DNA of 64,000 nucleotides, from the sequence record SRR31156797_4553; one strand, written 5' to 3'. Positions 1-64,000 of the stretch are shown piece by piece. Under the pieces are notes generated by a model, which saw nothing but the letters and a program-made list of their open reading frames with translations, was not told the DNA's origin and did not search any database. The position numbers were made by a program, and so were the translations under genes. How positions within the stretch are numbered: position 1 is the first letter of the stretch; each line of letters starts with the position of its first letter.

Positions 1-1
1 T

Positions 2-1042
2 TCAGGAACCAATACCAATGTGACCAATGTATCTTCGCTAAATGAGGAAACAAGTCGAGGGTTTGCCGCGCAGTTTGCTTCTCGTTCGCAACGGCTATTG
101 TTTGAGAACATACCAGACGTCACGGTGACCATCGATCCTTTGACAGAAGATAGAACCTTACCTAATGCCTATACGATTTCGGGAACCGCCAATCCTGGTA
201 GCTACCTTCGATTCCAAAGAGAGGGACTGATGCCAGAACCGACGCTTGAAACGACAGTCGATAGTGCTGGCAATAGCACGTATTTTCACACCCAAGCGGA
301 TGAAAACGGGCATTATTTACTTGATCTATCTGATTTAGAACCTTTCCAGTATTTTACTCAAGGTGAGGTGGTCACCGCTCAGGCATTTCTTGATGGCAAA
401 TGGGCAGAAGCATCAACCACTGTGGAACCCATTGGTGACGTAGACCCAAAAGATCCCCTTGATCCTGATCAACCGATTCTACCTGAAAATCCACCCTTGA
501 TACCAGAAAATCGCGGGTTTATCAGTATAGACTTTGTTTCACAATTCGATTTTGGTACAGTACCGATTCGCTCGTCGACAAGCCGCTATCCGGCGCGTCC
601 GCAACGAATTTCTTTAGTGGATGATCATGAATCAACCGAACGACCAAACTACATTCAGGTTTCCGATCGTCGATTTCTTCAAAAGGGCTGGACCTTGAGT
701 GCCCGATTATCAGAGGAAGGGTTCGTTAGCACGGAAGCGTTTAAGCACCACTTAAAAGGAGCGAGTGTGCATTTGACGAATATTGAAATGGTTACCTCTA
801 GAGAAAATCCCTCTGAAGCACCAGACTACTTTGATGCAATCGAGCTGGGACCGCAGAACCAAGTGATTGCACGTGCCAATGAAAAGCAAGGGGCGGGAAC
901 TTGGATTCAACGCTATGGAAACGAGGATACCATGCAAAAAAGTGTCGAGCTGGAAATCCCTATTGGCGCGAGGCCGCAAGCAACAAGTTATCAAGGAACC
1001 ATCCATTGGGAGCTGAGTTTCGTACCTGGTGCTGACGAATAA
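2..1042 (+). CDS. WxL domain cell-surface protein, C-terminal part (5' end lies outside the window), with an Ig-like segment before the WxL domain
   Basis: Frame is open from base 2. Pro-rich linker (VDPKDPLDP), then SIDFVSQFDFG, YIQVSDRR..GWTLSA, GAGTW and terminal YQGTIHWELSFVP typical of WxL domains. Confidence 0.88.
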   Translation, partial: SGTNTNVTNVSSLNEETSRGFAAQFASRSQRLLFENIPDVTVTIDPLTEDRTLPNAYTISGTANPGSYLRFQREGLMPEPTLETTVDSAGNSTYFHTQADENGHYLLDLSDLEPFQYFTQGEVVTAQAFLDGKWAEASTTVEPIGDVDPKDPLDPDQPILPENPPLIPENRGFISIDFVSQFDFGTVPIRSSTSRYPARPQRISLVDDHESTERPNYIQVSDRRFLQKGWTLSARLSEEGFVSTEAFKHHLKGASVHLTNIEMVTSRENPSEAPDYFDAIELGPQNQVIARANEKQGAGTWIQRYGNEDTMQKSVELEIPIGARPQATSYQGTIHWELSFVPGADE

Positions 1043-1106
1043 CCCCTTGGAAAACAAGTAAGTATGTTCTGCAATCGTGAATATGATCGAACACTGTAAA
1101 AGTTGA

Positions 1107-1153
1107 TCAGACAAAAAGAAGTCCATTTGCCATTGGACTTCTTTTTTGTCTGA
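1107..1153 (+). terminator. Intrinsic terminator after the WxL gene
   Basis: TCAGACAAAAAGAAGTCCA-N8-TGGACTTCTTTTTTGTCTGA inverted repeat containing a T run. Confidence 0.75.
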
Positions 1154-1404
1154 AACAGACGAGCGGTGGTTTAAACTGCTTTTTCCACTTTGGTGGATAT
1201 GCTTTTCGATCAATAGAAGAGAGTGAAACCACAGGCAATGGATCAATGAGTAAAATCATGACATGGTAGTGATCAATGAAATCACTTAAGCACTATATCT
1301 TCCCCAGTATAAATTTTATTTAGCTATTTTAGTAATTAAATCCTGCTCAAATATTTTAATTTTCTCTTGCCTTTTGATATGCTAAGAACAAGGGGGAATC
1401 AAAG

Positions 1405-1974
1405 ATGGAAGTTGATCTACAAATGCTGGCGATGATTTTCTTTATCAATCTCGCCTATGTTACATTGAACACACTGCGATTTTTATTGACAATGAAAGGG
1501 TATCGCGTGATTGCCCCATTAGTGAGTATGATCGAAATCACGATCTATATTTTAGGCTTATCTATGGTATTGGATCGTTTGGATAACCCGCTGAATCTCT
1601 TATTCTATGCATTAGGTTATGCTGCAGGAGTCAGTATTGGTATCAAAATCGAAGATAAGCTGGCTCTGGGCTATACAATGGTCACAGTGATCCTACCTAG
1701 TAATACGGATGAGGAAAAAAGTTTGCCTAAGATCTTACGACAAGAAGGCTACGGAGTTACACAAAGTTATGGAGAAGGCTTAGAAGGGCCACGACTGATT
1801 TTAGAGATTCTTTCCCAAAGAAAAAGTGAGAAAAAGCTCTATCAAACCATCAAAGCGGTGGAAGAACGAGCGTTTATCATCAGCTATGAACCCAAGTATA
1901 TCTCAGGTGGATTTTGGACCAAAAAAATCAGTCGCCGAGAAGCAAAGTTGAAAAAACAAGCACCTGTTGATTGA
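1405..1974 (+). CDS. UPF0316 / DUF2179 family membrane protein (YebE-like)
   Basis: N-terminal TM helices (YVTLNTLR..MKG, YALGYAAG..IG..IE), C-terminal GYGVT..GEG..G.R and AFIISYEPK..GGFW; RBS AAGGGGG. Confidence 0.85.
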   Translation: MEVDLQMLAMIFFINLAYVTLNTLRFLLTMKGYRVIAPLVSMIEITIYILGLSMVLDRLDNPLNLLFYALGYAAGVSIGIKIEDKLALGYTMVTVILPSNTDEEKSLPKILRQEGYGVTQSYGEGLEGPRLILEILSQRKSEKKLYQTIKAVEERAFIISYEPKYISGGFWTKKISRREAKLKKQAPVD

Positions 1975-2057
1975 AGAAACTCAGTCAGCCGTGATTCATT
2001 TGAGAAGAATAGCAGAGTAAAAGACAGGGAATTTATTGATGAGAGGAAGCGTAAGGT

Positions 2058-3017
2058 GTGGAAAAGAAAGCAAATGGTATGATGGCGGTCATCGCTGCCC
2101 TGATCTCAAATATTTTGGTGGCTATTAGTAAGTTTGTCGGTTATGCACTAAGTGGCAGTGCAGCCATGTTGAATGAAAGCATTCATAGTGTCGTGGATTG
2201 TAGCAATCAAATCTTTTTATTGATCGGGGATAAACGGGCAACAAAGGGCCAAAGTGAACTGCATCAGTTTGGAGAAGGTCGGGCGAAATATTTTTTTAGC
2301 ACGATCGTTGCGATGATGCTCTTCTTTGGTGGGGGCGCACTCGGTGTGATGGAAGCGGTAGAAAAGCTGCTGCATCCTGCCCATGAAGTTGGTAACGCTT
2401 GGTTGGTGATCGCTATTTTGATTTTCGGGATGATCGTTGAAGGAAGTTCGTTGTGGATCGCGATCAAGGAGATCCGCGAACTGAATGTGGAACGTCAACC
2501 AATCTATCGTTTTTTGAAAGAAAGTCGGCATAGTGAGATTCTGATCATTTTCACAGAAGACTTTTGTGCAATGATCGGCCTAATGATCGCACTATTTGGT
2601 ACGATTTTAACCATGATTACGGGTAACGCATTTTTTGATGCCTTCAGTGGTTTATTGATTGGTCTTTTATTGATGGTAGCAGCCATTTTCTTAGCCCGCG
2701 AATTTTACAGTCTACTGATTGGCGAAAGTGTCACAAAACGGGATCTAGCAGTGATCAAAAGAGCATTTGAACGGCCAGATGTTGATCGCTTGATTGATGT
2801 TAAAACGGTGCATTTAGGACCATCAGAAATTTTGATTGCGGCAAAAGTTGATATTGCCTCGAAACAAGAAGAGGTCGGCTATGAGATCATTAATGAGATT
2901 GAAGCCGAGATTCGACACCAGATGGCAGATAAAAAAGTCTATATTTATATTGAGACAGATGAGTATGACCCTCACTATATGGAGAAACGGCGCAAACTTG
3001 TGCGACCTTCCCACTGA
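2058..3017 (+). CDS. Cation diffusion facilitator (CDF) family metal transporter
   Basis: SGSAAMLNESIHSVVD, HQFGEGRAKY motifs, six TM segments, C-terminal cytosolic domain; GTG start with RBS GAGG. Confidence 0.9.
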   Translation: MEKKANGMMAVIAALISNILVAISKFVGYALSGSAAMLNESIHSVVDCSNQIFLLIGDKRATKGQSELHQFGEGRAKYFFSTIVAMMLFFGGGALGVMEAVEKLLHPAHEVGNAWLVIAILIFGMIVEGSSLWIAIKEIRELNVERQPIYRFLKESRHSEILIIFTEDFCAMIGLMIALFGTILTMITGNAFFDAFSGLLIGLLLMVAAIFLAREFYSLLIGESVTKRDLAVIKRAFERPDVDRLIDVKTVHLGPSEILIAAKVDIASKQEEVGYEIINEIEAEIRHQMADKKVYIYIETDEYDPHYMEKRRKLVRPSH

Positions 3018-3091
3018 TTTAGCTAGAATAAAGCAGCTTTTTTTGATACAATAGACAAGGATTATCACATAGTGAAGGAGATTTCAAAATT

Positions 3092-3652
3092 ATGATCAAT
3101 GCAAGTGACTTAAGAGCTGGAATGACATTCGTTCAAGACGGCAAACTTATCAAAGTATTAGATGCTAGCCATCACAAACCAGGTAAGGGAAATACGGTTA
3201 TGCGTATGAAATTACGGGACGTTCGGACTGGTTCGACTTATGATACAACCTTCCGTCCAGAAGAAAAATTTGAAAAAGCGCATATTGATACGAAAGCTGT
3301 ACAATATCTATACACAATGGATGATACAGCATTCTTCATGGATCTGGAAACCTATGAACAATATGAAATTCCAGTTGAAGTGGTAGAAGAAGAAATGAAA
3401 TTTATTCTTGAAAACATGGAAGTAAAAATCCAATTCTTCGGCAGCGAAGTAATCGGCGTTCAACTACCATCAAGCGTAATCTTAAAGGTTGTTGAAACAC
3501 AGCCGTCGATCAAAGGGGCGACTGTGACTGGTTCAGGCAAGCCAGCAACGATGGAAACGGGCTTAGTTGTCAATGTTCCTGACTTTGTTGAAGAAGGCGA
3601 AATGCTAGAAATCAATACAGCTGAAGGTACCTACTTAAAACGTGCGAAATAA
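3092..3652 (+). CDS. efp: Translation elongation factor P
   Basis: HHKPGKG loop, [12 protein letters not shown] motifs; RBS AAGGAG. Confidence 0.98.
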
Positions 3653-3688
3653 GAAAAAAACCGCGACTTGTTCGCGGTTTTTTCTTTT
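3651..3688. terminator. Bidirectional intrinsic terminator between efp and the CLC-F gene
   Basis: AAGAAAAAAACCGCGA-cttgt-TCGCGGTTTTTTCTTTT. Confidence 0.85.
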
Positions 3689-3714
3689 GCTCTGGAGGAG
3701 GGATCAAAAGTGAA

Positions 3715-4935
3715 TCATTTCCCGTCTGCCAATGATTTTTGTAAGGGATAAATACTATAGGGTTTACTGATAAAGTAGGCGACGGAGCAGACGATCACAA
3801 ACAAGGGCAGATTTTCAAAGCCAAAGACTTCCCCACCGATAAAGATCGGTGCAAATAAAGTGCTAGTAGCACTGCCAAAGACACTGGCATAGCCTAGGGC
3901 TGCCACCAGTTCGATAGGCAGTCCGAAGAGCGGTGCCAGCACGACGCCCAAAGAGGCGCCGATCGCAAACAAAGGGGTGACTTCTCCGCCCAAAAAACCA
4001 ATACTGATAGTCAGTACAGTTAACACCATCTTAAGCAGCCAGTCATAAGAATAGATTGGTTGATTCGTGAAACTAGCGCTGATCAAATTCGTTCCTAAAC
4101 CTGAATAACGACCATGATACAAAAGGACAAAAAGTAAGACTAGCACGAGTGAACCGATGCCGATGCGCCAGAGAGGATGAGGAAAGCGTCGTTTCATGAT
4201 CCGTTTCATCGTTTCTAATAATCCCGCAAAGCTGCCACCAACAATACCAAATAGTAAGCCAATCAAAAGTAATTTCAGAAAAACAGCCAAAGTCAAATCG
4301 GGGGACGGTGACAAAGCAAAACTAAATTTTTCTAATCCTAACAATTGAGAAGTCGTACTAGCAGTGAAAGCAGCCAGCAAAGTTGGTAAGAGTGCATGAT
4401 GACTGAATTTACCGATGACAAGTACCTCCAGTGCGAAGAACGTCGCAGCGATCGGGGTTTCAAATAAACCAGCAAATCCCGCAGCCATCCCAATCATGAT
4501 CAGGGTGCTGGCGTACTTTTCTAGTCGCAGCCATTTTCCTAAGCGATTGGCGATGGTGGCACCTAACTGAACCGCAACCCCTTCTCTGCCAGCGCTTCCT
4601 CCAAATAAATGCGTCAGCCAGGTTCCCACCATTACAAAAGGAATCAAGCGCAACGGAATGTCTTTTTCTTCTTCATGTCCGACTAAAAACACTAAATTCA
4701 TTCCCTGAGGACTTCGGTCACCGTACTTTTGGAACAGGTAAGTAAAACAAATGCCGATAATGGGTAAAAAGAGAATCAAGGGCAAAAAATGACTATCACG
4801 AAAGGCGCTTAAGGAAAGTAGGATCTTCCCAAAGAAGGTGTCGACGGCTCCAGCGAATACGCCAATAACCAGACTGACCACACCTAAAGCAGTCAGTTCC
4901 CAATTAGTTGTTTTTTGTTTCATCATTTCTATCAC
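3715..4935 (-). CDS. eriC: CLC-F (EriC-F) fluoride/proton antiporter; start may be ATG at 4926
   Basis: CLC-F subfamily signatures GMNLV, GREGV and GEVTP; fluoride riboswitch directly upstream. Confidence 0.9.
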   Translation of the reverse strand: MIEMMKQKTTNWELTALGVVSLVIGVFAGAVDTFFGKILLSLSAFRDSHFLPLILFLPIIGICFTYLFQKYGDRSPQGMNLVFLVGHEEEKDIPLRLIPFVMVGTWLTHLFGGSAGREGVAVQLGATIANRLGKWLRLEKYASTLIMIGMAAGFAGLFETPIAATFFALEVLVIGKFSHHALLPTLLAAFTASTTSQLLGLEKFSFALSPSPDLTLAVFLKLLLIGLLFGIVGGSFAGLLETMKRIMKRRFPHPLWRIGIGSLVLVLLFVLLYHGRYSGLGTNLISASFTNQPIYSYDWLLKMVLTVLTISIGFLGGEVTPLFAIGASLGVVLAPLFGLPIELVAALGYASVFGSATSTLFAPIFIGGEVFGFENLPLFVIVCSVAYFISKPYSIYPLQKSLADGK

Positions 4936-4994
4936 GATCCTTTAAAAAGAATATAGGAACAATGCTCCTGCAAATACGACGACCTAGTGAAAAT

Positions 4995-5084
4995 AAAAAA
5001 ATGACTGCTACACACTAAAAAAAGTGGTAGAAGTCATTAGCAAAATTGCGGTTTCAGTAAGAACTGAGGGAGACATTCATTCCC
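4995..5084 (-). promoter_or_regulatory. Fluoride (crcB) riboswitch with terminator expression platform
   Basis: Minus strand reads GGGAATGAATGTCTCCC-TCAGTTCTTACTGA-AACCGC-AATTTT-GCTAATGACTTCTAC, followed by a terminator (ATGACTTCTAC-CACT..AGTG-TGTAGCAGTCAT-T run) overlapping the aptamer 3' end. Confidence 0.93.
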
Positions 5085-5097
5085 GATTAGCATCAAT

Positions 5098-5126
5098 ATT
5101 ATCTGATAAAACCCTCCTTTTGTCAA
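5098..5126 (-). promoter_or_regulatory. SigA promoter of the fluoride riboswitch/eriC unit
   Basis: TTGACA-17 nt-GATAAT on the minus strand just upstream of the aptamer. Confidence 0.75.
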
Positions 5127-5324
5127 TGGATGTTTGTTGTGAAAAGCAATTCATCTAACACTTATCTTTTCTACATAGTTATGGTAAAATTAATCTCATA
5201 AGAACTTATATGGGAATTGAGCGCCTTGAGGATAATTGGCATGAAAAGGGATGAAAGGACGATCCTTCTACTGTTTTACCAAGGGTAAGACAGTGAGTAG
5301 TGAGGAATCGAAGAGGAATAAAAA

Positions 5325-6017
5325 ATGGTTGCATTTATGACGAGCGAAAAATGGCTGCAAAGTGAGCGTTTTTATTATGTGATCCTACCAATTCTCATGG
5401 TAGTTGGTCTGATTGCGTTATTAGGGTTCCTGATGGTTCTGCTTTATCGAGAAAACCGCAACCCAAAAGTGACGCTATTGCTTGGCGGCATAGTCGTTAC
5501 GTGTCTATTAGGTTTTTTTATTGGGGATCAAGTGTATGGTGAATTCAAAACGTATAATGCGCTGATCACACCGAATATCCGAGATCGCGAAAAGATGTTT
5601 CTAGGCTATAAATATTACGAATCTGATACTACAGCAATTTATCAGCGCATCCAAAGCAATGAAGCGATTGAAACTTTAGGAATCTATCAAGCAATACCGG
5701 TGGAACGGGCGATTGAATTTCTTGGTTCTGCTCATAACTCCGTATATTTTAAAATGGGCGCCCAGGTTTACTATGCTCGCTATCAACCGACTTTTGTGGA
5801 TGAGGAAACAACTGCTAAACTGCAGGGGGTTCAATACCATTTGACTGATCCTTCCTTTGAAACAATTGGTTTCTATTCCGAAACCAACAACTATTTAACG
5901 GCAATTACGATTCCAAAGTCCCAAGAAACCCTCGAATATCAATCCGTTGATTCTGTGATCCCGAAAGAATTTGGGAAAAGTCAAACCCAATGGGCGTTAC
6001 CGAATAGGAATGAATAA
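5325..6017 (+). CDS. Hypothetical membrane protein (two N-terminal TM helices plus a soluble domain)
   Basis: 230-aa ORF with RBS GAGG; hydrophobic segments at about aa 17-41 and 50-67. Confidence 0.7.
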   Translation: MVAFMTSEKWLQSERFYYVILPILMVVGLIALLGFLMVLLYRENRNPKVTLLLGGIVVTCLLGFFIGDQVYGEFKTYNALITPNIRDREKMFLGYKYYESDTTAIYQRIQSNEAIETLGIYQAIPVERAIEFLGSAHNSVYFKMGAQVYYARYQPTFVDEETTAKLQGVQYHLTDPSFETIGFYSETNNYLTAITIPKSQETLEYQSVDSVIPKEFGKSQTQWALPNRNE

Positions 6018-6021
6018 CGAT

Positions 6022-6089
6022 AAAAAAACTACCTAAGTCACGAAAGAAAGCTCCCTCAAGAAGGAAACTTCCGTGCGCAGGTAGTTTTT
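6022..6089. terminator. Bidirectional terminator (long interrupted stem)
   Basis: AAAAAACTACCT...AGGTAGTTTTTT between convergent genes. Confidence 0.65.
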
Positions 6090-6100
6090 TGCATGCTTGG

Positions 6101-6379
6101 TCAGAGAACATTGCTTTTCCTATGACTGATCAGGTAGTCCTCTTTCTTTTTGCGAGGCAATTTTTTGAAGGCGGCTTCTGCTTGAGTGGCTTTACTGCGA
6201 GTGGAAAAGCTTTCCGCATGGATCATTTGCAAGGGTCTGCGACTAGCGGGACGGGTATATTTTGCCCCGATCCCTTTGTTATGCTCTAATAAGCGGCGAC
6301 TCAAATCGGTAGTATAGCCGCCGTAAAAGGATTGGTCGTTGCAACGTAAGACATAAAAGTAATGGTTGTCAGCAGCCAT
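6101..6379 (-). CDS. GIY-YIG nuclease family protein (UPF0213, YazA-like)
   Basis: HYFYVLRC...FYGGYTTDLSRRLLEHN.G.GAKYTR; overlaps the methyltransferase stop as in the yabB-yazA pair. Confidence 0.9.
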   Translation of the reverse strand: MAADNHYFYVLRCNDQSFYGGYTTDLSRRLLEHNKGIGAKYTRPASRRPLQMIHAESFSTRSKATQAEAAFKKLPRKKKEDYLISHRKSNVL

Positions 6380-7103
6380 AGAGCATCGCCTTCACTTCTG
6401 GACTATAAGAGCCCGTTTCATCATAGGTAATGAGAGGAGAATCAATTTTAAACCCTTCCGCCTTACCATCCTTGATTCCTTCAATCAATAAAATATTGGC
6501 CTCTTTGCCTACTTTCGGATAGACGAAGCGGACTCGTTTTGGCGCGATTCGATGGGTGCGCATATGGTCCAAAATATCGAGAAAGCGATCCGGGCGATGA
6601 ACCATCGCAAACCTTCCATTCATTTTTAACGCTTTACTGGCGGTTTGGATCACTTCATCTAAATTTGTGGTGATCTCGTGCCGGGCGATCGCTAAATAAG
6701 GATTCGGGTTTTTGATCGCCGTCGGTATATTTTTAAAGTAAGGCGGATTGCAGACCAAAAGATCGACGGAATCAGGTTTGATTTTTTGAAAGAGATTCTT
6801 CAAATCCATAGGATAGACCGTCAGCTGTTCTTGCAAGTCATTTAATTCGATACTGCGCTGCGCCATATCCGCTAAGCGTTCCTGCAATTCGACCTGATAA
6901 ATATGAGCAGTCGTTTTTCTGCTGATAAATAAACCGACTGCGCCATTCCCTGCACAAAGGTCAACGATCACACCTCTTTTTGGTACTCTAGCGTAATTGG
7001 CTAATAAGACAGCATCTAATGAAAAAGAAAAAACTTCGGAACTCTGAATAATCTTGATGTCATCGGCATACAATTGGTCAATGCGTTCGTTCGGTTGCAA
7101 CAT
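6369..7103 (-). CDS. tRNA1(Val) A37 N6-methyltransferase family (YabB-like)
   Basis: FSLDAVLLA, DLCAGNG SAM-binding motif, NPPYF, ARHEI. Confidence 0.9.
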   Translation of the reverse strand: MLQPNERIDQLYADDIKIIQSSEVFSFSLDAVLLANYARVPKRGVIVDLCAGNGAVGLFISRKTTAHIYQVELQERLADMAQRSIELNDLQEQLTVYPMDLKNLFQKIKPDSVDLLVCNPPYFKNIPTAIKNPNPYLAIARHEITTNLDEVIQTASKALKMNGRFAMVHRPDRFLDILDHMRTHRIAPKRVRFVYPKVGKEANILLIEGIKDGKAEGFKIDSPLITYDETGSYSPEVKAMLYGC

Positions 7104-7240
7104 GAAGCATACTCCTGTTCTAAATTCATTTCAATGTATTATACTACGATTAAGAATAATGGGAAACGCTAAAAAAGGCTTGTCATTTAAACCGTTTTTT
7201 TGCATACTTGAATAGGAGAGAAATAGAAAGGAAAATGAGT

Positions 7241-7876
7241 ATGTTTTTTCGCTTTATGCGCGGTGTGGTTCGCGTAGTATTATTTTTGATCAACGGCAAT
7301 GCTCGTTATCAAAACAAAGAGGTTTTACCTAAAAATGAAAACTATATTTTAGTGGCTCCTCACCGAACCTGGTGGGATCCATTGTACCTAGCAGTGGCTG
7401 CTCGGCCAAAGAAATTCAGTTTTATGGCGAAAGAAGAGCTGTTCAAAAACCCGATTTTACGGTTCATTTTGATTCATGCCAATGCTTTTCCAGTCAAACG
7501 GGACAAACCAGGACCGAGCGCGGTAAAGACGCCAGTCAAAATCTTGAAGGAAACCGATCTTAGCTTGATCATGTTCCCAAGTGGTACGAGACATGCAACG
7601 GCCTTAAAAGGTGGCATGGCGTTGATCGCGAAAATGGCCAAAGTCAAGATCGTTCCCTCTGTTTATCAAGGACCGCTGACATTAAAGGATTTATTTAAAC
7701 GCAAGCGAGTGACTGTCCGTTTTGGGGAGCCAATCGATATCAGTGACATCAAAAAGATGGACAAAGAGGGCTTGGCGGAAGTGGAACGGCGCATACAAGG
7801 TGCATTTGACACACTGGATCAAGCGATCGATCCGTCATTTGTTTATCAAATCGATGAGTCCAAAAGAGAAGATTAA
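7241..7876 (+). CDS. plsC: 1-acyl-sn-glycerol-3-phosphate acyltransferase
   Basis: PHRTWWD (HX4D), FMAKEELF, FPSGTR motifs; start chosen from RBS AAGGA spacing. Confidence 0.92.
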   Translation: MFFRFMRGVVRVVLFLINGNARYQNKEVLPKNENYILVAPHRTWWDPLYLAVAARPKKFSFMAKEELFKNPILRFILIHANAFPVKRDKPGPSAVKTPVKILKETDLSLIMFPSGTRHATALKGGMALIAKMAKVKIVPSVYQGPLTLKDLFKRKRVTVRFGEPIDISDIKKMDKEGLAEVERRIQGAFDTLDQAIDPSFVYQIDESKRED

Positions 7877-7883
7877 TACCTAA

Positions 7884-7921
7884 GAAAAGCCGTTGATCCT
7901 TTTGTGATCAGCGGCTTTTTT
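7884..7921. terminator. Bidirectional terminator between plsC and the DUF871 gene
   Basis: AAAAGCCGTTGATC-N7-GATCAGCGGCTTTT. Confidence 0.8.
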
Positions 7922-7929
7922 CTAATGAT

Positions 7930-9021
7930 TTAATCCAACAATTCGAAAGCAAATTTGGTCCATGGTTTCAAATATTCCAACAAAGGCAACTCCTCTTTTG
8001 GGATAGCACCGACTTTGTTTTTTCGGGCGTCTTGGTGAGGGGTCAAAACGATCTGCAATTCGTTTTTGTACTGACCAAAGGTATCATTGCCGATAACGAT
8101 GTCCCCATAAGCAAACGGTTCTTGGTTTGTATGAGGGAGGTTTTCGATGGGACGGTATTTCACCCGTGATTGTGTGGACCGAGCGACTAACGCATTACTG
8201 TCACCGCGACGAAAATGATTGGTTTCAGCTAATATCCTCCGTTCGATTTCGCTGGCTTCTGCTTCTACGGAAACGCCAAAGGTCAGTTTGTAGCGATCGA
8301 TCGTTGCCAGAGCTTTCAGTTCTGCATCCGACGCATAGGCATTGCCAACAATCACCGTATCGATCAACCCAGAAGCAAAAAGCAGCTTTCCTTGCAACGC
8401 CAAAGGTAAATCGCGACAAGATTCTAAGGTTGGCAGGCCATCATTGACTTCCCAAGGGCCAATTTTGGCTGATTGACTAGTGATGAAGGCGGCTGTTTTC
8501 AACCCATATTTTTTAAAACGTTGACTGCAGTTGCGGAAAAAAGCCTCCGTTAAGCCTGTGCCTCGTTGGGGGTAAAAATTGTGGCAGCCATATAAAAAAG
8601 GTTCATTGGCTTGATAAGAAAGGATATTTTCTAAATAGTTCACATCATTACTCATGTTTAATTCAATCGCCAAGCCGAATGGATTGAAGGTCAGTTGGGC
8701 TTCTTTGCTGCCATCAAACCCTTGATCCAAGCGGATACCGTCCGCACCTAATTCTGCAAAGAAGCTTAGATCGTCATAAGAGATCGCCAGATCACTAAAA
8801 ACAGCTGGGGAAATATCTAAAATCGTTTCAAACCCAAGGTTCTTGGCAAACCCGATAATCGAAGAGAATTTTTTTCTGACGGTCTCTTTGCCTTCACTGA
8901 CTTCTAGCATACTCATAAATAAGCGAGAGTAACCAAGGGCAGCAGCTTTTTTTAAATAGTCTTGATCCAGTAAAGGATCGCTATGGTCGGGGTAAATCGA
9001 AAGGCCAATTTCTCGTTTCAA
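7930..9021 (-). CDS. DUF871 family phospho-sugar glycosidase (MupG-like)
   Basis: GLSIYP, DGIRLDQGF, IELNMS, GCHNFYPQRGTGL, GLPTLE, IVGNA, YKNELQI motifs of DUF871; TTG start with RBS GAGGG. Confidence 0.9.
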   Translation of the reverse strand: MKREIGLSIYPDHSDPLLDQDYLKKAAALGYSRLFMSMLEVSEGKETVRKKFSSIIGFAKNLGFETILDISPAVFSDLAISYDDLSFFAELGADGIRLDQGFDGSKEAQLTFNPFGLAIELNMSNDVNYLENILSYQANEPFLYGCHNFYPQRGTGLTEAFFRNCSQRFKKYGLKTAAFITSQSAKIGPWEVNDGLPTLESCRDLPLALQGKLLFASGLIDTVIVGNAYASDAELKALATIDRYKLTFGVSVEAEASEIERRILAETNHFRRGDSNALVARSTQSRVKYRPIENLPHTNQEPFAYGDIVIGNDTFGQYKNELQIVLTPHQDARKNKVGAIPKEELPLLEYLKPWTKFAFELLD

Positions 9022-9139
9022 TGGTTTTCCCTCTTTCTAAAAAAATCGTACGAAGCACCTCTTAGTATCGAAAAATGCTGCTGTGGAGCGCTTCTTCCGA
9101 TTGTCTTGATGGGTGCTTCGTCCGACCTTTATCAACAAA

Positions 9140-10435
9140 TTATTGTGTGACTGGTTGATTTTCTTTTTCCAATTCGTTTTTGTCATAGATTTTTACGAAT
9201 GGGTAATAGATCAGAATCGATAAAAGAATCAAAAGAACATTCAGCACGATCGCACGCCAATCGCCGCCAGTCGCTAAGAAAGCACCAATTGGTCCAGGCA
9301 ATGTCCAAGGGGCATTGACCGTGACGGCATTGACTAAACCTGCTGAGGTGGCGACCCATGCAATGACACCATTGATTAAAGGCGCAATGATGAACGGTGG
9401 GATCAAGATTGGATTCAAGACGATCGGTGTACCGAAAATCAGTGGTTCGTTGATGTTGAAAATAGCTGGAATTAAGGCTGTTTTTCCTAGTTTTGAACCG
9501 AATTCCGATTTTGTGCGAAAAGCTAACAAAATAGCCAAACCAATCGTTGAACCAGCCCCACCAATCCAGATGAACCATTGATAAAATGGTTCGGCTGCAA
9601 TATTGGGAATCATATCTCCCGATGCAAGCGCTGTTGTATTTCCTTCTAACAACTGTAACCATAATGGACGAGCCAGTGAACCAACGATAGAAGCACCATG
9701 GATCCCGAATGACCAGAAGAAGGTCGTCAAGAAGGTGATCAAAAGCACACTTGGCAAGGTATCTGCGGCACTGACTAAAGGATCGACGACTTTTGCCACG
9801 ATCGTGTGCCAGTCAAAACCGATATAGTAAGTGATCGCGCCCATTCCTAAAATGATCACTAAAGTGGGAGTCAAGGCTTCAAAAGAGCGAGCAACTGCAG
9901 GTGGGACTTGTTCTGGCATCGTGATTTTGAATTTCGATTTGTCCGTTAACCGATAGATTTCAACGGCAAGAATCGAGGTGATGATCGCCACGAACATACC
10001 AGCACTCCCTAAATTGGCCATTGGCAAGACAAAACCGACCGTTCCAGCTGCATCCAACGCTTCTGCTGGGATATTGACCGGGGTGAAGGTCAGTAAGAAG
10101 GCGGTCGTTGCTAAGATCCCGCCTGAAAGACCATCAAGCTTATAAGAGCGAGAAAGACTGTATCCGATCCCGAATGCAGCATACAAGCTCATAATGTACA
10201 TCGTCATTCGATAAGGCAATAAGATGGTTGTGGCATTGCTAGACAAGAATTGATAGATGCCCCAACTTTGAGGCAGCGGTGGAAAGGCTAAAATCATAAA
10301 GAACGAACTGACGATAATCAATGGCAATGTTGAAACGATCCCGTCACGAACCGCTCGCAAATGACGCTGGCTGCCAAGTTTTTCCATCGGTCCTGCCAGA
10401 TGGCGTTCGATGAACTGAGTGAATTTATCTAACAT
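9140..10435 (-). CDS. PTS EIIC component, lactose/cellobiose/chitobiose (Lac) family
   Basis: QRHLRAVRDG, IKITMPEQVPPAV-like, FFWSFGIHG, GGAGSTIGL, FNINEPLIFGTPIVLNP. Confidence 0.93.
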   Translation of the reverse strand: MLDKFTQFIERHLAGPMEKLGSQRHLRAVRDGIVSTLPLIIVSSFFMILAFPPLPQSWGIYQFLSSNATTILLPYRMTMYIMSLYAAFGIGYSLSRSYKLDGLSGGILATTAFLLTFTPVNIPAEALDAAGTVGFVLPMANLGSAGMFVAIITSILAVEIYRLTDKSKFKITMPEQVPPAVARSFEALTPTLVIILGMGAITYYIGFDWHTIVAKVVDPLVSAADTLPSVLLITFLTTFFWSFGIHGASIVGSLARPLWLQLLEGNTTALASGDMIPNIAAEPFYQWFIWIGGAGSTIGLAILLAFRTKSEFGSKLGKTALIPAIFNINEPLIFGTPIVLNPILIPPFIIAPLINGVIAWVATSAGLVNAVTVNAPWTLPGPIGAFLATGGDWRAIVLNVLLILLSILIYYPFVKIYDKNELEKENQPVTQ

Positions 10436-10456
10436 GGTTTATCCTCCTAAGATGTT

Positions 10457-11617
10457 TTACATTTTTGTTTCCCATGGATTCGGAATGATTTTTCCTAAAA
10501 TCACGCCTTGGGCTGCCCCGGTTGCTGCAGGGGCATTGTTGACACGGCTGTGAAGGGTTTCATTTCCTAAGATGGCGAAAGCCACCGCTTCTTTGGCATC
10601 GTTCGAACCGCCAATGTCATCTTGTGTTACAACGGCTACTGTTTCGGGTAAATAGCCTTTGATCATCTCAATCAGCAGATGGTTATGGGCGCCACCACCT
10701 GAAAGAATCACTTCAATATCATTTGTTCCCAACTGAGGGAAAATGAACCTTTGGTAACTGTCAGCAATGGAAAATGCGGTGAAATCGGTTAAAGTTCTCA
10801 CCAAGTCTTCCGATGCTACTTGGGGATATTCGGTCATTAGCTGCTGCACAAAATGTTTGCCAAATTGTTCACGTCCAGTGCTTTTCGGCGGTTGCTGGGA
10901 CAAATAAAAATGAGTTCTTAATTCCTTTTGCAAGGTGGGTATAATTGCTCCCGCTCGGGCTGTTTCACCAAACGCATCATAAGGCTGACCGAATAGCTGA
11001 ACCATTAGTTCATCGATGACCATGTTTCCTGGACCTGTATCAAAAGCATATAATTCGCTTAAGCCACCATTTTTAGGCAGAACCGTAACGTTGCCGATGC
11101 CGCCAATATTTTGCAATAAGCGATTTTTATCGCCTGATTGATAAAGCAGATAGTCCGTATAAGGTACAAGGGGCGCTCCTTGCCCGCCAGCAGCCATATC
11201 CATCACTCGGAAATCGGCGACGACTTTCGTTTGTAAGCCATAAGCAATAATCGAAGGTTCGCCAATTTGCAAGGTGCTGTTATTCGCTGGATCAGCATCG
11301 GGGGAGTGCCAGATCGTTTGTCCGTGGCTGGCAACAAAATCAATGCTTTTTTCTTCAATACCGGCTTTTTGGCAGAGGATTTGACACGCTTTCAAAAATT
11401 GATACCCTAATTCAGTATTTAATTGGCAGATGAGGGGAACATTTGATTCCACCGGATCACAAGCAGTTTTTATTCGTTCCTTCAATTCTTCACCAATGGG
11501 CAGTGTGAGCATTTCCATCAGCTGGACGTCAGTTTCGGTACCGCAGCCGTTGATTTTTACTAAAGCAGCGTCGATTCCATCCAAACTGGTTCCTGACATG
11601 AGTCCTATTGCAAGCAT
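10457..11617 (-). CDS. anmK: Anhydro-N-acetylmuramic acid kinase
   Basis: IGLMSGTSLDGID, SHGQT, DFR..D.AAGGQGAPLVP, NIGGIGN, FDTGPGN, KSTGREQFG, KEAVAFA; ATG 11617 follows RBS AAGGAG. Confidence 0.95.
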   Translation of the reverse strand: MLAIGLMSGTSLDGIDAALVKINGCGTETDVQLMEMLTLPIGEELKERIKTACDPVESNVPLICQLNTELGYQFLKACQILCQKAGIEEKSIDFVASHGQTIWHSPDADPANNSTLQIGEPSIIAYGLQTKVVADFRVMDMAAGGQGAPLVPYTDYLLYQSGDKNRLLQNIGGIGNVTVLPKNGGLSELYAFDTGPGNMVIDELMVQLFGQPYDAFGETARAGAIIPTLQKELRTHFYLSQQPPKSTGREQFGKHFVQQLMTEYPQVASEDLVRTLTDFTAFSIADSYQRFIFPQLGTNDIEVILSGGGAHNHLLIEMIKGYLPETVAVVTQDDIGGSNDAKEAVAFAILGNETLHSRVNNAPAATGAAQGVILGKIIPNPWETKM

Positions 11618-11646
11618 ATCTTTTCTCCTTTCTTTTAGAATAGTGA

Positions 11647-11739
11647 TGAAAGCGATTGTTGAATTCGATTTCACACTCATTGTAAATGAAGTGTAATTAT
11701 ATTTCAAGATATAAATTTATAATTGAAAAAACATTTCAA
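11647..11739 (-). promoter_or_regulatory. anmK operon promoter with repeated TGWAW..TTTCA operator-like boxes and a cre-like site
   Basis: Minus-strand TTGAAA(11702-11707)-17-TACAAT(11679-11684); boxes TGTAATTATATTTCA (11692-11706), TGAAAAAACATTTCA (11724-11738), TGAATTCGATTTCA (11660-11673); TGAAAGCGATTGTT (11647-11660). Confidence 0.55.
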
Positions 11740-11871
11740 CATAATGATGTTAGGTGTTCGCTATTTTTATCAAAAATGGGTGGTAAATGAAATTTCGCTG
11801 GAAGAGAGATGTCTAACGATCAGGGAAAGTGGTATAATGATTGGAAGGATATTTTTTAAGAAGGTGAAGAA

Positions 11872-12993
11872 ATGCGCTTTATACATACAGCTGATTGGCA
11901 CATCGGAAAAAAACTACATGGCTATGATCTGCTGGAAGACCAACGAGCAATCATTGATCAAATCATAGCGCTAGCAAGAGCAGAAAAGGTCGATGCCATC
12001 GTCATTGCGGGGGACCTTTATGATCGTTCGGTTCCTGCTGTTGATGCAGTCAAATTACTAAATGAAAAAATCGCTGAAATCAATTTAACGAATGAACTGC
12101 CATTATTGGCTATCTCAGGAAATCATGATAGTCCAACTCGTTTAGAAACCGGCAGTCAGTGGTTTCAACAAACACGCTTTTACCTGTCCACCAGCATCGA
12201 ACAAAGTTTGCACCCGGTTGAGTTTGACGATACACAATTCTTTTTACTACCGTATTTCGAACCCATCGAGGCCCGCTTGTTTTTTGATGAACCATTAATG
12301 AAGATTTCTGATAGTGTCCAAAGAGTCATTGAGGAGATGACCAAGAACTTTGACTCGTCCAAAAAGCAAGTGCTAGTGACCCATTTCTTTGTGGCGGGTT
12401 CTAGCCAAACAGATTCAGAAACAAAAATTCAAGTTGGCGGATTGGACAGCGTACCGACCACCGCTTTTGCGCCTTTTGATCGGGTTGTTTTAGGCCATTT
12501 ACATGCCAATACGGCTCTCAAACACCCAAAGATCGGGTACAGCGGCTCACCACTGAAATTTTCCCTTTCTGAACGGACGAACCAAAAAGGGATCTATCTT
12601 ATTGATACCGTAAAAGATACCAATGAATTTATTCCATTGACACCAAAAAGGGATATCCAGCAGCTGACGGCGTCCTTTGAGGAGTTGATCGATCCGGTTT
12701 TTTACCGTGATCTGGATCGTGAGGCGTTTTGTCATTTTCTGCTGACGGATCGTGCTGTGATTCCAAATATGATGAATCAGTTGCGAAAAATCTATCCATT
12801 TATTTTGTCTGTCGAACGGTTGAATGGACGAGAACAGACGAAAAAAAGACAGCTAACGACACGAGAAACCGACCCGCAGACCTTGATCAGTCATTTTTTT
12901 CAAGAAATGACGGGAGATTCATTGCTCGATTCACAAACCAAATGGATCGAACAAGGATTAAATGAAGCATTTGTCGTGGAAAAGAGGGAATAG
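11872..12993 (+). CDS. sbcD: Exonuclease SbcD
   Basis: HTADWHIG, IAGDLYD, SGNHD, LGHLH, YSGSPLKFS metallophosphoesterase motifs. Confidence 0.95.
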   Translation: MRFIHTADWHIGKKLHGYDLLEDQRAIIDQIIALARAEKVDAIVIAGDLYDRSVPAVDAVKLLNEKIAEINLTNELPLLAISGNHDSPTRLETGSQWFQQTRFYLSTSIEQSLHPVEFDDTQFFLLPYFEPIEARLFFDEPLMKISDSVQRVIEEMTKNFDSSKKQVLVTHFFVAGSSQTDSETKIQVGGLDSVPTTAFAPFDRVVLGHLHANTALKHPKIGYSGSPLKFSLSERTNQKGIYLIDTVKDTNEFIPLTPKRDIQQLTASFEELIDPVFYRDLDREAFCHFLLTDRAVIPNMMNQLRKIYPFILSVERLNGREQTKKRQLTTRETDPQTLISHFFQEMTGDSLLDSQTKWIEQGLNEAFVVEKRE

Positions 12994-12995
12994 TC

Positions 12996-15900
12996 ATGCA
13001 ACCGAAGTCTTTACAAATGAAAAATTTTGGTCCATTCATTGATGAAAAATTGGATTTTAGTCAGCTGCAAGCTGGCGGGTTGTTTTTGATCAGCGGTAAA
13101 ACTGGTGCAGGAAAAACGACGATTTTCGATGGAATGACGTTTGCCTTGTTCGGTGAAACATCGGGGAATCTGCGCTCAGGCAAAGAAATGCGATCGATGT
13201 TTGCTTCACCAACCGAAGAGACCAGCGTCACCTTTACTTTTGAACATCAGCGTTTTACTTACCAGATCCAACGGAAACCGGAACAGACCTTAGCAAAAAA
13301 ACGTGGTGACGGGGTCACCAACCAAACGGCAAAAGTCCAGCTGACAATTTTTGACGCCGAGGGCAAAGAGAAAAAGCAGATCAGTAAACGGACAGAGGTT
13401 GATGCATTTATCAAGGATCTGCTGCAGCTGGATGCCAAACAGTTTTTTCAAATCATGATGTTGCCGCAAGGAGAATTTCGTAATTTTTTGATTGCCAGCA
13501 GCAATGAGAAAGAACGCGTTTTACGGAATTTATTTGGCACGGAAATGTATCAACAATTTAATGAATGGTTGAAAGAGCAAGTCAAAGCACAAAGTAAAAA
13601 GCTTGAGCATCAGCAGCTGCTCGCCTCGCAAATCATGGAGCGCTTTGAATGGGAAGAAGCGCAGGAGGTTTTAACGGTTGCGGAAGGTCTTACTTTGTGG
13701 GCGCAGGATTTAGAAAAACAACAGGCGCAGCTTCAGCAGTTATTGCACAAAAAAGACCAAGCGATCCAAGAAATGAAAGCTGCGCAAGACGCTTTTTACC
13801 GTGCAAAAGAAATTGAAAATGCACGGATCGAATGGCAAGGTCTACAAGAAAAAGCCCGAGAGCTGCATGCTAAAAAAACCGAGATCGCTCAGAAAAAAGC
13901 CCAGTTGAACCAGTTGGTGTGGGCGCTTGAACATCAAGAAATCATGCAGCAAAAAGAAGAACGAGTGAAAGAAGCACAGCAAGCTACTCAGCAAATCAAC
14001 GAAACAAAGCAGCAGCTGCAAGAAATTCAGCAGCAACAAGTAAGCTGGCAAGACCAACGAGCGTTGATTGACGGCATCAAGAAAAAACAGGAAGCTGCTA
14101 GTCAAAAAGTTCAACGAATCCAGCAGCAGATCCCGCTAGCACAGCGCACACAAGCGCAGCAAGAAGAAGTGGTGCAACTTGAAAAAGCCGCACAAAAACA
14201 GACCACCGAATTAACGAAGATAAACCAAGCGCAAGCAAGTGCCAAAGCGCAAGCGCAGCATCTGGCAGAAGAAATCGAAGCATTGCGAGGGTTTCAAGCA
14301 GAAGCGGTGAAATTAGTAGAAACGCAGGCTCTGGTAGAAAAATGGCAGCAAGCAAAAGCGCAGTTTCGTGAAGCCGAGCAAAAAGCAGGGGAACAGCAAC
14401 AAATTCATTCGGAGTTGGTTCTTGAAAAACAGCAATTAGCAGCATCCTTGCTGGAGCTGCAAAAAACGTTAAAACAAGAAACCAGTCAAAATGCTCGAAT
14501 GCAAATTGCTCGGCTTCGTCTTTTGCTGGAAGAAAATGAACCCTGTCCGGTTTGCGGATCATTGGATCATCCGAATACACAGGAGCACACGACCTATCGC
14601 ATCGAAGACATCATTGCCAGTGAACAAAGACTTGAGCAAACACAAGAAAAATTGACGAAGATCCAGCAGCAAGTATCGGCAAATCAAACGCTGCAGGAGC
14701 AAGCCACATTGCGAATCAGCGAATGGCAAGCCACCAGTGTTGCTGCGCAGAAGCAAGTGGCATTCGCTTGGACTGCAGTTCAACAGGCATTTGCTGCCTT
14801 GCAGCCGATAGAAAACCAAGAGACGATTACCGAGGAAACGGCGGTAGCGGAACTAAAGAAACGGCAATCTTTCAATCAACAAAAAGCCGCTTCTTATGAA
14901 GACGCGCAGAAGAAACATCAGGCAGTAAATGAGAAATTAGCAACGTTAAATGAGTCCTATCAGCAAGTCAGTGAGCAAGCGAAAAAAGCCCAAGAAGCGC
15001 GCCAGCTTGCGGAGGGGAAATTGGCTTCTTTACAGGAACAACTTGCAGGCGCAACGTATGAACAATTACAAGCCGATTTAGCAAAAACCAATGGTTTACT
15101 GAGGGAATATACGCAACAAATTGAGGCTGATGCCCGACAAGAAGCGCAGCTAAACGAACAGCAAGCGATTCTTTCAGAGAAGCTGAAAAATCTGCAGCAA
15201 TTTTTTGAACAAAAGCAAGCGGCTAAGACAAAAGCAGAACAACGACTGACGCAGCGACTTCAAGAAGCTGGTATGACTGAGGAAACGATGCGGGAATTGA
15301 TTGCCCAAGCCGCTCAAACAACCGTTCTCTCAGAAGAAATCAAAACCTATGAGCAAGAAACGGTGTTTGTTCAGCAACGGCTAGCATTGTTAGATGCACA
15401 GTTAAAAGAGCAAGCTGCGATTGATTTAAACCAATTGGAAGCTGACTACCTTCAGTTGCAGACCGTGATGGAGGAACTACAGCAAGAAACAGTTCGCAAA
15501 CAGGAGAAAGTCAACGGCAATCAACGGTTGTTTGACGAGCTGCAGGTCATTTATCAGCAAAATGTCGAAGAACTGGCCCAATTAGGCCAACTTCAGCAGT
15601 TGGCAGAAACCATCAACGGCGAAAACGTCAAAAAAACCAGCTTGGAACGGTATGTACTGCAGCAATTTCTGACAGAGATCTTAGAAGTCGCCAATGAACG
15701 CTTGGCTCGGTTGACTCGTGGCCGCTATCAATTTGAATTAGCGGATAAAGTTGGGAGCTATCGAAGCTCAACAGGCTTAGAAATTGACATCTATGACGAT
15801 AATGCTGGTCAAGTCAGAAGAGCACATACACTGTCAGGCGGTGAAAGCTTTATTGCAGCCTTAGCGTTAGCAATCTCTTTAGCAGATGTGATCCAGCAAC

Positions 15901-16124
15901 GAGCTGGCGGGATTGAGATCGAAGCACTTTTCATCGATGAAGGGTTTGGCTCGCTTGATGAAGAATCATTAGAAATGGCGATGGAAGCATTAGAAATGAT
16001 CGAAAATGAAGGGCGCATGATTGGGATCATCAGTCATGTTCGAGAACTGCGGGCAAGGATCCTGCAGCAAGTTTTCGTAGAAACCAACGGCAGCGGGCAA
16101 AGCCGGATCCGAATAAAAGAATAA
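12996..16124 (+). CDS. sbcC: Exonuclease SbcC (SMC/Rad50-like ATPase)
   Basis: Walker A GKTGAGKT, coiled coil with CPVCGS zinc hook, LSGGESF signature, FIDEGFGSLD. Confidence 0.95.
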   Translation: MQPKSLQMKNFGPFIDEKLDFSQLQAGGLFLISGKTGAGKTTIFDGMTFALFGETSGNLRSGKEMRSMFASPTEETSVTFTFEHQRFTYQIQRKPEQTLAKKRGDGVTNQTAKVQLTIFDAEGKEKKQISKRTEVDAFIKDLLQLDAKQFFQIMMLPQGEFRNFLIASSNEKERVLRNLFGTEMYQQFNEWLKEQVKAQSKKLEHQQLLASQIMERFEWEEAQEVLTVAEGLTLWAQDLEKQQAQLQQLLHKKDQAIQEMKAAQDAFYRAKEIENARIEWQGLQEKARELHAKKTEIAQKKAQLNQLVWALEHQEIMQQKEERVKEAQQATQQINETKQQLQEIQQQQVSWQDQRALIDGIKKKQEAASQKVQRIQQQIPLAQRTQAQQEEVVQLEKAAQKQTTELTKINQAQASAKAQAQHLAEEIEALRGFQAEAVKLVETQALVEKWQQAKAQFREAEQKAGEQQQIHSELVLEKQQLAASLLELQKTLKQETSQNARMQIARLRLLLEENEPCPVCGSLDHPNTQEHTTYRIEDIIASEQRLEQTQEKLTKIQQQVSANQTLQEQATLRISEWQATSVAAQKQVAFAWTAVQQAFAALQPIENQETITEETAVAELKKRQSFNQQKAASYEDAQKKHQAVNEKLATLNESYQQVSEQAKKAQEARQLAEGKLASLQEQLAGATYEQLQADLAKTNGLLREYTQQIEADARQEAQLNEQQAILSEKLKNLQQFFEQKQAAKTKAEQRLTQRLQEAGMTEETMRELIAQAAQTTVLSEEIKTYEQETVFVQQRLALLDAQLKEQAAIDLNQLEADYLQLQTVMEELQQETVRKQEKVNGNQRLFDELQVIYQQNVEELAQLGQLQQLAETINGENVKKTSLERYVLQQFLTEILEVANERLARLTRGRYQFELADKVGSYRSSTGLEIDIYDDNAGQVRRAHTLSGGESFIAALALAISLADVIQQRAGGIEIEALFIDEGFGSLDEESLEMAMEALEMIENEGRMIGIISHVRELRARILQQVFVETNGSGQSRIRIKE

Positions 16125-16140
16125 GGAGAGGAGGGCTCTT

Positions 16141-19100
16141 ATGAAGTGGAGTATTCCAGAAAAAGTAATCGAGCGGGGGAGAACGTATCTTAATGAAGGC
16201 CGTGTCCTGTCTGTCACCCCGGATAAAGAAAAAAATGTGTGGCATGCAGAAGTACTCGGAACAGAATTGTATTTAGTTACTTTGGATGCTACTGCCAAAG
16301 AAGTGGATTATTGCCAATGTCCCTATTGGGAAGAACATCATTATTGCAAACATACGGTGGCCGTCGAACTCTATTTACGCCAACAAGGAAAAACACGGAA
16401 AATCAATGAACAAACCCCCATCAAAAAAGCCTTTTCTGCTTCAGAGATGTTTTCCAATGGTTTTGCTCGCTTAGACAGCGAAAAGGAAGCGAGTAAACCA
16501 TTACAGATTGAATTTCGGGTAGATACGATTGCGACAAATCCTTATCACCAAGAGATGGATATTTTAGGGGTCTCTTTGAAGGTCGGGCATCGCGGCACGG
16601 CCAGGACCTATGTCGTCAAAAACATTTATAAATTTTTACAGATGTATCAAGAGAACAAGCACTATGCGGCCAATAAGCAACAGACCTTTTTGCTTTCTGC
16701 GGATGCCTTTGATGAGAAAAATCGAGCTTTATTGAATCGATTGACAGGAATCGCGCAAACCCAACAATTAATGGGGCAAGCGGGCATTCAAATCAATGGC
16801 AAACTTGATAAAAAATACTTGCTTCTGCCCGTTGAATTCGGCAAGGAACTGCTATTGCAATTCAATGATGTCTACACGCAAATCACCATTGGTGAAACCA
16901 AGGTCAGCCAAGTAGACTTCCAATCGGGGGAACCATTGACGTTTTCAGTTACAAAAGAAGCGGATCATTTTCCGCTGCAGTTCGTAAAAGACTTCGACCA
17001 CTTACTTAGTTATTATAACTGGGGGCTGTTGGACGGAACATTTTATGAATTGACTGTCGAGCAAAAGGAGATCTATGTCACGATGCAGCAGCTGTTTAAA
17101 CGTTTTGAACAGCCAATCATTGATTATCCAAAAGAAGAGCTGGCGAATCTCTTTATGAAAGTTTTGCCTTATTTGCGAAAAATTGGGCGTGTCCAAGTGG
17201 CTCCTGAGGTTCAAAATGACATCGAAGAATCTGAATTGAAAGCAGTTTTCTCCTTGCGGAAAATCAAAGGTCAAGTAGATCTACAAGTTGATTTTACTTA
17301 TGGAGAAGTCGTTTTTTCAAGTGATGAAAAACATCAATACATGCCAGAAAATCATCCAGAGATTTTACGTGATTTCCAACAAGAAGCACGGATCGAAGCC
17401 ATTATTGAAACCTTTGGCTATCAAGCCAGCAGCAAAAATTGGCAAAAAAATCTACCGCTAGGTGAGCAACTCTATACCTTTTTTACGAGAGAGATCCCGG
17501 TCTTGAGACAATTAGGGGAAGTGCGGATCGGCAAGAAGCTGAGGGAACTCTACCTTGATGCCCAGCATCATCGACCAGAAATCGTGATTGAAGAGAATGG
17601 TTCTTGGTTGGATATCAAGTTTGATGTTAGCGGCATTCAAGAATCAGAGATCAACGATGTTTTGCGGAGTCTGTTGCAATCTGCGCAATTTTATACCACA
17701 GAAAATGGGCAAGTTCTTTCGCTGGAGTCGGAAGAGTTTCAAGAAGCAAGTGCTGCCCTCAAAAAATTACGGCTATCGTTAGATACGAAAAACGGGGCAA
17801 TCCAAGTCCCATTGAATCAAGGGCTATTACTGCAAGAACAGTTTGCCGATCAAGCGAGTTTTAGTACAGGCTTTCAGCAAATGACGGAAGATTTGATCCA
17901 TCCAGAAAACTTTGAGGCACAGTTGCCAGACAACTTGCATGCTGAGTTGCGGCAGTACCAAGAAGTTGGCTTTCGTTGGCTAAAAATGTTGAGCCATTAT
18001 CAATTTGGCGGCATTCTTGCTGATGAAATGGGGTTAGGGAAGACCGTCCAAACCATTAGCTATTTGCTTTCTGAGAAACAAGAGCATCAAAAATTGAATG
18101 CGTTGATCGTGGCGCCAGCCAGTCTAACATTCAACTGGCAGCAAGAAATCAAACGGTTCGCACCTTCAATTTCAGCGACTGTCATCAGTGGAACGAAAGA
18201 AGAGCGAGAAGCGCAGATGGCGCAATCAGCGGACGTCCGAATTACTTCTTATGCAAGCTTGCGTCAGGACATTGATGCCTATCAAGCACTAGAGCTATCG
18301 TGTTTGATTTTAGATGAAGCACAGATGGTCAAAAACAGCGCGACCAAAACGGCACAGGCATTGCGATCCTTGGAAGTTCCGCAGCGGTTCGCCCTCAGTG
18401 GCACACCGATCGAGAACAATTTAGAAGAATTGTGGTCCTTGTTCCAAATGATTATGCCAGGCTTTTTCCCCAACAAGCAGAAATTTAAGGAACTATCTAC
18501 ACAGGAAATTGCAAAAATGATCAAACCCTTCATTTTGCGAAGAGATAAAAAATCTGTGTTACATGATTTGCCGCAAAAGCTGGAAACAAATTATTACAGT
18601 GTCCTAACAGAGGAACAAAAGAAAATTTATTTGGCGTATTTGCGACAAATGCGAGAAGAAATCGCGCAAATGGATTCTACGTCTTTCCGCAAAAATCGGA
18701 TCAGTATTTTGGCTGGCTTGACTCGTCTACGGCAAATCTGCTGTGACCCTCGATTATTCGTGGAGGACTACGGAGGGTCTTCTGGGAAACTTGAACAGGT
18801 CAAAGATTTACTCTTAGCAGCCAAAGAAAATGGCCGTCGTGTCCTGCTATTTTCTCAGTTCACCAGTATGCTTTCGATCATTGAAGAAGAATTAGCCCAG
18901 GAAGGGTTTGAATCCTTCTATTTGCGTGGCAGCACACCGCCGCAAGATCGTTTGACGATGGTCAATGCTTTTAATAGTGGCGAAAAAGATGTCTTCTTGA
19001 TCTCATTAAAAGCAGGAGGAACTGGACTAAATCTGACTGGTGCAGATACAGTGATTTTATACGATTTATGGTGGAACCCGGCAGTGGAAGAACAAGCCGC

Positions 19101-19305
19101 TGGACGAGCCCATCGGATCGGTCAAAAAAATGTAGTCGAAGTCTGGCGAATGATCGCCGAAGGAACCATTGAAGAACGAATGGATGCATTGCAACAAGAA
19201 AAGCGTGAGCTTTTCCAAAAAGTGATTCAAGGCAATGAAACCCAGCTTCAACAAATGACCGAAGAAGATATTCGCTTAATTTTGAGTATCGGCGAAGAAA
19301 ATTAA
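16141..19305 (+). CDS. SWIM zinc finger / SNF2-family helicase
   Basis: CQCP..YCKH SWIM motif; ILADEMGLGKT, DEAQ, LSGTPIEN, SLKAGGTGLNL, RAHRIGQ. Confidence 0.95.
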   Translation: MKWSIPEKVIERGRTYLNEGRVLSVTPDKEKNVWHAEVLGTELYLVTLDATAKEVDYCQCPYWEEHHYCKHTVAVELYLRQQGKTRKINEQTPIKKAFSASEMFSNGFARLDSEKEASKPLQIEFRVDTIATNPYHQEMDILGVSLKVGHRGTARTYVVKNIYKFLQMYQENKHYAANKQQTFLLSADAFDEKNRALLNRLTGIAQTQQLMGQAGIQINGKLDKKYLLLPVEFGKELLLQFNDVYTQITIGETKVSQVDFQSGEPLTFSVTKEADHFPLQFVKDFDHLLSYYNWGLLDGTFYELTVEQKEIYVTMQQLFKRFEQPIIDYPKEELANLFMKVLPYLRKIGRVQVAPEVQNDIEESELKAVFSLRKIKGQVDLQVDFTYGEVVFSSDEKHQYMPENHPEILRDFQQEARIEAIIETFGYQASSKNWQKNLPLGEQLYTFFTREIPVLRQLGEVRIGKKLRELYLDAQHHRPEIVIEENGSWLDIKFDVSGIQESEINDVLRSLLQSAQFYTTENGQVLSLESEEFQEASAALKKLRLSLDTKNGAIQVPLNQGLLLQEQFADQASFSTGFQQMTEDLIHPENFEAQLPDNLHAELRQYQEVGFRWLKMLSHYQFGGILADEMGLGKTVQTISYLLSEKQEHQKLNALIVAPASLTFNWQQEIKRFAPSISATVISGTKEEREAQMAQSADVRITSYASLRQDIDAYQALELSCLILDEAQMVKNSATKTAQALRSLEVPQRFALSGTPIENNLEELWSLFQMIMPGFFPNKQKFKELSTQEIAKMIKPFILRRDKKSVLHDLPQKLETNYYSVLTEEQKKIYLAYLRQMREEIAQMDSTSFRKNRISILAGLTRLRQICCDPRLFVEDYGGSSGKLEQVKDLLLAAKENGRRVLLFSQFTSMLSIIEEELAQEGFESFYLRGSTPPQDRLTMVNAFNSGEKDVFLISLKAGGTGLNLTGADTVILYDLWWNPAVEEQAAGRAHRIGQKNVVEVWRMIAEGTIEERMDALQQEKRELFQKVIQGNETQLQQMTEEDIRLILSIGEEN

Positions 19306-19311
19306 GCATTC

Positions 19312-19353
19312 AAAAAAACATGGACCCGCTTGAAGCGAAGGTCCATGTTTTTT
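19312..19353. terminator. Bidirectional terminator between SNF2 and HAD genes
   Basis: AAAAAAACATGGACC...GGTCCATGTTTTTTT. Confidence 0.8.
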
Positions 19354-20087
19354 TAGTTATAGGCGTATGCAGGAAGCTGCAAGAGGGCGTCAATACTTTC
19401 TTGGAGCTGCGAGAAAGCAGTGATCGACACATCGGGTAAATCTTCCAATCCATTAGGCGCCTGACGAAGACGATGATTGAACCACAAGGCTTGCCAACCG
19501 GCTTTTTTGCAGCCCACTACATCATTATCAAAGTTGTCACCTACGTACAGTGTTGTTTCTGGATCAAGAGCAAAGGCGGTTTCTGCCAATTGGAAAATTT
19601 CTAGCTCTGGTTTCTGATAACCGGTTGCTTGTGAAATGATCATATGCTCTGGTTTGATCCATCGAGTCAGTTGCAACTGATTCAACTTCTTTTGTTGGTG
19701 GTCGGTGGGACCGTTAGTAATAATTCCTAATTTGATTGGCAATTTGGACAAATAACTCAAGGTTGACTCAACTTCCGGATGTAGCGTGATAGCATCTAGT
19801 TCTTGTTCATAGCACAGCTGAAACTGGCAGCTCTCTTCCATAGTAATAGAGAAATAACCTAAGTCCGTTAGAGAATGAGTCAGCCGGTAATAACGAAAAT
19901 GCTCCAGCGTCCATTCATTCGCCAATACCCTTCCAAACTGTTCATCGCTATGTACGCGAAAACGCAAATAAAGAGCGGTTAGGTCCTTGCGGGCAATTTG
20001 TGGAAAGCATGAGGTTATGGCATTACGAAATGGTTGTTGCTGGTCATATAAGGTATCATCGACATCAAAAAGAATACTAGTGATCAA
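19353..20087 (-). CDS. HAD-superfamily hydrolase (YjjG/YfnB-like); start uncertain
   Basis: LFDVDDTL, IITNG, KP...IF, YVGDNFDNDV. Confidence 0.88.
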   Translation of the reverse strand: MITSILFDVDDTLYDQQQPFRNAITSCFPQIARKDLTALYLRFRVHSDEQFGRVLANEWTLEHFRYYRLTHSLTDLGYFSITMEESCQFQLCYEQELDAITLHPEVESTLSYLSKLPIKLGIITNGPTDHQQKKLNQLQLTRWIKPEHMIISQATGYQKPELEIFQLAETAFALDPETTLYVGDNFDNDVVGCKKAGWQALWFNHRLRQAPNGLEDLPDVSITAFSQLQESIDALLQLPAYAYN

Positions 20088-20331
20088 AAGAGACACGCCT
20101 TTCAAAGTTAGTGAAAATTTTCAGTTTGTTTTCGAATCAATCATAAGCCATTATGACTCTAAAAAAAAGAGGAAAAACCTTGTGAAATAAAGGTTTTATT
20201 TACTGTTTTTAGAAATCCGCGTCTTGATACGTTTTCAAAATTATAGTGAATTTTACCCATTTTCACATGTTTCTCATTTTGCATTTCTTCAAAGAGTTGC
20301 TTATAATGAAAGCTATTGAGGAGGGGGAAAT

Positions 20332-22068
20332 GTGTTAAAAAGGTTTTTTCGTTATTATCGACCGTATCGGTCACTATTTATGCTAGATTTTACTTGTGCG
20401 GTATTTGCTGGTTTATTAGAACTGGCCTTTCCCGTTGCCGTCAACCAAGTAATCGATAAGATCATGCCCCAGAACAACTTTCGCTTGATACTATTGGCTT
20501 GCTTAGGCTTGTTCTTGTTTTATGTGATCAATACTGTGTTGCAATATATCGTGGTTTTTTATGGTCATAAACTTGGGGTCAATATTGAGACAGATATGCG
20601 TCAAGAACTGTTTCGACATCTGCAGACCCAATCTTTTGAATATTATGACAATCAAAAGACCGGCAAGCTGATCAGTCGCTTGACCACGGATCTCTTTGAA
20701 ATCTCTGAAGTCGCTCACCATGGGCCAGAAGATGTTTTTATTACCATCATGACTTTGGTGGGGGCATTCCTATTGATGTTGAATATGCACGTTCAATTAG
20801 CGATAGCGACATTTGCGTTGATTCCATTGATTACGATTGCCTTGGTTTTTTTCAATAAGAAAATGACCAAAGTCAATACACAGATCTATGACAACCTCGG
20901 TGAGTTCAACGCCGGAGTGGAAGCATCTGTTAGCGGCATTCGAGTGACCCAATCGTTTGCTAATGAAACGTTCGAACATAAACGCTTTGATGGATTGAGC
21001 GAAATCTATCGGCAATCGAAGATCCTTTTTTATAAGGTAATGGCGATCAGTTCAGCGTATAATTACTTTCTGATTCGCTTGATCAACTTGTTTGCTCTGA
21101 TTTTTGGTGCTTACTACGTGATTCGTGGTGAACTGACGAATGGCCAGTTTGTTGGGTTTATTTTATTATCGAATGTCTTTGTTAGACCAATTGAGAAGGT
21201 CAATACGATGATTGAAAGCTATCCGAAAGGCATCGCTGGCTTCAAACGATTGACCGAAGAATTGGATAAAGAACCGACGATCAAAGACAAACCAGGGGCA
21301 CGGGCTGTTCAATCATTAAAAGGGGATATCGTCTACCAAGATGTTTCTTTTTCCTATGCGGATGCGACGAAAGTCTTGAATCACATCGATTTATCGATCA
21401 AAGCTGGCGAGACGATCGCCTTCGTCGGGCAAAGTGGCTCAGGGAAAACCACGTTATGCAACTTGTTGCCGCGTTTTTATGAAGTCACTGAAGGCGCCAT
21501 TACGATTGACGGCATCAATATTCAGGAGATGACCCTGGCTTCTTTACGTCAGCAGATTGGGACTGTGCAGCAAGATGTCTTTCTTTTCCCGGGAACGATT
21601 CGAGAAAATATTGCTTATGGCAAACTTGATGCAACAGAAGAAGAGATTTTAAAGGCAGTCAAATTAGCACACTTAGAAAAGGTCATCGATCAAATGACGG
21701 ATGGGTTAGATACGGTCATCGGTGAACGAGGAGTCAAATTATCCGGTGGTCAAAAGCAGCGGGTAGCGATTGCTCGGATGTTCTTAAAAAACCCGCCGAT
21801 TTTGATATTAGATGAAGCAACATCAGCGTTGGATACGGAAACCGAGCAAGTGATTCAAGAGTCATTGAATTCTTTGGCAGATGGCCGTACAACCTTGATC
21901 ATTGCCCATCGCCTCGCAACGATCAAACATGCGACACGCATCATTGTCGTTAGTGATAAAGGCATCTTAGAAGAGGGGACCCATGAAGATTTGATGGCGA
22001 AAAAGGGACATTATCGCGCATTGCATGATGCGCAATTCGCTCGTGATGGAGAACCTTCTCTTCCTTAG
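20332..22068 (+). CDS. ABC exporter, fused permease/ATPase (YwjA-like)
   Basis: TMD plus GQSGSGKT, LSGGQKQR, ILILDEATSALD, IAHRL. Confidence 0.92.
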   Translation: MLKRFFRYYRPYRSLFMLDFTCAVFAGLLELAFPVAVNQVIDKIMPQNNFRLILLACLGLFLFYVINTVLQYIVVFYGHKLGVNIETDMRQELFRHLQTQSFEYYDNQKTGKLISRLTTDLFEISEVAHHGPEDVFITIMTLVGAFLLMLNMHVQLAIATFALIPLITIALVFFNKKMTKVNTQIYDNLGEFNAGVEASVSGIRVTQSFANETFEHKRFDGLSEIYRQSKILFYKVMAISSAYNYFLIRLINLFALIFGAYYVIRGELTNGQFVGFILLSNVFVRPIEKVNTMIESYPKGIAGFKRLTEELDKEPTIKDKPGARAVQSLKGDIVYQDVSFSYADATKVLNHIDLSIKAGETIAFVGQSGSGKTTLCNLLPRFYEVTEGAITIDGINIQEMTLASLRQQIGTVQQDVFLFPGTIRENIAYGKLDATEEEILKAVKLAHLEKVIDQMTDGLDTVIGERGVKLSGGQKQRVAIARMFLKNPPILILDEATSALDTETEQVIQESLNSLADGRTTLIIAHRLATIKHATRIIVVSDKGILEEGTHEDLMAKKGHYRALHDAQFARDGEPSLP

Positions 22069-22773
22069 AAGAAAGAAATGAACGATCAATCCAAGAAAAC
22101 ACTAGTCTTTTTATACTTTGTCAGGAAAAAGCATAAAAGACGGGTTTCTTAGGTTGATCTTTTTTCACTAAATTTTTGTGAGAAACCCTTTTCATTTATA
22201 AGCAGATATTCATTTCTCCTACTGTTTTATTGTCGATTATGACAGAAATGCTTGTATGGTTTTCTGATTAAAAAGGAATGTGATACAATGGAATCAAGAA
22301 TGAAGACATTGGTTGAGAATCTTCTCTGGAAAAAATAACATATATTTTTATTGTAGCCCTGTCGTTTCCAAGGCAACAAGGTATCGTGAAATTTTTCCTT
22401 TGAAAACGATTGAGCCATGGACTTGGTTTTTTTCTCCATTTTTTTGATTACACATGTAATTACAGAGGGGAAATTAAAAAACGCGGGATTCAACTAAAAG
22501 AGTATTTTAATATTCTGACATCTTTTTGATACACCTTTGACACACTGTTGTATAAAAGAAGTAATATTAAAAAAAAATTTGATTTTTCTCATTTAAAAAT
22601 AAACTTTTTGAGTGAAACCTTTTGCCTAAAAGGTTTCGCTTTTAATATAACTTTCGAGTTTTATTAAAAAATATGAGATTTAGACTAGATTTTTTTTAGT
22701 TAAACCTGTATAATTGAAATCAAGCGAGGGAACAGGACTTGCTTGATTGAAAATTAAAAAGGAGAGATGCACG

Positions 22774-23172
22774 TTGTTGACACTATACACTTCCCCAAGT
22801 TGCACATCTTGTCGCAAAGCTCGTGCGTGGTTACAAGAGCACGAAATCCCTTTTGTTGAAAGAAATATTTTTTCAGAACCGTTAAATATTTCTGAGCTTA
22901 AGGCAATTCTACAAATGACAGAAGATGGCACAGAAGAAATTATTTCCACCAGATCCAAAGTATTCCAAAAGTTGAATATGGATCTAGATGACCTGCCCCT
23001 AAAAGATTTATTGACACTTGTTCAAGAAAATCCAGGATTATTGCGTCGGCCAATTATGATCGATGAAAAACGATTGCAAGTTGGGTTTAATGAAGATGAA
23101 ATTCGTCGGTTCTTACCTAGGGATGTTCGCCAACTGGAACTAAGACAAGCGCAATTAATGGCAGGCTTATAA
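22774..23172 (+). CDS. spxA: Transcriptional regulator Spx
   Basis: [47 protein letters not shown] start after AAGGAG. Confidence 0.96.
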
Positions 23173-23185
23173 ATTTGACTTCATC

Positions 23186-23219
23186 GACTCGCTTTCTCGT
23201 AGAAAGTGAGTCTTTTTTT
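23186..23219 (+). terminator. Terminator after spxA
   Basis: GACTCGCTTTCT-cgt-AGAAAGTGAGTC-T7. Confidence 0.85.
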
Positions 23220-23324
23220 GAGTTTTTACGTTTTTCTTAAGAGGATATTCGTTTTCTCTTTACTTTTTATCAGGTTTCGATACAATGAACCTATAGTGAG
23301 TAGCAAAAGTGAGGTGTAGCTAAT

Positions 23325-23975
23325 ATGGAAATGGAACATATCAATGAGAACACCATTCGTGTATTGATCAAAAGTGAAGACTTAGCTGCGAGAGGCATCA
23401 CTTTTCTTGACCTTCTAGGAAATCACAATGAAATTGAAAACTTCTTTTACAGTATTCTTGAAGAAGTTGATATTGACGAAGAATTTAAAGGCAGTGAAGC
23501 TGTAACTTTCCAAGTCTTGCCTAAAGGCGATGGGTTAGAATTGTTTATTAGCAAAAATCTTCCACCAGAAGGAATGGAAAATTTTGATGAGATGAACGAT
23601 GAAGCGAATGAAGACATTACCGATATGTTGAAAAAACATGTGGCGGCTCAATTACAAGAGTCAGAGCAAGCAGAAGAAATCGGCAATCGTTTTGTATTCG
23701 AGTTGTTGCGATTCGAAGATATGATTCAATTGGCATCCGAAGTATATTTGGATTCCGTTGCAACCAATCTTTACCAAATGGGCAATCATTATTATATTGA
23801 AATTCGATTTATGGATGCAGATATTACTGATATTGAAGTGGAAAATGCACTTTCTTATTTGATGGAATTTGCCCAAAGGACTTCAGTGACGCCCGAAGTT
23901 TTATCAGAATACGGTGAGTTGATCATGGAAAACGATGCACTTGAATTGACTCGTTTCTATTTCAAGAATGATTAA
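23325..23975 (+). CDS. mecA: ClpC adapter protein MecA
   Basis: MEMEHINENTIRV..DLAARGI, VTFQV, LSEYG..IMENDAL; spx-mecA-coiA synteny. Confidence 0.93.
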   Translation: MEMEHINENTIRVLIKSEDLAARGITFLDLLGNHNEIENFFYSILEEVDIDEEFKGSEAVTFQVLPKGDGLELFISKNLPPEGMENFDEMNDEANEDITDMLKKHVAAQLQESEQAEEIGNRFVFELLRFEDMIQLASEVYLDSVATNLYQMGNHYYIEIRFMDADITDIEVENALSYLMEFAQRTSVTPEVLSEYGELIMENDALELTRFYFKND

Positions 23976-24075
23976 TGAATGAAAATCATTTCCAGCCAAG
24001 GACATTTTGACAATGTTTTTGGCTTTTTTAATTGTGTTTGACGAATCTGGCGTACCTCTTATTGAGGTGAGCCAG

Positions 24076-25074
24076 ATGTTGAAAGCGTTGAACCAAAGAA
24101 AAGAAGTCATCCTAGCGAAAGGGGCAAAGAAATCCTCGGGCCCTTTTTATTGCCCAGGCTGTCAGAAAGAAGTGATTTTGAGGCAAGGACTTAAGCGACA
24201 ATCCCACTTTGCCCATCAAGCCACCACTGATTGTCAGACATACAGTGAAGGGGAGACGAAGGAGCACTTGGAAGCAAAACAACTTTTGTTTGAATGGTAT
24301 CAAGAGATGGATATTGAACTTGAAGCCTACTTGCCGCAACTTAAGCAGCGACCTGATCTCTGTTACAAAAATATTGCCGTTGAAGTCCAGTGTTCTTCAC
24401 TCAAGGTTTCACGATTTCTGGAACGAACCAGCACTTATTTAGCAAATGGTTATCAGCCTTGGTGGATCCTAGGGACCAAAATGTATCCGAAACGCCATTG
24501 GTCGCTTTTGGCAAAAGCCTGCTGTACTTATCAGTCTACTGGCTTTTGCTTGTGGCTCATTGATACGCGAAATCAGGCATTGGTGCGGCTGCACCAAATC
24601 AAATGGCACTATCAAGAAGGGGTAATCAGTCGACGAAGCGCTATACAAAAAGGGGAGCCATACAGGAAAGAGACACTTCGACCTTTGTACGAAGCAGATG
24701 AATCAGATACCCACCATTCTATTGAATGGGTAGCGGTCGATTATCGTTTGTGGGTGATTCGAAAACTGCGAAACAGACTGCCTAAAATCAGAGAGATTCA
24801 AGAAATAGTATACCCGTTGAATGGGAATGTCTCACAGTTGCCTCTTTGGTGCTATTGTGAAAGTCGGTTTGGCTTTTTATTTGAACACCACATACTGATT
24901 TTTCGCTTTCTCTATTTAAGTGAATGTCCCATTAGTTTTGAACAGTGGTTGATTCAATTGAGGAAGCTGCATTGGCAATGGTGCTTTCCTTTGCTTGATC
25001 AAAGAGAAATACTGAGAGAAATCTTTCAAGAATGCCAATATTTAGAAAATTCGGTTTCTTTTTCAAGCCAATGA
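24076..25074 (+). CDS. coiA: Competence protein CoiA
   Basis: FYCPGCQKEVILRQG..HFAH, EGETKEHLEAK, QRPDL..AVEVQCS; ATG 24076 after GAGGTG. Confidence 0.88.
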   Translation: MLKALNQRKEVILAKGAKKSSGPFYCPGCQKEVILRQGLKRQSHFAHQATTDCQTYSEGETKEHLEAKQLLFEWYQEMDIELEAYLPQLKQRPDLCYKNIAVEVQCSSLKVSRFLERTSTYLANGYQPWWILGTKMYPKRHWSLLAKACCTYQSTGFCLWLIDTRNQALVRLHQIKWHYQEGVISRRSAIQKGEPYRKETLRPLYEADESDTHHSIEWVAVDYRLWVIRKLRNRLPKIREIQEIVYPLNGNVSQLPLWCYCESRFGFLFEHHILIFRFLYLSECPISFEQWLIQLRKLHWQWCFPLLDQREILREIFQECQYLENSVSFSSQ

Positions 25075-25134
25075 TTTGGTTTCGTTGAAAAGTGTGATAA
25101 GATATTTTTAACCAATGAACAAGGAGTGAAGGGA

Positions 25135-26952
25135 ATGTCAGAAACAAAACAATTACCAGCACGTGAATCGATTCCAGTCGAAAAAACGTGGGACTTAACG
25201 AAAATCTATGCCGATGATGCGGCTTTTGACATAGAATTTCAAGAAATCCAAGCACAGCTCAAAGAAGCTAGCAGTTACCAAGGCACTTTAGCAGATGGGC
25301 CACAAGCCTTCCTATCCGCTTTAGAATTTGTCTTAGATCTTTCTCGCCGTTTAGAGAAACTGTATGTTTACAGTCATTTGAAAAATGATCAAGATACCGC
25401 TAATACGACTTATCAAGGCTTATATGCGAAAGCCAGCAGTTTAGTTGCGCAAGTAAGTGAAGCCGTTGCTTGGTTTGATCCCGAGTTATTGACGATGTCC
25501 GATGAAACCATTTGGGGCTATTTCGATCAAGAACCGAAACTAGCTGTTTATCGTCATATGATCGAAAAAACTATTAACGAGCGGCCCCATGTTTTGCCTG
25601 CCGATCAAGAAGCGCTATTGGCCGGAGCAGGCGAAATTTTTGGAGCATCCGGCAACATTTTTTCTGTTTTAAACAATGCTGATTTGGATTTTCCAGTAGT
25701 TGAAGATGAAAACGGGGAAAAAGTACAGCTATCTCATGGTGTATACGGTGAGTTGATGGAAAGCACGGATCGGTCTGTTCGGGAAGCGGCCTTTAAAGGT
25801 CTCTATGGCGTTTATGAGCAATTCCGCAATACCTTTGCCCAAACCTTAAGTACGAATATCAAAGCCCACAACTTTAAAGCCAAAGCCCGTAAATACGACT
25901 CGGCACGCCAAGCCGCTTTGAGTGCCAATCATATTCCTGAAAGTGTCTATGATACCTTAGTGGACGTCGTTAATCAGCATTTGCCATTATTACACCGATA
26001 TATGGCATTAAGAAAACGCCTGTTGGCTGTCGACACGCTTCATATGTATGATGTGTACACGCCGATTTTAGGGGAAGCACCGATTCGCTATACCTATGAA
26101 GAAGCAGTCGAAAAAGCGAAAGAAGCGTTAAAACCATTAGGGGAAGAGTATCTAGCTGTAGTTGAAGAAGCCTTCAGCAATCGGTGGATCGATGTCGTTG
26201 AAAACAAAGGCAAACGCAGTGGTGCCTATTCTTCAGGTGCTTATGACACACTGCCTTATATCTTAATGAACTGGAATGATCGATTGGATCAACTCTTTAC
26301 CCTCGTTCATGAAATGGGACACAGTGTGCATAGTTACTTCACACGGAGTAACCAGCCTTATGCCTATGGGGATTACTCGATCTTCTTAGCAGAAATCGCT
26401 TCAACCACGAATGAAAATATTTTAACGGAATACATGCTTCAGACTGAGACTGATCCGCGGGTCAAAGCCTATGTCTTGAATCATTTTCTTGATGGCTTCA
26501 AAGGAACGATTTTCCGTCAAACGCAATTTGCCGAGTTTGAACACTTCATGCACGTGGAAGATGCGAAAGGAACGCCGTTGACCAGTGAATTCTTAAGCGA
26601 GAACTATGCCGAGTTAAATGCAAAATACTACGGACCATCAGTTGAAAAAGATCCGGAGATTCGTCTTGAGTGGTCACGCATTCCGCATTTCTATTACAAT
26701 TACTATGTTTACCAATATTCAACTGGTTTTTCGGCAGCTTCTGCTTTGGCGAAGAAAATCTTAGCTGGCGAACCTGATGCCTTAACTAACTATTTGAACT
26801 ATTTGAAAGCCGGACGTAGTGATTATCCAATCGAAGTCATGAAAAAAGCAGGCGTAGATATGACGAAAGCAGATTATATTGAAGATGCAATGAAAGTATT
26901 TGAGCAACGCTTGAATGAATTGGAAGAACTCGTAAAAGAAATCGAAGCATAA
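25135..26952 (+). CDS. pepF: Oligoendopeptidase F
   Basis: TWDL, KRSGAYS, HEMGH zinc motif, AEIAST, WSRIPHFY. Confidence 0.96.
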   Translation: MSETKQLPARESIPVEKTWDLTKIYADDAAFDIEFQEIQAQLKEASSYQGTLADGPQAFLSALEFVLDLSRRLEKLYVYSHLKNDQDTANTTYQGLYAKASSLVAQVSEAVAWFDPELLTMSDETIWGYFDQEPKLAVYRHMIEKTINERPHVLPADQEALLAGAGEIFGASGNIFSVLNNADLDFPVVEDENGEKVQLSHGVYGELMESTDRSVREAAFKGLYGVYEQFRNTFAQTLSTNIKAHNFKAKARKYDSARQAALSANHIPESVYDTLVDVVNQHLPLLHRYMALRKRLLAVDTLHMYDVYTPILGEAPIRYTYEEAVEKAKEALKPLGEEYLAVVEEAFSNRWIDVVENKGKRSGAYSSGAYDTLPYILMNWNDRLDQLFTLVHEMGHSVHSYFTRSNQPYAYGDYSIFLAEIASTTNENILTEYMLQTETDPRVKAYVLNHFLDGFKGTIFRQTQFAEFEHFMHVEDAKGTPLTSEFLSENYAELNAKYYGPSVEKDPEIRLEWSRIPHFYYNYYVYQYSTGFSAASALAKKILAGEPDALTNYLNYLKAGRSDYPIEVMKKAGVDMTKADYIEDAMKVFEQRLNELEELVKEIEA

Positions 26953-26963
26953 TTGAAAAGAGT

Positions 26964-26999
26964 ACAAACCAGTCCGAAAAGGATTGGTTTGTTTTTTTT
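26964..26999 (+). terminator. Terminator after pepF
   Basis: ACAAACCAGTCC-gaaaa-GGATTGGTTTGT-T run. Confidence 0.8.
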
Positions 27000-27014
27000 G
27001 TTCCTCCCGCAATG

Positions 27015-27071
27015 AAAAACGCTGCGCAGCGAGCCAAACACAAGATCATCGTTTGGCTCGCTGCGCAGCGT
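27015..27071 (-). terminator. 21-bp perfect inverted repeat, probable terminator of yjbH
   Basis: ACGCTGCGCAGCGAGCCAAAC-N11-GTTTGGCTCGCTGCGCAGCGT with a T run on the minus strand. Confidence 0.7.
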
Positions 27072-27088
27072 CGCTATTGAATAGGGTT

Positions 27089-27745
27089 TCATAAAAGAAT
27101 CAACCCTCGATCAATTTCATGAATAGTGGAAAGTTTTGGTGCTTTCAAAGACTGAGCTTTTTGCATAAATGTATCGAGTTCTGTTGCTGTACCACAGACG
27201 AGAGGAAGACTTCTCAGTTCCTCTGATCCTTCTAAAAGGACCCCATATTCTTCTTCACTTGAAAAATCATACACCACAGCAGAAGGTGTGATCGTGATGC
27301 CCATGTCTTTCGCTACCCTCTGATCAGTGGCAAAGTTCTTTTTCACTAACTCAGATGTACGATCTTCTAGGAACATCTCTAAATCACCATTCGTTTCTGA
27401 AAATAGATCTTTCACTAAGGTGTCACAATATTCCTGTTTTTCGATCCCTATCCGTTGTTGCAATTTCAATAAGAAATCCCGAGCAATTTTTTTTCCTTGC
27501 AACTGGGCTGCTTTATAATCCAATGACGCAGCATAGATTTGGTTGGTCTGTTCATTTCGCAAGACCAAATCCGCCTTATTCATGGACAAATAGTCCATTG
27601 AAACACCTACGGAAAACAAGTTAACGAAAGGCAGGATCTGCAAATGGATTTTTTTGCGGCTCGTGTTTAATTTGTTGAGAATCTCTTTTTCGATATCATA
27701 ACAAATAGGCCCAATCGGATTAATAAATAAAAAAAGTTCGATCAT
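27089..27745 (-). CDS. yjbH: YjbH/SpxH-like DsbA-family ClpXP adapter
   Basis: IELFLFINPIG..C, ASLDYKAAQLQGKK.AR.FL, D...AKDMGI..TPSAVV; canonical position between pepF and CYTH gene. Confidence 0.82.
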   Translation of the reverse strand: MIELFLFINPIGPICYDIEKEILNKLNTSRKKIHLQILPFVNLFSVGVSMDYLSMNKADLVLRNEQTNQIYAASLDYKAAQLQGKKIARDFLLKLQQRIGIEKQEYCDTLVKDLFSETNGDLEMFLEDRTSELVKKNFATDQRVAKDMGITITPSAVVYDFSSEEEYGVLLEGSEELRSLPLVCGTATELDTFMQKAQSLKAPKLSTIHEIDRGLILL

Positions 27746-27850
27746 TTGAATCTCTCCCCAATTAAGATTCTTGAGTAACTTGAAAAACAAAATAAGTATG
27801 TTTTATTAAATATAGCAAAAAAACGCGAAAAAAGTAAGCAAAAGGGCATC

Positions 27851-28429
27851 CTACAATGATTTTTCTTCAACGGCTCGAATGATCTTGTTTTTTGCTGGTC
27901 GGTAAGGAACACCAAAAGAATGCAATAACGATTGAAAGGCAAGTTTTCCTTGAATTGGCTCACTGACTTCTAGCTCTAACTCATAATCATGCTGTTGACC
28001 ATACCAGCTTTCATCCAAAGCAAGTAATCCTTCATTGATCGGAAATTCCGCCCGTTTCGTTTTTAATGCTGCGATCATGTGTAATGAATCAGGTTCGATA
28101 TTCGCTGCTTTTAAGCGTTGAGCAACCACACCTGTTTTTAAAATTTTTTCTGATGCGATCAATGACGCTGCGGTTTCGATTGTCAAAGGATCAGTCGTTT
28201 CTAACAGACCGTGTTCAATGGGGGTCTTTAGCGTTAATTCTGCATTGGTAGGAGTCGTGCGAATGCGTAAGCCAAAATGCTTTTCTCGCAGTTTATAGTC
28301 TTGCGTATCAAAGTAATAATTGGTTTGCGTCTTGAAGGCTTTTTCTGACAATTTGTAATAAGCAAGCAACTGGTGGTATTCTTTTTCCGTCAACATTGTT
28401 TTATATTCAATCTCTACTTGTTCGACCAT
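27851..28429 (-). CDS. CYTH domain protein (YjbK-like)
   Basis: EIEYK, QTNYYFDT, LRIR, ELTLKTP, DYELELEV. Confidence 0.92.
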   Translation of the reverse strand: MVEQVEIEYKTMLTEKEYHQLLAYYKLSEKAFKTQTNYYFDTQDYKLREKHFGLRIRTTPTNAELTLKTPIEHGLLETTDPLTIETAASLIASEKILKTGVVAQRLKAANIEPDSLHMIAALKTKRAEFPINEGLLALDESWYGQQHDYELELEVSEPIQGKLAFQSLLHSFGVPYRPAKNKIIRAVEEKSL

Positions 28430-28625
28430 TGATTTTCACTCTCTTTCTATTGCAAACATAGTGTACGCTGTTTCAGCTATTCCGTCAAAGAAACTAAACA
28501 AAGAAAAGCGGAAACGATTGGGGCAGACAAAAAAATCTTTTGCTTCTGCACTTCTGTCCATTCAGTTTTATTCCAAGAGTATGGTAGAATAAGAGGTATG
28601 TTATGAACAGAATCGAGGGAGAAGA

Positions 28626-29294
28626 ATGATTCGAGATTGGGAAGAATTCTTAGCGCCTTATGAACAGGCGGTTTCAGAATTAAAAGTAAAATTAAGAGGC
28701 ATAAGAAAACAATATCGGGAACAAAACAAACATGTTCCCATTGAATTTGTCACGGGGCGTGTCAAGCCAGTAGATAGCATTTTAACAAAAAGCAAATTAC
28801 GAGGAATCGCACTGGATCGTCTTGAAGAAGAAATGTCTGACATCGCCGGTTTGCGAATCATGTGTCAGTTTGTGGAAGACATTCACCAAGTCGTTGAACT
28901 GTTGCGGACACGTAAAGACATGAAAGTCATTATTGAACGTGACTATATTACCAATAAAAAAGTCAGTGGTTACCGCTCGTATCATCTGGTGATCGAGTAT
29001 CCAGTTCAATTGATCGATGGAGAAAAAATTATCTTAGCAGAGGTACAAATTCGTACACTGGCGATGAACTTTTGGGCAACGATTGAACATTCATTGAACT
29101 ACAAATACCAAGGGGAATTTCCCGATGAAATTAGCGAGCGACTACGACGTTCGGCAGAAGCAGCCTACCAGCTAGATGAAGAGATGTCTAATATTCGTGA
29201 AGAGATCCAAGAGGCACAGCGATTGTTTTCTCATGGGAAAGGCAAACGCGGCGGACATGACACGCCCAAGTTGCCGAAGGAGGAATCAGAATGA
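28626..29294 (+). CDS. relQ: Small alarmone (p)ppGpp synthetase RelQ
   Basis: EFVTGRVKP..SI, DIAGLRI, SGYRSYH, EVQIRTLAMNFWATIEH. Confidence 0.94.
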   Translation: MIRDWEEFLAPYEQAVSELKVKLRGIRKQYREQNKHVPIEFVTGRVKPVDSILTKSKLRGIALDRLEEEMSDIAGLRIMCQFVEDIHQVVELLRTRKDMKVIIERDYITNKKVSGYRSYHLVIEYPVQLIDGEKIILAEVQIRTLAMNFWATIEHSLNYKYQGEFPDEISERLRRSAEAAYQLDEEMSNIREEIQEAQRLFSHGKGKRGGHDTPKLPKEESE

Positions 29295-30097
29295 AAGGCA
29301 TCCGCGTGGCAATCGTCCATAATCAAGAAAGCAAGTCAGTAGAAGTGACGAAGCGTTTAACTGTCCTCCTGGAGCAGTCTGAAAACAAGATCGATCAAGA
29401 GAACCCTGAATTAGTGATCTCTGTTGGTGGAGATGGTACGCTTCTTTCTGCTTTTCACTTGTTCAACCATAAGTTAGATCAAGTACAATTTTTAGGGGTC
29501 CATACGGGACACCTCGGCTTTTATACAGATTGGCGTGACTATGAATTGGATGAATTGGTAGAGTCTTTATGCAATGACCATCAAAAGAGTGTCAGTTATC
29601 CTTTATTGGATGTCCGAATCACTTATGCAAATGGCAAACCAGACAAGCATTTCCTGGCATTGAACGAATCAACGATCAAACGCGGCAATCGCACCATGGT
29701 TGCCGATATTTCTATTAAAGAAGACCTCTTTGAAAAGTTTCGCGGGGATGGCCTCTCGATCTCAACGCCAACCGGCTCAACTGCCTATAACAAAAGTGTT
29801 GGTGGGGCAGTATTGCACCCAAGTATCAATGCGTTTCAATTAGCAGAGATTGCTTCTTTGAACAATCGCGTCTTTCGGACACTTGGATCACCGATCGTCG
29901 TGGGTCATCACGAGTGGGTCAAAGTGCAACTGCAACAAAGTACCGACTATTTAGTGACGATTGATCAATTTACCATCGAGCAAGAAGAAATCGATGCAAT
30001 CTATTACCGGATTGCCGACGAACGGATTCATTTTGCGTCTTATCGGCATATGCATTTTTGGAATCGTGTCAAAGATTCCTTTATTGGAGAAGAATAA
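29291..30097 (+). CDS. nadK: NAD kinase
   Basis: GGDGT, GHLGFY, ALNE, GDGL.ISTPTGSTAY. Confidence 0.95.
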   Translation: MKGIRVAIVHNQESKSVEVTKRLTVLLEQSENKIDQENPELVISVGGDGTLLSAFHLFNHKLDQVQFLGVHTGHLGFYTDWRDYELDELVESLCNDHQKSVSYPLLDVRITYANGKPDKHFLALNESTIKRGNRTMVADISIKEDLFEKFRGDGLSISTPTGSTAYNKSVGGAVLHPSINAFQLAEIASLNNRVFRTLGSPIVVGHHEWVKVQLQQSTDYLVTIDQFTIEQEEIDAIYYRIADERIHFASYRHMHFWNRVKDSFIGEE

Positions 30098-30101
30098 ACT
30101 C

Positions 30102-31001
30102 ATGGAATTTACGTATCAATATACTGGACAAGGGCAGCAAGTCAAATATTTTTTGAAGGAACAAGGAGTATCCAAAGGTCTGCTAGCGAAAATAAAATTT
30201 CAAGGCGGAAAGATATTTGTGAACGACCACGAGCAAAACGTCTTGTTTTCTTTGGCGCAAAATGATAGGGTAACTATTGTAATTCCTCCTGAAGGGGAAC
30301 ATGAAACGATGCTGGCTGATCCGACACCTATTGAGATTGTGTATGAAGATGCCCATCTGTTAATCGTGAATAAGCCGGCTGGCATCTCATCGATTCCTGC
30401 GCAATATCATCCGACTGGCACGATGGCCAATCGAGTCAAGGCCTACTATCAAGCGCAACACTATGAAGATCAAGTGATCCATGTAGTGACTCGCTTAGAC
30501 CGTGACACATCAGGATTGATGCTTTTTGCAAAACACGGCTTTGCCCATGCGAAGCTGGATAGCCAGTTACGGAAGAAGCAAGTTGTTAAAAAATATCAAG
30601 CCCTCGTTGCGGGAGATCTTTCCGCATTATCCGCCCATAGCGAGATCGATTTGCCTATCGCTAGGGACCTGACCTCGCTTTTGAAACGCAAGGTCAGTGA
30701 AGAAGGAAAAGAGGCACGTACGGAGTATTGGCTAAAACAGCGCAATTCAGATTGCGCATTAGTCGACATTCAACTACACACAGGCCGGACACATCAAATA
30801 AGGGTCCATTTTTCTGCAATCGGTTGTCCCTTACTAGGAGACGAGATGTATGGGGGACCAATGGCTTTTGGGATCAGACGACAGGCACTTCATTGCTGTC
30901 AGCTGCAATTCCAGCATCCCTTTACGAATGAACCGTTGGCTTTTGAACTGCCTTTACCTGCAGACATGGCCGCTGTTTGTTCAGCTATCGATAAGCAATA
31001 A
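30102..31001 (+). CDS. RluA-family pseudouridine synthase (YjbO-like)
   Basis: NKPAG, TRLDRDTSGL, TGRTHQIRVH, GDEMYG, RQALHC; ATG 30102. Confidence 0.92.
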   Translation: MEFTYQYTGQGQQVKYFLKEQGVSKGLLAKIKFQGGKIFVNDHEQNVLFSLAQNDRVTIVIPPEGEHETMLADPTPIEIVYEDAHLLIVNKPAGISSIPAQYHPTGTMANRVKAYYQAQHYEDQVIHVVTRLDRDTSGLMLFAKHGFAHAKLDSQLRKKQVVKKYQALVAGDLSALSAHSEIDLPIARDLTSLLKRKVSEEGKEARTEYWLKQRNSDCALVDIQLHTGRTHQIRVHFSAIGCPLLGDEMYGGPMAFGIRRQALHCCQLQFQHPFTNEPLAFELPLPADMAAVCSAIDKQ

Positions 31002-31018
31002 CAAATGAGGTGAAGAGA

Positions 31019-32383
31019 TTGGATGAAAATCAAGAATTAACCAAACGATTTGATCAACTGAATCAAGCACTAAAAGACAATGATATCCAGGGATTTCGTG
31101 AGGCATTCTTGGATCTGCATATCTACGAGCAGGGTCAATTCTACCAATCTCTAGAAGCAGACGATCGACAAATCGTCTATACGTATCTATCGCCGAAAGA
31201 ATTGGCAGACATGTTTGACGTCATTGAAGAAGACGATGAAAACATGGTGGACTATCTTTCAGAAATGCGGCCGGCATATGCTGCAACGATGTTAGCAGAG
31301 ATGTATACCGATAATGCTGTCGATCTACTGAATACATTGGACAAGAAACAAACGGCCAAATATTTGAGTCTGATGACTGCTGAAGCCGCTAGCGAGATCA
31401 AAGAACTATTGCATTATGAAGATGAAACAGCTGGATCATTGATGACAACCGAGTTTGTTTCCATTGTTGCCAACCAAACGGTTCGTTCAGCGATGTATGT
31501 CTTAAAAAATGCCGCAGATGTTGCTGAGACGATTTATTATATTTACGTCGTGGATACCGACAACAAACTTGTGGGCGTTATTTCTTTAAGAGACTTGATC
31601 ATCAATGATGAAGATACCATGATTGCTGATATTTTGAACGAGCGGGTGATGTCGGTTCATGTTGGAGATGACCAAGAGGATGTCGCTCAGACCTTCCGGG
31701 ATTATGACTTTCTCGCATTGCCAGTCACCGATTATGACGATCACCTATTAGGGATCGTGACCGTCGATGATATCATCGACGTTATCGATGATGAAGCAGC
31801 CAGTGATTACTCGGGTTTAGCAGGGGTCAATGTAGAAGAAGTCAGTGAAAACCCGATCAAAGCTTCTTCGAGAAGGTTACCTTGGCTCATCACCTTACTC
31901 TTTCTCGGAATGGCAACCGCCAGTTTAATCAGCCATTATGAAGAGTTAGTTAGTGAAGCAAGTATTCTCGCCGTCTTTATCTCACTGATCACCGGAACTG
32001 CCGGCAATGCCGGTACCCAATCTTTAGCGGTAGCCGTACGCCGCTTGGCGATCAATGATGATAAAGAAAATAGCTTTATGAAAACAGTGGTCGGTGAGGT
32101 GCTTACAGGACTTTTCACAGGAGCTATTACCGGATTGACGATTTTTGCTATTGTGGCTGTCTGGAAACAAAATCCGATTCTAGGGTTTGTGATCGGGATG
32201 GCTATGATGTGTGCCATCACAGTAGCCAACTTAGCGGGAAGTTTGATTCCGATGCTAATGGATAAGCTTGGGTTTGATCCGGCAGTGGCGAGCGGTCCGT
32301 TTATTACGACCCTCAGTGATTTGACCAGTGTTTTGATCTATTTCAATATTGCCAGTCTTTTTATGAACTATTTTATTCAATGA
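31019..32383 (+). CDS. mgtE: Magnesium transporter MgtE
   Basis: MgtE N-domain, tandem CBS domains, RLPWL, GNAGTQS, DPAVASGPFITTLSD; TTG start after GAGGTG. Confidence 0.95.
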   Translation: MDENQELTKRFDQLNQALKDNDIQGFREAFLDLHIYEQGQFYQSLEADDRQIVYTYLSPKELADMFDVIEEDDENMVDYLSEMRPAYAATMLAEMYTDNAVDLLNTLDKKQTAKYLSLMTAEAASEIKELLHYEDETAGSLMTTEFVSIVANQTVRSAMYVLKNAADVAETIYYIYVVDTDNKLVGVISLRDLIINDEDTMIADILNERVMSVHVGDDQEDVAQTFRDYDFLALPVTDYDDHLLGIVTVDDIIDVIDDEAASDYSGLAGVNVEEVSENPIKASSRRLPWLITLLFLGMATASLISHYEELVSEASILAVFISLITGTAGNAGTQSLAVAVRRLAINDDKENSFMKTVVGEVLTGLFTGAITGLTIFAIVAVWKQNPILGFVIGMAMMCAITVANLAGSLIPMLMDKLGFDPAVASGPFITTLSDLTSVLIYFNIASLFMNYFIQ

Positions 32384-32391
32384 ATAAAAAA

Positions 32392-32445
32392 TAAAAGCAA
32401 GCCGATGATTTTTCTTCGAGTGAAGAATCATTGGCTTGCTTTTTA
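32392..32445. terminator. Bidirectional terminator between mgtE and AraC gene
   Basis: AAAAGCAAGCCGATGATT...AATCATTGGCTTGCTTTT. Confidence 0.75.
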
Positions 32446-33279
32446 ATTTTTTGGTTTTGGCAACACCCCAGAAGGAGAGACGCCATAAAGTTTTTTAAAA
32501 GACTTGCTAAAGTGATAGGCATCTTGATAGCCAACTGCAGAGGCGACTTCCTTGATCGTGAGGTTGTCATTTTTTAGCATGTCTTTGGCACGTTTTAGGC
32601 GGATTTCTATCAAATAGTTAATGGGGCTGACCCCTGTCGCTTCTTTAAAAATCTTGGAAAGGTACGTTGGACTGAGAAATTGATCTTGTGCCAGTTTTTC
32701 CAAGGTGATTTCTTCTTTATAATGATTTTCCAAATAATAGACGGTATAGTTGACGATTTGTTGTTGTCTTCTTTGGCTTTTGGAAAGGTAAGGAACGACA
32801 TTGATGTGGTCTTCATTTAGTCCGCGTAAAATATAGACGAGCATCTCCATCAAGACAGCTTTTTGCATCAACTGAAACTCATCCCGCTCTTCACTGCTTT
32901 CTCGCACCAACTGCCACGCTTTTTCCAAAACTTGATGATGGTATTTGCCTAATTCTAACAATGGGTGTTTGTTGGGGAAAAAATTTCGCTTGAATCCTTC
33001 CAAGGAAATATTCTTCAGTCCAATATGCAACTGGTGGGAGCGAGTGCCTTTAGGCTGTAATTCGCAGTGGTCGACACCAGGATTAAAAAGCATGACACTG
33101 CCAGCACGAATTTTCTTCGCTGGTTCTTTTTCAAAATAATACGTACTTTCTCCTTCTAACAAGACGCTGATTTCTAAAAAGTCATGATGATGCATTTCTC
33201 CATGACTTTCTGCTTGCGTCCATGGGTCAAAGAGATAGATGATTTCGGGATTGAAGGTCCGAGGGTTAACTAAATTCAT
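32443..33279 (-). CDS. AraC-family transcriptional regulator with cupin sensor domain
   Basis: HHHDFLEI cupin motif; YLSKIFKEATGVSP..R...AKDML, VGYQDAYHFSKSFKK HTH. Confidence 0.93.
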   Translation of the reverse strand: MNLVNPRTFNPEIIYLFDPWTQAESHGEMHHHDFLEISVLLEGESTYYFEKEPAKKIRAGSVMLFNPGVDHCELQPKGTRSHQLHIGLKNISLEGFKRNFFPNKHPLLELGKYHHQVLEKAWQLVRESSEERDEFQLMQKAVLMEMLVYILRGLNEDHINVVPYLSKSQRRQQQIVNYTVYYLENHYKEEITLEKLAQDQFLSPTYLSKIFKEATGVSPINYLIEIRLKRAKDMLKNDNLTIKEVASAVGYQDAYHFSKSFKKLYGVSPSGVLPKPKN

Positions 33280-33423
33280 GGCTGATTCACTCCAATTGGG
33301 TGCCCATCTCCGATAAAAAAAGGGAATGGTGCTTCTTACTAATATTTTACATCAAAATGAGTAAGAAAAACCATTCAAATCGCTTTTCAAAACGCTAAGC
33401 TTAACAACGAGAGGGGGAATTAG

Positions 33424-35175
33424 ATGAGTAATACACAATGGATCTGGCGCTATGCCAAAAAGAACCGGGGAAAAATCATATTGGCAGTCCTGTTTTTAGT
33501 GATCAATGCAGCGCTGATCATTGTTAATCCGTACTTGGGAGGAATGGTGATCGATGATGTCATCAATCAGCAAAAAACGCACTTATTGATTCCATTATTG
33601 TTGATCATGATCGCAACGACCGTCATTCGTACCATTGTCCGCTACAGTTATCAAATTTTATTTGAACGGGTCGGGCAAAATACGCTATACGATTTACGGG
33701 AAGATTTGTATCAGAAGCTGCAAGAATTGGATTTCGACTTTTTCAATCACACTCGCGTGGGAGATATTATGGCACGGATGACTGGTGATACCGATGCCAT
33801 TCGCCACTTTGTTTCTTGGGTGACTTACAATATCGCTGAATGTATCTTATGGTTCTTTTCAGCGGTGGTGGTCATGAGCTTTATTGATTGGAAATTGATG
33901 TTGGCGCTGGTGGCTGTCACACCGATCATATTTCTGTTGACCAATCGCATGTCTAAGAAAGCACACCCGTTGTTTTTTGACATTCGTGAGAGCTTTTCGC
34001 GCTTGAATTCAATGGTGGAAGAAAATATCGGCGGCAATCGAGTAGTGAAAGCTTTTGCTCGTGAAAATTTTGAGATTGAAAAATTTCGCTCCTACAACGA
34101 AGATTTTAAGACCCGCAATATGGCATCTGCCAAAGTATCCCGTACCTATCTGCCATGGCTTGATGGCTTAGCAGGAAGTTTGTCAGTCATTGCCTTAGTC
34201 TTAGGCGGAATTTTCGTAATCAATGGGGAGATGACATTAGGTGATCTCGTTGCATTTAATGGCTATCTATGGATGTTGAATAACCCTATGCGTATGAGCG
34301 GTTGGTTGATCAACGATGTTCAGCGATTTTCTGCAGCTTGTATCAAAATTCGACAAATGCTAGCACAAGAATCGAAAATACCGGTTCACCAACAAGAAAA
34401 ATTAGAACCGATCAAAGGGTTTGTGGAATTCAAAGATGTCTCGTTCCACTTTTCAGATGACCCGGATCAAAATGTGTTGGAAAACATCAACTTCACCATC
34501 GGGCCAGGACAAACGTTAGGGATTTTAGGCGAAACTGGGTCTGGGAAAACGACCTTAGTGAATTTAGTCGGTCGTTTTTATGACCCGACTGAAGGGGAAG
34601 TATTCATTGATGGGAAAAATGCCAAAGAGTATCCTGTGCGACAAATGCGGGAAAACATTTCAATGGTGATGCAAGATGTCTTCTTGTTTTCTAATACCAT
34701 CTCTGACAATATTGCTTTTGGAAATCCTTTAGCAGATGAAGGCTTTATTCGGCAAATGGCGGTAGTCGCCGATGCAGATACCTTTATTTCTCGAATGCCT
34801 CAAGGCTATGAGACGATTGTCGGTGAAAGAGGCGTCGGACTTTCTGGTGGTCAAAAACAACGGATCTCCCTCGCACGGGCTCTAGCGAAAGATCCATCGA
34901 TCTTGATTTTGGATGATACGACATCTGCCGTCGATATGGAAACAGAATCGAAGATCCAACAAGAACTAACGAAATTAACTGGAGAGAAGACAACGTTTAT
35001 CATTGCGCATCGCATCTCCTCCGTTCGAGAAGCCGATCAGATCTTGATGATGGAAAAAGGGCGGGTCGTTGAACAAGGCACCCACGAAGAACTTGTCAAA
35101 CTGCGAGGTAAATACTATGAAGTGTATCAAAAACAATTAGGTTTGTCAGGAGGTGAAGACGATGGCGAGAAATAA
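33424..35175 (+). CDS. Heterodimeric ABC exporter subunit 1 (non-canonical Walker B)
   Basis: TMD plus GETGSGKT, LSGGQKQR, ILILDDTTSAVD (catalytic E replaced by D). Confidence 0.92.
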   Translation: MSNTQWIWRYAKKNRGKIILAVLFLVINAALIIVNPYLGGMVIDDVINQQKTHLLIPLLLIMIATTVIRTIVRYSYQILFERVGQNTLYDLREDLYQKLQELDFDFFNHTRVGDIMARMTGDTDAIRHFVSWVTYNIAECILWFFSAVVVMSFIDWKLMLALVAVTPIIFLLTNRMSKKAHPLFFDIRESFSRLNSMVEENIGGNRVVKAFARENFEIEKFRSYNEDFKTRNMASAKVSRTYLPWLDGLAGSLSVIALVLGGIFVINGEMTLGDLVAFNGYLWMLNNPMRMSGWLINDVQRFSAACIKIRQMLAQESKIPVHQQEKLEPIKGFVEFKDVSFHFSDDPDQNVLENINFTIGPGQTLGILGETGSGKTTLVNLVGRFYDPTEGEVFIDGKNAKEYPVRQMRENISMVMQDVFLFSNTISDNIAFGNPLADEGFIRQMAVVADADTFISRMPQGYETIVGERGVGLSGGQKQRISLARALAKDPSILILDDTTSAVDMETESKIQQELTKLTGEKTTFIIAHRISSVREADQILMMEKGRVVEQGTHEELVKLRGKYYEVYQKQLGLSGGEDDGEK

Positions 35176-36943
35176 ATTTGATGTGGATGAGGAATTAGAC
35201 CAGGAATTTAGCTGGAAGGATTTCAAGCGTTTGTCCCAATACGTCGTACCGTATAAAAAAAGCATTGGGAAAGTACTATTTACGATCATCCTGGCAAACT
35301 TAGCAGGAATGCTGGCGCCCGTTTTCACGAAGATCGCCATCGACTCATCGATTCCTGAGAAAAATGTCAATCAATTGCTGCTTTTAGGAGCTGCCTTTCT
35401 AGTGACCTTGATCGTTATTGGCGTCTGCATGCGTTATCGTATTTACCATATCACGAATATTGGGCAAGATGTTTTGAAGGATATGCGCTTTGATATTTTT
35501 GAACATCTGCAGCGGCTGCCGTTTTCTTATTTTGATACAAGGCCCCATGGCAAGATCTTGATCCGCATCGTAAACTATATCAATACACTGAGTGACCTGT
35601 TGAGTAATGGCCTGATCAATTTGATTTCCGATGTTTTCAACGTCATCATCACCTTGATCTTTATGTTTGCAATCGACTTCAAATTGACCCTATATTCCCT
35701 TGCGTTGCTGCCAATTTTGTTCATCATGGTGATGGTAATCAAAAATAACCAGCGCAAAGCCTATCAGGAGTTGAGCAATAAACAGTCCAATTTAAATGCT
35801 TACATTCATGAAAGTATTGCCGGCATCAAGATTACCCAATCCTTCGCACGGGAAGAAGAAAATGCAGAGATTTTCCAAGAAGTCAGCAATGATTATCGGA
35901 CTTCCTGGATGAAAGCTGTCAAAATTCAGTTTCTCATGTGGCCTGGGGTGCAAAACATTTCAGTCATTACGACTTGTTTGATTTATTTTGTCGGCATTCG
36001 CCAAATCGGTGTCGCTGTCAGCACAGGTACTCTGATCGCTTTTATCAGTTATATCAATAATTTCTGGAATCCAGTCATCAACATCGGGAATTTTTATAAT
36101 TCTTTGATTACAGCAACAGCCTATCTTGAACGGATTTTTGAAACGATGGATGAAGTCCCAGATATCGAAGACAAACCAGATGCAAAAGTATTGCCGACGA
36201 TGAAAGGGACCGTTGATTTTGAACACGTGACCTTCCGATACGAAGAAGGCAAAAACATTCTTTCTGATGTCAATTTTCACATCGAACCCGGGGAAAGCAT
36301 TGCCTTGGTTGGCCCTACTGGTGCAGGAAAGACCACGATCATCAATTTGCTGAGCCGCTTTTATGATGTCAATGAAGGCAGTGTTAAAGTAGATGGGATG
36401 GATGTTCGTGACGTGACGCTGGAATCGCTGCGTTCACAAATGGGGGTCATGCTGCAAGATACTTTTATTTTCTCAGGAACGATCATAGAGAATATTCGCT
36501 ATGGAAAATTAGATGCGACAGAAGAAGAGATCATTGAAGCAGCGAAAATCGTCCGTGCTCACGACTTTATCACGGAGTTGAAAGACGGCTATCAAACCGT
36601 CGTCGAAGAACGAGGAAGCACTTTATCTGCGGGGCAAAGGCAACTGATTTCCTTTGCCCGAGCGTTGTTGGCTGATCCAAAAATCTTGATCTTAGATGAG
36701 GCTACTTCTAGTATCGATACGAAGACAGAAGAATTGCTGCAAGAAGGACTGTTGAAGCTGTTAGAAGGCAGAACTTCATTCATCATCGCTCACCGGCTGT
36801 CCACAATCAAAAATTCTGATCGAATCTTTTACGTGGCAGGGGGCACGATTGCTGAATCTGGTAACCATGATCAGCTAATGGCACAAAAAGGCTTGTACCA
36901 TCATTTGTATCAATCACAATACGACTTATTGCAAGCCATATAA
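35162..36943 (+). CDS. Heterodimeric ABC exporter subunit 2
   Basis: TMD plus GPTGAGKT, LSAGQRQ, ILILDEATSSID; overlaps the upstream stop codon. Confidence 0.92.
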   Translation: MARNKFDVDEELDQEFSWKDFKRLSQYVVPYKKSIGKVLFTIILANLAGMLAPVFTKIAIDSSIPEKNVNQLLLLGAAFLVTLIVIGVCMRYRIYHITNIGQDVLKDMRFDIFEHLQRLPFSYFDTRPHGKILIRIVNYINTLSDLLSNGLINLISDVFNVIITLIFMFAIDFKLTLYSLALLPILFIMVMVIKNNQRKAYQELSNKQSNLNAYIHESIAGIKITQSFAREEENAEIFQEVSNDYRTSWMKAVKIQFLMWPGVQNISVITTCLIYFVGIRQIGVAVSTGTLIAFISYINNFWNPVINIGNFYNSLITATAYLERIFETMDEVPDIEDKPDAKVLPTMKGTVDFEHVTFRYEEGKNILSDVNFHIEPGESIALVGPTGAGKTTIINLLSRFYDVNEGSVKVDGMDVRDVTLESLRSQMGVMLQDTFIFSGTIIENIRYGKLDATEEEIIEAAKIVRAHDFITELKDGYQTVVEERGSTLSAGQRQLISFARALLADPKILILDEATSSIDTKTEELLQEGLLKLLEGRTSFIIAHRLSTIKNSDRIFYVAGGTIAESGNHDQLMAQKGLYHHLYQSQYDLLQAI

Positions 36944-36991
36944 AAAGAATCCCCACAAACGATGCGTTCTCATCGTTTGTGGGGATTTCTT
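36944..36991. terminator. Terminator between the ABC pair and cutC
   Basis: AATCCCCACAAACGATG-N6-CATCGTTTGTGGGGATT. Confidence 0.8.
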
Positions 36992-37018
36992 TGCGTGATT
37001 CTTTTGTGTCACGCAAGC

Positions 37019-37660
37019 TCAATCATTAAAGTCGACGATTCTGGTTCCATGAACTTCTTTTACACCTAATGTATCAGCAACTTGTTGGGCATTTTCAAAG
37101 GAAATGCCACCGCCAGGTAAAATCGTTAAACGCTCACCAGCATAGGCGATCAATTCTTTCAGATGATCGAAGTTGTCTTCAATCGGAGTCCCTGCAGCAC
37201 CACCATGGGTCAAAATCCGCTGTACGCCATGCTCAGCTAACCAATCGATCGCTTTAAATTGGCGCGCTGCAGGAATCGCGTCGAAGGCCATGTGAAAAGT
37301 AACCTGCAAGCCTTCTGCGGTTTCTAACAATAGCTCCAATGCTTCTTCGTCTAACCAGCCGCTAGGAGTTAAGCAACCTAGAACAACGCCGTCTGTTCCT
37401 AATTTTTTTGCTTCGATCAAGTCGGTATGCATGATTTTCAACTCAGTGTCATTGTAAACAAAATCACCGCCTCGAGGTCGGATGATCGTCATAACGGGTA
37501 TTCCTTTTTCGCCAGCATACTGCAGGACTTCTTCTTGCACGCCGGTACTTGGTGTTGTTCCGCCGACCGCTAAATTATCACAGAGTTCAATCCGCTGTGC
37601 GCCTCGTGCGATTGCTAAGGGAATATTGGTATAATTTTCTGCACAAAATTCTTTTAACAT
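37019..37660 (-). CDS. cutC: Copper homeostasis protein CutC
   Basis: EFCAEN, RIELCDNL..GGTTPS, IRPRGGDFVY, TFHMAFD, RILTHG, PGGG. Confidence 0.93.
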   Translation of the reverse strand: MLKEFCAENYTNIPLAIARGAQRIELCDNLAVGGTTPSTGVQEEVLQYAGEKGIPVMTIIRPRGGDFVYNDTELKIMHTDLIEAKKLGTDGVVLGCLTPSGWLDEEALELLLETAEGLQVTFHMAFDAIPAARQFKAIDWLAEHGVQRILTHGGAAGTPIEDNFDHLKELIAYAGERLTILPGGGISFENAQQVADTLGVKEVHGTRIVDFND

Positions 37661-37762
37661 GATTTACCTCCAATAGATGGGTGTTCAATTGATTTGTTAT
37701 TCTATCCACTAGCATTCTACCACAAGAATATGCTAAAGTAGAGCAGAGATGAGGGAAGTTGA

Positions 37763-38605
37763 ATGTTAAAAAAAATCGATCGGGGGCGCCTTTTTTTAAA
37801 CGCCCATTATCACTTATTTGAATGTCCATTGTGCCGCCAAGCATTTTTCCCAACCGAAAATGGCTTGGTTTGTCCAAATCGTCATCGATTTGACTTATCA
37901 AAGAAAGGCACACTTTTCTTTTTGGATCATCAAGTTAAAGCAGATTATGATCAAGCACTGTTTTTGCCGCGTCAACGTATGATCGCTAGCGGCATGTATG
38001 CACCAGTCCTTGAGACCATCAAAGCAGCTTTGGGGGCTGCTGAGTATCTTTTAGATGTCGGCTGCGGTGAAGGCAGTTTCCTTGCGCAGATGGTCAATGA
38101 AAAGACTCAGGCGGCTGTCGGCTTTGATATCGCCAAAGACGGGGTCTATCTAGCAACCAATCAAAACGTACCGGCTTTTTGGTGTGTGGCGGATCTGACC
38201 AACCTGCCGTTTGCTGAAGCGAGCTTTGATACGATTTTCAATCTGTTTTCACCGTCAAATTACGGGGAGTTCAACCGCATTCTAAAAAAGGGTGGCCAGT
38301 TGATCAAAGTCGTCCCAGCAGCGGATTATTTAAAAGAACTACGAGCCGCTTTTTATCCTGATGACGAAACAAAACAGCAGTATTCGAATGAACGGGTCGT
38401 TAGCAAATTTTTTGAACACTATCCCACCGCATCCCGTCAAAGAGTAACGCATGTTTTTGCGATTCCTGAAGAAAATCGGCAAGATTTACTTGCCATGTCG
38501 CCGTTAGAGTGGGGGGCTTCGGAGGAAAGGAAAGAAAAGCTGCGTCAAACCCCTTTGGCACAGATAACTGTTGATGTTGAGGTGTTGATTGCGAAAATTT
38601 CCTGA
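37763..38605 (+). CDS. RlmA-like 23S rRNA (guanine-N1)-methyltransferase
   Basis: N-terminal CPLC..C..RH.FD zinc site, LDVGCGEG, FSPSNY.EF.R.L. Confidence 0.85.
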   Translation: MLKKIDRGRLFLNAHYHLFECPLCRQAFFPTENGLVCPNRHRFDLSKKGTLFFLDHQVKADYDQALFLPRQRMIASGMYAPVLETIKAALGAAEYLLDVGCGEGSFLAQMVNEKTQAAVGFDIAKDGVYLATNQNVPAFWCVADLTNLPFAEASFDTIFNLFSPSNYGEFNRILKKGGQLIKVVPAADYLKELRAAFYPDDETKQQYSNERVVSKFFEHYPTASRQRVTHVFAIPEENRQDLLAMSPLEWGASEERKEKLRQTPLAQITVDVEVLIAKIS

Positions 38606-38670
38606 AAATATTTTGAACTTTTTTGTTATTTACTCTTGCAATCATGCCATGGGAGTGATATATTGTTCTC

Positions 38671-38784
38671 AAGTCATTTTTCATTGGTTTTTATCAGGTT
38701 CCTGTTCTGATAAAAGTTAGTGAAAAGAGCTTCACTAACGTAACGACTCGCAGTGATCGACACCGAGTTGGTACGTTTTTTTTT
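38671..38784 (+). ncRNA. Candidate stand-alone small RNA (three consecutive hairpins, last one a terminator)
   Basis: Promoter TTGCAA(38636)-17-TATATT(38659) with extended TG; hairpins TTTTATCAG/CTGATAAAA, GTTAGTGAA/TTCACTAAC, GTAACGACTCG/CGAGTTGGTAC followed by T9; no ORF with RBS. Confidence 0.65.
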
Positions 38785-38958
38785 ATGCCCAAAATTCAAC
38801 TTAAAAAATGTCTTTTTCAAAAAACAAGCGTGCCAAAATATGGTACTATAGAAGTTATTGAAGAAGCTATTGAGAATCAATTGTAAAACGCAAGATACAG
38901 AGACACAAATCAATGCGAGAACCGATCGGCAATATCCGATCGAAAGGAGTTTTTATCT

Positions 38959-39462
38959 ATGAATCACATCGTTCTTTTTGAACCTCAGATCCCGGCCAAT
39001 ACGGGGAACATTGCACGTACTTGTGCAGCAACAAATACTCATTTACACTTAATAGAGCCACTAGGCTTTTCAACGGATGACAAGCAATTGAAGCGGGCAG
39101 GACTTGATTATTGGCATGATGTCAATATCACCTATCACAAAGATTTGGCTACTTTTATGGACTTTTTAGGAGAGCGTCCGTTGTACCTGATCTCGAAATT
39201 TGCCAATCGCGTGTATTCTGACGTCGATTATACCGCAGATGATGATCAGTTCTTTATTTTTGGGAAAGAAACGACGGGGCTTCCGGAAAGCTTTATGCGT
39301 GAGCATGCCGAAAAATGCCTACGCATTCCGATGAATGATGAGCATGTTCGTTCCCTAAATCTATCAAATACGGCTGCTTTGATCATTTATGAAGTTTTGC
39401 GGCAGCAAGGCTTCCCACAGCTGGAATTGACACACCATTATGAGAACGACAAACTAGATTAA
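38959..39462 (+). CDS. trmL: tRNA (cytidine/uridine34-2'-O)-methyltransferase
   Basis: [45 protein letters not shown]. Confidence 0.95.
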
Positions 39463-39479
39463 GAAACGAGGCTTGTTCG

Positions 39480-40133
39480 ATGCAATTATACTTTACCCGT
39501 CACGGAAAAACAGAGTGGAACCAAGCGCGCCGCTTTCAAGGGATGCTAGGGGATTCACCGTTATTGCCGGAAAGTCATGAAGAGATCAAACTGCTCGGTG
39601 ATCATCTGGCTGCTATTCCTTTTGAGAAGATTTATTCAAGCACGTCTTTACGAGCAAAAGTAACTGCCCAAGAGATCCAAACAAGGCTCCATCACCCTGT
39701 TGAAATTATTTATAATGAGAACCTGCGTGAGATCGGACTTGGTGAATTAGAAGGACGTTCTATCGATGAAATGCATGAGAAGTATCCTCAACAATTGACT
39801 GATCTGCGTAATCATCTTGATCGCTACGATCCCAGTGCCTTTAAGGGAGAGCCGATCCAAGAAACATTGAGCCGGATCGAGACCGTCGTCATGGATGCGG
39901 TGATGCAGCATGAAGGCCCATTATTGTTCGTCGGTCATGGGGCATCCTTTACGGCTGCTATCCAGTGGCTTGCAGGCAAACCATTAGCCGAATTAAGAGA
40001 GCAAGGTGGACTAGTCAACAACAGCTTAAGCCTTTTAGAGACCAATGACCAAAAAGTACTGCCTTTTGAACTGAAACTTTGGAATGAAGCAAGCTTTTTA
40101 AGCAATCAGGCAGGGTTAGACGCTTTATTGTAA
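39480..40133 (+). CDS. Histidine phosphatase / phosphoglycerate mutase family
   Basis: RHGKTEWN, SS..LRA..TA, LREI.LG..EG, VGHG. Confidence 0.9.
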   Translation: MQLYFTRHGKTEWNQARRFQGMLGDSPLLPESHEEIKLLGDHLAAIPFEKIYSSTSLRAKVTAQEIQTRLHHPVEIIYNENLREIGLGELEGRSIDEMHEKYPQQLTDLRNHLDRYDPSAFKGEPIQETLSRIETVVMDAVMQHEGPLLFVGHGASFTAAIQWLAGKPLAELREQGGLVNNSLSLLETNDQKVLPFELKLWNEASFLSNQAGLDALL

Positions 40134-40153
40134 ACCATGAAAGGAGCGGCACC

Positions 40154-42814
40154 ATGATTCCAGAAAGAACGTTTTTTGTCGGCCATGTTGCCGCCATCTT
40201 TTTCCAGAATCCCAGCAATTTTTATAAAGTACTATTAGTTAAAGTCACTGAGAATAATGCCGACTACAAAGACTCGGAGATCGTCGTTACTGGTAGTTTC
40301 GGCGAGATCCAAGAAGAGGAAAAGTATCGGTTTTTTGGTGAGCTGGTCAATCATCCCAAGTATGGCGTCCAGTTGAAGGCTGAGAGTTACCAACAAGAAC
40401 AACCGACCTCTGAACAAGGATTGATTGCCTACCTTTCTGGTGAAAAATTTCCGGGCATCGGCAAAAAGACTGCTGAAAAAATCGTTGACCTGTTAGGAGA
40501 AGAAGCGATCGACCGGATGCTGGAAGAACCGGCATTGTTGGAGCAGATTCCAGGGTTAAATGAAAGTAAGCAAAAAATGATTTTAGATACCGTTCGGCAA
40601 AACCATGGGATGGATCAAGTAATCGTTGGCTTGAGTCGCTATGGCTTTGGTAGCCAGCTATCTTTTGCTATCTATCAAGCCTACAAAAATGAGGCGCTAT
40701 CCATTATTGAGGAGAATCCATATCAGCTGGTGGAAGACATTGAAGGCATTGGCTTTAAACGTGCAGATGGCATCGCTGAACAGCTGGGGATCGAGGCTTC
40801 GTCACCGCAACGGTTTCGAGCGGCGGTCTTGCATCAAATCTTCGCCCAGTCCTTGCAGACGGGCAATACCTTTATCCACGCCCAAGATTTGTTAGAGCAG
40901 ACACTGCGCCTATTAGAAACGAGCCGCCCCATTGAGATTGCGCCTGACGATTTGGCATCAACGATCATTCATCTAGTGGAAGAAGGAAAGATCCAACAAG
41001 AAGAAACCCGTTTATATGAAAATAGTTTGTACTTTTCTGAATGGGGAATTGCCAGTTCCATCGAACGCTTGCTTTCCCGCAAAAAAGAAATCGTCTATCC
41101 TGAGAAAAAAATCAGCAAAACGTTACGTAAAATAGAAAAGCACTTAGGCATCACCTATGGTTCCTCGCAAGAAGAAGCGATCAAAGAAGCAATCCGATCG
41201 CCATTGTTTATTTTGACAGGTGGCCCAGGTACCGGGAAAACAACAGTAATCAATGGGATCGTACAATTATTTGCTGAGTTGAACGATTTGGACTTAGAAC
41301 CATCAAGATACAGCGACGAAACCTTTCCGATTCTCTTGGCAGCACCGACTGGTCGAGCCGCCAAACGGATGAACGAAACGACTGGTTTGCCAAGTGGTAC
41401 GATCCATCGTTTGTTAGGATTGAATGGCCGTGAAAAAGCACCATCGATTAGTCCCAAAGAGTTAGAAGGCGGTTTACTGATCGTCGATGAGATGTCAATG
41501 GTCGATACGTGGTTGGCGAATACGCTCTTTAAGTCGATCCCTACAAACATGCAAGTGATTTTTGTGGGGGATAAAGATCAGCTTCCTTCTGTGGGACCAG
41601 GACAAGTCCTTCATGATTTGCTAGCGATCGATGCGATCCCGAAACAAGAATTGACGGAAATCTATCGTCAAGGAGATGGATCAAGTATTATTCCACTGGC
41701 CCACGCCATCAAAAACGGGCAGCTGCCTGCTGATTTTACACAAAACCAAAAAGATCGTTCTTTCTTTGCGTGTGATGCGTACAAGATCGAACCGTTGATC
41801 GCTCAGATCGTGAAACGGGCGAAAGACAAAGGTTATACGCCGCAAGATATTCAAGTGTTGGCGCCGATGTATCGTGGGGCAGCTGGGATCGATGCTCTGA
41901 ATAAAATGATGCAAGAGATTTTTAACCCCAACGATGGAACCAAAAAAGAGGTCACCTTCAATGATACGGTGTATCGTATCGGCGATAAGGTCTTGCAGTT
42001 GGTAAACTCTCCTGAAGATAACGTGTTTAATGGCGATATGGGCCAAATCGTTGGGATCACTCTAGCCAAACAGTCGGAAGACAAGGTTGACGAACTGGTC
42101 ATTCAATTTGATGCCAACGAAGTGACCTATAAGCGTAATGAATGGAACAAGATCACATTATCCTACTGTTGTTCGATCCATAAATCCCAAGGTAGTGAAT
42201 TTCAAATGGTTATTTTGCCGATGGTTCATCAATACCAGCGTATGCTGCAGCGCAATTTGCTATATACCGCTGTGACTCGCAGCAAAGAGATGCTGATTTT
42301 ACTTGGTGAACCGCAAGCCTACCAAACCTGTGTCAGTCACGAATCTGCCACTCGCTTAACGACATTAAAAGAACGTATCAATGGCACGGAAGAAATGACG
42401 CCGCTGCAACGGGCGAAATTGGCTCAGTTTGAGGAAGCCGATGATCCGTTTTATAATGATTCCTCTGAGAACACGAAGGCAAAAATGGTAGCTTCGAAGC
42501 CAAAGGAAAATCCCAGCACTGAAGCTGCTGCTAACCAGCAAGCGACAGAAAAGTCACCAGATAGTGGGTTGGACTTGTTTGCTTTTGCCGAACCTGATCC
42601 GTCGGCATCAAATCAGACAGAAACGGCCAAGCCTCTGTCAGGGGATAAGGTCCTAAGTGAAGGGACTACGGGGGAAGAAGCACTCATCGAAGAAACGCAA
42701 AACGATGGTGTGCTGACCTTAACGATGGTCAAAAAGCATTTAGTAGATCCAATGATTGGGATGAAGGACTGTTCTCCGTACGACTTTATGCCCGTAAAAA
42801 ACGAGGGATTATAA
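40154..42814 (+). CDS. recD2: ATP-dependent RecD2-like DNA helicase
   Basis: HhH repeats, GGPGTGKT, APTGRAAKR, DEMSM, GDKDQLPSVG, SIHKSQGSEF, LLYTAVTR. Confidence 0.93.
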   Translation: MIPERTFFVGHVAAIFFQNPSNFYKVLLVKVTENNADYKDSEIVVTGSFGEIQEEEKYRFFGELVNHPKYGVQLKAESYQQEQPTSEQGLIAYLSGEKFPGIGKKTAEKIVDLLGEEAIDRMLEEPALLEQIPGLNESKQKMILDTVRQNHGMDQVIVGLSRYGFGSQLSFAIYQAYKNEALSIIEENPYQLVEDIEGIGFKRADGIAEQLGIEASSPQRFRAAVLHQIFAQSLQTGNTFIHAQDLLEQTLRLLETSRPIEIAPDDLASTIIHLVEEGKIQQEETRLYENSLYFSEWGIASSIERLLSRKKEIVYPEKKISKTLRKIEKHLGITYGSSQEEAIKEAIRSPLFILTGGPGTGKTTVINGIVQLFAELNDLDLEPSRYSDETFPILLAAPTGRAAKRMNETTGLPSGTIHRLLGLNGREKAPSISPKELEGGLLIVDEMSMVDTWLANTLFKSIPTNMQVIFVGDKDQLPSVGPGQVLHDLLAIDAIPKQELTEIYRQGDGSSIIPLAHAIKNGQLPADFTQNQKDRSFFACDAYKIEPLIAQIVKRAKDKGYTPQDIQVLAPMYRGAAGIDALNKMMQEIFNPNDGTKKEVTFNDTVYRIGDKVLQLVNSPEDNVFNGDMGQIVGITLAKQSEDKVDELVIQFDANEVTYKRNEWNKITLSYCCSIHKSQGSEFQMVILPMVHQYQRMLQRNLLYTAVTRSKEMLILLGEPQAYQTCVSHESATRLTTLKERINGTEEMTPLQRAKLAQFEEADDPFYNDSSENTKAKMVASKPKENPSTEAAANQQATEKSPDSGLDLFAFAEPDPSASNQTETAKPLSGDKVLSEGTTGEEALIEETQNDGVLTLTMVKKHLVDPMIGMKDCSPYDFMPVKNEGL

Positions 42815-42910
42815 CGATGAGAAAATGCTAAAAATGGGTTGTTAGTGAGCGCTTTCTTTTGGTTTTTCAGCTTCTTATGCTAAGCTGAAATCAAAAGGAG
42901 GCGTTACATT

Positions 42911-43138
42911 ATGGCGAAAGAAACCGAAGACAAATTAGCAAAACTCGCAAAAGAATCTGGCAACGACTTTAAGAAATTGGATGAGATGGAAAAAGAATTT
43001 AAATTAGATGAAAGCCCTGATGCAGAACGAGGCGAACGGGAAGAATCAGGATTAGAAAAAACGTTAGATAAGGCGCCGATTTTCCCGCCTAACACACCAA
43101 ATAACCCAACGAATCCTGGCAGTCCTGGAAATCCATGA
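42911..43138 (+). CDS. Small acidic hydrophilic protein with Pro/Asn-rich tail
   Basis: Strong RBS AAAGGAGG, upstream TGcTAAGCT extended -10, terminator downstream; 75 aa. Confidence 0.7.
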   Translation: MAKETEDKLAKLAKESGNDFKKLDEMEKEFKLDESPDAERGEREESGLEKTLDKAPIFPPNTPNNPTNPGSPGNP

Positions 43139-43181
43139 TTTTCTACCAAGAAGAAACCAACTGTTGAATAATCGAATAGAA

Positions 43182-43224
43182 AGAAACCTGAAGAATGCAA
43201 AGGCGCATTTCTTCAGGTTTTTTG
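43182..43224. terminator. Bidirectional terminator
   Basis: AAACCTGAAGAATGC...GCATTTCTTCAGGTTTTTT. Confidence 0.75.
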
Positions 43225-43237
43225 TGTCTAACGAGAC

Positions 43238-43861
43238 TCACTGTAAATGCTGATAAAAATAGATTGCTAATTGCGTGCGATCCCGTAACCCCAGCTTTTC
43301 TAGTAATTGGCTGATGTAATTACGAACGGTTCCATCACTCAAATACAAGGCATCGGCGATTTCTTTATTGTTTTTACCCGCTGCTACTTCTTTGATGATC
43401 GCAAATTCACGTTCGCTAAAGGAAGCTTGATTGTCAATTGATGGTTCGTTCTTCATTAGCTGCGTGAAGGTCTCAACGATTTCATTCCCAAAGACAACTT
43501 GGCCATTATAAGAGGCTTTGACAGAAGGGATGATTGCCTGTAAATTCTGTTTGATCAAATAACCTTTCACACCGATGGAAAAGGCTTCTCGAATGTATTC
43601 TTCATCTTTGAAGGTAGTCAATAGCAAAAGGATCGCGTGGGGAAATTTAGCCAGTATTTCTTTGGCAGCATCGATCCCAGTTTGTTCCGGCATGCGGATG
43701 TCCGTCAGCAAAACGTCAGGACGATGAGTTTCATAGAGGTCAATGGCGTCTTTGGCACAATGACCGATGCCTAATACACGAATTTCTTCTGTGCTTTCTA
43801 AAATGGTTTGCAACGAGGTCGTCACAAACGGATCATCGTCAATAATAACTACAGTAATCAT
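43238..43861 (-). CDS. NarL/LuxR-family response regulator
   Basis: IIDDD, LLTDIRMP, LLTTF, GYLIK; C-terminal NKEIADALYLSDGTVRNYIS..KLGLRDRTQLA HTH. Confidence 0.95.
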   Translation of the reverse strand: MITVVIIDDDPFVTTSLQTILESTEEIRVLGIGHCAKDAIDLYETHRPDVLLTDIRMPEQTGIDAAKEILAKFPHAILLLLTTFKDEEYIREAFSIGVKGYLIKQNLQAIIPSVKASYNGQVVFGNEIVETFTQLMKNEPSIDNQASFSEREFAIIKEVAAGKNNKEIADALYLSDGTVRNYISQLLEKLGLRDRTQLAIYFYQHLQ

Positions 43862-44937
43862 TGGTGTTCCTCCTTTGGTAAAATGATCGTCAACTGAAAG
43901 CGTTGGTTTTCTTGTAAGATATGAACTTGTCCTTGTTGTTCTTGGACCCGTTGACGCATCGTTTTCAGACCGATTCCAGTTTTAGCAATTTGAGATCCGC
44001 GGACCCCATCATTGGTGATTTGCAAGCGGAAAAAAGCAGGCAGTGTCCGAAAATGCAAGACAACGGTTTTGGCATGACTGTGTTTGATGCTGTTGGTCAA
44101 GGCTTCTTTGATCACCATTAAGAAACAATTTTGCTGGGCTTCGTTCAATCCTTCAAATAAGGTTCCTTCAATCGTGACTGAAGATGGAAAATCAGCAATC
44201 AGAAACTCTAAGGACTGTTGGAAAGTAATCGATGTCTCATGGAGATCATGAACGCTTTGGCGGATACGATCCATCCCAGTGTGAACCGTAGCACTCAAAT
44301 TTGCTAAGGGCTCATTCAGTTTTGGTTCTTGATTGATCATTTCAAGTGCGCCAATCTGCAAAATGGCACTCGACAGCAGATGGCCAACATTGTCATGGAT
44401 ATCTCGCGCGATTCGATTTCGTTCTTCGGCAATTTGTAAGGCCAATTTTGTTTCTTGTGATAAGGCTAGTACTTTGTTTTGCTGCGATAATTGCTGCTGT
44501 TTTTCCCAATGAGTATCTTTTGAAGCGATGTACTTTTTCTCAAGAGCAGACATTCGCTGTTCTTTTTTACGTAAGTAAAAAGCAAAAAGCAACAAAAGGA
44601 TGACAAAGGCGATCTTGGAGGGGGATTGATTGCCAACTGTTGCGATCAATAAAAATCCTAATAAAGATAGAATGTCATCTTTTCTTTCTTCAGGAGCGAT
44701 CACCCGCATCATTGCAGGCAGAAAGAGGGCAAGCTCTGGCCAAAAAGTACATAGAAGCAATAGAATAACTTGAAAAAACCAGCTTGCTTTCCTAGGCAAT
44801 AAATAACTGACACCAGTGAAGAAAATAGCGATCAGCAAAAAAATGACTTGTACGGCAACAAATCCTTGATTTACCAATAGAAGCAACGAGATTGCGAGTA
44901 GAAAGCCAGCTTCGCTGAGTAGTCGAGATTTGGACAT
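43858..44937 (-). CDS. Membrane sensor histidine kinase (HisKA_3)
   Basis: Hydrophobic N-terminus, ERNRIARDIHDNVGH, EALTNSIKHS, NDG, GIGL..MRQRV; ATG 44937 after GAAGGAG. Confidence 0.93.
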   Translation of the reverse strand: MSKSRLLSEAGFLLAISLLLLVNQGFVAVQVIFLLIAIFFTGVSYLLPRKASWFFQVILLLLCTFWPELALFLPAMMRVIAPEERKDDILSLLGFLLIATVGNQSPSKIAFVILLLLFAFYLRKKEQRMSALEKKYIASKDTHWEKQQQLSQQNKVLALSQETKLALQIAEERNRIARDIHDNVGHLLSSAILQIGALEMINQEPKLNEPLANLSATVHTGMDRIRQSVHDLHETSITFQQSLEFLIADFPSSVTIEGTLFEGLNEAQQNCFLMVIKEALTNSIKHSHAKTVVLHFRTLPAFFRLQITNDGVRGSQIAKTGIGLKTMRQRVQEQQGQVHILQENQRFQLTIILPKEEHQ

Positions 44938-44954
44938 GGCAGACTCCTTCATTG

Positions 44955-44988
44955 TGACAAATGTCATAGTTGATTTGGTCAATCGTCA
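44955..44988. promoter_or_regulatory. Putative response-regulator binding site between the divergent TCS and ABC operons
   Basis: Palindrome TGACAAATGTCA (44955-44966) and a degenerate copy GGTCAATCGTCA 22 bp later, upstream of -10 TATAGT (45013). Confidence 0.5.
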
Positions 44989-45053
44989 CTAGTTTCTTTT
45001 CTTAAACTTTATTATAGTCAGATTAACAAGAAATTTGGAAGGAGTTTTTCATC

Positions 45054-45986
45054 ATGATTATTGAAATTGATAAATTAGTTAAACGCTATGGTGATTTTGT
45101 GGCATTGAATCATTTTGATCTGCAAGTACAAGAAGGGGAAGTTTTAGGATTATTGGGACCAAACGGTAGTGGGAAATCGACTGCTATCAATTGTATGCTC
45201 TCTTTGCTAAATTATGACAAAGGCACCATTAAACTGTTTGGATCAACCATGACCCCTGAAAACTATGCCGTTAAAGCAATGATCGGCGTCGTTCCTCAAG
45301 ATGTTGCCGTCTTTGAAGAACTAAGTGTACAAGAAAATATCGATTATTTTTGTGGTTTATATGTTGCTGACAAAGAGAAACGGCAAGCATTGATCGAAGA
45401 AGTCATACAATTAGTGGGATTGGAAAATTTCGTGACTTTCCATCCAGGTGAGCTGAGTGGTGGCTTGAAACGACGGTTGAATATTGCCTGTGGGATCGCT
45501 CATAAGCCACGCTTGATTTTTTTAGATGAACCAACAGTCGCCGTCGATCCCCAAAGTCGTAATAAAATTTTGGAAAGCATCAAAGAGCTGAATCGCCAAG
45601 GAGCAACGATCGTTTATACGACCCATTACATGGAAGAAGTGGAAATTCTTTGTGACCAGATCGTGATTATGGATCAGGGACAGGTGATTGCCAAAGGGAC
45701 CAAGGAATCTCTGAAAGACATGGTACGCACGGCAGATCGTTTGACCATCGACATCCCCTTACTGCCAGACCATGTATTGGCTACAATTCAAACCACCATT
45801 ACTGCTGACGGGATCGTTTATAAAGAGGGACAGCTCCAAGTAACAACGACGGAACTCAATACGGTCTTGCTCCCCATTTTGACGCTCTTACAAGCAGAGA
45901 AAATCAGTTACGGAAAAATTGCAACCAAAGAAGCGACCTTAAATGATGTCTTTTTAGAGATCACGGGCAAGGAATTGAGAGACTAA
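45054..45986 (+). CDS. ABC-2 type exporter ATP-binding protein
   Basis: GPNGSGKS, LSGGLKRRLNIAC, FLDEPTVAVD, YTTHYMEE. Confidence 0.93.
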   Translation: MIIEIDKLVKRYGDFVALNHFDLQVQEGEVLGLLGPNGSGKSTAINCMLSLLNYDKGTIKLFGSTMTPENYAVKAMIGVVPQDVAVFEELSVQENIDYFCGLYVADKEKRQALIEEVIQLVGLENFVTFHPGELSGGLKRRLNIACGIAHKPRLIFLDEPTVAVDPQSRNKILESIKELNRQGATIVYTTHYMEEVEILCDQIVIMDQGQVIAKGTKESLKDMVRTADRLTIDIPLLPDHVLATIQTTITADGIVYKEGQLQVTTTELNTVLLPILTLLQAEKISYGKIATKEATLNDVFLEITGKELRD

Positions 45987-45999
45987 AGGAGGGGAAAAC

Positions 46000-47145
46000 A
46001 TGTTTTGGCATTTTTACAAATATCGCACAAAAGTGCTGTTGCGAAATAAATCCATGCTGTTTTGGACGTTGGCGTTTCCCATTCTCTTAGGCCTAATGTT
46101 TATGGCGGCCTTTGGGGAGATCGATCAAGCAGGAAATTTAGAGACAATCACGACGGGAATCGTAAAAAACGGGGATCAATCAGCGCTTTCGGAAAATTTT
46201 TCCGCGGTCCTTGAACAAGTGGAAATCAATGAAAAACCATTATTTGATCTTAAGGAACTATCAGAAGCAGAGGCAGTTGAAGAGCTGAATGCGGGTGATT
46301 TAGCTGGGTTTTATCTGATAGCTGACGAAACGATTTCACTCCATGTGGGGCAAGCGGGCATGAGTCAGACGTTGATGAAAAATGTAATGGATCAATTTTT
46401 ACAACGTACAGCGATTATTTCTAGTAAAGCAGCAGAACTTGAAACGCTTGATCTTGCACCAATTATGGCCGCGTTTGAACAGGAAGCGACTTTTCAAGAA
46501 GTGAATGCTGATCGTGACATGAGTGTTAAAAGTTTTTATTTCTTTACTTTGATTGGGATGGCGATCCTCTATGGGACGATGTGGGGTGTTCGCAATGTTC
46601 AGGATCAGCAAGCCAATCAATCCGCGAATGGGATTCGGCTTTCCTTGATACCAAGAAAACGCACATTGGTTTCAAGTGCGAATTTAGCGGCGAGTTTTAC
46701 GATTGTGTTAGTAGAAGTCTACATTATTTTAGCGGTTTTTCGTTTTGTCTATCAAGTAGACTTTGGTGAACGATGGCAGTGGCTACTACTGGTTGCCGCG
46801 TTGGGATCATTGTGTGCGATTTTGCTAGGAACATTGATTGGAAATCTGACGCCAAAAATGAATCTGGTGCAAAAGGATGGCATTTTGATTTCCGTGACGA
46901 TGGCGATGAGCTTTTTTGCCGGGATGATGGGCTCGGAACAAATCAAGTATTGGCTTGATCTACATGTGCCGATACTGGGGCAAATAAATCTCGTCAATTT
47001 GATCAGTGAAAGTCTCTATCAATTATACTACTATACAGATCTGGCTAGCTTTTATACCAATCTTTTATGGTTGACTGGCTTTATCGTCCTTTTCGCAATT
47101 GGAAATACTTGGATCGAAAGAGGGGTGCGCTATGACGCTTTATAA
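46000..47145 (+). CDS. ABC-2 type exporter permease
   Basis: FWTLAFPILLG N-terminal TM, extracellular loop, C-terminal TM bundle. Confidence 0.88.
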   Translation: MFWHFYKYRTKVLLRNKSMLFWTLAFPILLGLMFMAAFGEIDQAGNLETITTGIVKNGDQSALSENFSAVLEQVEINEKPLFDLKELSEAEAVEELNAGDLAGFYLIADETISLHVGQAGMSQTLMKNVMDQFLQRTAIISSKAAELETLDLAPIMAAFEQEATFQEVNADRDMSVKSFYFFTLIGMAILYGTMWGVRNVQDQQANQSANGIRLSLIPRKRTLVSSANLAASFTIVLVEVYIILAVFRFVYQVDFGERWQWLLLVAALGSLCAILLGTLIGNLTPKMNLVQKDGILISVTMAMSFFAGMMGSEQIKYWLDLHVPILGQINLVNLISESLYQLYYYTDLASFYTNLLWLTGFIVLFAIGNTWIERGVRYDAL

Positions 47146-48304
47146 AACGATTTGGACTTTACTGAAGGCCAATAAGTCGAATTTACTAATTGGAGTACTG
47201 ATCACTGTGGGAGTTACATTCTTTTATGCACAAAGCATCGACGTCGAAAACACCTCTTTACAAGAAGCCAACATTGCTTTGATCAGTGAAGAGGAGTCGC
47301 CAGTCGTTGACGGTCTTCGGGACTACTTGAAGGAGAAGCAGACCTTGGTCACTTTGGAGGGTACCTCACAAAAAGAAATTGATGATGCCCTTTATTTTAA
47401 TCGCATAAACATCGTCTTGCATTTACCAGTAGATTTCACGGAACAGGTGGAGGCCGGCCAGATGCCAGCAATCGAGATTCAAAGCCGGCCAGATGCTTTC
47501 TCTAAAACCATTGTCACCCAGCAAGTGAACACGTACTTACAGACGCTTTTGCTTTTTAAAGAAGAAGGTAAAACAGTTAGTGAGGCGATAGAACAAGCAC
47601 AAACAGCGCTAGCCGTCACTGGGCAAGTTGAACTCAGTACAGAATATAGTCAACGAATGAAAAAAATGTTAACAGGCATGACCTTTAACTTATTGTCATA
47701 TGGTCTCTTTCTATCAATATTTAGCGGGTTTGGCGTGATCAATATGGCCTTTAATCGCAAAGCAATCAGCAAGCGAAACCAGAGCGCCCCTCTTGCTAAA
47801 CGTGTCTTACAGCGGAAAATCCTGTTAAGCTTGATCAGTTATTCGCTGCTCTTAACTTTCGGCTTTTTATTACTGATGGTGTTATTAGTGATCCGCACGT
47901 CTTGGGATACAGCAGCTTGGTACCACATTTTGAACACGTTCTTGTTTTTATTACCAGTCATCAGCTTCTCGGCGTGTGTCACTTCCCTGGTGAAAAATTC
48001 AGAAGCAATCGGCGGGATCAGCAATATCTTTATAACCGGCAGCTGTTTTATCGGTGGTGTCTTTGTATCAGCTAATTTCCTGCCAGATATCGTCAATAAA
48101 ATCGCGGCGTTTACACCAACGTATTGGTTTGTTCAAAACAATACCTTGATTAGCGAGACCCTCACGTACAATCAAGGGTTTACTGAATCGTTTTGGTTCA
48201 ATGGCTTTGTCTTGGTTGCATTTGCAGCAGTATTTTCAATGATTCATTTTGTTTTGGGAAAAGAAGGCAGTCCTCGTTGGCAGTACAACTCAGCGAAAAA
48301 CTAA
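47132..48304 (+). CDS. ABC-2 type exporter permease
   Basis: Same topology; FIGGVFV..FLP.IV.KIAAFTPTYW motif; overlaps the upstream permease. Confidence 0.88.
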   Translation: MTLYKTIWTLLKANKSNLLIGVLITVGVTFFYAQSIDVENTSLQEANIALISEEESPVVDGLRDYLKEKQTLVTLEGTSQKEIDDALYFNRINIVLHLPVDFTEQVEAGQMPAIEIQSRPDAFSKTIVTQQVNTYLQTLLLFKEEGKTVSEAIEQAQTALAVTGQVELSTEYSQRMKKMLTGMTFNLLSYGLFLSIFSGFGVINMAFNRKAISKRNQSAPLAKRVLQRKILLSLISYSLLLTFGFLLLMVLLVIRTSWDTAAWYHILNTFLFLLPVISFSACVTSLVKNSEAIGGISNIFITGSCFIGGVFVSANFLPDIVNKIAAFTPTYWFVQNNTLISETLTYNQGFTESFWFNGFVLVAFAAVFSMIHFVLGKEGSPRWQYNSAKN

Positions 48305-48356
48305 CAGGTACACAGAAAAAAAAGATACAAATCGTTGCTGATTTGTATCGTTTTCT

Positions 48357-49328
48357 TTATGGGCACCAAAATAATTGATTGGCAGTAGTAAAGGTAATAT
48401 CAAAGGGACGTTGGCCCATTTCTTCGCCATCTTCTTGTCCATGTTGGGGCACGGTAGAGATAATTCTCAGCTTCGACGTGGAGAGATGATGAAAGTAGCG
48501 TGAATTCATGTGTTTCTTACGCATCAGTAAACCGATCAGCCAGAAAATCTTGAAAATCGACACACGCTCAACGAGTACGAAATCAAACTTTTTCTCTCTG
48601 ACTGAAGCGGTTGGGGCGATTGCAACACCGCCGCCAAAGTAAGGATGATTGGTCGTGGTGCACAAAAAAGCTTTTTTATAACTGAATTGTTGCCCATTAC
48701 ACTCGACTAAGATCGGAAAACCTCTTTGAAGAAACAAAACGCGGATAATTGCAGCGATATAGGAAAAGGAGCCGAGGTTGAACTTATTAAGACTGCTTTT
48801 TGCCACAGAGTGATTGGTGGTATAGACGATTGCCGCATCAAGACCAATACCCACATTATTAAGAGCGATGCCGTTTTCCTCTTGGATCTGCTCTTCATAG
48901 CGGATAATGGCCAATTCTTGGGGCTTAGTAGTACCGGCAATTTTCCAAAACGCTTTTTCCGGCTCTCGTGGCAGATCGATACTTCGCGCAAAATCGTTTC
49001 CCGAGCCAGCGGGGATGTAAGCAACGGGAATTTGTTGTTGTTCAAGTTGTAACTCTGATACTACTTGGTGCAGCGTTCCATCACCGCCGATAACCACCAA
49101 TAATGGATAAAGCATCTCGCCATTTTCTAAATAGACATCATCCCAAGGCAAAAGGCGTTCTTTTAAGAGTTTTCTGGTGATGTACCGTTCGTCGCCGGGT
49201 GATTTGGTTAGGTAGATTTGATGGGGGAAACGATGTTTTTTTACGATTCTTTGCACACGTTCCGCCGCTTTTTTTCCTCGTCCACTACCTGAAGCAGGGT
49301 TTACGAGGAAGTGATAATAATAGTTCAT
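48357..49328 (-). CDS. Diacylglycerol kinase family lipid kinase (YegS/BmrU-like)
   Basis: LVNPASGSG, GGDGT, IPAGSGNDFAR, GIGLDA, YFGGG. Confidence 0.92.
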   Translation of the reverse strand: MNYYYHFLVNPASGSGRGKKAAERVQRIVKKHRFPHQIYLTKSPGDERYITRKLLKERLLPWDDVYLENGEMLYPLLVVIGGDGTLHQVVSELQLEQQQIPVAYIPAGSGNDFARSIDLPREPEKAFWKIAGTTKPQELAIIRYEEQIQEENGIALNNVGIGLDAAIVYTTNHSVAKSSLNKFNLGSFSYIAAIIRVLFLQRGFPILVECNGQQFSYKKAFLCTTTNHPYFGGGVAIAPTASVREKKFDFVLVERVSIFKIFWLIGLLMRKKHMNSRYFHHLSTSKLRIISTVPQHGQEDGEEMGQRPFDITFTTANQLFWCP

Positions 49329-49421
49329 TTTATGAATAGCTCCATATCGTTTTTTCGTTCAATGCGGTTAATTATAGCATGTTTCGACAGAAGGCGGGGA
49401 GACGATGCCTGAAAAAAGAGC

Positions 49422-49635
49422 AAAAAAATAGATTCGACGATTGTGCTTTCTGGGTTTTCAAAGGTTCTTATGTCCACTTTGATCCTCAGGTAATGATGCC
49501 CATCGCCGAATCCTATTCAATTAGTAAGGAGTAACTCAAATTCCCACATCCTTTGTCTTTTATTCTAAGTTGACAACAATTCTTTTCTTGCAGAACCTGC
49601 TTCGTCTGCTTTACTGGGAATCCTTGCTCCTTACA
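49422..49635 (-). ncRNA. Candidate structured ncRNA of about 214 nt (two long helical domains)
   Basis: Minus-strand TGcTATACT -10 (49641-49649) and TTGCTA -35; 5' GTAAGGAGCAA-GGATTCCCA pairs with TGGGAATTT-..-TTACTCCTTAC; 3' GATTCGGCGAT pairs with ATCGTCGAATC, followed by a T run. Confidence 0.6.
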
Positions 49636-49663
49636 CTTATAGTATAGCACATTTTTCTCTTTT

Positions 49664-49677
49664 AGCAATCGCTTACA
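49664..49677 (-). promoter_or_regulatory. cre (CcpA) site overlapping the -35 of the candidate ncRNA
   Basis: TGTAAGCGATTGCT compared with consensus TGWAANCGNTNWCA. Confidence 0.55.
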
Positions 49678-49789
49678 TGATTTGGTAGTTGTCTTTTAGA
49701 TAAATTTAAATAGTTTAAATAAAAGATAAAGGAAAAGCAAAACCGAGTTTTCATTCGATTTTGCTTTTATGTCTTTTAGAAAGTAGCAG

Positions 49790-50038
49790 TCATTCTTTTT
49801 TTGGATTTTTCACAAAAATTAAAATCAAAATTGGAACCACTAAAAATATAATCGAATTATTGATTATCAGCACATCGTAATTACTAAAATTAAACGGATT
49901 ATTTTGCCATGTTTGAAACATAAATCCCAGTAAATTTTGAGTATGGGCAAGATAAAATAAAGCAGAGGTGCCTAGTATGTTAAGGATTATTGTGATCACA
50001 CATAAAATCCGTACTAGCTTAATTAGTACTTTTTTCAT
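49790..50038 (-). CDS. Small two-TM membrane protein
   Basis: RBS AAGGAG; two hydrophobic segments; 16 bp downstream of the lipoprotein gene. Confidence 0.7.
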   Translation of the reverse strand: MKKVLIKLVRILCVITIILNILGTSALFYLAHTQNLLGFMFQTWQNNPFNFSNYDVLIINNSIIFLVVPILILIFVKNPKKE

Positions 50039-50054
50039 AGGAGAGCTCCTTTAG

Positions 50055-50567
50055 TTATTGCTGCATTTCTGGTAGATTGGCGAAGGCTTCAGTTAGTTTC
50101 ACAGATTCTTCTAAAATATCCATATAGATATCGTAGTAAGCCCAGCCGTCACCTAGATCAGCCGCTTCAATTGTCTCAGTGGTTGTTTGAAATTCTCTCA
50201 TCAAATCAGTGTAGCTACGCATAACAGAAGTGTAAGCGGACAAATCATAAGTTTCAGGATTGGCAATATACCCTTCAACTTCTGCGGTCAGATCAGCGTA
50301 CGTATCAGATAATTTTTCAAGTTGTGCTTCCAATTCATCAGAAGCTTGCTCATTCGCTTGGCTGTCAATTTCTTCTTCTGAGCTCTCATTAGTTTCAATC
50401 TCTTCTTCTTCAGAAGCAGCGACATCCTCAGAATCTTCGGAGCTTTCCATTGTTGTTTCAGTTGTTTGTTGTGACGATTCGACAGTATCACTTTCCACAT
50501 CTTCACTAGAGCAACCAGCCAGGAATAAAGTGGATACTAGTACAAAACCAAATAAAATCTTTTTCAT
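50055..50567 (-). CDS. Acidic lipoprotein of unknown function
   Basis: MKKILFGFVLVSTLFLAG-C lipobox, Ser/Glu-rich linker, helical-looking C-terminal domain; RBS AAGGGG. Confidence 0.8.
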   Translation of the reverse strand: MKKILFGFVLVSTLFLAGCSSEDVESDTVESSQQTTETTMESSEDSEDVAASEEEEIETNESSEEEIDSQANEQASDELEAQLEKLSDTYADLTAEVEGYIANPETYDLSAYTSVMRSYTDLMREFQTTTETIEAADLGDGWAYYDIYMDILEESVKLTEAFANLPEMQQ

Positions 50568-50961
50568 TTTTAAACCCCTTTTTTTCAAAATAAATTGTAA
50601 TATTTTGCTTATATTATAATTTATGAAGAAATATTTTTTTGTATCTAAAAAAGAACATATCCTTTCTTTTTTAGATACTTTATTTATTTTACCTTGAAAA
50701 GCCTCACGAATAAAGAAGTATCTGGTTATTTTAACCATTATTTAACTATGTTTATGCATATTGTTATAAATAGTGATAAAAAAAGCGTTTTTTTATTTTG
50801 TGTAAAAATTCAAAAGGTTTGCATTTTATGGAGAAAAGATATTAAAATAACTATAATATATCTAATTATTTTTTTATTATTATTTATTGCTTTTTCCTTG
50901 TTAAAAAAAAGCGATAGGAGTAAATTAGAAGTGTAAAAAACTTATTTTAGGAGGAAGTATT

Positions 50962-51936
50962 ATGTGTACTGCGTTAACTTATGTAACGAAAGATCATTAT
51001 TTTGGCAGAAATTTTGATTATGATGTTTCTTATAAAGAAGTAGTGACCATTACTCCGAGAAATTATCCATTCAAATTTCGCAAAGTAAGTGAAATAGATC
51101 ACCATTACGCAATGATTGGGATTGCTGCTGGTGTCGCTGAGTATCCACTGTATTATGATGCGGTCAATGAAAAAGGTTTAGGTATCGCTGGATTGAATTT
51201 TCCAGAAAATGCTGTCTACAATGAATTTCAAGAAGGAAAAGAGAATGTTACGCCTTTTGAGTTCATCCCATGGCTCTTAGGACAATGCGCTACTGTCGAA
51301 GAAGTAAAAGGGCTATTAGCCAATGTCAATCTCGTTCGGATCAATTTTAGTGAAGATTTGCCTCTATCGCCTTTGCATTGGATGATTGCTGATAAAAAAA
51401 GTGCCATCGTTGTGGAAAGTATGAGTGATGGCCTTCATATTCATGAAAATCCGGTGGGAGTTTTGACAAATAATCCGCCATTTGATTATCAATTGTTCAA
51501 TTTGAATAACTACCGTGTGTTATCATCGAAAACTCCGGAAACCCATTTTTCTGACAAGCTGGATTTTGATGAATATAGTCGTGGAATGGGCGGCTTAGGT
51601 CTGCCAGGAGATCTTTCTTCGATGTCTCGCTTTGTCAAAGTAGCTTTTACCCGATTAAATTCCGTTTCTGGAGAATCTGAATCCGAAAGCATTAGTCAGT
51701 TCTTCCATATTTTAGGTTCGGTTGAGCAACAAAAAGGACTTTGTGACATAGGCAATGAGCGCTATGAGTACACGATTTATTCTTCTTGCTGCAATACAGA
51801 TAAAGGAATCTATTACTATCGTACGTATGAAAATAGTCAAATCGTTGCAGTTGATATGAATAAAGAAGATTTGGAAGGTAATGTACCGATTTCTTATCCA
51901 TTAATTGAAGACCAACAAGTTCTTTTCAGTAACTGA
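50962..51936 (+). CDS. bsh: Choloylglycine hydrolase (bile salt hydrolase)
   Basis: N-terminal nucleophile M-CT, YFGRNFD, DAVNEKGL, VLTNNP, GLPGDLSSMSRF. Confidence 0.92.
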   Translation: MCTALTYVTKDHYFGRNFDYDVSYKEVVTITPRNYPFKFRKVSEIDHHYAMIGIAAGVAEYPLYYDAVNEKGLGIAGLNFPENAVYNEFQEGKENVTPFEFIPWLLGQCATVEEVKGLLANVNLVRINFSEDLPLSPLHWMIADKKSAIVVESMSDGLHIHENPVGVLTNNPPFDYQLFNLNNYRVLSSKTPETHFSDKLDFDEYSRGMGGLGLPGDLSSMSRFVKVAFTRLNSVSGESESESISQFFHILGSVEQQKGLCDIGNERYEYTIYSSCCNTDKGIYYYRTYENSQIVAVDMNKEDLEGNVPISYPLIEDQQVLFSN

Positions 51937-51945
51937 TCCATTCTT

Positions 51946-51983
51946 AAAAAACCATCTCAAAGCTGTTTTGAGATGGTTTTTTT
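51946..51983. terminator. Bidirectional terminator after bsh
   Basis: AAAAACCATCTCAAA-gctgt-TTTGAGATGGTTTTT. Confidence 0.8.
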
Positions 51984-51995
51984 CCTTTTCCATTT

Positions 51996-52523
51996 TTAAA
52001 ATGAATCACTCTCATTTGTTGTCGTCTTCGTCCCTGCGGTACTTTTATTCGGAAATGGAAAAAAGCGGTTCACCAATATTGCAATCGTCATGCCGATGAA
52101 ACTATCAACAATCCGATTAAAAGCATACAAGTAAGATTCAGTTTGAGGGATCATAAATAAAATCGTCAATAGTGTAGCACAAGCACCAACTGTTCCCTCG
52201 GAGTAATCAAATTTGACCAATAAAGCGATCATCAACATGATCACTAAAGGGATCGCAATCATTTGTATAAAGGACGAATGTCCGAAAAAGTTAAATATCG
52301 CAATACAAAATACAGAAGCGATTGCGCCGAAGCTGTTACCGGCAATCCGATGTTTCCCGTATTTGACGGTATTCTCATGATCTTCTCTTAATGTGAAAAC
52401 AGCTGTGATCGTTGATACGACGTAGGTTTCACGATTCAAAAGAACACTAATCAAAATACAGAGGAATACACTGATTCCAGTTTTTACATTTCTTAAGCCA
52501 AAGGTCAATCCAAATAAGTTCAA
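51996..52523 (-). CDS. FUSC / aromatic acid exporter family membrane protein (DUF939-like)
   Basis: GLRNVKTGISV, AVFTLRED, G.HRIAGNSFGA, YAFNRIVDSFIG. Confidence 0.82.
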   Translation of the reverse strand: MNLFGLTFGLRNVKTGISVFLCILISVLLNRETYVVSTITAVFTLREDHENTVKYGKHRIAGNSFGAIASVFCIAIFNFFGHSSFIQMIAIPLVIMLMIALLVKFDYSEGTVGACATLLTILFMIPQTESYLYAFNRIVDSFIGMTIAILVNRFFPFPNKSTAGTKTTTNESDSF

Positions 52524-52890
52524 TCATGCCATCCTCTCAAAACAAATTTCAACGAAGTCGATTATACCACATTGCAGACGGTCAATTGCTTAGATTTTCA
52601 GAAAAATGAACAACGATTCTTTCATCGTACGTTGACAGGCAAATTTTATCAGTCGTCGAGAAGCTAGCTTGATACCATGCAATTTTCAACTTTGAGTGTT
52701 GAAAGGAATACAATAAGTGACCCCAACCCTAAATGAATTGACTTTCGTTGCCATCGCTTAAGACTCCTTTTTTTATTTCTCAGTCTGTTCAACGTTTAAA
52801 TAAGTGTTTTGATAAAAAAATATTTATTGTTCATAAAAAGTTTGTTTTTTAGATATTATATTGAGATAATCAAAATAAGGAGGGTTTAAA

Positions 52891-53589
52891 ATGAAAAAAG
52901 TGTCCATACTATTTGTTCTTTTACTTGGCTTTGTTGTTTTTCCGATGACAGTTTTTGCTGCATCTTCACCAAGTGTGAGCTATCAAACAAATATCCAGTC
53001 TCAAGGGTGGCAATCATGGAAAACAAACGGTCAGACGTCAGGGACCACAGGGAAAGCCAAGCGACTTGAAGCAATCAAGATAAAAATTACTAACGAAAAA
53101 TACAAAGGGAATATTGAATATAAAACCTCCATTCAGAAACAAGGCTGGGAAAAATCGTTTAGAAAAAATGGGACTCTGTCTGGTACAAGTGGAAAAGGAC
53201 AACGGTTGGAGGCGATCCAAATCAAACTCACCGGTGAGATCGCTAAGTATTACGATGTCTATTATCGAGTCAATGCACAACAATTTAGCTGGATGGGGTG
53301 GGCGAAAAACGGACAGTCTTCAGGAACGTCTGGCTTTGGTTTTCAACTGGAAGCAATCCAGGTCAAACTGGTGAAAAAAGGTGGGAAAGCACCTGGAACG
53401 ACGAATGATGCATTTAGAGATGGACTGAAAAAATATGTAGACAAACGGGGCAAAGGGCTGATCAAAGGCTCCAAACAAAAGATTTATCATATACCGGGGA
53501 GTCAATATTATAATAAAACGACCAGTCCAATTCGGATGTTCAAGACAGAGGTGGAAGCCTACAAATCGGGCTTTCGACCAGCTAAATAG
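52891..53589 (+). CDS. Secreted protein with three ChW (clostridial hydrophobic W) repeats and a small C-terminal IKG..IYH.PG..Y..F.TE.EA..GFR domain
   Basis: Signal peptide ending VFA; three Y..xxQ..W..NG..SGT.G...LEAI.IK repeats; C-terminal motif seen on thermonuclease/competence-associated proteins. Confidence 0.8.
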   Translation: MKKVSILFVLLLGFVVFPMTVFAASSPSVSYQTNIQSQGWQSWKTNGQTSGTTGKAKRLEAIKIKITNEKYKGNIEYKTSIQKQGWEKSFRKNGTLSGTSGKGQRLEAIQIKLTGEIAKYYDVYYRVNAQQFSWMGWAKNGQSSGTSGFGFQLEAIQVKLVKKGGKAPGTTNDAFRDGLKKYVDKRGKGLIKGSKQKIYHIPGSQYYNKTTSPIRMFKTEVEAYKSGFRPAK

Positions 53590-54161
53590 AGGTGTAGCAG
53601 GCATTCGCTGAGTAAACATCTATGAGAAATTGCTTTACCAAAAAGGTAACGAGGCAACGAGAAGAGAGCTATTTTTGATCAAAAAGTAACTGAATCGTCT
53701 GATTCATTCTAAACATCCCTTTCCGTTAGCGAAAAGGGATGTTTTACGTATTCAAGATGATTTCTGTGCGTAGATCCGACGAATCTTAAAGTAATTCAGC
53801 ACTTAACCTTTCATCACGAGATGCGCCTTGATTTAGCGAGGTTTCAACACAAAGCCACCATCTTCATCGTTCATTTCTTCGGTAGGCGTAAAAATAATAT
53901 TTTTGCCATCTCTTTCAAGGTTAAAGATTGAATCACAAGCTATTAGGAAATCTGACGATGGATGATTCATTGATAGTCGAATAGGGCTAGAAAATGAAAG
54001 CTGCGAAGTGTTTCTTTGAATCAACGAATGAAGGAACAGAGGGAGCAATTCCATCTGCATAAAGTTTTGTCAGGTGATTTCGAGATGATTTGATGATTAA
54101 ATGGCCGGTTTAACATTGATATATGGCTATTAATGTGTATAATAAGTACTTGTGCGAAGCG

Positions 54162-54203
54162 CACCGCGGTTCATCAACCATCCCGCGTAATCAAAACTCG
54201 GAG
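54162..54203 (+). promoter_or_regulatory. preQ1-I riboswitch
   Basis: CGCGG-TTCATCAACCATC-CCGCG-TAATCAAAACTCG: 5-bp P1, GGUUC loop entry and A-rich tail ending AAAACU, between promoter TTGATA-16-TATAAT and queT. Confidence 0.88.
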
Positions 54204-54217
54204 AAAGTAGGGATCAA

Positions 54218-54727
54218 ATGGAAAAATCAACAAATCTAACCAATCAACGTTTGCGTGCCGTCGCAGCCAATGGGATCATTATGGCACTTTATGTTGCTGT
54301 AACGGTTCTAGTCTCACCCGTTGCTTCAGGAGCGATTCAATTTAGGATATCTGAAGGATTGAATCACTTGGTCGTTTTCAACAGAAAATTGATGTGGGGT
54401 GTCGTTGGCGGGGTTATAGTGTATAACATGTTCTTTGGAATGGGGATCTTGGATGTCGTATTCGGCGGTTTCGGAAGCTTCTTGGCTTTAGGAGCAACTG
54501 CATTGGTATATAAGAAGATTCCAAATGTTTTCGTAAGACTGGCATTTAATACCATTGTTTTTTCATTAAGTATGTTCCTGATTGCGATTATGCTAAATAT
54601 CACCTTAGCATTGCCTTTCTGGCCAACATTTGCAACAACGGCATTGAGTGAATTTATTGTAATGACGATTACGGCACCGGTGATGTATATCATCAATCGT
54701 GCCGTTCGCTTCGATAAGCGCGTGTAA
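54218..54727 (+). CDS. queT: Queuosine precursor transporter QueT (ECF S component)
   Basis: IMALYVAVT..SP..SGAIQFRISE.LN.L, DVVFG; preQ1 riboswitch upstream. Confidence 0.92.
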   Translation: MEKSTNLTNQRLRAVAANGIIMALYVAVTVLVSPVASGAIQFRISEGLNHLVVFNRKLMWGVVGGVIVYNMFFGMGILDVVFGGFGSFLALGATALVYKKIPNVFVRLAFNTIVFSLSMFLIAIMLNITLALPFWPTFATTALSEFIVMTITAPVMYIINRAVRFDKRV

Positions 54728-54810
54728 AAAAAGCTTGTTTTTTGCTTTGATGGTTCTCAAAAAACAAGAAAAAAGATCATTCCTAAGAAATGAAGGAATG
54801 ATCTTTTATT

Positions 54811-55449
54811 TTATTCTGCTTTTAAGTCTTCGATCTCCACAACTTTGAAGTTTTTCGCTTCTAGTTGCGCAACGATCTTGTCGCATAATTCTTTTGATGT
54901 GTTTGCTGGTAAAGTGATCATCGTACGACGAATAAATTCGTCTTTACCGATGTCGAGAGTGATACAGCTAGCGATACTGCTGTATTTTGCGATTATTTTT
55001 GAGATAACCGCTAAGTCGCCTTGTTGACCTGTTGATGCGATCGTCAACACATAGCTTCCTTGTTCAACGCTCCATGATTGTGACAACATATTCAATAAGG
55101 AACTATGAGTCAAGATGCCGTAAAATTGATTGTTTTCATCTAGTACCGCAATATAAGGCAATTCTTTGATTGTAAAGAAAACCTTAAAAAATGAAGAGTT
55201 GACATAAATGAACTTCGTCGCATTTTTTAGCAGATAGGTGACGGGTAAAGTCATGTCACCGCCATTTGCTTTATGGCGATAGATGTGCATTTTATAAATA
55301 TTTCCTCTAAAAATCTTTCCTGATTCATCTAGGATAGGCACACAACGATAACCAGACTCTTCTAAAATTGCCAGCGCTTCTTCTAAGGTAGCTGTTTCCT
55401 TTACCGTTGTTAAATCGCGTTTTTTGTAAACCATTGTTTTTAATAACAT
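54811..55449 (-). CDS. cbpA: CBS-pair plus ACT-like protein, c-di-AMP-binding CbpA-like
   Basis: GYRCVPILD..FRGNIYKMHIY, LPYIAVLD..FYGILTH; C-terminal ACT-like part. Confidence 0.78.
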   Translation of the reverse strand: MLLKTMVYKKRDLTTVKETATLEEALAILEESGYRCVPILDESGKIFRGNIYKMHIYRHKANGGDMTLPVTYLLKNATKFIYVNSSFFKVFFTIKELPYIAVLDENNQFYGILTHSSLLNMLSQSWSVEQGSYVLTIASTGQQGDLAVISKIIAKYSSIASCITLDIGKDEFIRRTMITLPANTSKELCDKIVAQLEAKNFKVVEIEDLKAE

Positions 55450-55604
55450 AATTTTCCCTCCCAAATACCCATTTAACACCATTATCATACCACAAAATCA
55501 GCAGAAACTATATTTATACGACAGAAAATCAAAAATTGACACAATCTTAAATAAATGGTATTTTTAGTGTTGGAAAACTTTATAAAAAGGGGGAGGACAC
55601 TAAG

Positions 55605-55757
55605 ATGGCAACGAAAAAAGCTGCTTTGGCTTGTTCTGTCTGCGGATCCCGCAACTATTCAAAATCAGTCAGTGAAGGTAAAAAAGGCGAACGCCTTGAA
55701 ATCAACAAATTTTGCAAGTATTGTAATCAATATACGTTGCATCGTGAAACGAAGTAA
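55605..55757 (+). CDS. rpmG: 50S ribosomal protein L33 (zinc-binding form); absent from ORF track
   Basis: [58 protein letters not shown]. Confidence 0.95.
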
Positions 55758-55769
55758 GGAGGGAATCGA

Positions 55770-55940
55770 ATGAAATTTTTGAAAAATGTTGTTGAAGAAA
55801 TGAAAAACGTTTCTTGGCCATCAAAAAAACAATTACGCAAAGATACATTTGTGGTGATTCAAACAACCATTATTTTTGCATTGATGTTCTTTGTGATGGA
55901 CACACTGATTCAAACGGTCTTCAATTGGATCCTAAAGTAA
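55770..55940 (+). CDS. secE: Preprotein translocase subunit SecE; absent from ORF track
   Basis: MKFLKNVVEEMKNVSWPSKKQLRKDT plus one TM helix; between rpmG and nusG. Confidence 0.95.
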   Translation: MKFLKNVVEEMKNVSWPSKKQLRKDTFVVIQTTIIFALMFFVMDTLIQTVFNWILK

Positions 55941-56059
55941 CACTTCTTACTGATAGCGCTAGTCATTTATCACAAATCGTGCTATAATCGCTTTGAGGAA
56001 AAACTTCGGTGCAGCTGAGGTTTTTTTATTTTACAAAAAAGATGGGGAGTCCGAAAAAA

Positions 56060-56602
56060 ATGGAATCTTTTGAAAAAAATTGGTATGTACTGCATACGTA
56101 TTCTGGCTATGAAAACAAAGTAAAAGCGAACCTAGAGTCACGTGCACAAAGCATGGGGATGGGTGATTATATTTTCCGTGTCGTCGTTCCCGAAGAAGTA
56201 GAAACAGAAGAAAAAAACGGCAAAACCAAAGAAATCGTTCATAAAACATTTCCTGGCTATGTATTAGTTGAAATGGTCATGACGGATGAATCTTGGTACG
56301 TTGTACGTAATACTCCTGGGGTAACAGGTTTCGTTGGCTCTCATGGTGCAGGAAGCAAGCCAGCGCCTTTATTACAAGAAGAAATCAATTCAATTTTACG
56401 TTCGATCGGTATGAGTACTCGGACAGTTGAACTGGAAGTCGAAATTGGCGAAACCGTCAAAATCATCGAAGGTGCGTTTTCTGGTCTAGAAGGACAAGTA
56501 GCAGAAATCGATGAAGAAAAACAAAAACTAAAAGTGAACATCGATATGTTCGGTCGTGAAACCAGTACAGAACTTGATTTTGAGCAAGTAGATAAAATTT
56601 AA
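56060..56602 (+). CDS. nusG: Transcription termination/antitermination factor NusG
   Basis: WYVLHTYSGYENKVK, FPGYVLVEM, VRNTPGVTGFVG, KOW domain, MFGRET. Confidence 0.97.
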   Translation: MESFEKNWYVLHTYSGYENKVKANLESRAQSMGMGDYIFRVVVPEEVETEEKNGKTKEIVHKTFPGYVLVEMVMTDESWYVVRNTPGVTGFVGSHGAGSKPAPLLQEEINSILRSIGMSTRTVELEVEIGETVKIIEGAFSGLEGQVAEIDEEKQKLKVNIDMFGRETSTELDFEQVDKI

Positions 56603-56730
56603 CTGCTGGATAGACTAGCATGAACGGCTCATTTACGGTAAAATAACAGTAATGAGAATAAAGTGGACCAATTCGTTGGCCCACTTTTTTTCTCAAAATG
56701 AGTAAGCGCTTTATAAGAGGAAGGGGTCTT

Positions 56731-58221
56731 ATGTCAAAATTATTTGCTTTTTTTAGAGTAAAGTTTCACAATGATTTTCATCCCCATACTAAAGGGATGA
56801 TCTCTGTACATAATGGGTATAGCTTGTTGTTTCTTTTTAATTTGCTGCTGTTTTTCTTTGCCATGTTGTTTTTCGATCCAAGGGTGGCAGTCGAAGAGCT
56901 CAAGTTGATTTTATTTTCGGAAAGTCATCTTGTGACAGATTATATTGCTATGACTTCTGTAGGGTCGGCTTTATTAAACAGCAGTTTGATGACGTTTGTA
57001 GCGATCTCGATTTGCTATCATTATCGGGTGCCGATCACAGGAGGCGCGGTGTCTGCTATCTTTATGGTGACTGGGTATGGTTTTTTTGGGAAAAATCTAC
57101 TAAATTTTATCCCGATATTTTTAGGCGTCCGTCTGTATTCGTATTTTATGAATGAACCATTGAAAAAATTTCTGTTGATTGCCTTGTATGGATCGTCGGT
57201 TTCTCCAATCGTCAGCTATTTTGCATTCAATGACTCACTACCGCCTTATTTTAGCTTGGTGATGGGGTACGGTATTGGAATTTTTACCGGTTTTTTGATG
57301 GTTCCCATGGCCTTATATTTTCAAGGACTTTTTCAAAGCGTCAGTTTATACAGTGCTGGATTCACTTCAGGAATGTTGTGTACATTAGTCGCCGCTATCT
57401 GTCGGATGTTTGGCCTAACGATTGAGCTAAGAACATTGGTGTCGCAAGAACAGCAGCCGCGTTTGATTCTCATGATGCTGGTTTTAGGAAGTGTGTTCGT
57501 AGGCTATGGGTCGCTGATGGCAATCAAGAAAAAACGATTGAATATGCGAGCGATTTGGTCTCATAGTGGCAAAATCGAACGAGATATCTTACGTGATACC
57601 GGCGTTTATAATACGATGATCAACATGGGATTGATGACGTTTTTGCTTGTGGCATATGTCGTCAGTATTGGTGCGGTTTTAAATGGACCAGTTATCGGTG
57701 CGATCTTTTGCGTCATCGGCTTTTCTGCTTGTGGCTCTCATGTCTTTAACTCGCTGCCTTTATTGGCAGGGGTGACGATTGCCAATCTATTGAGCGTATA
57801 CACCATCAACGAGACGGTTACAGTCACGTCAGCGATTTTTGCGATGATGCTCTGTGCAGTAACAAATGCCTATGGCTGGAAAGGCGGCTTGGTGGTCGGT
57901 TTTGTGCACGCCTCAATGGTACTGAATATTGATTTCTTACATGGAGGTTTGAATCTGTATAACAATGGTTTTTCTGGCGGGCTAGTCGCCATGATGATCA
58001 TTCCCTTATTGGATCTCAGCAAACAGCTTTGGCAAAAATCAGCCGATCAGGCGCAAGCTACCAAGGATGAAAAACCACAAATGGACTTGAAAGCACAAGA
58101 AAGCGAGCAGCCATTGGTCCCATTGGATCAAACAGAAGGAAAACCTAAATTTTCCGAGCCTGTGAAGGTATTAAAACCCGTTGCCCAAAAGAAACACTAT
58201 AGGGTAGGCGAGTGGGAGTAG
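56731..58221 (+). CDS. DUF1576-like multi-pass membrane protein
   Basis: LVTDYI, GFFGKNLLN, LYSAGFTSG, NGPVIG..GFSACG, LHGGLNLYNNGFSGG (duplicated motif halves). Confidence 0.75.
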   Translation: MSKLFAFFRVKFHNDFHPHTKGMISVHNGYSLLFLFNLLLFFFAMLFFDPRVAVEELKLILFSESHLVTDYIAMTSVGSALLNSSLMTFVAISICYHYRVPITGGAVSAIFMVTGYGFFGKNLLNFIPIFLGVRLYSYFMNEPLKKFLLIALYGSSVSPIVSYFAFNDSLPPYFSLVMGYGIGIFTGFLMVPMALYFQGLFQSVSLYSAGFTSGMLCTLVAAICRMFGLTIELRTLVSQEQQPRLILMMLVLGSVFVGYGSLMAIKKKRLNMRAIWSHSGKIERDILRDTGVYNTMINMGLMTFLLVAYVVSIGAVLNGPVIGAIFCVIGFSACGSHVFNSLPLLAGVTIANLLSVYTINETVTVTSAIFAMMLCAVTNAYGWKGGLVVGFVHASMVLNIDFLHGGLNLYNNGFSGGLVAMMIIPLLDLSKQLWQKSADQAQATKDEKPQMDLKAQESEQPLVPLDQTEGKPKFSEPVKVLKPVAQKKHYRVGEWE

Positions 58222-58301
58222 AAAAACCGCCAATGTCATTTGTTACTTGTTTAACAAGTAGGGAGTGCTTGCCTTTTCGTCGTTGGAAATAATGGGAAAA
58301 T

Positions 58302-58350
58302 GAAAACCAACCAAGAACAAGCAAAGATTGGTTGTTCTTGGTTGGTTTTT
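58302..58350. terminator. Bidirectional terminator
   Basis: AAAACCAACCAAGAACAA...TTGTTCTTGGTTGGTTTT. Confidence 0.8.
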
Positions 58351-58375
58351 ATTCGTGTTCATTTCTAAAAAAACA

Positions 58376-59248
58376 TCAACGATTGGCTTCTAAGATTTCT
58401 GCCTGTAGGCGTTGGGCAGTCGGTGTCATGGCTAGACCACCTTCAGCCGTTTCCTTGAAAATGCTAGGCATTTGTCGTCCTACTTGATACATCGCTAAGA
58501 CCACTTCATCAGGTGGGATGACACTTTCGATTCCTGCTAATGCCATGTCGGCAGAGATAAAGGCCTGGGAAGATCCCAGGGCATTGCGCTTCACGCAGGG
58601 GACCTCGACTAAGCCCGCGACAGGGTCACAAATCAAGCCCATCATATTCTTGAGGGTGATCGCCACCGCTTGAGCCGCTTGGTGGGGGGTGCCACCTTTT
58701 GCACAAACCAAAGCCGCCGCTGCCATTGCGCTAGCAGAACCGATCTCTGCTTGACAACCGCCTTCGGCACCGGAAATCGAGGCATTGTTGGCAATCACCA
58801 GACCAAAGGCGCCGGCTGTAAACAAAAAGTCGACTTGTTGCGCTCGAGTCAGTGCCAAACGCTCACGTACGGCCATTAATACACCAGAAACAACACCCGC
58901 ACTGCCGGCAGTCGGTGTTGCACAGATCAAGCCCATTTTCGCATTGACTTCGTTGACTGCAATGGCATTTTGGACCGCTTGTAGAATGGTTTCTCCGCTT
59001 AAAAAATCACCGGCAGCAAGGTAGTCGTTCATGCGAGTCGCATCGCCGCCGGTCAATCCCGTCACCGATTTTACACCAGCGACACCTTCAGCGACTGATT
59101 GTTCCATAACAACTAAATTCTTTTCCATGATTGCAAGGATCTGTTCGCGACTACGACCAGTATTTTCTGCTTCGATCGCAATCATCATCTCTGCAACGGA
59201 AGGATAATTTTTACTTTCTATTACTAACTCTTCTATTGTATAGAACAT
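58376..59248 (-). CDS. sdaAA: L-serine dehydratase, Fe-S dependent, alpha subunit
   Basis: NEVNA..G.ICATPTAGSAG, SGAEGGCQAEIG, GLICDPVAGLVEVPCVKRN, KETAEGGLA. Confidence 0.95.
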   Translation of the reverse strand: MFYTIEELVIESKNYPSVAEMMIAIEAENTGRSREQILAIMEKNLVVMEQSVAEGVAGVKSVTGLTGGDATRMNDYLAAGDFLSGETILQAVQNAIAVNEVNAKMGLICATPTAGSAGVVSGVLMAVRERLALTRAQQVDFLFTAGAFGLVIANNASISGAEGGCQAEIGSASAMAAAALVCAKGGTPHQAAQAVAITLKNMMGLICDPVAGLVEVPCVKRNALGSSQAFISADMALAGIESVIPPDEVVLAMYQVGRQMPSIFKETAEGGLAMTPTAQRLQAEILEANR

Positions 59249-59261
59249 GTGCTTATCTCCT

Positions 59262-59927
59262 TTAATCAAAATACGCAGCGCTGTAAACGTGCGGCAAAAC
59301 TTTGATTTGTTGCGCCAGCTGATCATTGCGCTGATCGACTTCGATGATCATGATTGCTTTATCACCGACAGCTTCTCTCGTAACGGTCATCGTACCGATA
59401 TTGATTTGAGCCTCTGATAGTAAATTGGTTACTTTCGCAATCATTCCCGGAACATCTTGATGGACGATCACATAAGTAGGGGTACCCAGTGTCAGAGAAA
59501 TTTTGAAGCCGTTAAGCTCTGAGATTTGAATGTTGCCACCACCGATCGAGATGCCAGTGACAGATAGTTTGTGGCTACCTTTTGTCAAAATCATCTTGAC
59601 CATATTCGGATGTTCCGCTTTTTCTTTTTTAGGGACGAATAAGACTTCGATCCCTTTCTCATAAGCGATTTTTAAAGAGTCCGCTAGGCGAGCATCATCT
59701 GGCTCCATGCCTAAGAGACCGCCAACTAACGCAATATCGGTTCCATGACCGCGATAGGTTTTAGCAAACGATTCATACAACAGGATATCTACACTGTCTG
59801 GCTGTTCGCCAAAAATACTGCGAACGATTTTTCCGATCCGGGCAGCACCGGCGGTATGAGAACTGCTGGGACCCACCATGATGGGTCCGATTATGTCAAA
59901 TACACTGCGGTATTTTAATTGTTCCAT
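59262..59927 (-). CDS. sdaAB: L-serine dehydratase, Fe-S dependent, beta subunit
   Basis: SVFDIIGPIMVGPSSSHTAGA, SFAKTYRGHGTD, HPN, SIGGG, C-terminal ACT domain. Confidence 0.95.
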   Translation of the reverse strand: MEQLKYRSVFDIIGPIMVGPSSSHTAGAARIGKIVRSIFGEQPDSVDILLYESFAKTYRGHGTDIALVGGLLGMEPDDARLADSLKIAYEKGIEVLFVPKKEKAEHPNMVKMILTKGSHKLSVTGISIGGGNIQISELNGFKISLTLGTPTYVIVHQDVPGMIAKVTNLLSEAQINIGTMTVTREAVGDKAIMIIEVDQRNDQLAQQIKVLPHVYSAAYFD

Positions 59928-60185
59928 TTTTTTCACCTCGATAGTAGTAAACGAATAGGGAAGAATTCCAGTAGTAGTGTAGCATAAAAAAATGAGAGAA
60001 TGAAAAAAGCAGACCAAAAGCAAGTGATTTTTATTTCTTTTTTTAGCGATGGACTAACGAAAAGCGCTGGTGAGCATTTTTTCAAAAAAATCAGCTGAAA
60101 AACCTTGAATTATTCCATAAAGATGCTATAATATTCCAGTGTGCTTTCGTCACACGTTTTTTGTGTGTGCACATGAATCACCAAA

Positions 60186-60219
60186 GTGGGAGGAGAAATT
60201 TGGATCTCCAATTAACCAC
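60186..60219 (+). promoter_or_regulatory. Ribosomal protein L1-binding site upstream of rplK
   Basis: GTGGGAGGAG..CTCC-AATTAACCAC, stem/internal-loop/stem beside the RBS. Confidence 0.6.
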
Positions 60220-60245
60220 ATCACGGACTCAAGGAGGTATGTCTC

Positions 60246-60668
60246 GTGGCAAAAAAAGTAGAAAAAATCGTTAAATTGCAAATTCCTGCAGGTAAAGCAA
60301 CACCAGCTCCGCCGGTAGGTCCTGCGCTAGGTCAAGCGGGTATCAACATCATGGGATTCACTAAAGAATTCAATGCTCGTACAGCTGATCAAGCAGGTTT
60401 GATCATTCCAGTAGTGATCTCTGTATACGAAGACCGTTCATTTACTTTCGTTACAAAAACACCACCAGCAGCAGTATTGTTGAAAAAAGCAGCAAACGTT
60501 GAAAAAGGTTCAGGCGAACCAAACAAAACAAAAGTTGCAAAAGTTTCACGCGATCAAGTAAAAGAAATCGCTGAATTGAAAATGGAAGACCTAAACGCAG
60601 CTGACGTTGAAGCAGCAATGCGCATGGTTGAAGGAACTGCACGAAGCATGGGGATCACTGTAGAATAA
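60246..60668 (+). CDS. rplK: 50S ribosomal protein L11
   Basis: [34 protein letters not shown]. Confidence 0.98.
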
Positions 60669-60725
60669 TTACAGCCCTAAGGAAGTAGCTTCTCAGTCGG
60701 CTTCATATTGAAAAATATGGGACAC

Positions 60726-60751
60726 GTGGGAGGTTCTACCGTTATAACCAC
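60726..60751 (+). promoter_or_regulatory. Ribosomal protein L1-binding site upstream of rplA
   Basis: GTGGGAGGT-tct-ACC-GTTATAACCAC just before RBS AAGGAGG. Confidence 0.65.
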
Positions 60752-60768
60752 ATCAAGGAGGAAACAAA

Positions 60769-61458
60769 ATGGCTAAAAAAAGCAAAAAAATGCAAGAAGC
60801 ATTGCAAAAAGTTGATGCTACAAAAGCTTATTCAGTTGAAGAAGCAGTAGCTTTGGCAAAAGAAACAAATATTGCAAAATTCGACGCAACGGTTGAAGTT
60901 GCTTACAAATTAAACGTAGACCCTAAAAAAGCGGATCAACAAATCCGTGGCGCGGTTGTATTACCAAACGGTACTGGTAAAACACAAACAGTTTTAGTTT
61001 TTGCTAAAGGCGATAAAGCCAAAGAAGCAGAAGCAGCTGGTGCTGATTTCGTTGGTGACGACGATATGGTTCAAAAAATCCAAGGTGGCTGGTTCGATTT
61101 TGACGTTGTTGTTGCAACGCCTGACATGATGGCTACTGTTGGTAAATTAGGTCGTGTATTAGGCCCTAAAGGTTTGATGCCTAACCCTAAAACTGGTACA
61201 GTAACAATGGACGTAACAAAAGCAGTTAACGAAGTAAAAGCTGGTAAAGTTACTTACCGTGTTGACAAAGCTGGGAACATCCACGTACCAATCGGAAAAG
61301 TTTCTTTTGAAGATGACAAATTGATTGAAAACTTCAAAACGATCCATGAAACATTGTTGAAAGCTAAGCCTTCAGCAGCAAAAGGGCAATACATGAAAAA
61401 TATCTCAGTTACAACAACATTTGGTCCTGGGATCCATGTAGAACAAGCTTCTTTCTAA
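60769..61458 (+). CDS. rplA: 50S ribosomal protein L1
   Basis: [32 protein letters not shown]. Confidence 0.98.
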
Positions 61459-61533
61459 TTTAATACAAAAATTCAAAACTTTTATTGACTTGACTACCTT
61501 ATCTGTGGTAAGGTAGTCAAGGTTAAAAGTTTA

Positions 61534-61640
61534 ACTGTACCGAAGACAGTAGGTGGCATTTGCCTTAATTTCCTACCGAGGACGTTTATTGAGAATCTTC
61601 AATAGTCCCTCTATGTCTACGGTGGCATAGAGTTTTTTTA
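61534..61640 (+). promoter_or_regulatory. Ribosomal protein L10 leader with attenuator
   Basis: CCGAAGACAGTAGG..CCTACCGAGG core, then CTCTATGTC-tacggt-GGCATAGAG plus T run, upstream of rplJ. Confidence 0.88.
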
Positions 61641-61713
61641 TTGTCCTTTATAGGACAAAGGAACAGTTTGTTTCGAAGAAACTCTTCCATCAAAATCAGG
61701 AGGTGAAATATAA

Positions 61714-62214
61714 ATGAGTGAAGCAGCTATCGCTAAAAAATCCGCGATCGTTGATGAAGTGAGTGCAAAATTCTCTGCAGCCGCATCTGTAGTCGTTGTT
61801 GACTACCGTGGACTAACTGTTGATGAAGTAACTCGCTTACGTAAACAATTGCGTGATGCAAACGTTGAGATGAAAGTTATCAAAAACTCAATTCTTTCTC
61901 GTGCTGCTGAAAAAGCTGGTCTAGAAGGTTTAGGTGAAGTATTCACTGGCCCTACTGCCGTAGCATTCAGTAATGAAGACGTTGTTGCACCTGCAAAAAT
62001 CATTAACGATTTCGCAAAAGACGCAAAAGCTTTAGAAATCAAAGGCGGTATCATCGAAGGCAAAGTTTCTTCATTGGAAGAAATTACTGCATTGGCGAAA
62101 TTGCCAAACCGCGAAGGACTTCTTTCTATGTTGCTATCTGTGCTACAAGCACCTATCCGCAACGTGGCTTACGCTGTCAAAGCAGTGGCAGAAAAAGAAG
62201 AAGATGCAGCATAA
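61714..62214 (+). CDS. rplJ: 50S ribosomal protein L10
   Basis: [33 protein letters not shown]. Confidence 0.98.
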
Positions 62215-62274
62215 TTGCCGCATAATTTTTCAGTATTAAAAACTAAACTACTTACTTAAATGGAGGAAAACAAA

Positions 62275-62646
62275 ATGGCATTGAACATTGAAAACATTGT
62301 CGAAGAGCTAAAAGGCGCGACAATCTTAGAATTAAACGATTTAATTAAAGCTATCGAAGAAGAATTTGGCGTATCTGCTGCAGCTCCTGTAGCTGTAGCT
62401 GGTGGAGCTGGCGATGCTGGTGCTGCTGAAGAACAAACTGAATTCACTGTAGAATTGACTGCAGCTGGCGATCAAAAAGTTAAAGTTATCAAAGCAGTTC
62501 GTGAAGCAACTGGCTTAGGCTTGAAAGAAGCGAAAGCAGTCGTTGACGGAGCTCCTTCAGCAGTTAAAGAAGGCATCTCTAAAGACGAAGCTGAAGCATT
62601 GAAAGCAGCTTTAGAAGAAGTTGGCGCTTCAGTAACAGTTAAATAA
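62275..62646 (+). CDS. rplL: 50S ribosomal protein L7/L12
   Basis: [33 protein letters not shown]. Confidence 0.98.
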
Positions 62647-62654
62647 TTTTTCTT

Positions 62655-62697
62655 AGTGTCAAATCTTTTCGTATGAAGGGGTTTGGCGCTTTTTTTG
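62655..62697 (+). terminator. Terminator after rplL
   Basis: AGTGTCAAATCTTTTC-gtat-GAAGGGGTTTGGCGCT followed by a T run (G-U pairs). Confidence 0.7.
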
Positions 62698-62722
62698 TTA
62701 GAGGCTGAGATTCCTAAAAAGT

Positions 62723-62770
62723 AATAAGCAGCGATCCTCGTTTTTTTATGAGCGAGGATCGCTGCTTATT
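62723..62770 (-). terminator. 18-bp perfect inverted repeat at the end of the small membrane ORF
   Basis: AATAAGCAGCGATCCTCG-N12-CGAGGATCGCTGCTTATT. Confidence 0.7.
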
Positions 62771-62942
62771 TTTTTCGAAATTGTTGGAATAAGAACACGA
62801 AAATAAAAAAGAAAAATGCTTCCCACAACGTTGTGGTCCAACTAAAGCTGCGGTTAATACCAAAAACGAGATTACCAATATTGGAAACCACCAAATACAA
62901 GGCTGTTGCTAGCAAAGAATAGCCGAATCGTTTGCCCATCAT
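62766..62942 (-). CDS. 58-aa small membrane protein; absent from ORF track
   Basis: MMGKRFGYSLLATALYLVVSNIGNLVFGINRSFSWTTTLWEAFFFFIFVFLFQQFRKK; RBS GGGAGG; two hydrophobic segments; hairpin at the stop codon. Confidence 0.7.
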   Translation of the reverse strand: MMGKRFGYSLLATALYLVVSNIGNLVFGINRSFSWTTTLWEAFFFFIFVFLFQQFRKK

Positions 62943-63088
62943 TACGCCTCCCTTTGCTATGATTGTAACAAGTCAAAAGAGTTGTGGCAATCAATTCTGA
63001 TGCAGTGATGATAAATTGATCGATAGAAAGAGAAAAACCGAACGGTCCGTAGTGATCGTTCGGTTGAAGAGGATGTAGCCCGGTTCGC

Positions 63089-64000
63089 TTAATCCAATGG
63101 AACATCAAAGATCCAACCGGTTGGTGCCGAAATATCGCCGAATTGAATGCCGGTCAATTGGTGATACAATGCTTTTGTTTGTGGACCAACTTCCGTTTCG
63201 CTATAGAACACATGGAAATCCTCGCCGTTTTGGATCCCGCCGATCGGGGAAATAACAGCAGCTGTTCCGCAGGCACCCGCTTCGACAAAACGATCCAGCT
63301 CATTGAGATAAACATCACCTTCCACAGGGGTCAATCCTAATGAATGTTGCGCTAGATGCAGCAATGAATATTTTGTGATACTTGGTAAAATAGAAGGAGA
63401 TTTTGGTGTCACAAATTCATTAGCAGCCGTGATCCCGAAAAAGTTGGCAGAACCGACTTCTTCGATTTTGGTATGCGTTTCTGGATCAAGGTAGATGCAA
63501 TCGGAAAATTTCCGTTGATGGGCTTCGTATCCAGGTAACAAACTCGCCGCATAATTTCCACCAACTTTGGCTGCGCCAGTACCATTTGGTGCCGCGCGAT
63601 CATAATCAGAAACAATGAAATTGGTTGGTGTCAATCCGCCCTTAAAGTAAGGTCCGACCGGCATACAAAAAACCGTAAAAATATACTCTGGTGCTGGGCT
63701 GACACCGATATTTTCTCCGACGCCAATCAATAGAGGACGAATATACAAGGTGGCGCCGCTGCCATAAGGCGGAACATATTCCTGATTTGCTTTTACTACT
63801 TGTTTTACCGCATCTAAGAAAAAGGCCTCAGGAACCTCTGGCATACGCAGGCGATAGGCACTGCGGTTCATCCGTTTGCTATTTTCGTCTGGACGGAACA
63901 AATTGATGCCGCCATCTTTTCTTCGGTAGGCTTTTAGTCCTTCAAAACATTGCTGTCCATAATGAAGAGCGGTTGATCCCTCGTGGATATGCAGATAATT
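63089..64000 (-). CDS. ilvE: Branched-chain amino acid aminotransferase (5' end beyond the window)
   Basis: Frame open from 64000: ALHYGQQCFEGLKAYR, LYIRP, AKVGGNYA, EEVGSANFF, ILPSIT, CGTAAVISP. Confidence 0.95.
   Translation of the reverse strand, partial: NYLHIHEGSTALHYGQQCFEGLKAYRRKDGGINLFRPDENSKRMNRSAYRLRMPEVPEAFFLDAVKQVVKANQEYVPPYGSGATLYIRPLLIGVGENIGVSPAPEYIFTVFCMPVGPYFKGGLTPTNFIVSDYDRAAPNGTGAAKVGGNYAASLLPGYEAHQRKFSDCIYLDPETHTKIEEVGSANFFGITAANEFVTPKSPSILPSITKYSLLHLAQHSLGLTPVEGDVYLNELDRFVEAGACGTAAVISPIGGIQNGEDFHVFYSETEVGPQTKALYHQLTGIQFGDISAPTGWIFDVPLD

What the first reader, a model, noticed from the sequence alone, without database searches (positions are those of the whole stretch)
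7930..11617. anmK + orphan Lac-family PTS EIIC + DUF871 glycosidase: possible new route for salvaging anhydro-disaccharide cell-wall fragments
Seen: three co-oriented genes (anmK, EIIC, DUF871) with no EIIA/EIIB, murQ or regulator next to them. Known: S. aureus MupG (DUF871) cleaves MurNAc-6P-GlcNAc imported by the Glc-family PTS MurP and needs no AnmK. AnmK acts on free 1,6-anhydro-MurNAc, whose O6 is tied up in the anhydro ring. Lac/Chb-family EIICs import beta-1,4 disaccharides and phosphorylate the non-reducing sugar. Inference: this unit may import GlcNAc-anhMurNAc (a lytic-transglycosylase product) as GlcNAc-6P-anhMurNAc. The DUF871 enzyme would release anhMurNAc for AnmK, giving an AmpG/NagZ-independent pathway and a different DUF871 specificity.
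Basis: partly seen in the sequence, partly recalled or inferred. Interest (0 to 1): 0.7.

Follow-up and report, generated by a model that had tools for sequence, protein, structure and literature searches.

The report
Anhydro-muramic-acid salvage operon with PTS permease
An Enterococcus casseliflavus-group bacterium carries a stripped-down copy of a widespread but unstudied gene cluster that most likely imports cell-wall sugar fragments ending in anhydro-muramic acid through a sugar-phosphotransferase permease and feeds them into the known MurNAc breakdown route.

Summary
On the minus strand lie anmK (10457-11617), a Lac/cellobiose-family PTS EIIC (9140-10435) and a DUF871/GH170 protein (7930-9021). 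No EIIA, EIIB, murQ, murR or sugar kinase was found anywhere in the 64-kb window.

The linkage is not chance. The EIIC belongs to one subfamily that sits beside anmK across Bacillota and Coriobacteriia. Among the 80 closest EIIC relatives, picked by EIIC similarity alone, 53 have anmK, 55 DUF871, 48 a BadF-type kinase, 46 murR and 41 murQ within 6 kb. The window holds a minimal version. Five named sister Enterococcus loci keep only anmK-EIIC.

The DUF871 lies in the Lac-PTS-linked half of the family, deeply separated from the MurP/MurQ-linked MupG clade. However, anmK-linked DUF871s are not one clade.

Best reading (about 0.5): GlcNAc-anhMurNAc, and probably GlcNAc-MurNAc, enters and is phosphorylated on GlcNAc. 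GH170 then releases anhMurNAc. AnmK and the unlinked MurQ finish the job.

Rivals:
- The EIIC takes up free anhMurNAc.
- A phosphate-free, NagZ-like route.

No paper found describes this. It is a new variant of a known kind and a directly testable lead.

The parts
11723..11739 (-). Inverted repeat TTGAAATGTTTTTTCAA upstream of the -35 box; a possible operator.
   Evidence: Read. Related forms occur at the same place in the anmK upstream regions of genus relatives (alignment). No regulator has been assigned; inference only.
11679..11707 (-). Sigma-70-like promoter: TTGAAA, 17-nt spacer, TACAAT.
   Evidence: It matches 10 of 12 consensus positions. The region as a whole held 13 promoter-like sites against 9.4 expected, so the scan alone is weak. 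The site is conserved in 7 genus relatives with sequence.
11660..11673 (-). cre-like box TGAAATCGAATTCA over the predicted transcript start; probable CcpA catabolite control.
   Evidence: Sequence. It is conserved with at most 1-2 changes in the genus relatives. The cre consensus itself is recalled, not taken from a tool.
10457..11617 (-). anmK, anhydro-N-acetylmuramic acid kinase (386 aa).
   Evidence: Pfam PF03702 at 320.7 bits. NCBIfam equivalog NF007142 at 520 bits, above the 435 cut-off. Start codon and ribosome-binding site read.
9140..10435 (-). PTS EIIC of the lactose/cellobiose/chitobiose family (431 aa), belonging to the anmK-associated subfamily.
   Evidence: TIGR00410 at 389.6 bits, above the 236 cut-off, but below all three equivalog cut-offs. 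It scores 263 bits against the solved chain 3qnq_A, and the GIHG and NINE motifs are kept. In the EIIC tree it falls in a 97* clade where 29 of 38 rows lie within 8 kb of anmK.
9039..9130 (-). Long hairpin followed by U7 in the 118-nt gap between EIIC and DUF871; a terminator-like or attenuator-like element.
   Evidence: RNA fold of -38.5 kcal/mol with z -5.65; 0 of 200 shuffles fold as well. It is conserved in two relatives, including a C-to-T change that keeps pairing as G-U. No Rfam family matches it.
7930..9021 (-). DUF871 / CAZy GH170 glycosidase (363 aa) of the Lac-PTS-linked clade, carrying Cys202 in place of a near-invariant His.
   Evidence: MupG_N at 309.1 bits and MupG_C at 119.6 bits. 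It scores 402 bits against PDB 1x7f. It keeps 28 of 29 columns that are at least 95% conserved and differs only at residue 202.
7882..7921 (-). Intrinsic terminator after DUF871, shared with the convergent acyltransferase gene.
   Evidence: Fold of -16.3 kcal/mol with z -4.26; 1 of 200 shuffles folds as well. The stem is followed by UUUUCUU. The simple scan did not list it.

Best explanation
This is a reduced copy of a widespread catabolic cluster for peptidoglycan sugar fragments that end in 1,6-anhydro-MurNAc.

Proposed steps:
1. The EIIC, using EIIA/EIIB borrowed from another Lac-family PTS of the cell, imports GlcNAc-beta-1,4-anhMurNAc. It probably also imports GlcNAc-beta-1,4-MurNAc, which is chitobiose with a lactyl ether. 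It phosphorylates O6 of the non-reducing GlcNAc.
2. The GH170/DUF871 enzyme cleaves the 6-phospho-disaccharide into GlcNAc-6P and anhMurNAc.
3. AnmK opens the anhydro ring and makes MurNAc-6P.
4. MurQ, encoded in the separate mupG-murQ-murP operon, converts MurNAc-6P to GlcNAc-6P and D-lactate.

In fuller clusters of other genera a BadF-type kinase would phosphorylate the free MurNAc (or GlcNAc) that is released, and MurR would regulate. Expression is probably from one promoter under catabolite control, with a terminator-like hairpin lowering read-through into the DUF871 gene.

What is shown: gene identities, conserved linkage, phylogenetic placement, and the presence of partner genes in the nearest held genome.

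What is inferred: the substrate, the site of phosphorylation, the enzyme specificity and co-transcription.
For: 1. Identities of the three genes.

2. Linkage in a class-wide sample of 401 genomes. AnmK was over the cut-off in 81 and MupG_N in 117. 20 genomes had both; in 11 of these the two genes lie within 3 kb of each other, in 1 they are 6.5 kb apart, and in 8 they are unlinked.

3. Gene content of the 11 other linked loci: EIIC in 10, MurR 9, BadF-type kinase 9, EIIA 9, EIIB 8, MurQ 7, GH4 6.

4. A survey selected by EIIC similarity only (the best 80 of 381 relatives). Within 6 kb or less: AnmK 53/80, DUF871 55/80, kinase 48/80, MurR 46/80, MurQ 41/80.

5. EIIC tree. The window EIIC lies in a 97* clade with 29 of 38 rows anmK-linked. 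Outside that clade only 1 of 25 rows is anmK-linked.

6. DUF871 trees. There is a deep split (99-100*) between the MurP-linked MupG clade and the Lac-PTS-linked clade that holds the window protein. Eight columns discriminate the two clades, and the window has the Lac-clade residue at 7 of them.

7. Genetic precedent. GH170 ChbE in a Lac-type PTS operon is needed for diacetylchitobiose growth (PMC12791066, passages).

8. The substrates exist in Firmicutes. A B. subtilis nagZ mutant accumulates GlcNAc-anhMurNAc, and about tenfold less GlcNAc-MurNAc, outside the cell and does not take them up (PMC8054146, passages).

9. Partner genes in the nearest held genome G001: a single murQ in a DUF871-murQ-murP operon, four Lac-type EIIA genes and many EIIB genes inside other PTS clusters, and MltG present.

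10. The GIHG and NINE motifs shared with 3qnq are kept in 61 of 63 EIICs, including every EIIC of the anmK-only loci.

11. A weak hint of read-through. One 2942-nt contig of an oligo-dT RNA library (X16) spans 8717-11658 across both gene junctions. That run's cover breaks at the promoter gap and near the end terminator.
Against: - There is no biochemical or genetic test of any of these proteins.
- Five named sister loci (L120-L124) and several other Enterococcus loci have anmK-EIIC, or EIIC-kinase-anmK, without a DUF871 nearby. The glycosidase is therefore not an obligatory neighbour.
- anmK-linked DUF871s are polyphyletic.
- The closest non-anmK relatives of the window DUF871 (64-71% identity) work in genomes without AnmK.
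- The BadF-type kinase common in fuller clusters is not needed if only GlcNAc-6P and anhMurNAc are produced.
- No cluster in this family carries EIIA/EIIB, so phosphorylation on import is assumed, not seen.
- A strong hairpin with a U-run lies between EIIC and DUF871.
- The window enzyme has Cys where 101 of 110 relatives have His.
- Contigs cannot prove a single transcript.
Confidence: 0.5

Rival explanations
1. The conserved core is anmK plus the EIIC. The EIIC takes up free 1,6-anhydro-MurNAc, whose O6 cannot be phosphorylated, by facilitated diffusion, and AnmK traps it as MurNAc-6P. The DUF871 serves a second substrate of the same permease, such as GlcNAc-MurNAc or chitobiose.
For: - anmK-EIIC without DUF871 occupies the same syntenic slot (sbcDC on one side, the acyltransferase on the other) in 5 of 8 genomes of the genus and in the named loci L120-L124.
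- No EIIA/EIIB occurs in any of the 20 family loci.
- Free anhMurNAc accumulates in B. subtilis wild-type medium (PMC8054146, passages).
- The EIIC, not the DUF871, is the gene that tracks anmK phylogenetically.
Against: - Bacillaceae-like, Clostridium and Coriobacteriia versions do carry EIIA and EIIB inside the cluster.
- The GIHG and NINE motifs are kept in all anmK-only EIICs. That these motifs serve phosphoryl transfer is recalled, not tested here.
- 42 of the 53 anmK-linked loci also have DUF871.
- Lac-family EIICs characteristically carry beta-linked disaccharides (established knowledge, partly).
Confidence: 0.2
2. A phosphate-free analogue of the E. coli route. The EIIC plays AmpG, DUF871 plays NagZ on unphosphorylated GlcNAc-anhMurNAc, the BadF-type kinase plays NagK, and AnmK and MurQ follow. 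Alternatively, the kinase phosphorylates the disaccharide inside the cell before cleavage.
For: - The core gene set of fuller clusters (EIIC, DUF871, BadF-type kinase, AnmK, MurQ, MurR) maps one-to-one onto AmpG, NagZ, NagK, AnmK, MurQ, MurR (the E. coli pathway is described in the passages).
- No EIIA/EIIB occurs in the clusters of this family.
- An earlier scan note reports a DUF871 domain in a PTS-free operon (e1-1088062; unchecked).
Against: - The only characterised GH170 needs the 6-phosphate substrate made by a PTS (PMC6262408, passages).
- The window and its genus lack the BadF-type kinase altogether.
- EIIA/EIIB are present in many clusters of other taxa.
Confidence: 0.12
3. A Lac-family alternative to MurP for MurNAc-GlcNAc. 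DUF871 acts as a MupG-like 6-phospho-muramidase, the kinase takes the GlcNAc, and anmK only shares regulation.
For: - DUF871, a GlcNAc kinase, MurQ and MurR are exactly what MurNAc-6P-GlcNAc breakdown needs.
- The fate of the released GlcNAc in S. aureus is stated to be unknown (passage).
Against: - The protein is on the far side of the deepest split from the MurP-linked clade.
- The nearest genome already has a complete DUF871-murQ-murP operon, and some loci carry both systems side by side (L116, L117).
- This reading gives AnmK no source of anhMurNAc.
Confidence: 0.08
4. An ordinary beta-glucoside or chitobiose PTS fragment that happens to lie next to anmK, with DUF871 separately transcribed.
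For: - DUF871 has been proposed as a cellobiose-6P hydrolase in B. coagulans CELO2 (PMC6271610, passages).
- A hairpin with a U-run separates EIIC and DUF871.
- The closest DUF871 relatives sit in non-anmK sugar operons.
Against: - Linkage of this EIIC subfamily with anmK, murQ and murR recurs across phyla.
- The anmK-EIIC-(kinase)-DUF871 order is kept in three genera at 62-69% DUF871 identity.
Confidence: 0.05

Closest known systems
Staphylococcus aureus mupG-murQ-murP-murR recycling operon (Kluj et al. 2018, PMC6262408)
   Same: A PTS permease imports a peptidoglycan disaccharide. A cytoplasmic GH170/DUF871 enzyme cleaves the 6-phospho-disaccharide, and MurQ finishes the pathway. The window protein has the same two Pfam domains.
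   Different: - The permease here is Lac-family EIIC only, not a Glc-family MurP EIIBC(A).
- The DUF871 is in the other deep clade of the family.
- anmK is present.
- murQ and the regulator are not in the operon.
- The predicted glycone is GlcNAc-6P, not MurNAc-6P.
Escherichia coli anhydro-muropeptide recycling: AmpG, NagZ, NagK, AnmK, MurQ, MurR
   Same: The same end of the pathway: anhMurNAc is converted to MurNAc-6P by AnmK, then to GlcNAc-6P by MurQ. Fuller clusters carry a counterpart for every step.
   Different: - The permease is a PTS EIIC, not an MFS AmpG.
- The glycosidase is GH170, not GH3.
- Phosphorylation probably happens on import.
- There is no peptide-handling gene in the cluster.
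Lacticaseibacillus paracasei chb operon: PTS-Chb, ChbD (DUF3284), ChbE (GH170) (PMC12791066)
   Same: A Lac-family PTS is coupled to a GH170 enzyme acting on a GlcNAc-beta-1,4-X disaccharide. An unknown ORF of about 100 aa follows the EIIC in many fuller anmK clusters, as chbD follows chbC.
   Different: - The chb operon has no anmK, murQ or kinase.
- Its substrate is diacetylchitobiose.
- The small ORFs tested here gave no Pfam hit.
- The window has no such ORF.
Bacillus subtilis murQ-murR-murP-amiE-nagZ-namZ system (PMC8054146)
   Same: [quoted passage not shown]
   Different: B. subtilis cleaves them outside the cell and imports monosaccharides. The disaccharides are not taken up, and anhMurNAc is left in the medium. 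The cluster here would import them and use AnmK.
Bacillus coagulans CELO2 (celR-celB-celA-celX-celC; PMC6271610)
   Same: A Lac-family PTS with a DUF871 gene (celX) in place of a GH1 or GH4 phospho-glucosidase.
   Different: It is linked to cellobiose use, has no cell-wall genes, and the role of the enzyme was only suggested.

Membership tests
AnmK (anhydro-N-acetylmuramic acid kinase) | Full-length match to the family model above the curated equivalog cut-off. | tested here: met
   NF007142 scores 520 bits against a 435 cut-off, covering residues 29-411 of the long ORF. PF03702 scores 320.7 bits.
AnmK (anhydro-N-acetylmuramic acid kinase) | ATP-dependent conversion of anhMurNAc to MurNAc-6P. 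| not testable with these tools
   This needs an enzyme assay.
PTS Lac/cellobiose/chitobiose family EIIC (TC 4.A.3) | Match to the subfamily model TIGR00410 above its cut-off, with the EIIC fold. | tested here: met
   389.6 bits against a 236 cut-off. 263 bits against solved chain 3qnq_A over residues 7-426.
Cellobiose-, lactose- or chitobiose-specific EIIC equivalogs | Score above the equivalog cut-off of TIGR00359, TIGR00394 or NF007634. | tested here: not met
   389.6 < 434.45, 252.2 < 614.4 and 169.5 < 760.
Complete Lac-family PTS | EIIA and EIIB encoded with the EIIC. | tested here: not met
   None was found in the 64-kb window. In the nearest genome G001, EIIA and EIIB lie only inside other PTS clusters.
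GH170 / DUF871 (MupG family) | Both MupG_N and MupG_C domains, and family-conserved residues. | tested here: met
   309.1 and 119.6 bits. 28 of 29 columns at least 95% conserved are kept; the exception is His to Cys at residue 202.
MupG proper (6-phospho-N-acetylmuramidase orthologues) | Membership of the clade linked to murP and murQ. | tested here: not met
   The window protein is in the Lac-PTS-linked clade, split at SH-aLRT 99-100 from the clade where 42 of 45 rows are MurP-linked. A true MurP-linked paralogue exists elsewhere in G001 (L039).
MupG proper (6-phospho-N-acetylmuramidase orthologues) | Hydrolysis of MurNAc-6P-GlcNAc. | not testable with these tools
   This needs an enzyme assay.
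E. coli-type anhMurNAc catabolic pathway | MurQ etherase present to take the AnmK product. | tested here: met
   TIGR00274 gives one hit over the cut-off in each of 4 of 4 genus genomes, for example G001:C53 at 392.3 bits against 302. It is not in the window.
E. coli-type anhMurNAc catabolic pathway | AmpG permease and a NagZ acting in the cytoplasm. | not tested
   AmpG was not searched for. GH3 proteins exist in G001 (6 hits), but their specificity and location were not examined.

The most novel reading that the evidence does not exclude
A PTS EIIC has been uncoupled from phosphotransfer. It works as a plain channel for free 1,6-anhydro-MurNAc, a sugar with no O6 to phosphorylate, and the ring-opening kinase AnmK takes the place of EIIB as the trapping step. 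The two-gene anmK-EIIC unit of the sister Enterococcus species would then be the complete system, and DUF871 would be an add-on that extends it to disaccharides.
Probability: 0.17. Interest if true: 0.8.

Novelty: new variant of a known kind. Interest (0 to 1): 0.62.

Why it matters
How Gram-positive bacteria deal with the anhydro-sugar ends made by lytic transglycosylases is largely unknown. B. subtilis leaves GlcNAc-anhMurNAc and anhMurNAc outside the cell, and I know of no AnmK of a Firmicute that has been studied (recalled).

This cluster would give Bacillota and Coriobacteriia, many of them gut dwellers, an AmpG- and NagZ-independent way to eat or recycle such fragments, including those shed by neighbours. 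These fragments are also the molecules that animal hosts sense.

It would also assign a second specificity to the GH170 family and a substrate to a whole subfamily of 'cellobiose' EIICs that are now mis-annotated.

The natural series in one genus group offers ready-made comparisons for experiments: the full cluster, the trio, and the anmK-EIIC pair.

Tried and rejected
- The search of the window's own assembly failed because it is not held. I used the nearest held genome G001 instead, so statements about 'elsewhere in the genome' rest on a relative sharing 81% of sampled words.
- Earlier scan notes by place and by five words gave nothing.
- Rfam gave only a sub-threshold miRNA chance hit.
- Paper search was badly framed (119,200 papers) and is useless.
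- RNA contigs of runs X1, X2 and X4 are 9-34 kb pieces that run across everything. They say nothing about transcription.
- After I considered that the window species had re-acquired a DUF871 from another operon. I rejected this, where the DUF871s of two other genera with the same gene order form a 95* clade with it. Loss in the sister species is the simpler reading.
- The small ORFs after EIIC in fuller clusters, and the 94-aa ORF in L038, gave no Pfam family, so a DUF3284/ChbD link could not be shown.
- No stand-alone BadF-type kinase was found in four genus genomes.
- 3qnq is not the EIIC next to the B. cereus-type DUF871 (309 bits only), so that structure says nothing direct about DUF871-linked permeases.
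- I did not predict a structure. The tool returns no coordinates, and the nearest solved homologue (1x7f) has no ligand information available to me.

Full report
**What is there**

The window carries three co-oriented genes on the minus strand.
- anmK (10457-11617) starts at an ATG seven bases after AAAGGAG. It passes the NCBIfam equivalog cut-off for anhydro-N-acetylmuramic acid kinase: NF007142 at 520 bits against 435, and Pfam AnmK at 320.7 bits.
- An EIIC gene (9140-10435) follows 21 bases after the anmK stop. It is a member of the lactose/cellobiose/chitobiose PTS family (TIGR00410, 389.6 bits against 236). It reaches none of the three substrate-specific equivalog cut-offs.
- After a 118-base gap comes a DUF871 gene (7930-9021, TTG start) with both MupG domains, at 309.1 and 119.6 bits. 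CAZy now calls this family GH170 (PMC12791066, passages).
- The neighbours are unrelated: an acyltransferase, a methyltransferase, a ClC channel, EF-P, a CDF transporter and sbcD.
- A tblastn panel of EIIA, EIIB, MurQ, MurR, MurP, BadF-type kinase, GH1 and GH4 queries found nothing else in the whole 64 kb.

**Organism**

The window's own assembly is not held. The nearest held genome, G001, shares 81% of sampled words and has the same locus at 99% DUF871 identity. Loci whose EIIC is 100% identical carry the titles Enterococcus casseliflavus and E. innesii (L118, L119).

**Signals**

- A promoter-like site (TTGAAA, 17 nt, TACAAT; 11707-11679) was called by the scan. It is conserved in seven genus relatives.
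- Directly after it lies TGAAATCGAATTCA (11673-11660), also conserved. It fits the cre consensus as I recall it, which suggests catabolite repression.
- The EIIC-DUF871 gap folds into a long hairpin followed by seven U: -38.5 kcal/mol, z -5.65, 0 of 200 shuffles as stable.
  - The hairpin is kept in two relatives, with a G-C to G-U change.
  - It matches no Rfam family.
- A second hairpin with a U-run follows DUF871.
- In one oligo-dT RNA library (X16), a 2942-base contig runs from 8717 to 11658 across both junctions. Cover breaks in the promoter gap and near the end terminator.
  - This is a weak hint of read-through, not proof of one transcript.
  - The other three runs gave only genome-sized contigs.

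**Is the linkage more than chance?**

In a sample of 401 genomes of the class, AnmK was over its cut-off in 81 and MupG_N in 117. Twenty genomes had both.
- In 11 of these, the two genes lie within 3 kb of each other.
- In 1 they lie 6.5 kb apart.
- In 8 they are unlinked.

I fetched the 12 linked loci. L006 is G001's near-identical copy of the window locus and is left out of the counts. The other 11 linked loci contain further shared genes. Pfam and NCBIfam name them as follows.

| Gene | Loci with it (of 11) |
|---|---|
| Lac-family EIIC | 10 |
| MurR/RpiR regulator | 9 |
| BadF/NagK-like kinase | 9 |
| Lac-type EIIA | 9 |
| Lac-type EIIB | 8 |
| MurQ etherase | 7 |
| GH4 glycosidase | 6 |

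The window therefore holds a stripped-down version of a larger cell-wall-sugar cluster.

**A test that does not select on anmK**

I took the 80 best of 381 relatives of the window EIIC in the species-representative genome collection (62-100% identity) and asked what lies within 6 kb.

| Gene within 6 kb | Loci (of 80) |
|---|---|
| DUF871 | 55 |
| AnmK | 53 |
| BadF-type kinase | 48 |
| MurR | 46 |
| MurQ | 41 |
| GH1 | 27 |
| EIIB | 26 |
| EIIA | 25 |
| GH4 | 4 |

- Several loci are cut by contig ends, so these counts are lower bounds.
- The titles span Enterococcus, Vagococcus, Clostridium, Erysipelotrichaceae and Coprobacillaceae, Granulicatella, Carnobacterium, a Streptococcus, and Coriobacteriia such as Olsenella and Atopobiaceae.
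- The four full-length Tetragenococcus loci (L150-L153) show none of these genes nearby.

**Which gene tracks anmK?**

The EIIC does.
- In a tree of 63 DUF871- or anmK-adjacent EIICs (quick IQ-TREE, LG+G4, SH-aLRT only), the window EIIC lies in a 97* clade of 38 rows. 29 of these are within 8 kb of anmK.
- An inner 100* clade of 16 rows is entirely anmK-linked.
- Outside the clade only 1 of 25 rows is anmK-linked, and that one is on a long branch.
- These loci were chosen for having DUF871 or anmK, so the tree is not a sample of all Lac-family EIICs.

The DUF871 tree behaves differently.
- Ninety-eight DUF871 proteins were used. They come from the class sample, thinned in three over-represented genera.
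- They split deeply (99*) into two clades.
  - One clade of 45 rows has 42 next to a Glc-family MurP and MurQ. This is MupG proper, and it includes a paralogue of G001.
  - The other clade of 53 rows is linked to Lac-family PTS genes and holds the window protein.
- Three labels were wrong because the anmK ORF had been dropped, was partial or lay 6.5 kb away. I relabelled by tblastn and rebuilt the tree with the family loci.
- The window protein forms a 95* clade of seven, all anmK-linked, with proteins from two other genera (62-69% identity).
- That clade is nested among non-anmK, Lac-linked proteins. One of these is the solved B. cereus protein 1x7f (402 bits to the window protein; about 800 bits to L019).
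- Holding all 22 anmK-linked Lac-clade rows together costs 438 log-likelihood units (AU p 2e-9). I named that group after seeing the tree.

These proteins are apart from MupG, but they are not one clade.

**Within the family**

AnmK occurs in 41 of 134 genomes and in 8 of 8 of the window's genus. I looked at 20 anmK loci.
- In the genus, the slot between sbcDC and the acyltransferase holds anmK-EIIC-DUF871 in three genomes and anmK-EIIC alone in five.
- The titled loci tell the same story.
  - E. casseliflavus and E. innesii have the trio.
  - E. gallinarum, Ca. E. testudinis and three Enterococcus sp. (L120-L124) have anmK and EIIC but no DUF871 in the flank.
  - E. sulfureus and an uncultured Enterococcus have anmK-EIIC-kinase-DUF871 with a divergent murR.
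  - E. cecorum has murR, then murQ-anmK-EIIC-kinase-DUF871.
- Other genera have murQ-EIIC-small ORF-kinase-DUF871-anmK-murR, or EIIC-small ORF-kinase-anmK without DUF871.
- None of the 20 loci carries EIIA or EIIB.
- Since the DUF871s of the three genera with the window's gene order form one clade, the trio is best read as ancestral there, with loss of DUF871 in the sister species.

**Partner genes**

These were checked in G001 and three genus genomes.
- One murQ over the cut-off is present in each genome. In G001 it lies in a DUF871-murQ-murP(EIIBCA) operon.
- Four Lac-type EIIA genes and many EIIB genes are present, all inside other complete Lac-type PTS clusters. The orphan EIIC would have to borrow from them.
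- There is no stand-alone BadF-type kinase.
- MltG, a lytic transglycosylase family, is present.
- Several GH3 proteins are present, with unknown specificity.

**State of the enzyme and permease**

- The DUF871 keeps 28 of 29 columns that are at least 95% conserved over 94 relatives.
- The exception is residue 202, in the motif TLExHR next to invariant Glu200 and Arg203. The seven proteins of the window's clade all have Cys. Of 110 relatives, 101 have His and 2 have Gln.
- A change kept across three genera looks like adaptation rather than decay. Its meaning is unknown.
- Eight columns separate the MupG clade from the Lac-linked clade, and the window has the Lac-clade residue at seven.
- The EIIC aligns over its whole length to the solved B. 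cereus EIIC 3qnq (263 bits). It keeps the GIHG and NINE motifs, as do 61 of 63 EIICs examined, including all those from anmK-only loci. That these motifs hold the His and Glu proposed to act in phosphoryl transfer is my recollection of the structure paper, not a result here.

**Mechanism**

- AnmK needs free anhMurNAc in the cytoplasm.
- In peptidoglycan, anhMurNAc is always preceded by GlcNAc, and its own O6 is locked in the anhydro ring. The only O6 that a PTS could phosphorylate on GlcNAc-anhMurNAc is therefore that of GlcNAc.
- Lac-family systems phosphorylate the non-reducing sugar. This is established knowledge; the lactose case is stated in the passages.
- GlcNAc-MurNAc is diacetylchitobiose with a lactyl ether on the reducing sugar. 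A GH170 in a Lac-type PTS operon is genetically needed for diacetylchitobiose use in L. paracasei.
- The simplest scheme that uses every core gene is this:
  1. The EIIC (plus EIIA/EIIB) imports GlcNAc-(anh)MurNAc as the GlcNAc-6-phosphate form.
  2. GH170 cleaves it.
  3. AnmK takes anhMurNAc and the BadF-type kinase takes MurNAc. MurK-type kinases of this fold are known (recalled). Earlier scan notes read such pairs the same way (e1-5627152, unchecked).
  4. MurQ and MurR follow.
- Both disaccharides are real turnover products of a Firmicute. A B. subtilis nagZ mutant accumulates much GlcNAc-anhMurNAc and about tenfold less GlcNAc-MurNAc in the medium and does not import them. Free anhMurNAc is left in wild-type medium (PMC8054146, passages).

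I put this reading at about 0.5.

**Rivals**

- The anmK-EIIC pairs without any glycosidase, and the absence of EIIA/EIIB from every cluster of this family, keep alive the idea that the EIIC admits free anhMurNAc and AnmK traps it (about 0.2).
- They also keep alive a phosphate-free AmpG/NagZ-like route (about 0.1).
- A MupG-like role on MurNAc-GlcNAc is unlikely, given the deep split and the coexisting murP systems.
- A chance neighbour of a beta-glucoside operon is very unlikely, given the conservation.

**Is it known?**

No paper describing an anmK-linked Lac-family PTS, or any GH170 acting on an anhydro-disaccharide, turned up in these searches:

| Search terms | Papers found |
|---|---|
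| MupG + anmK | 2 |
| DUF871 | 7 |
| anhMurNAc + phosphotransferase system + Gram-positive | 18 |
| MupG / 6-phospho / peptidoglycan recycling, since 2019 | 45 |
| GH170 | 52, 20 listed |
| anhydro-N-acetylmuramic acid kinase + cellobiose | 4 |
| AnmK + MurK | 6 |
| GlcNAc-anhMurNAc + phosphotransferase | 14 |

- I judged most of these from listings and abstracts. I read passages only of PMC6262408, PMC6271610, PMC12791066, PMC8054146, the bioRxiv preprint 10.1101/2023.07.03.547542 and one table of PMC11633334.
- In that table, a C. difficile murQ and anmK carry locus tags five genes apart.
- The library lacks most subscription journals, and supplements were closed. [quoted passage not shown]

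**Verdict**

This is a real, conserved and apparently unstudied variant of PTS-dependent cell-wall sugar salvage. It is seen here in minimal form.

Noticed in passing
window 9039-9130 (minus strand): A very stable hairpin with a U-run lies between EIIC and DUF871 (-38.5 kcal/mol, z -5.65). It is conserved in two relatives and matches no Rfam family. It may be a partial terminator, an attenuator or a processing site.
   Followed up: partly
window 8416-8418 (codon 202 of the DUF871 gene): There is a Cys where 101 of 110 relatives have His, in the motif TLExHR. Exactly the seven proteins of the anmK-linked Enterococcus clade share it.
   Followed up: partly
window 11723-11739 and 11660-11673: An inverted repeat TTGAAATGTTTTTTCAA lies upstream of the -35 box, and a cre-like box lies over the predicted transcript start. 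Both are conserved in genus relatives.
   Followed up: partly
L010-L012, L017, L102, L103, L110, L116, L117 (ORF directly after the EIIC): A conserved ORF of about 90-120 aa follows the EIIC in most fuller clusters. The two tested (from L011 and L008) gave no Pfam or NCBIfam hit. Its position matches chbD (DUF3284) of the L. paracasei chb operon.
   Followed up: partly
L038 (G001:C56) 3900-13636: A second DUF871 of the near genome sits in a cluster with GH1, two EIICs, an EF_0837-like deacetylase, a SelA-like PLP enzyme, a KDGP aldolase and a PfkB kinase. The same block recurs in L030, L036, L043 and L053. It is an unexplained amino-sugar-like route.
   Followed up: no
L019, L021, L022, L024, L026, L028: These loci have two DUF871 genes from different subclades flanking a PRD regulator, EIIA, EIIB and EIIC. 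The downstream one is the solved protein 1x7f ('outer surface protein', about 800 bits).
   Followed up: partly
L037 (G001:C64) 7634-8728: A third DUF871 paralogue stands alone between a cyclophilin and an alpha/beta hydrolase, near obg, with no PTS gene nearby. The same context occurs in L018 and L020.
   Followed up: no
L010-L012, L014, L015, L017, L164, L166, L177: A GH4 glycosidase accompanies DUF871 in some clusters. It could take N-deacetylated (GlcN-6P) forms, by analogy with E. coli ChbF as described. This is speculation.
   Followed up: no
window 7600-12000: Many metatranscriptome runs labelled ant or insect gut metagenome hold this stretch at 75-80% of sampled words.
   Followed up: no
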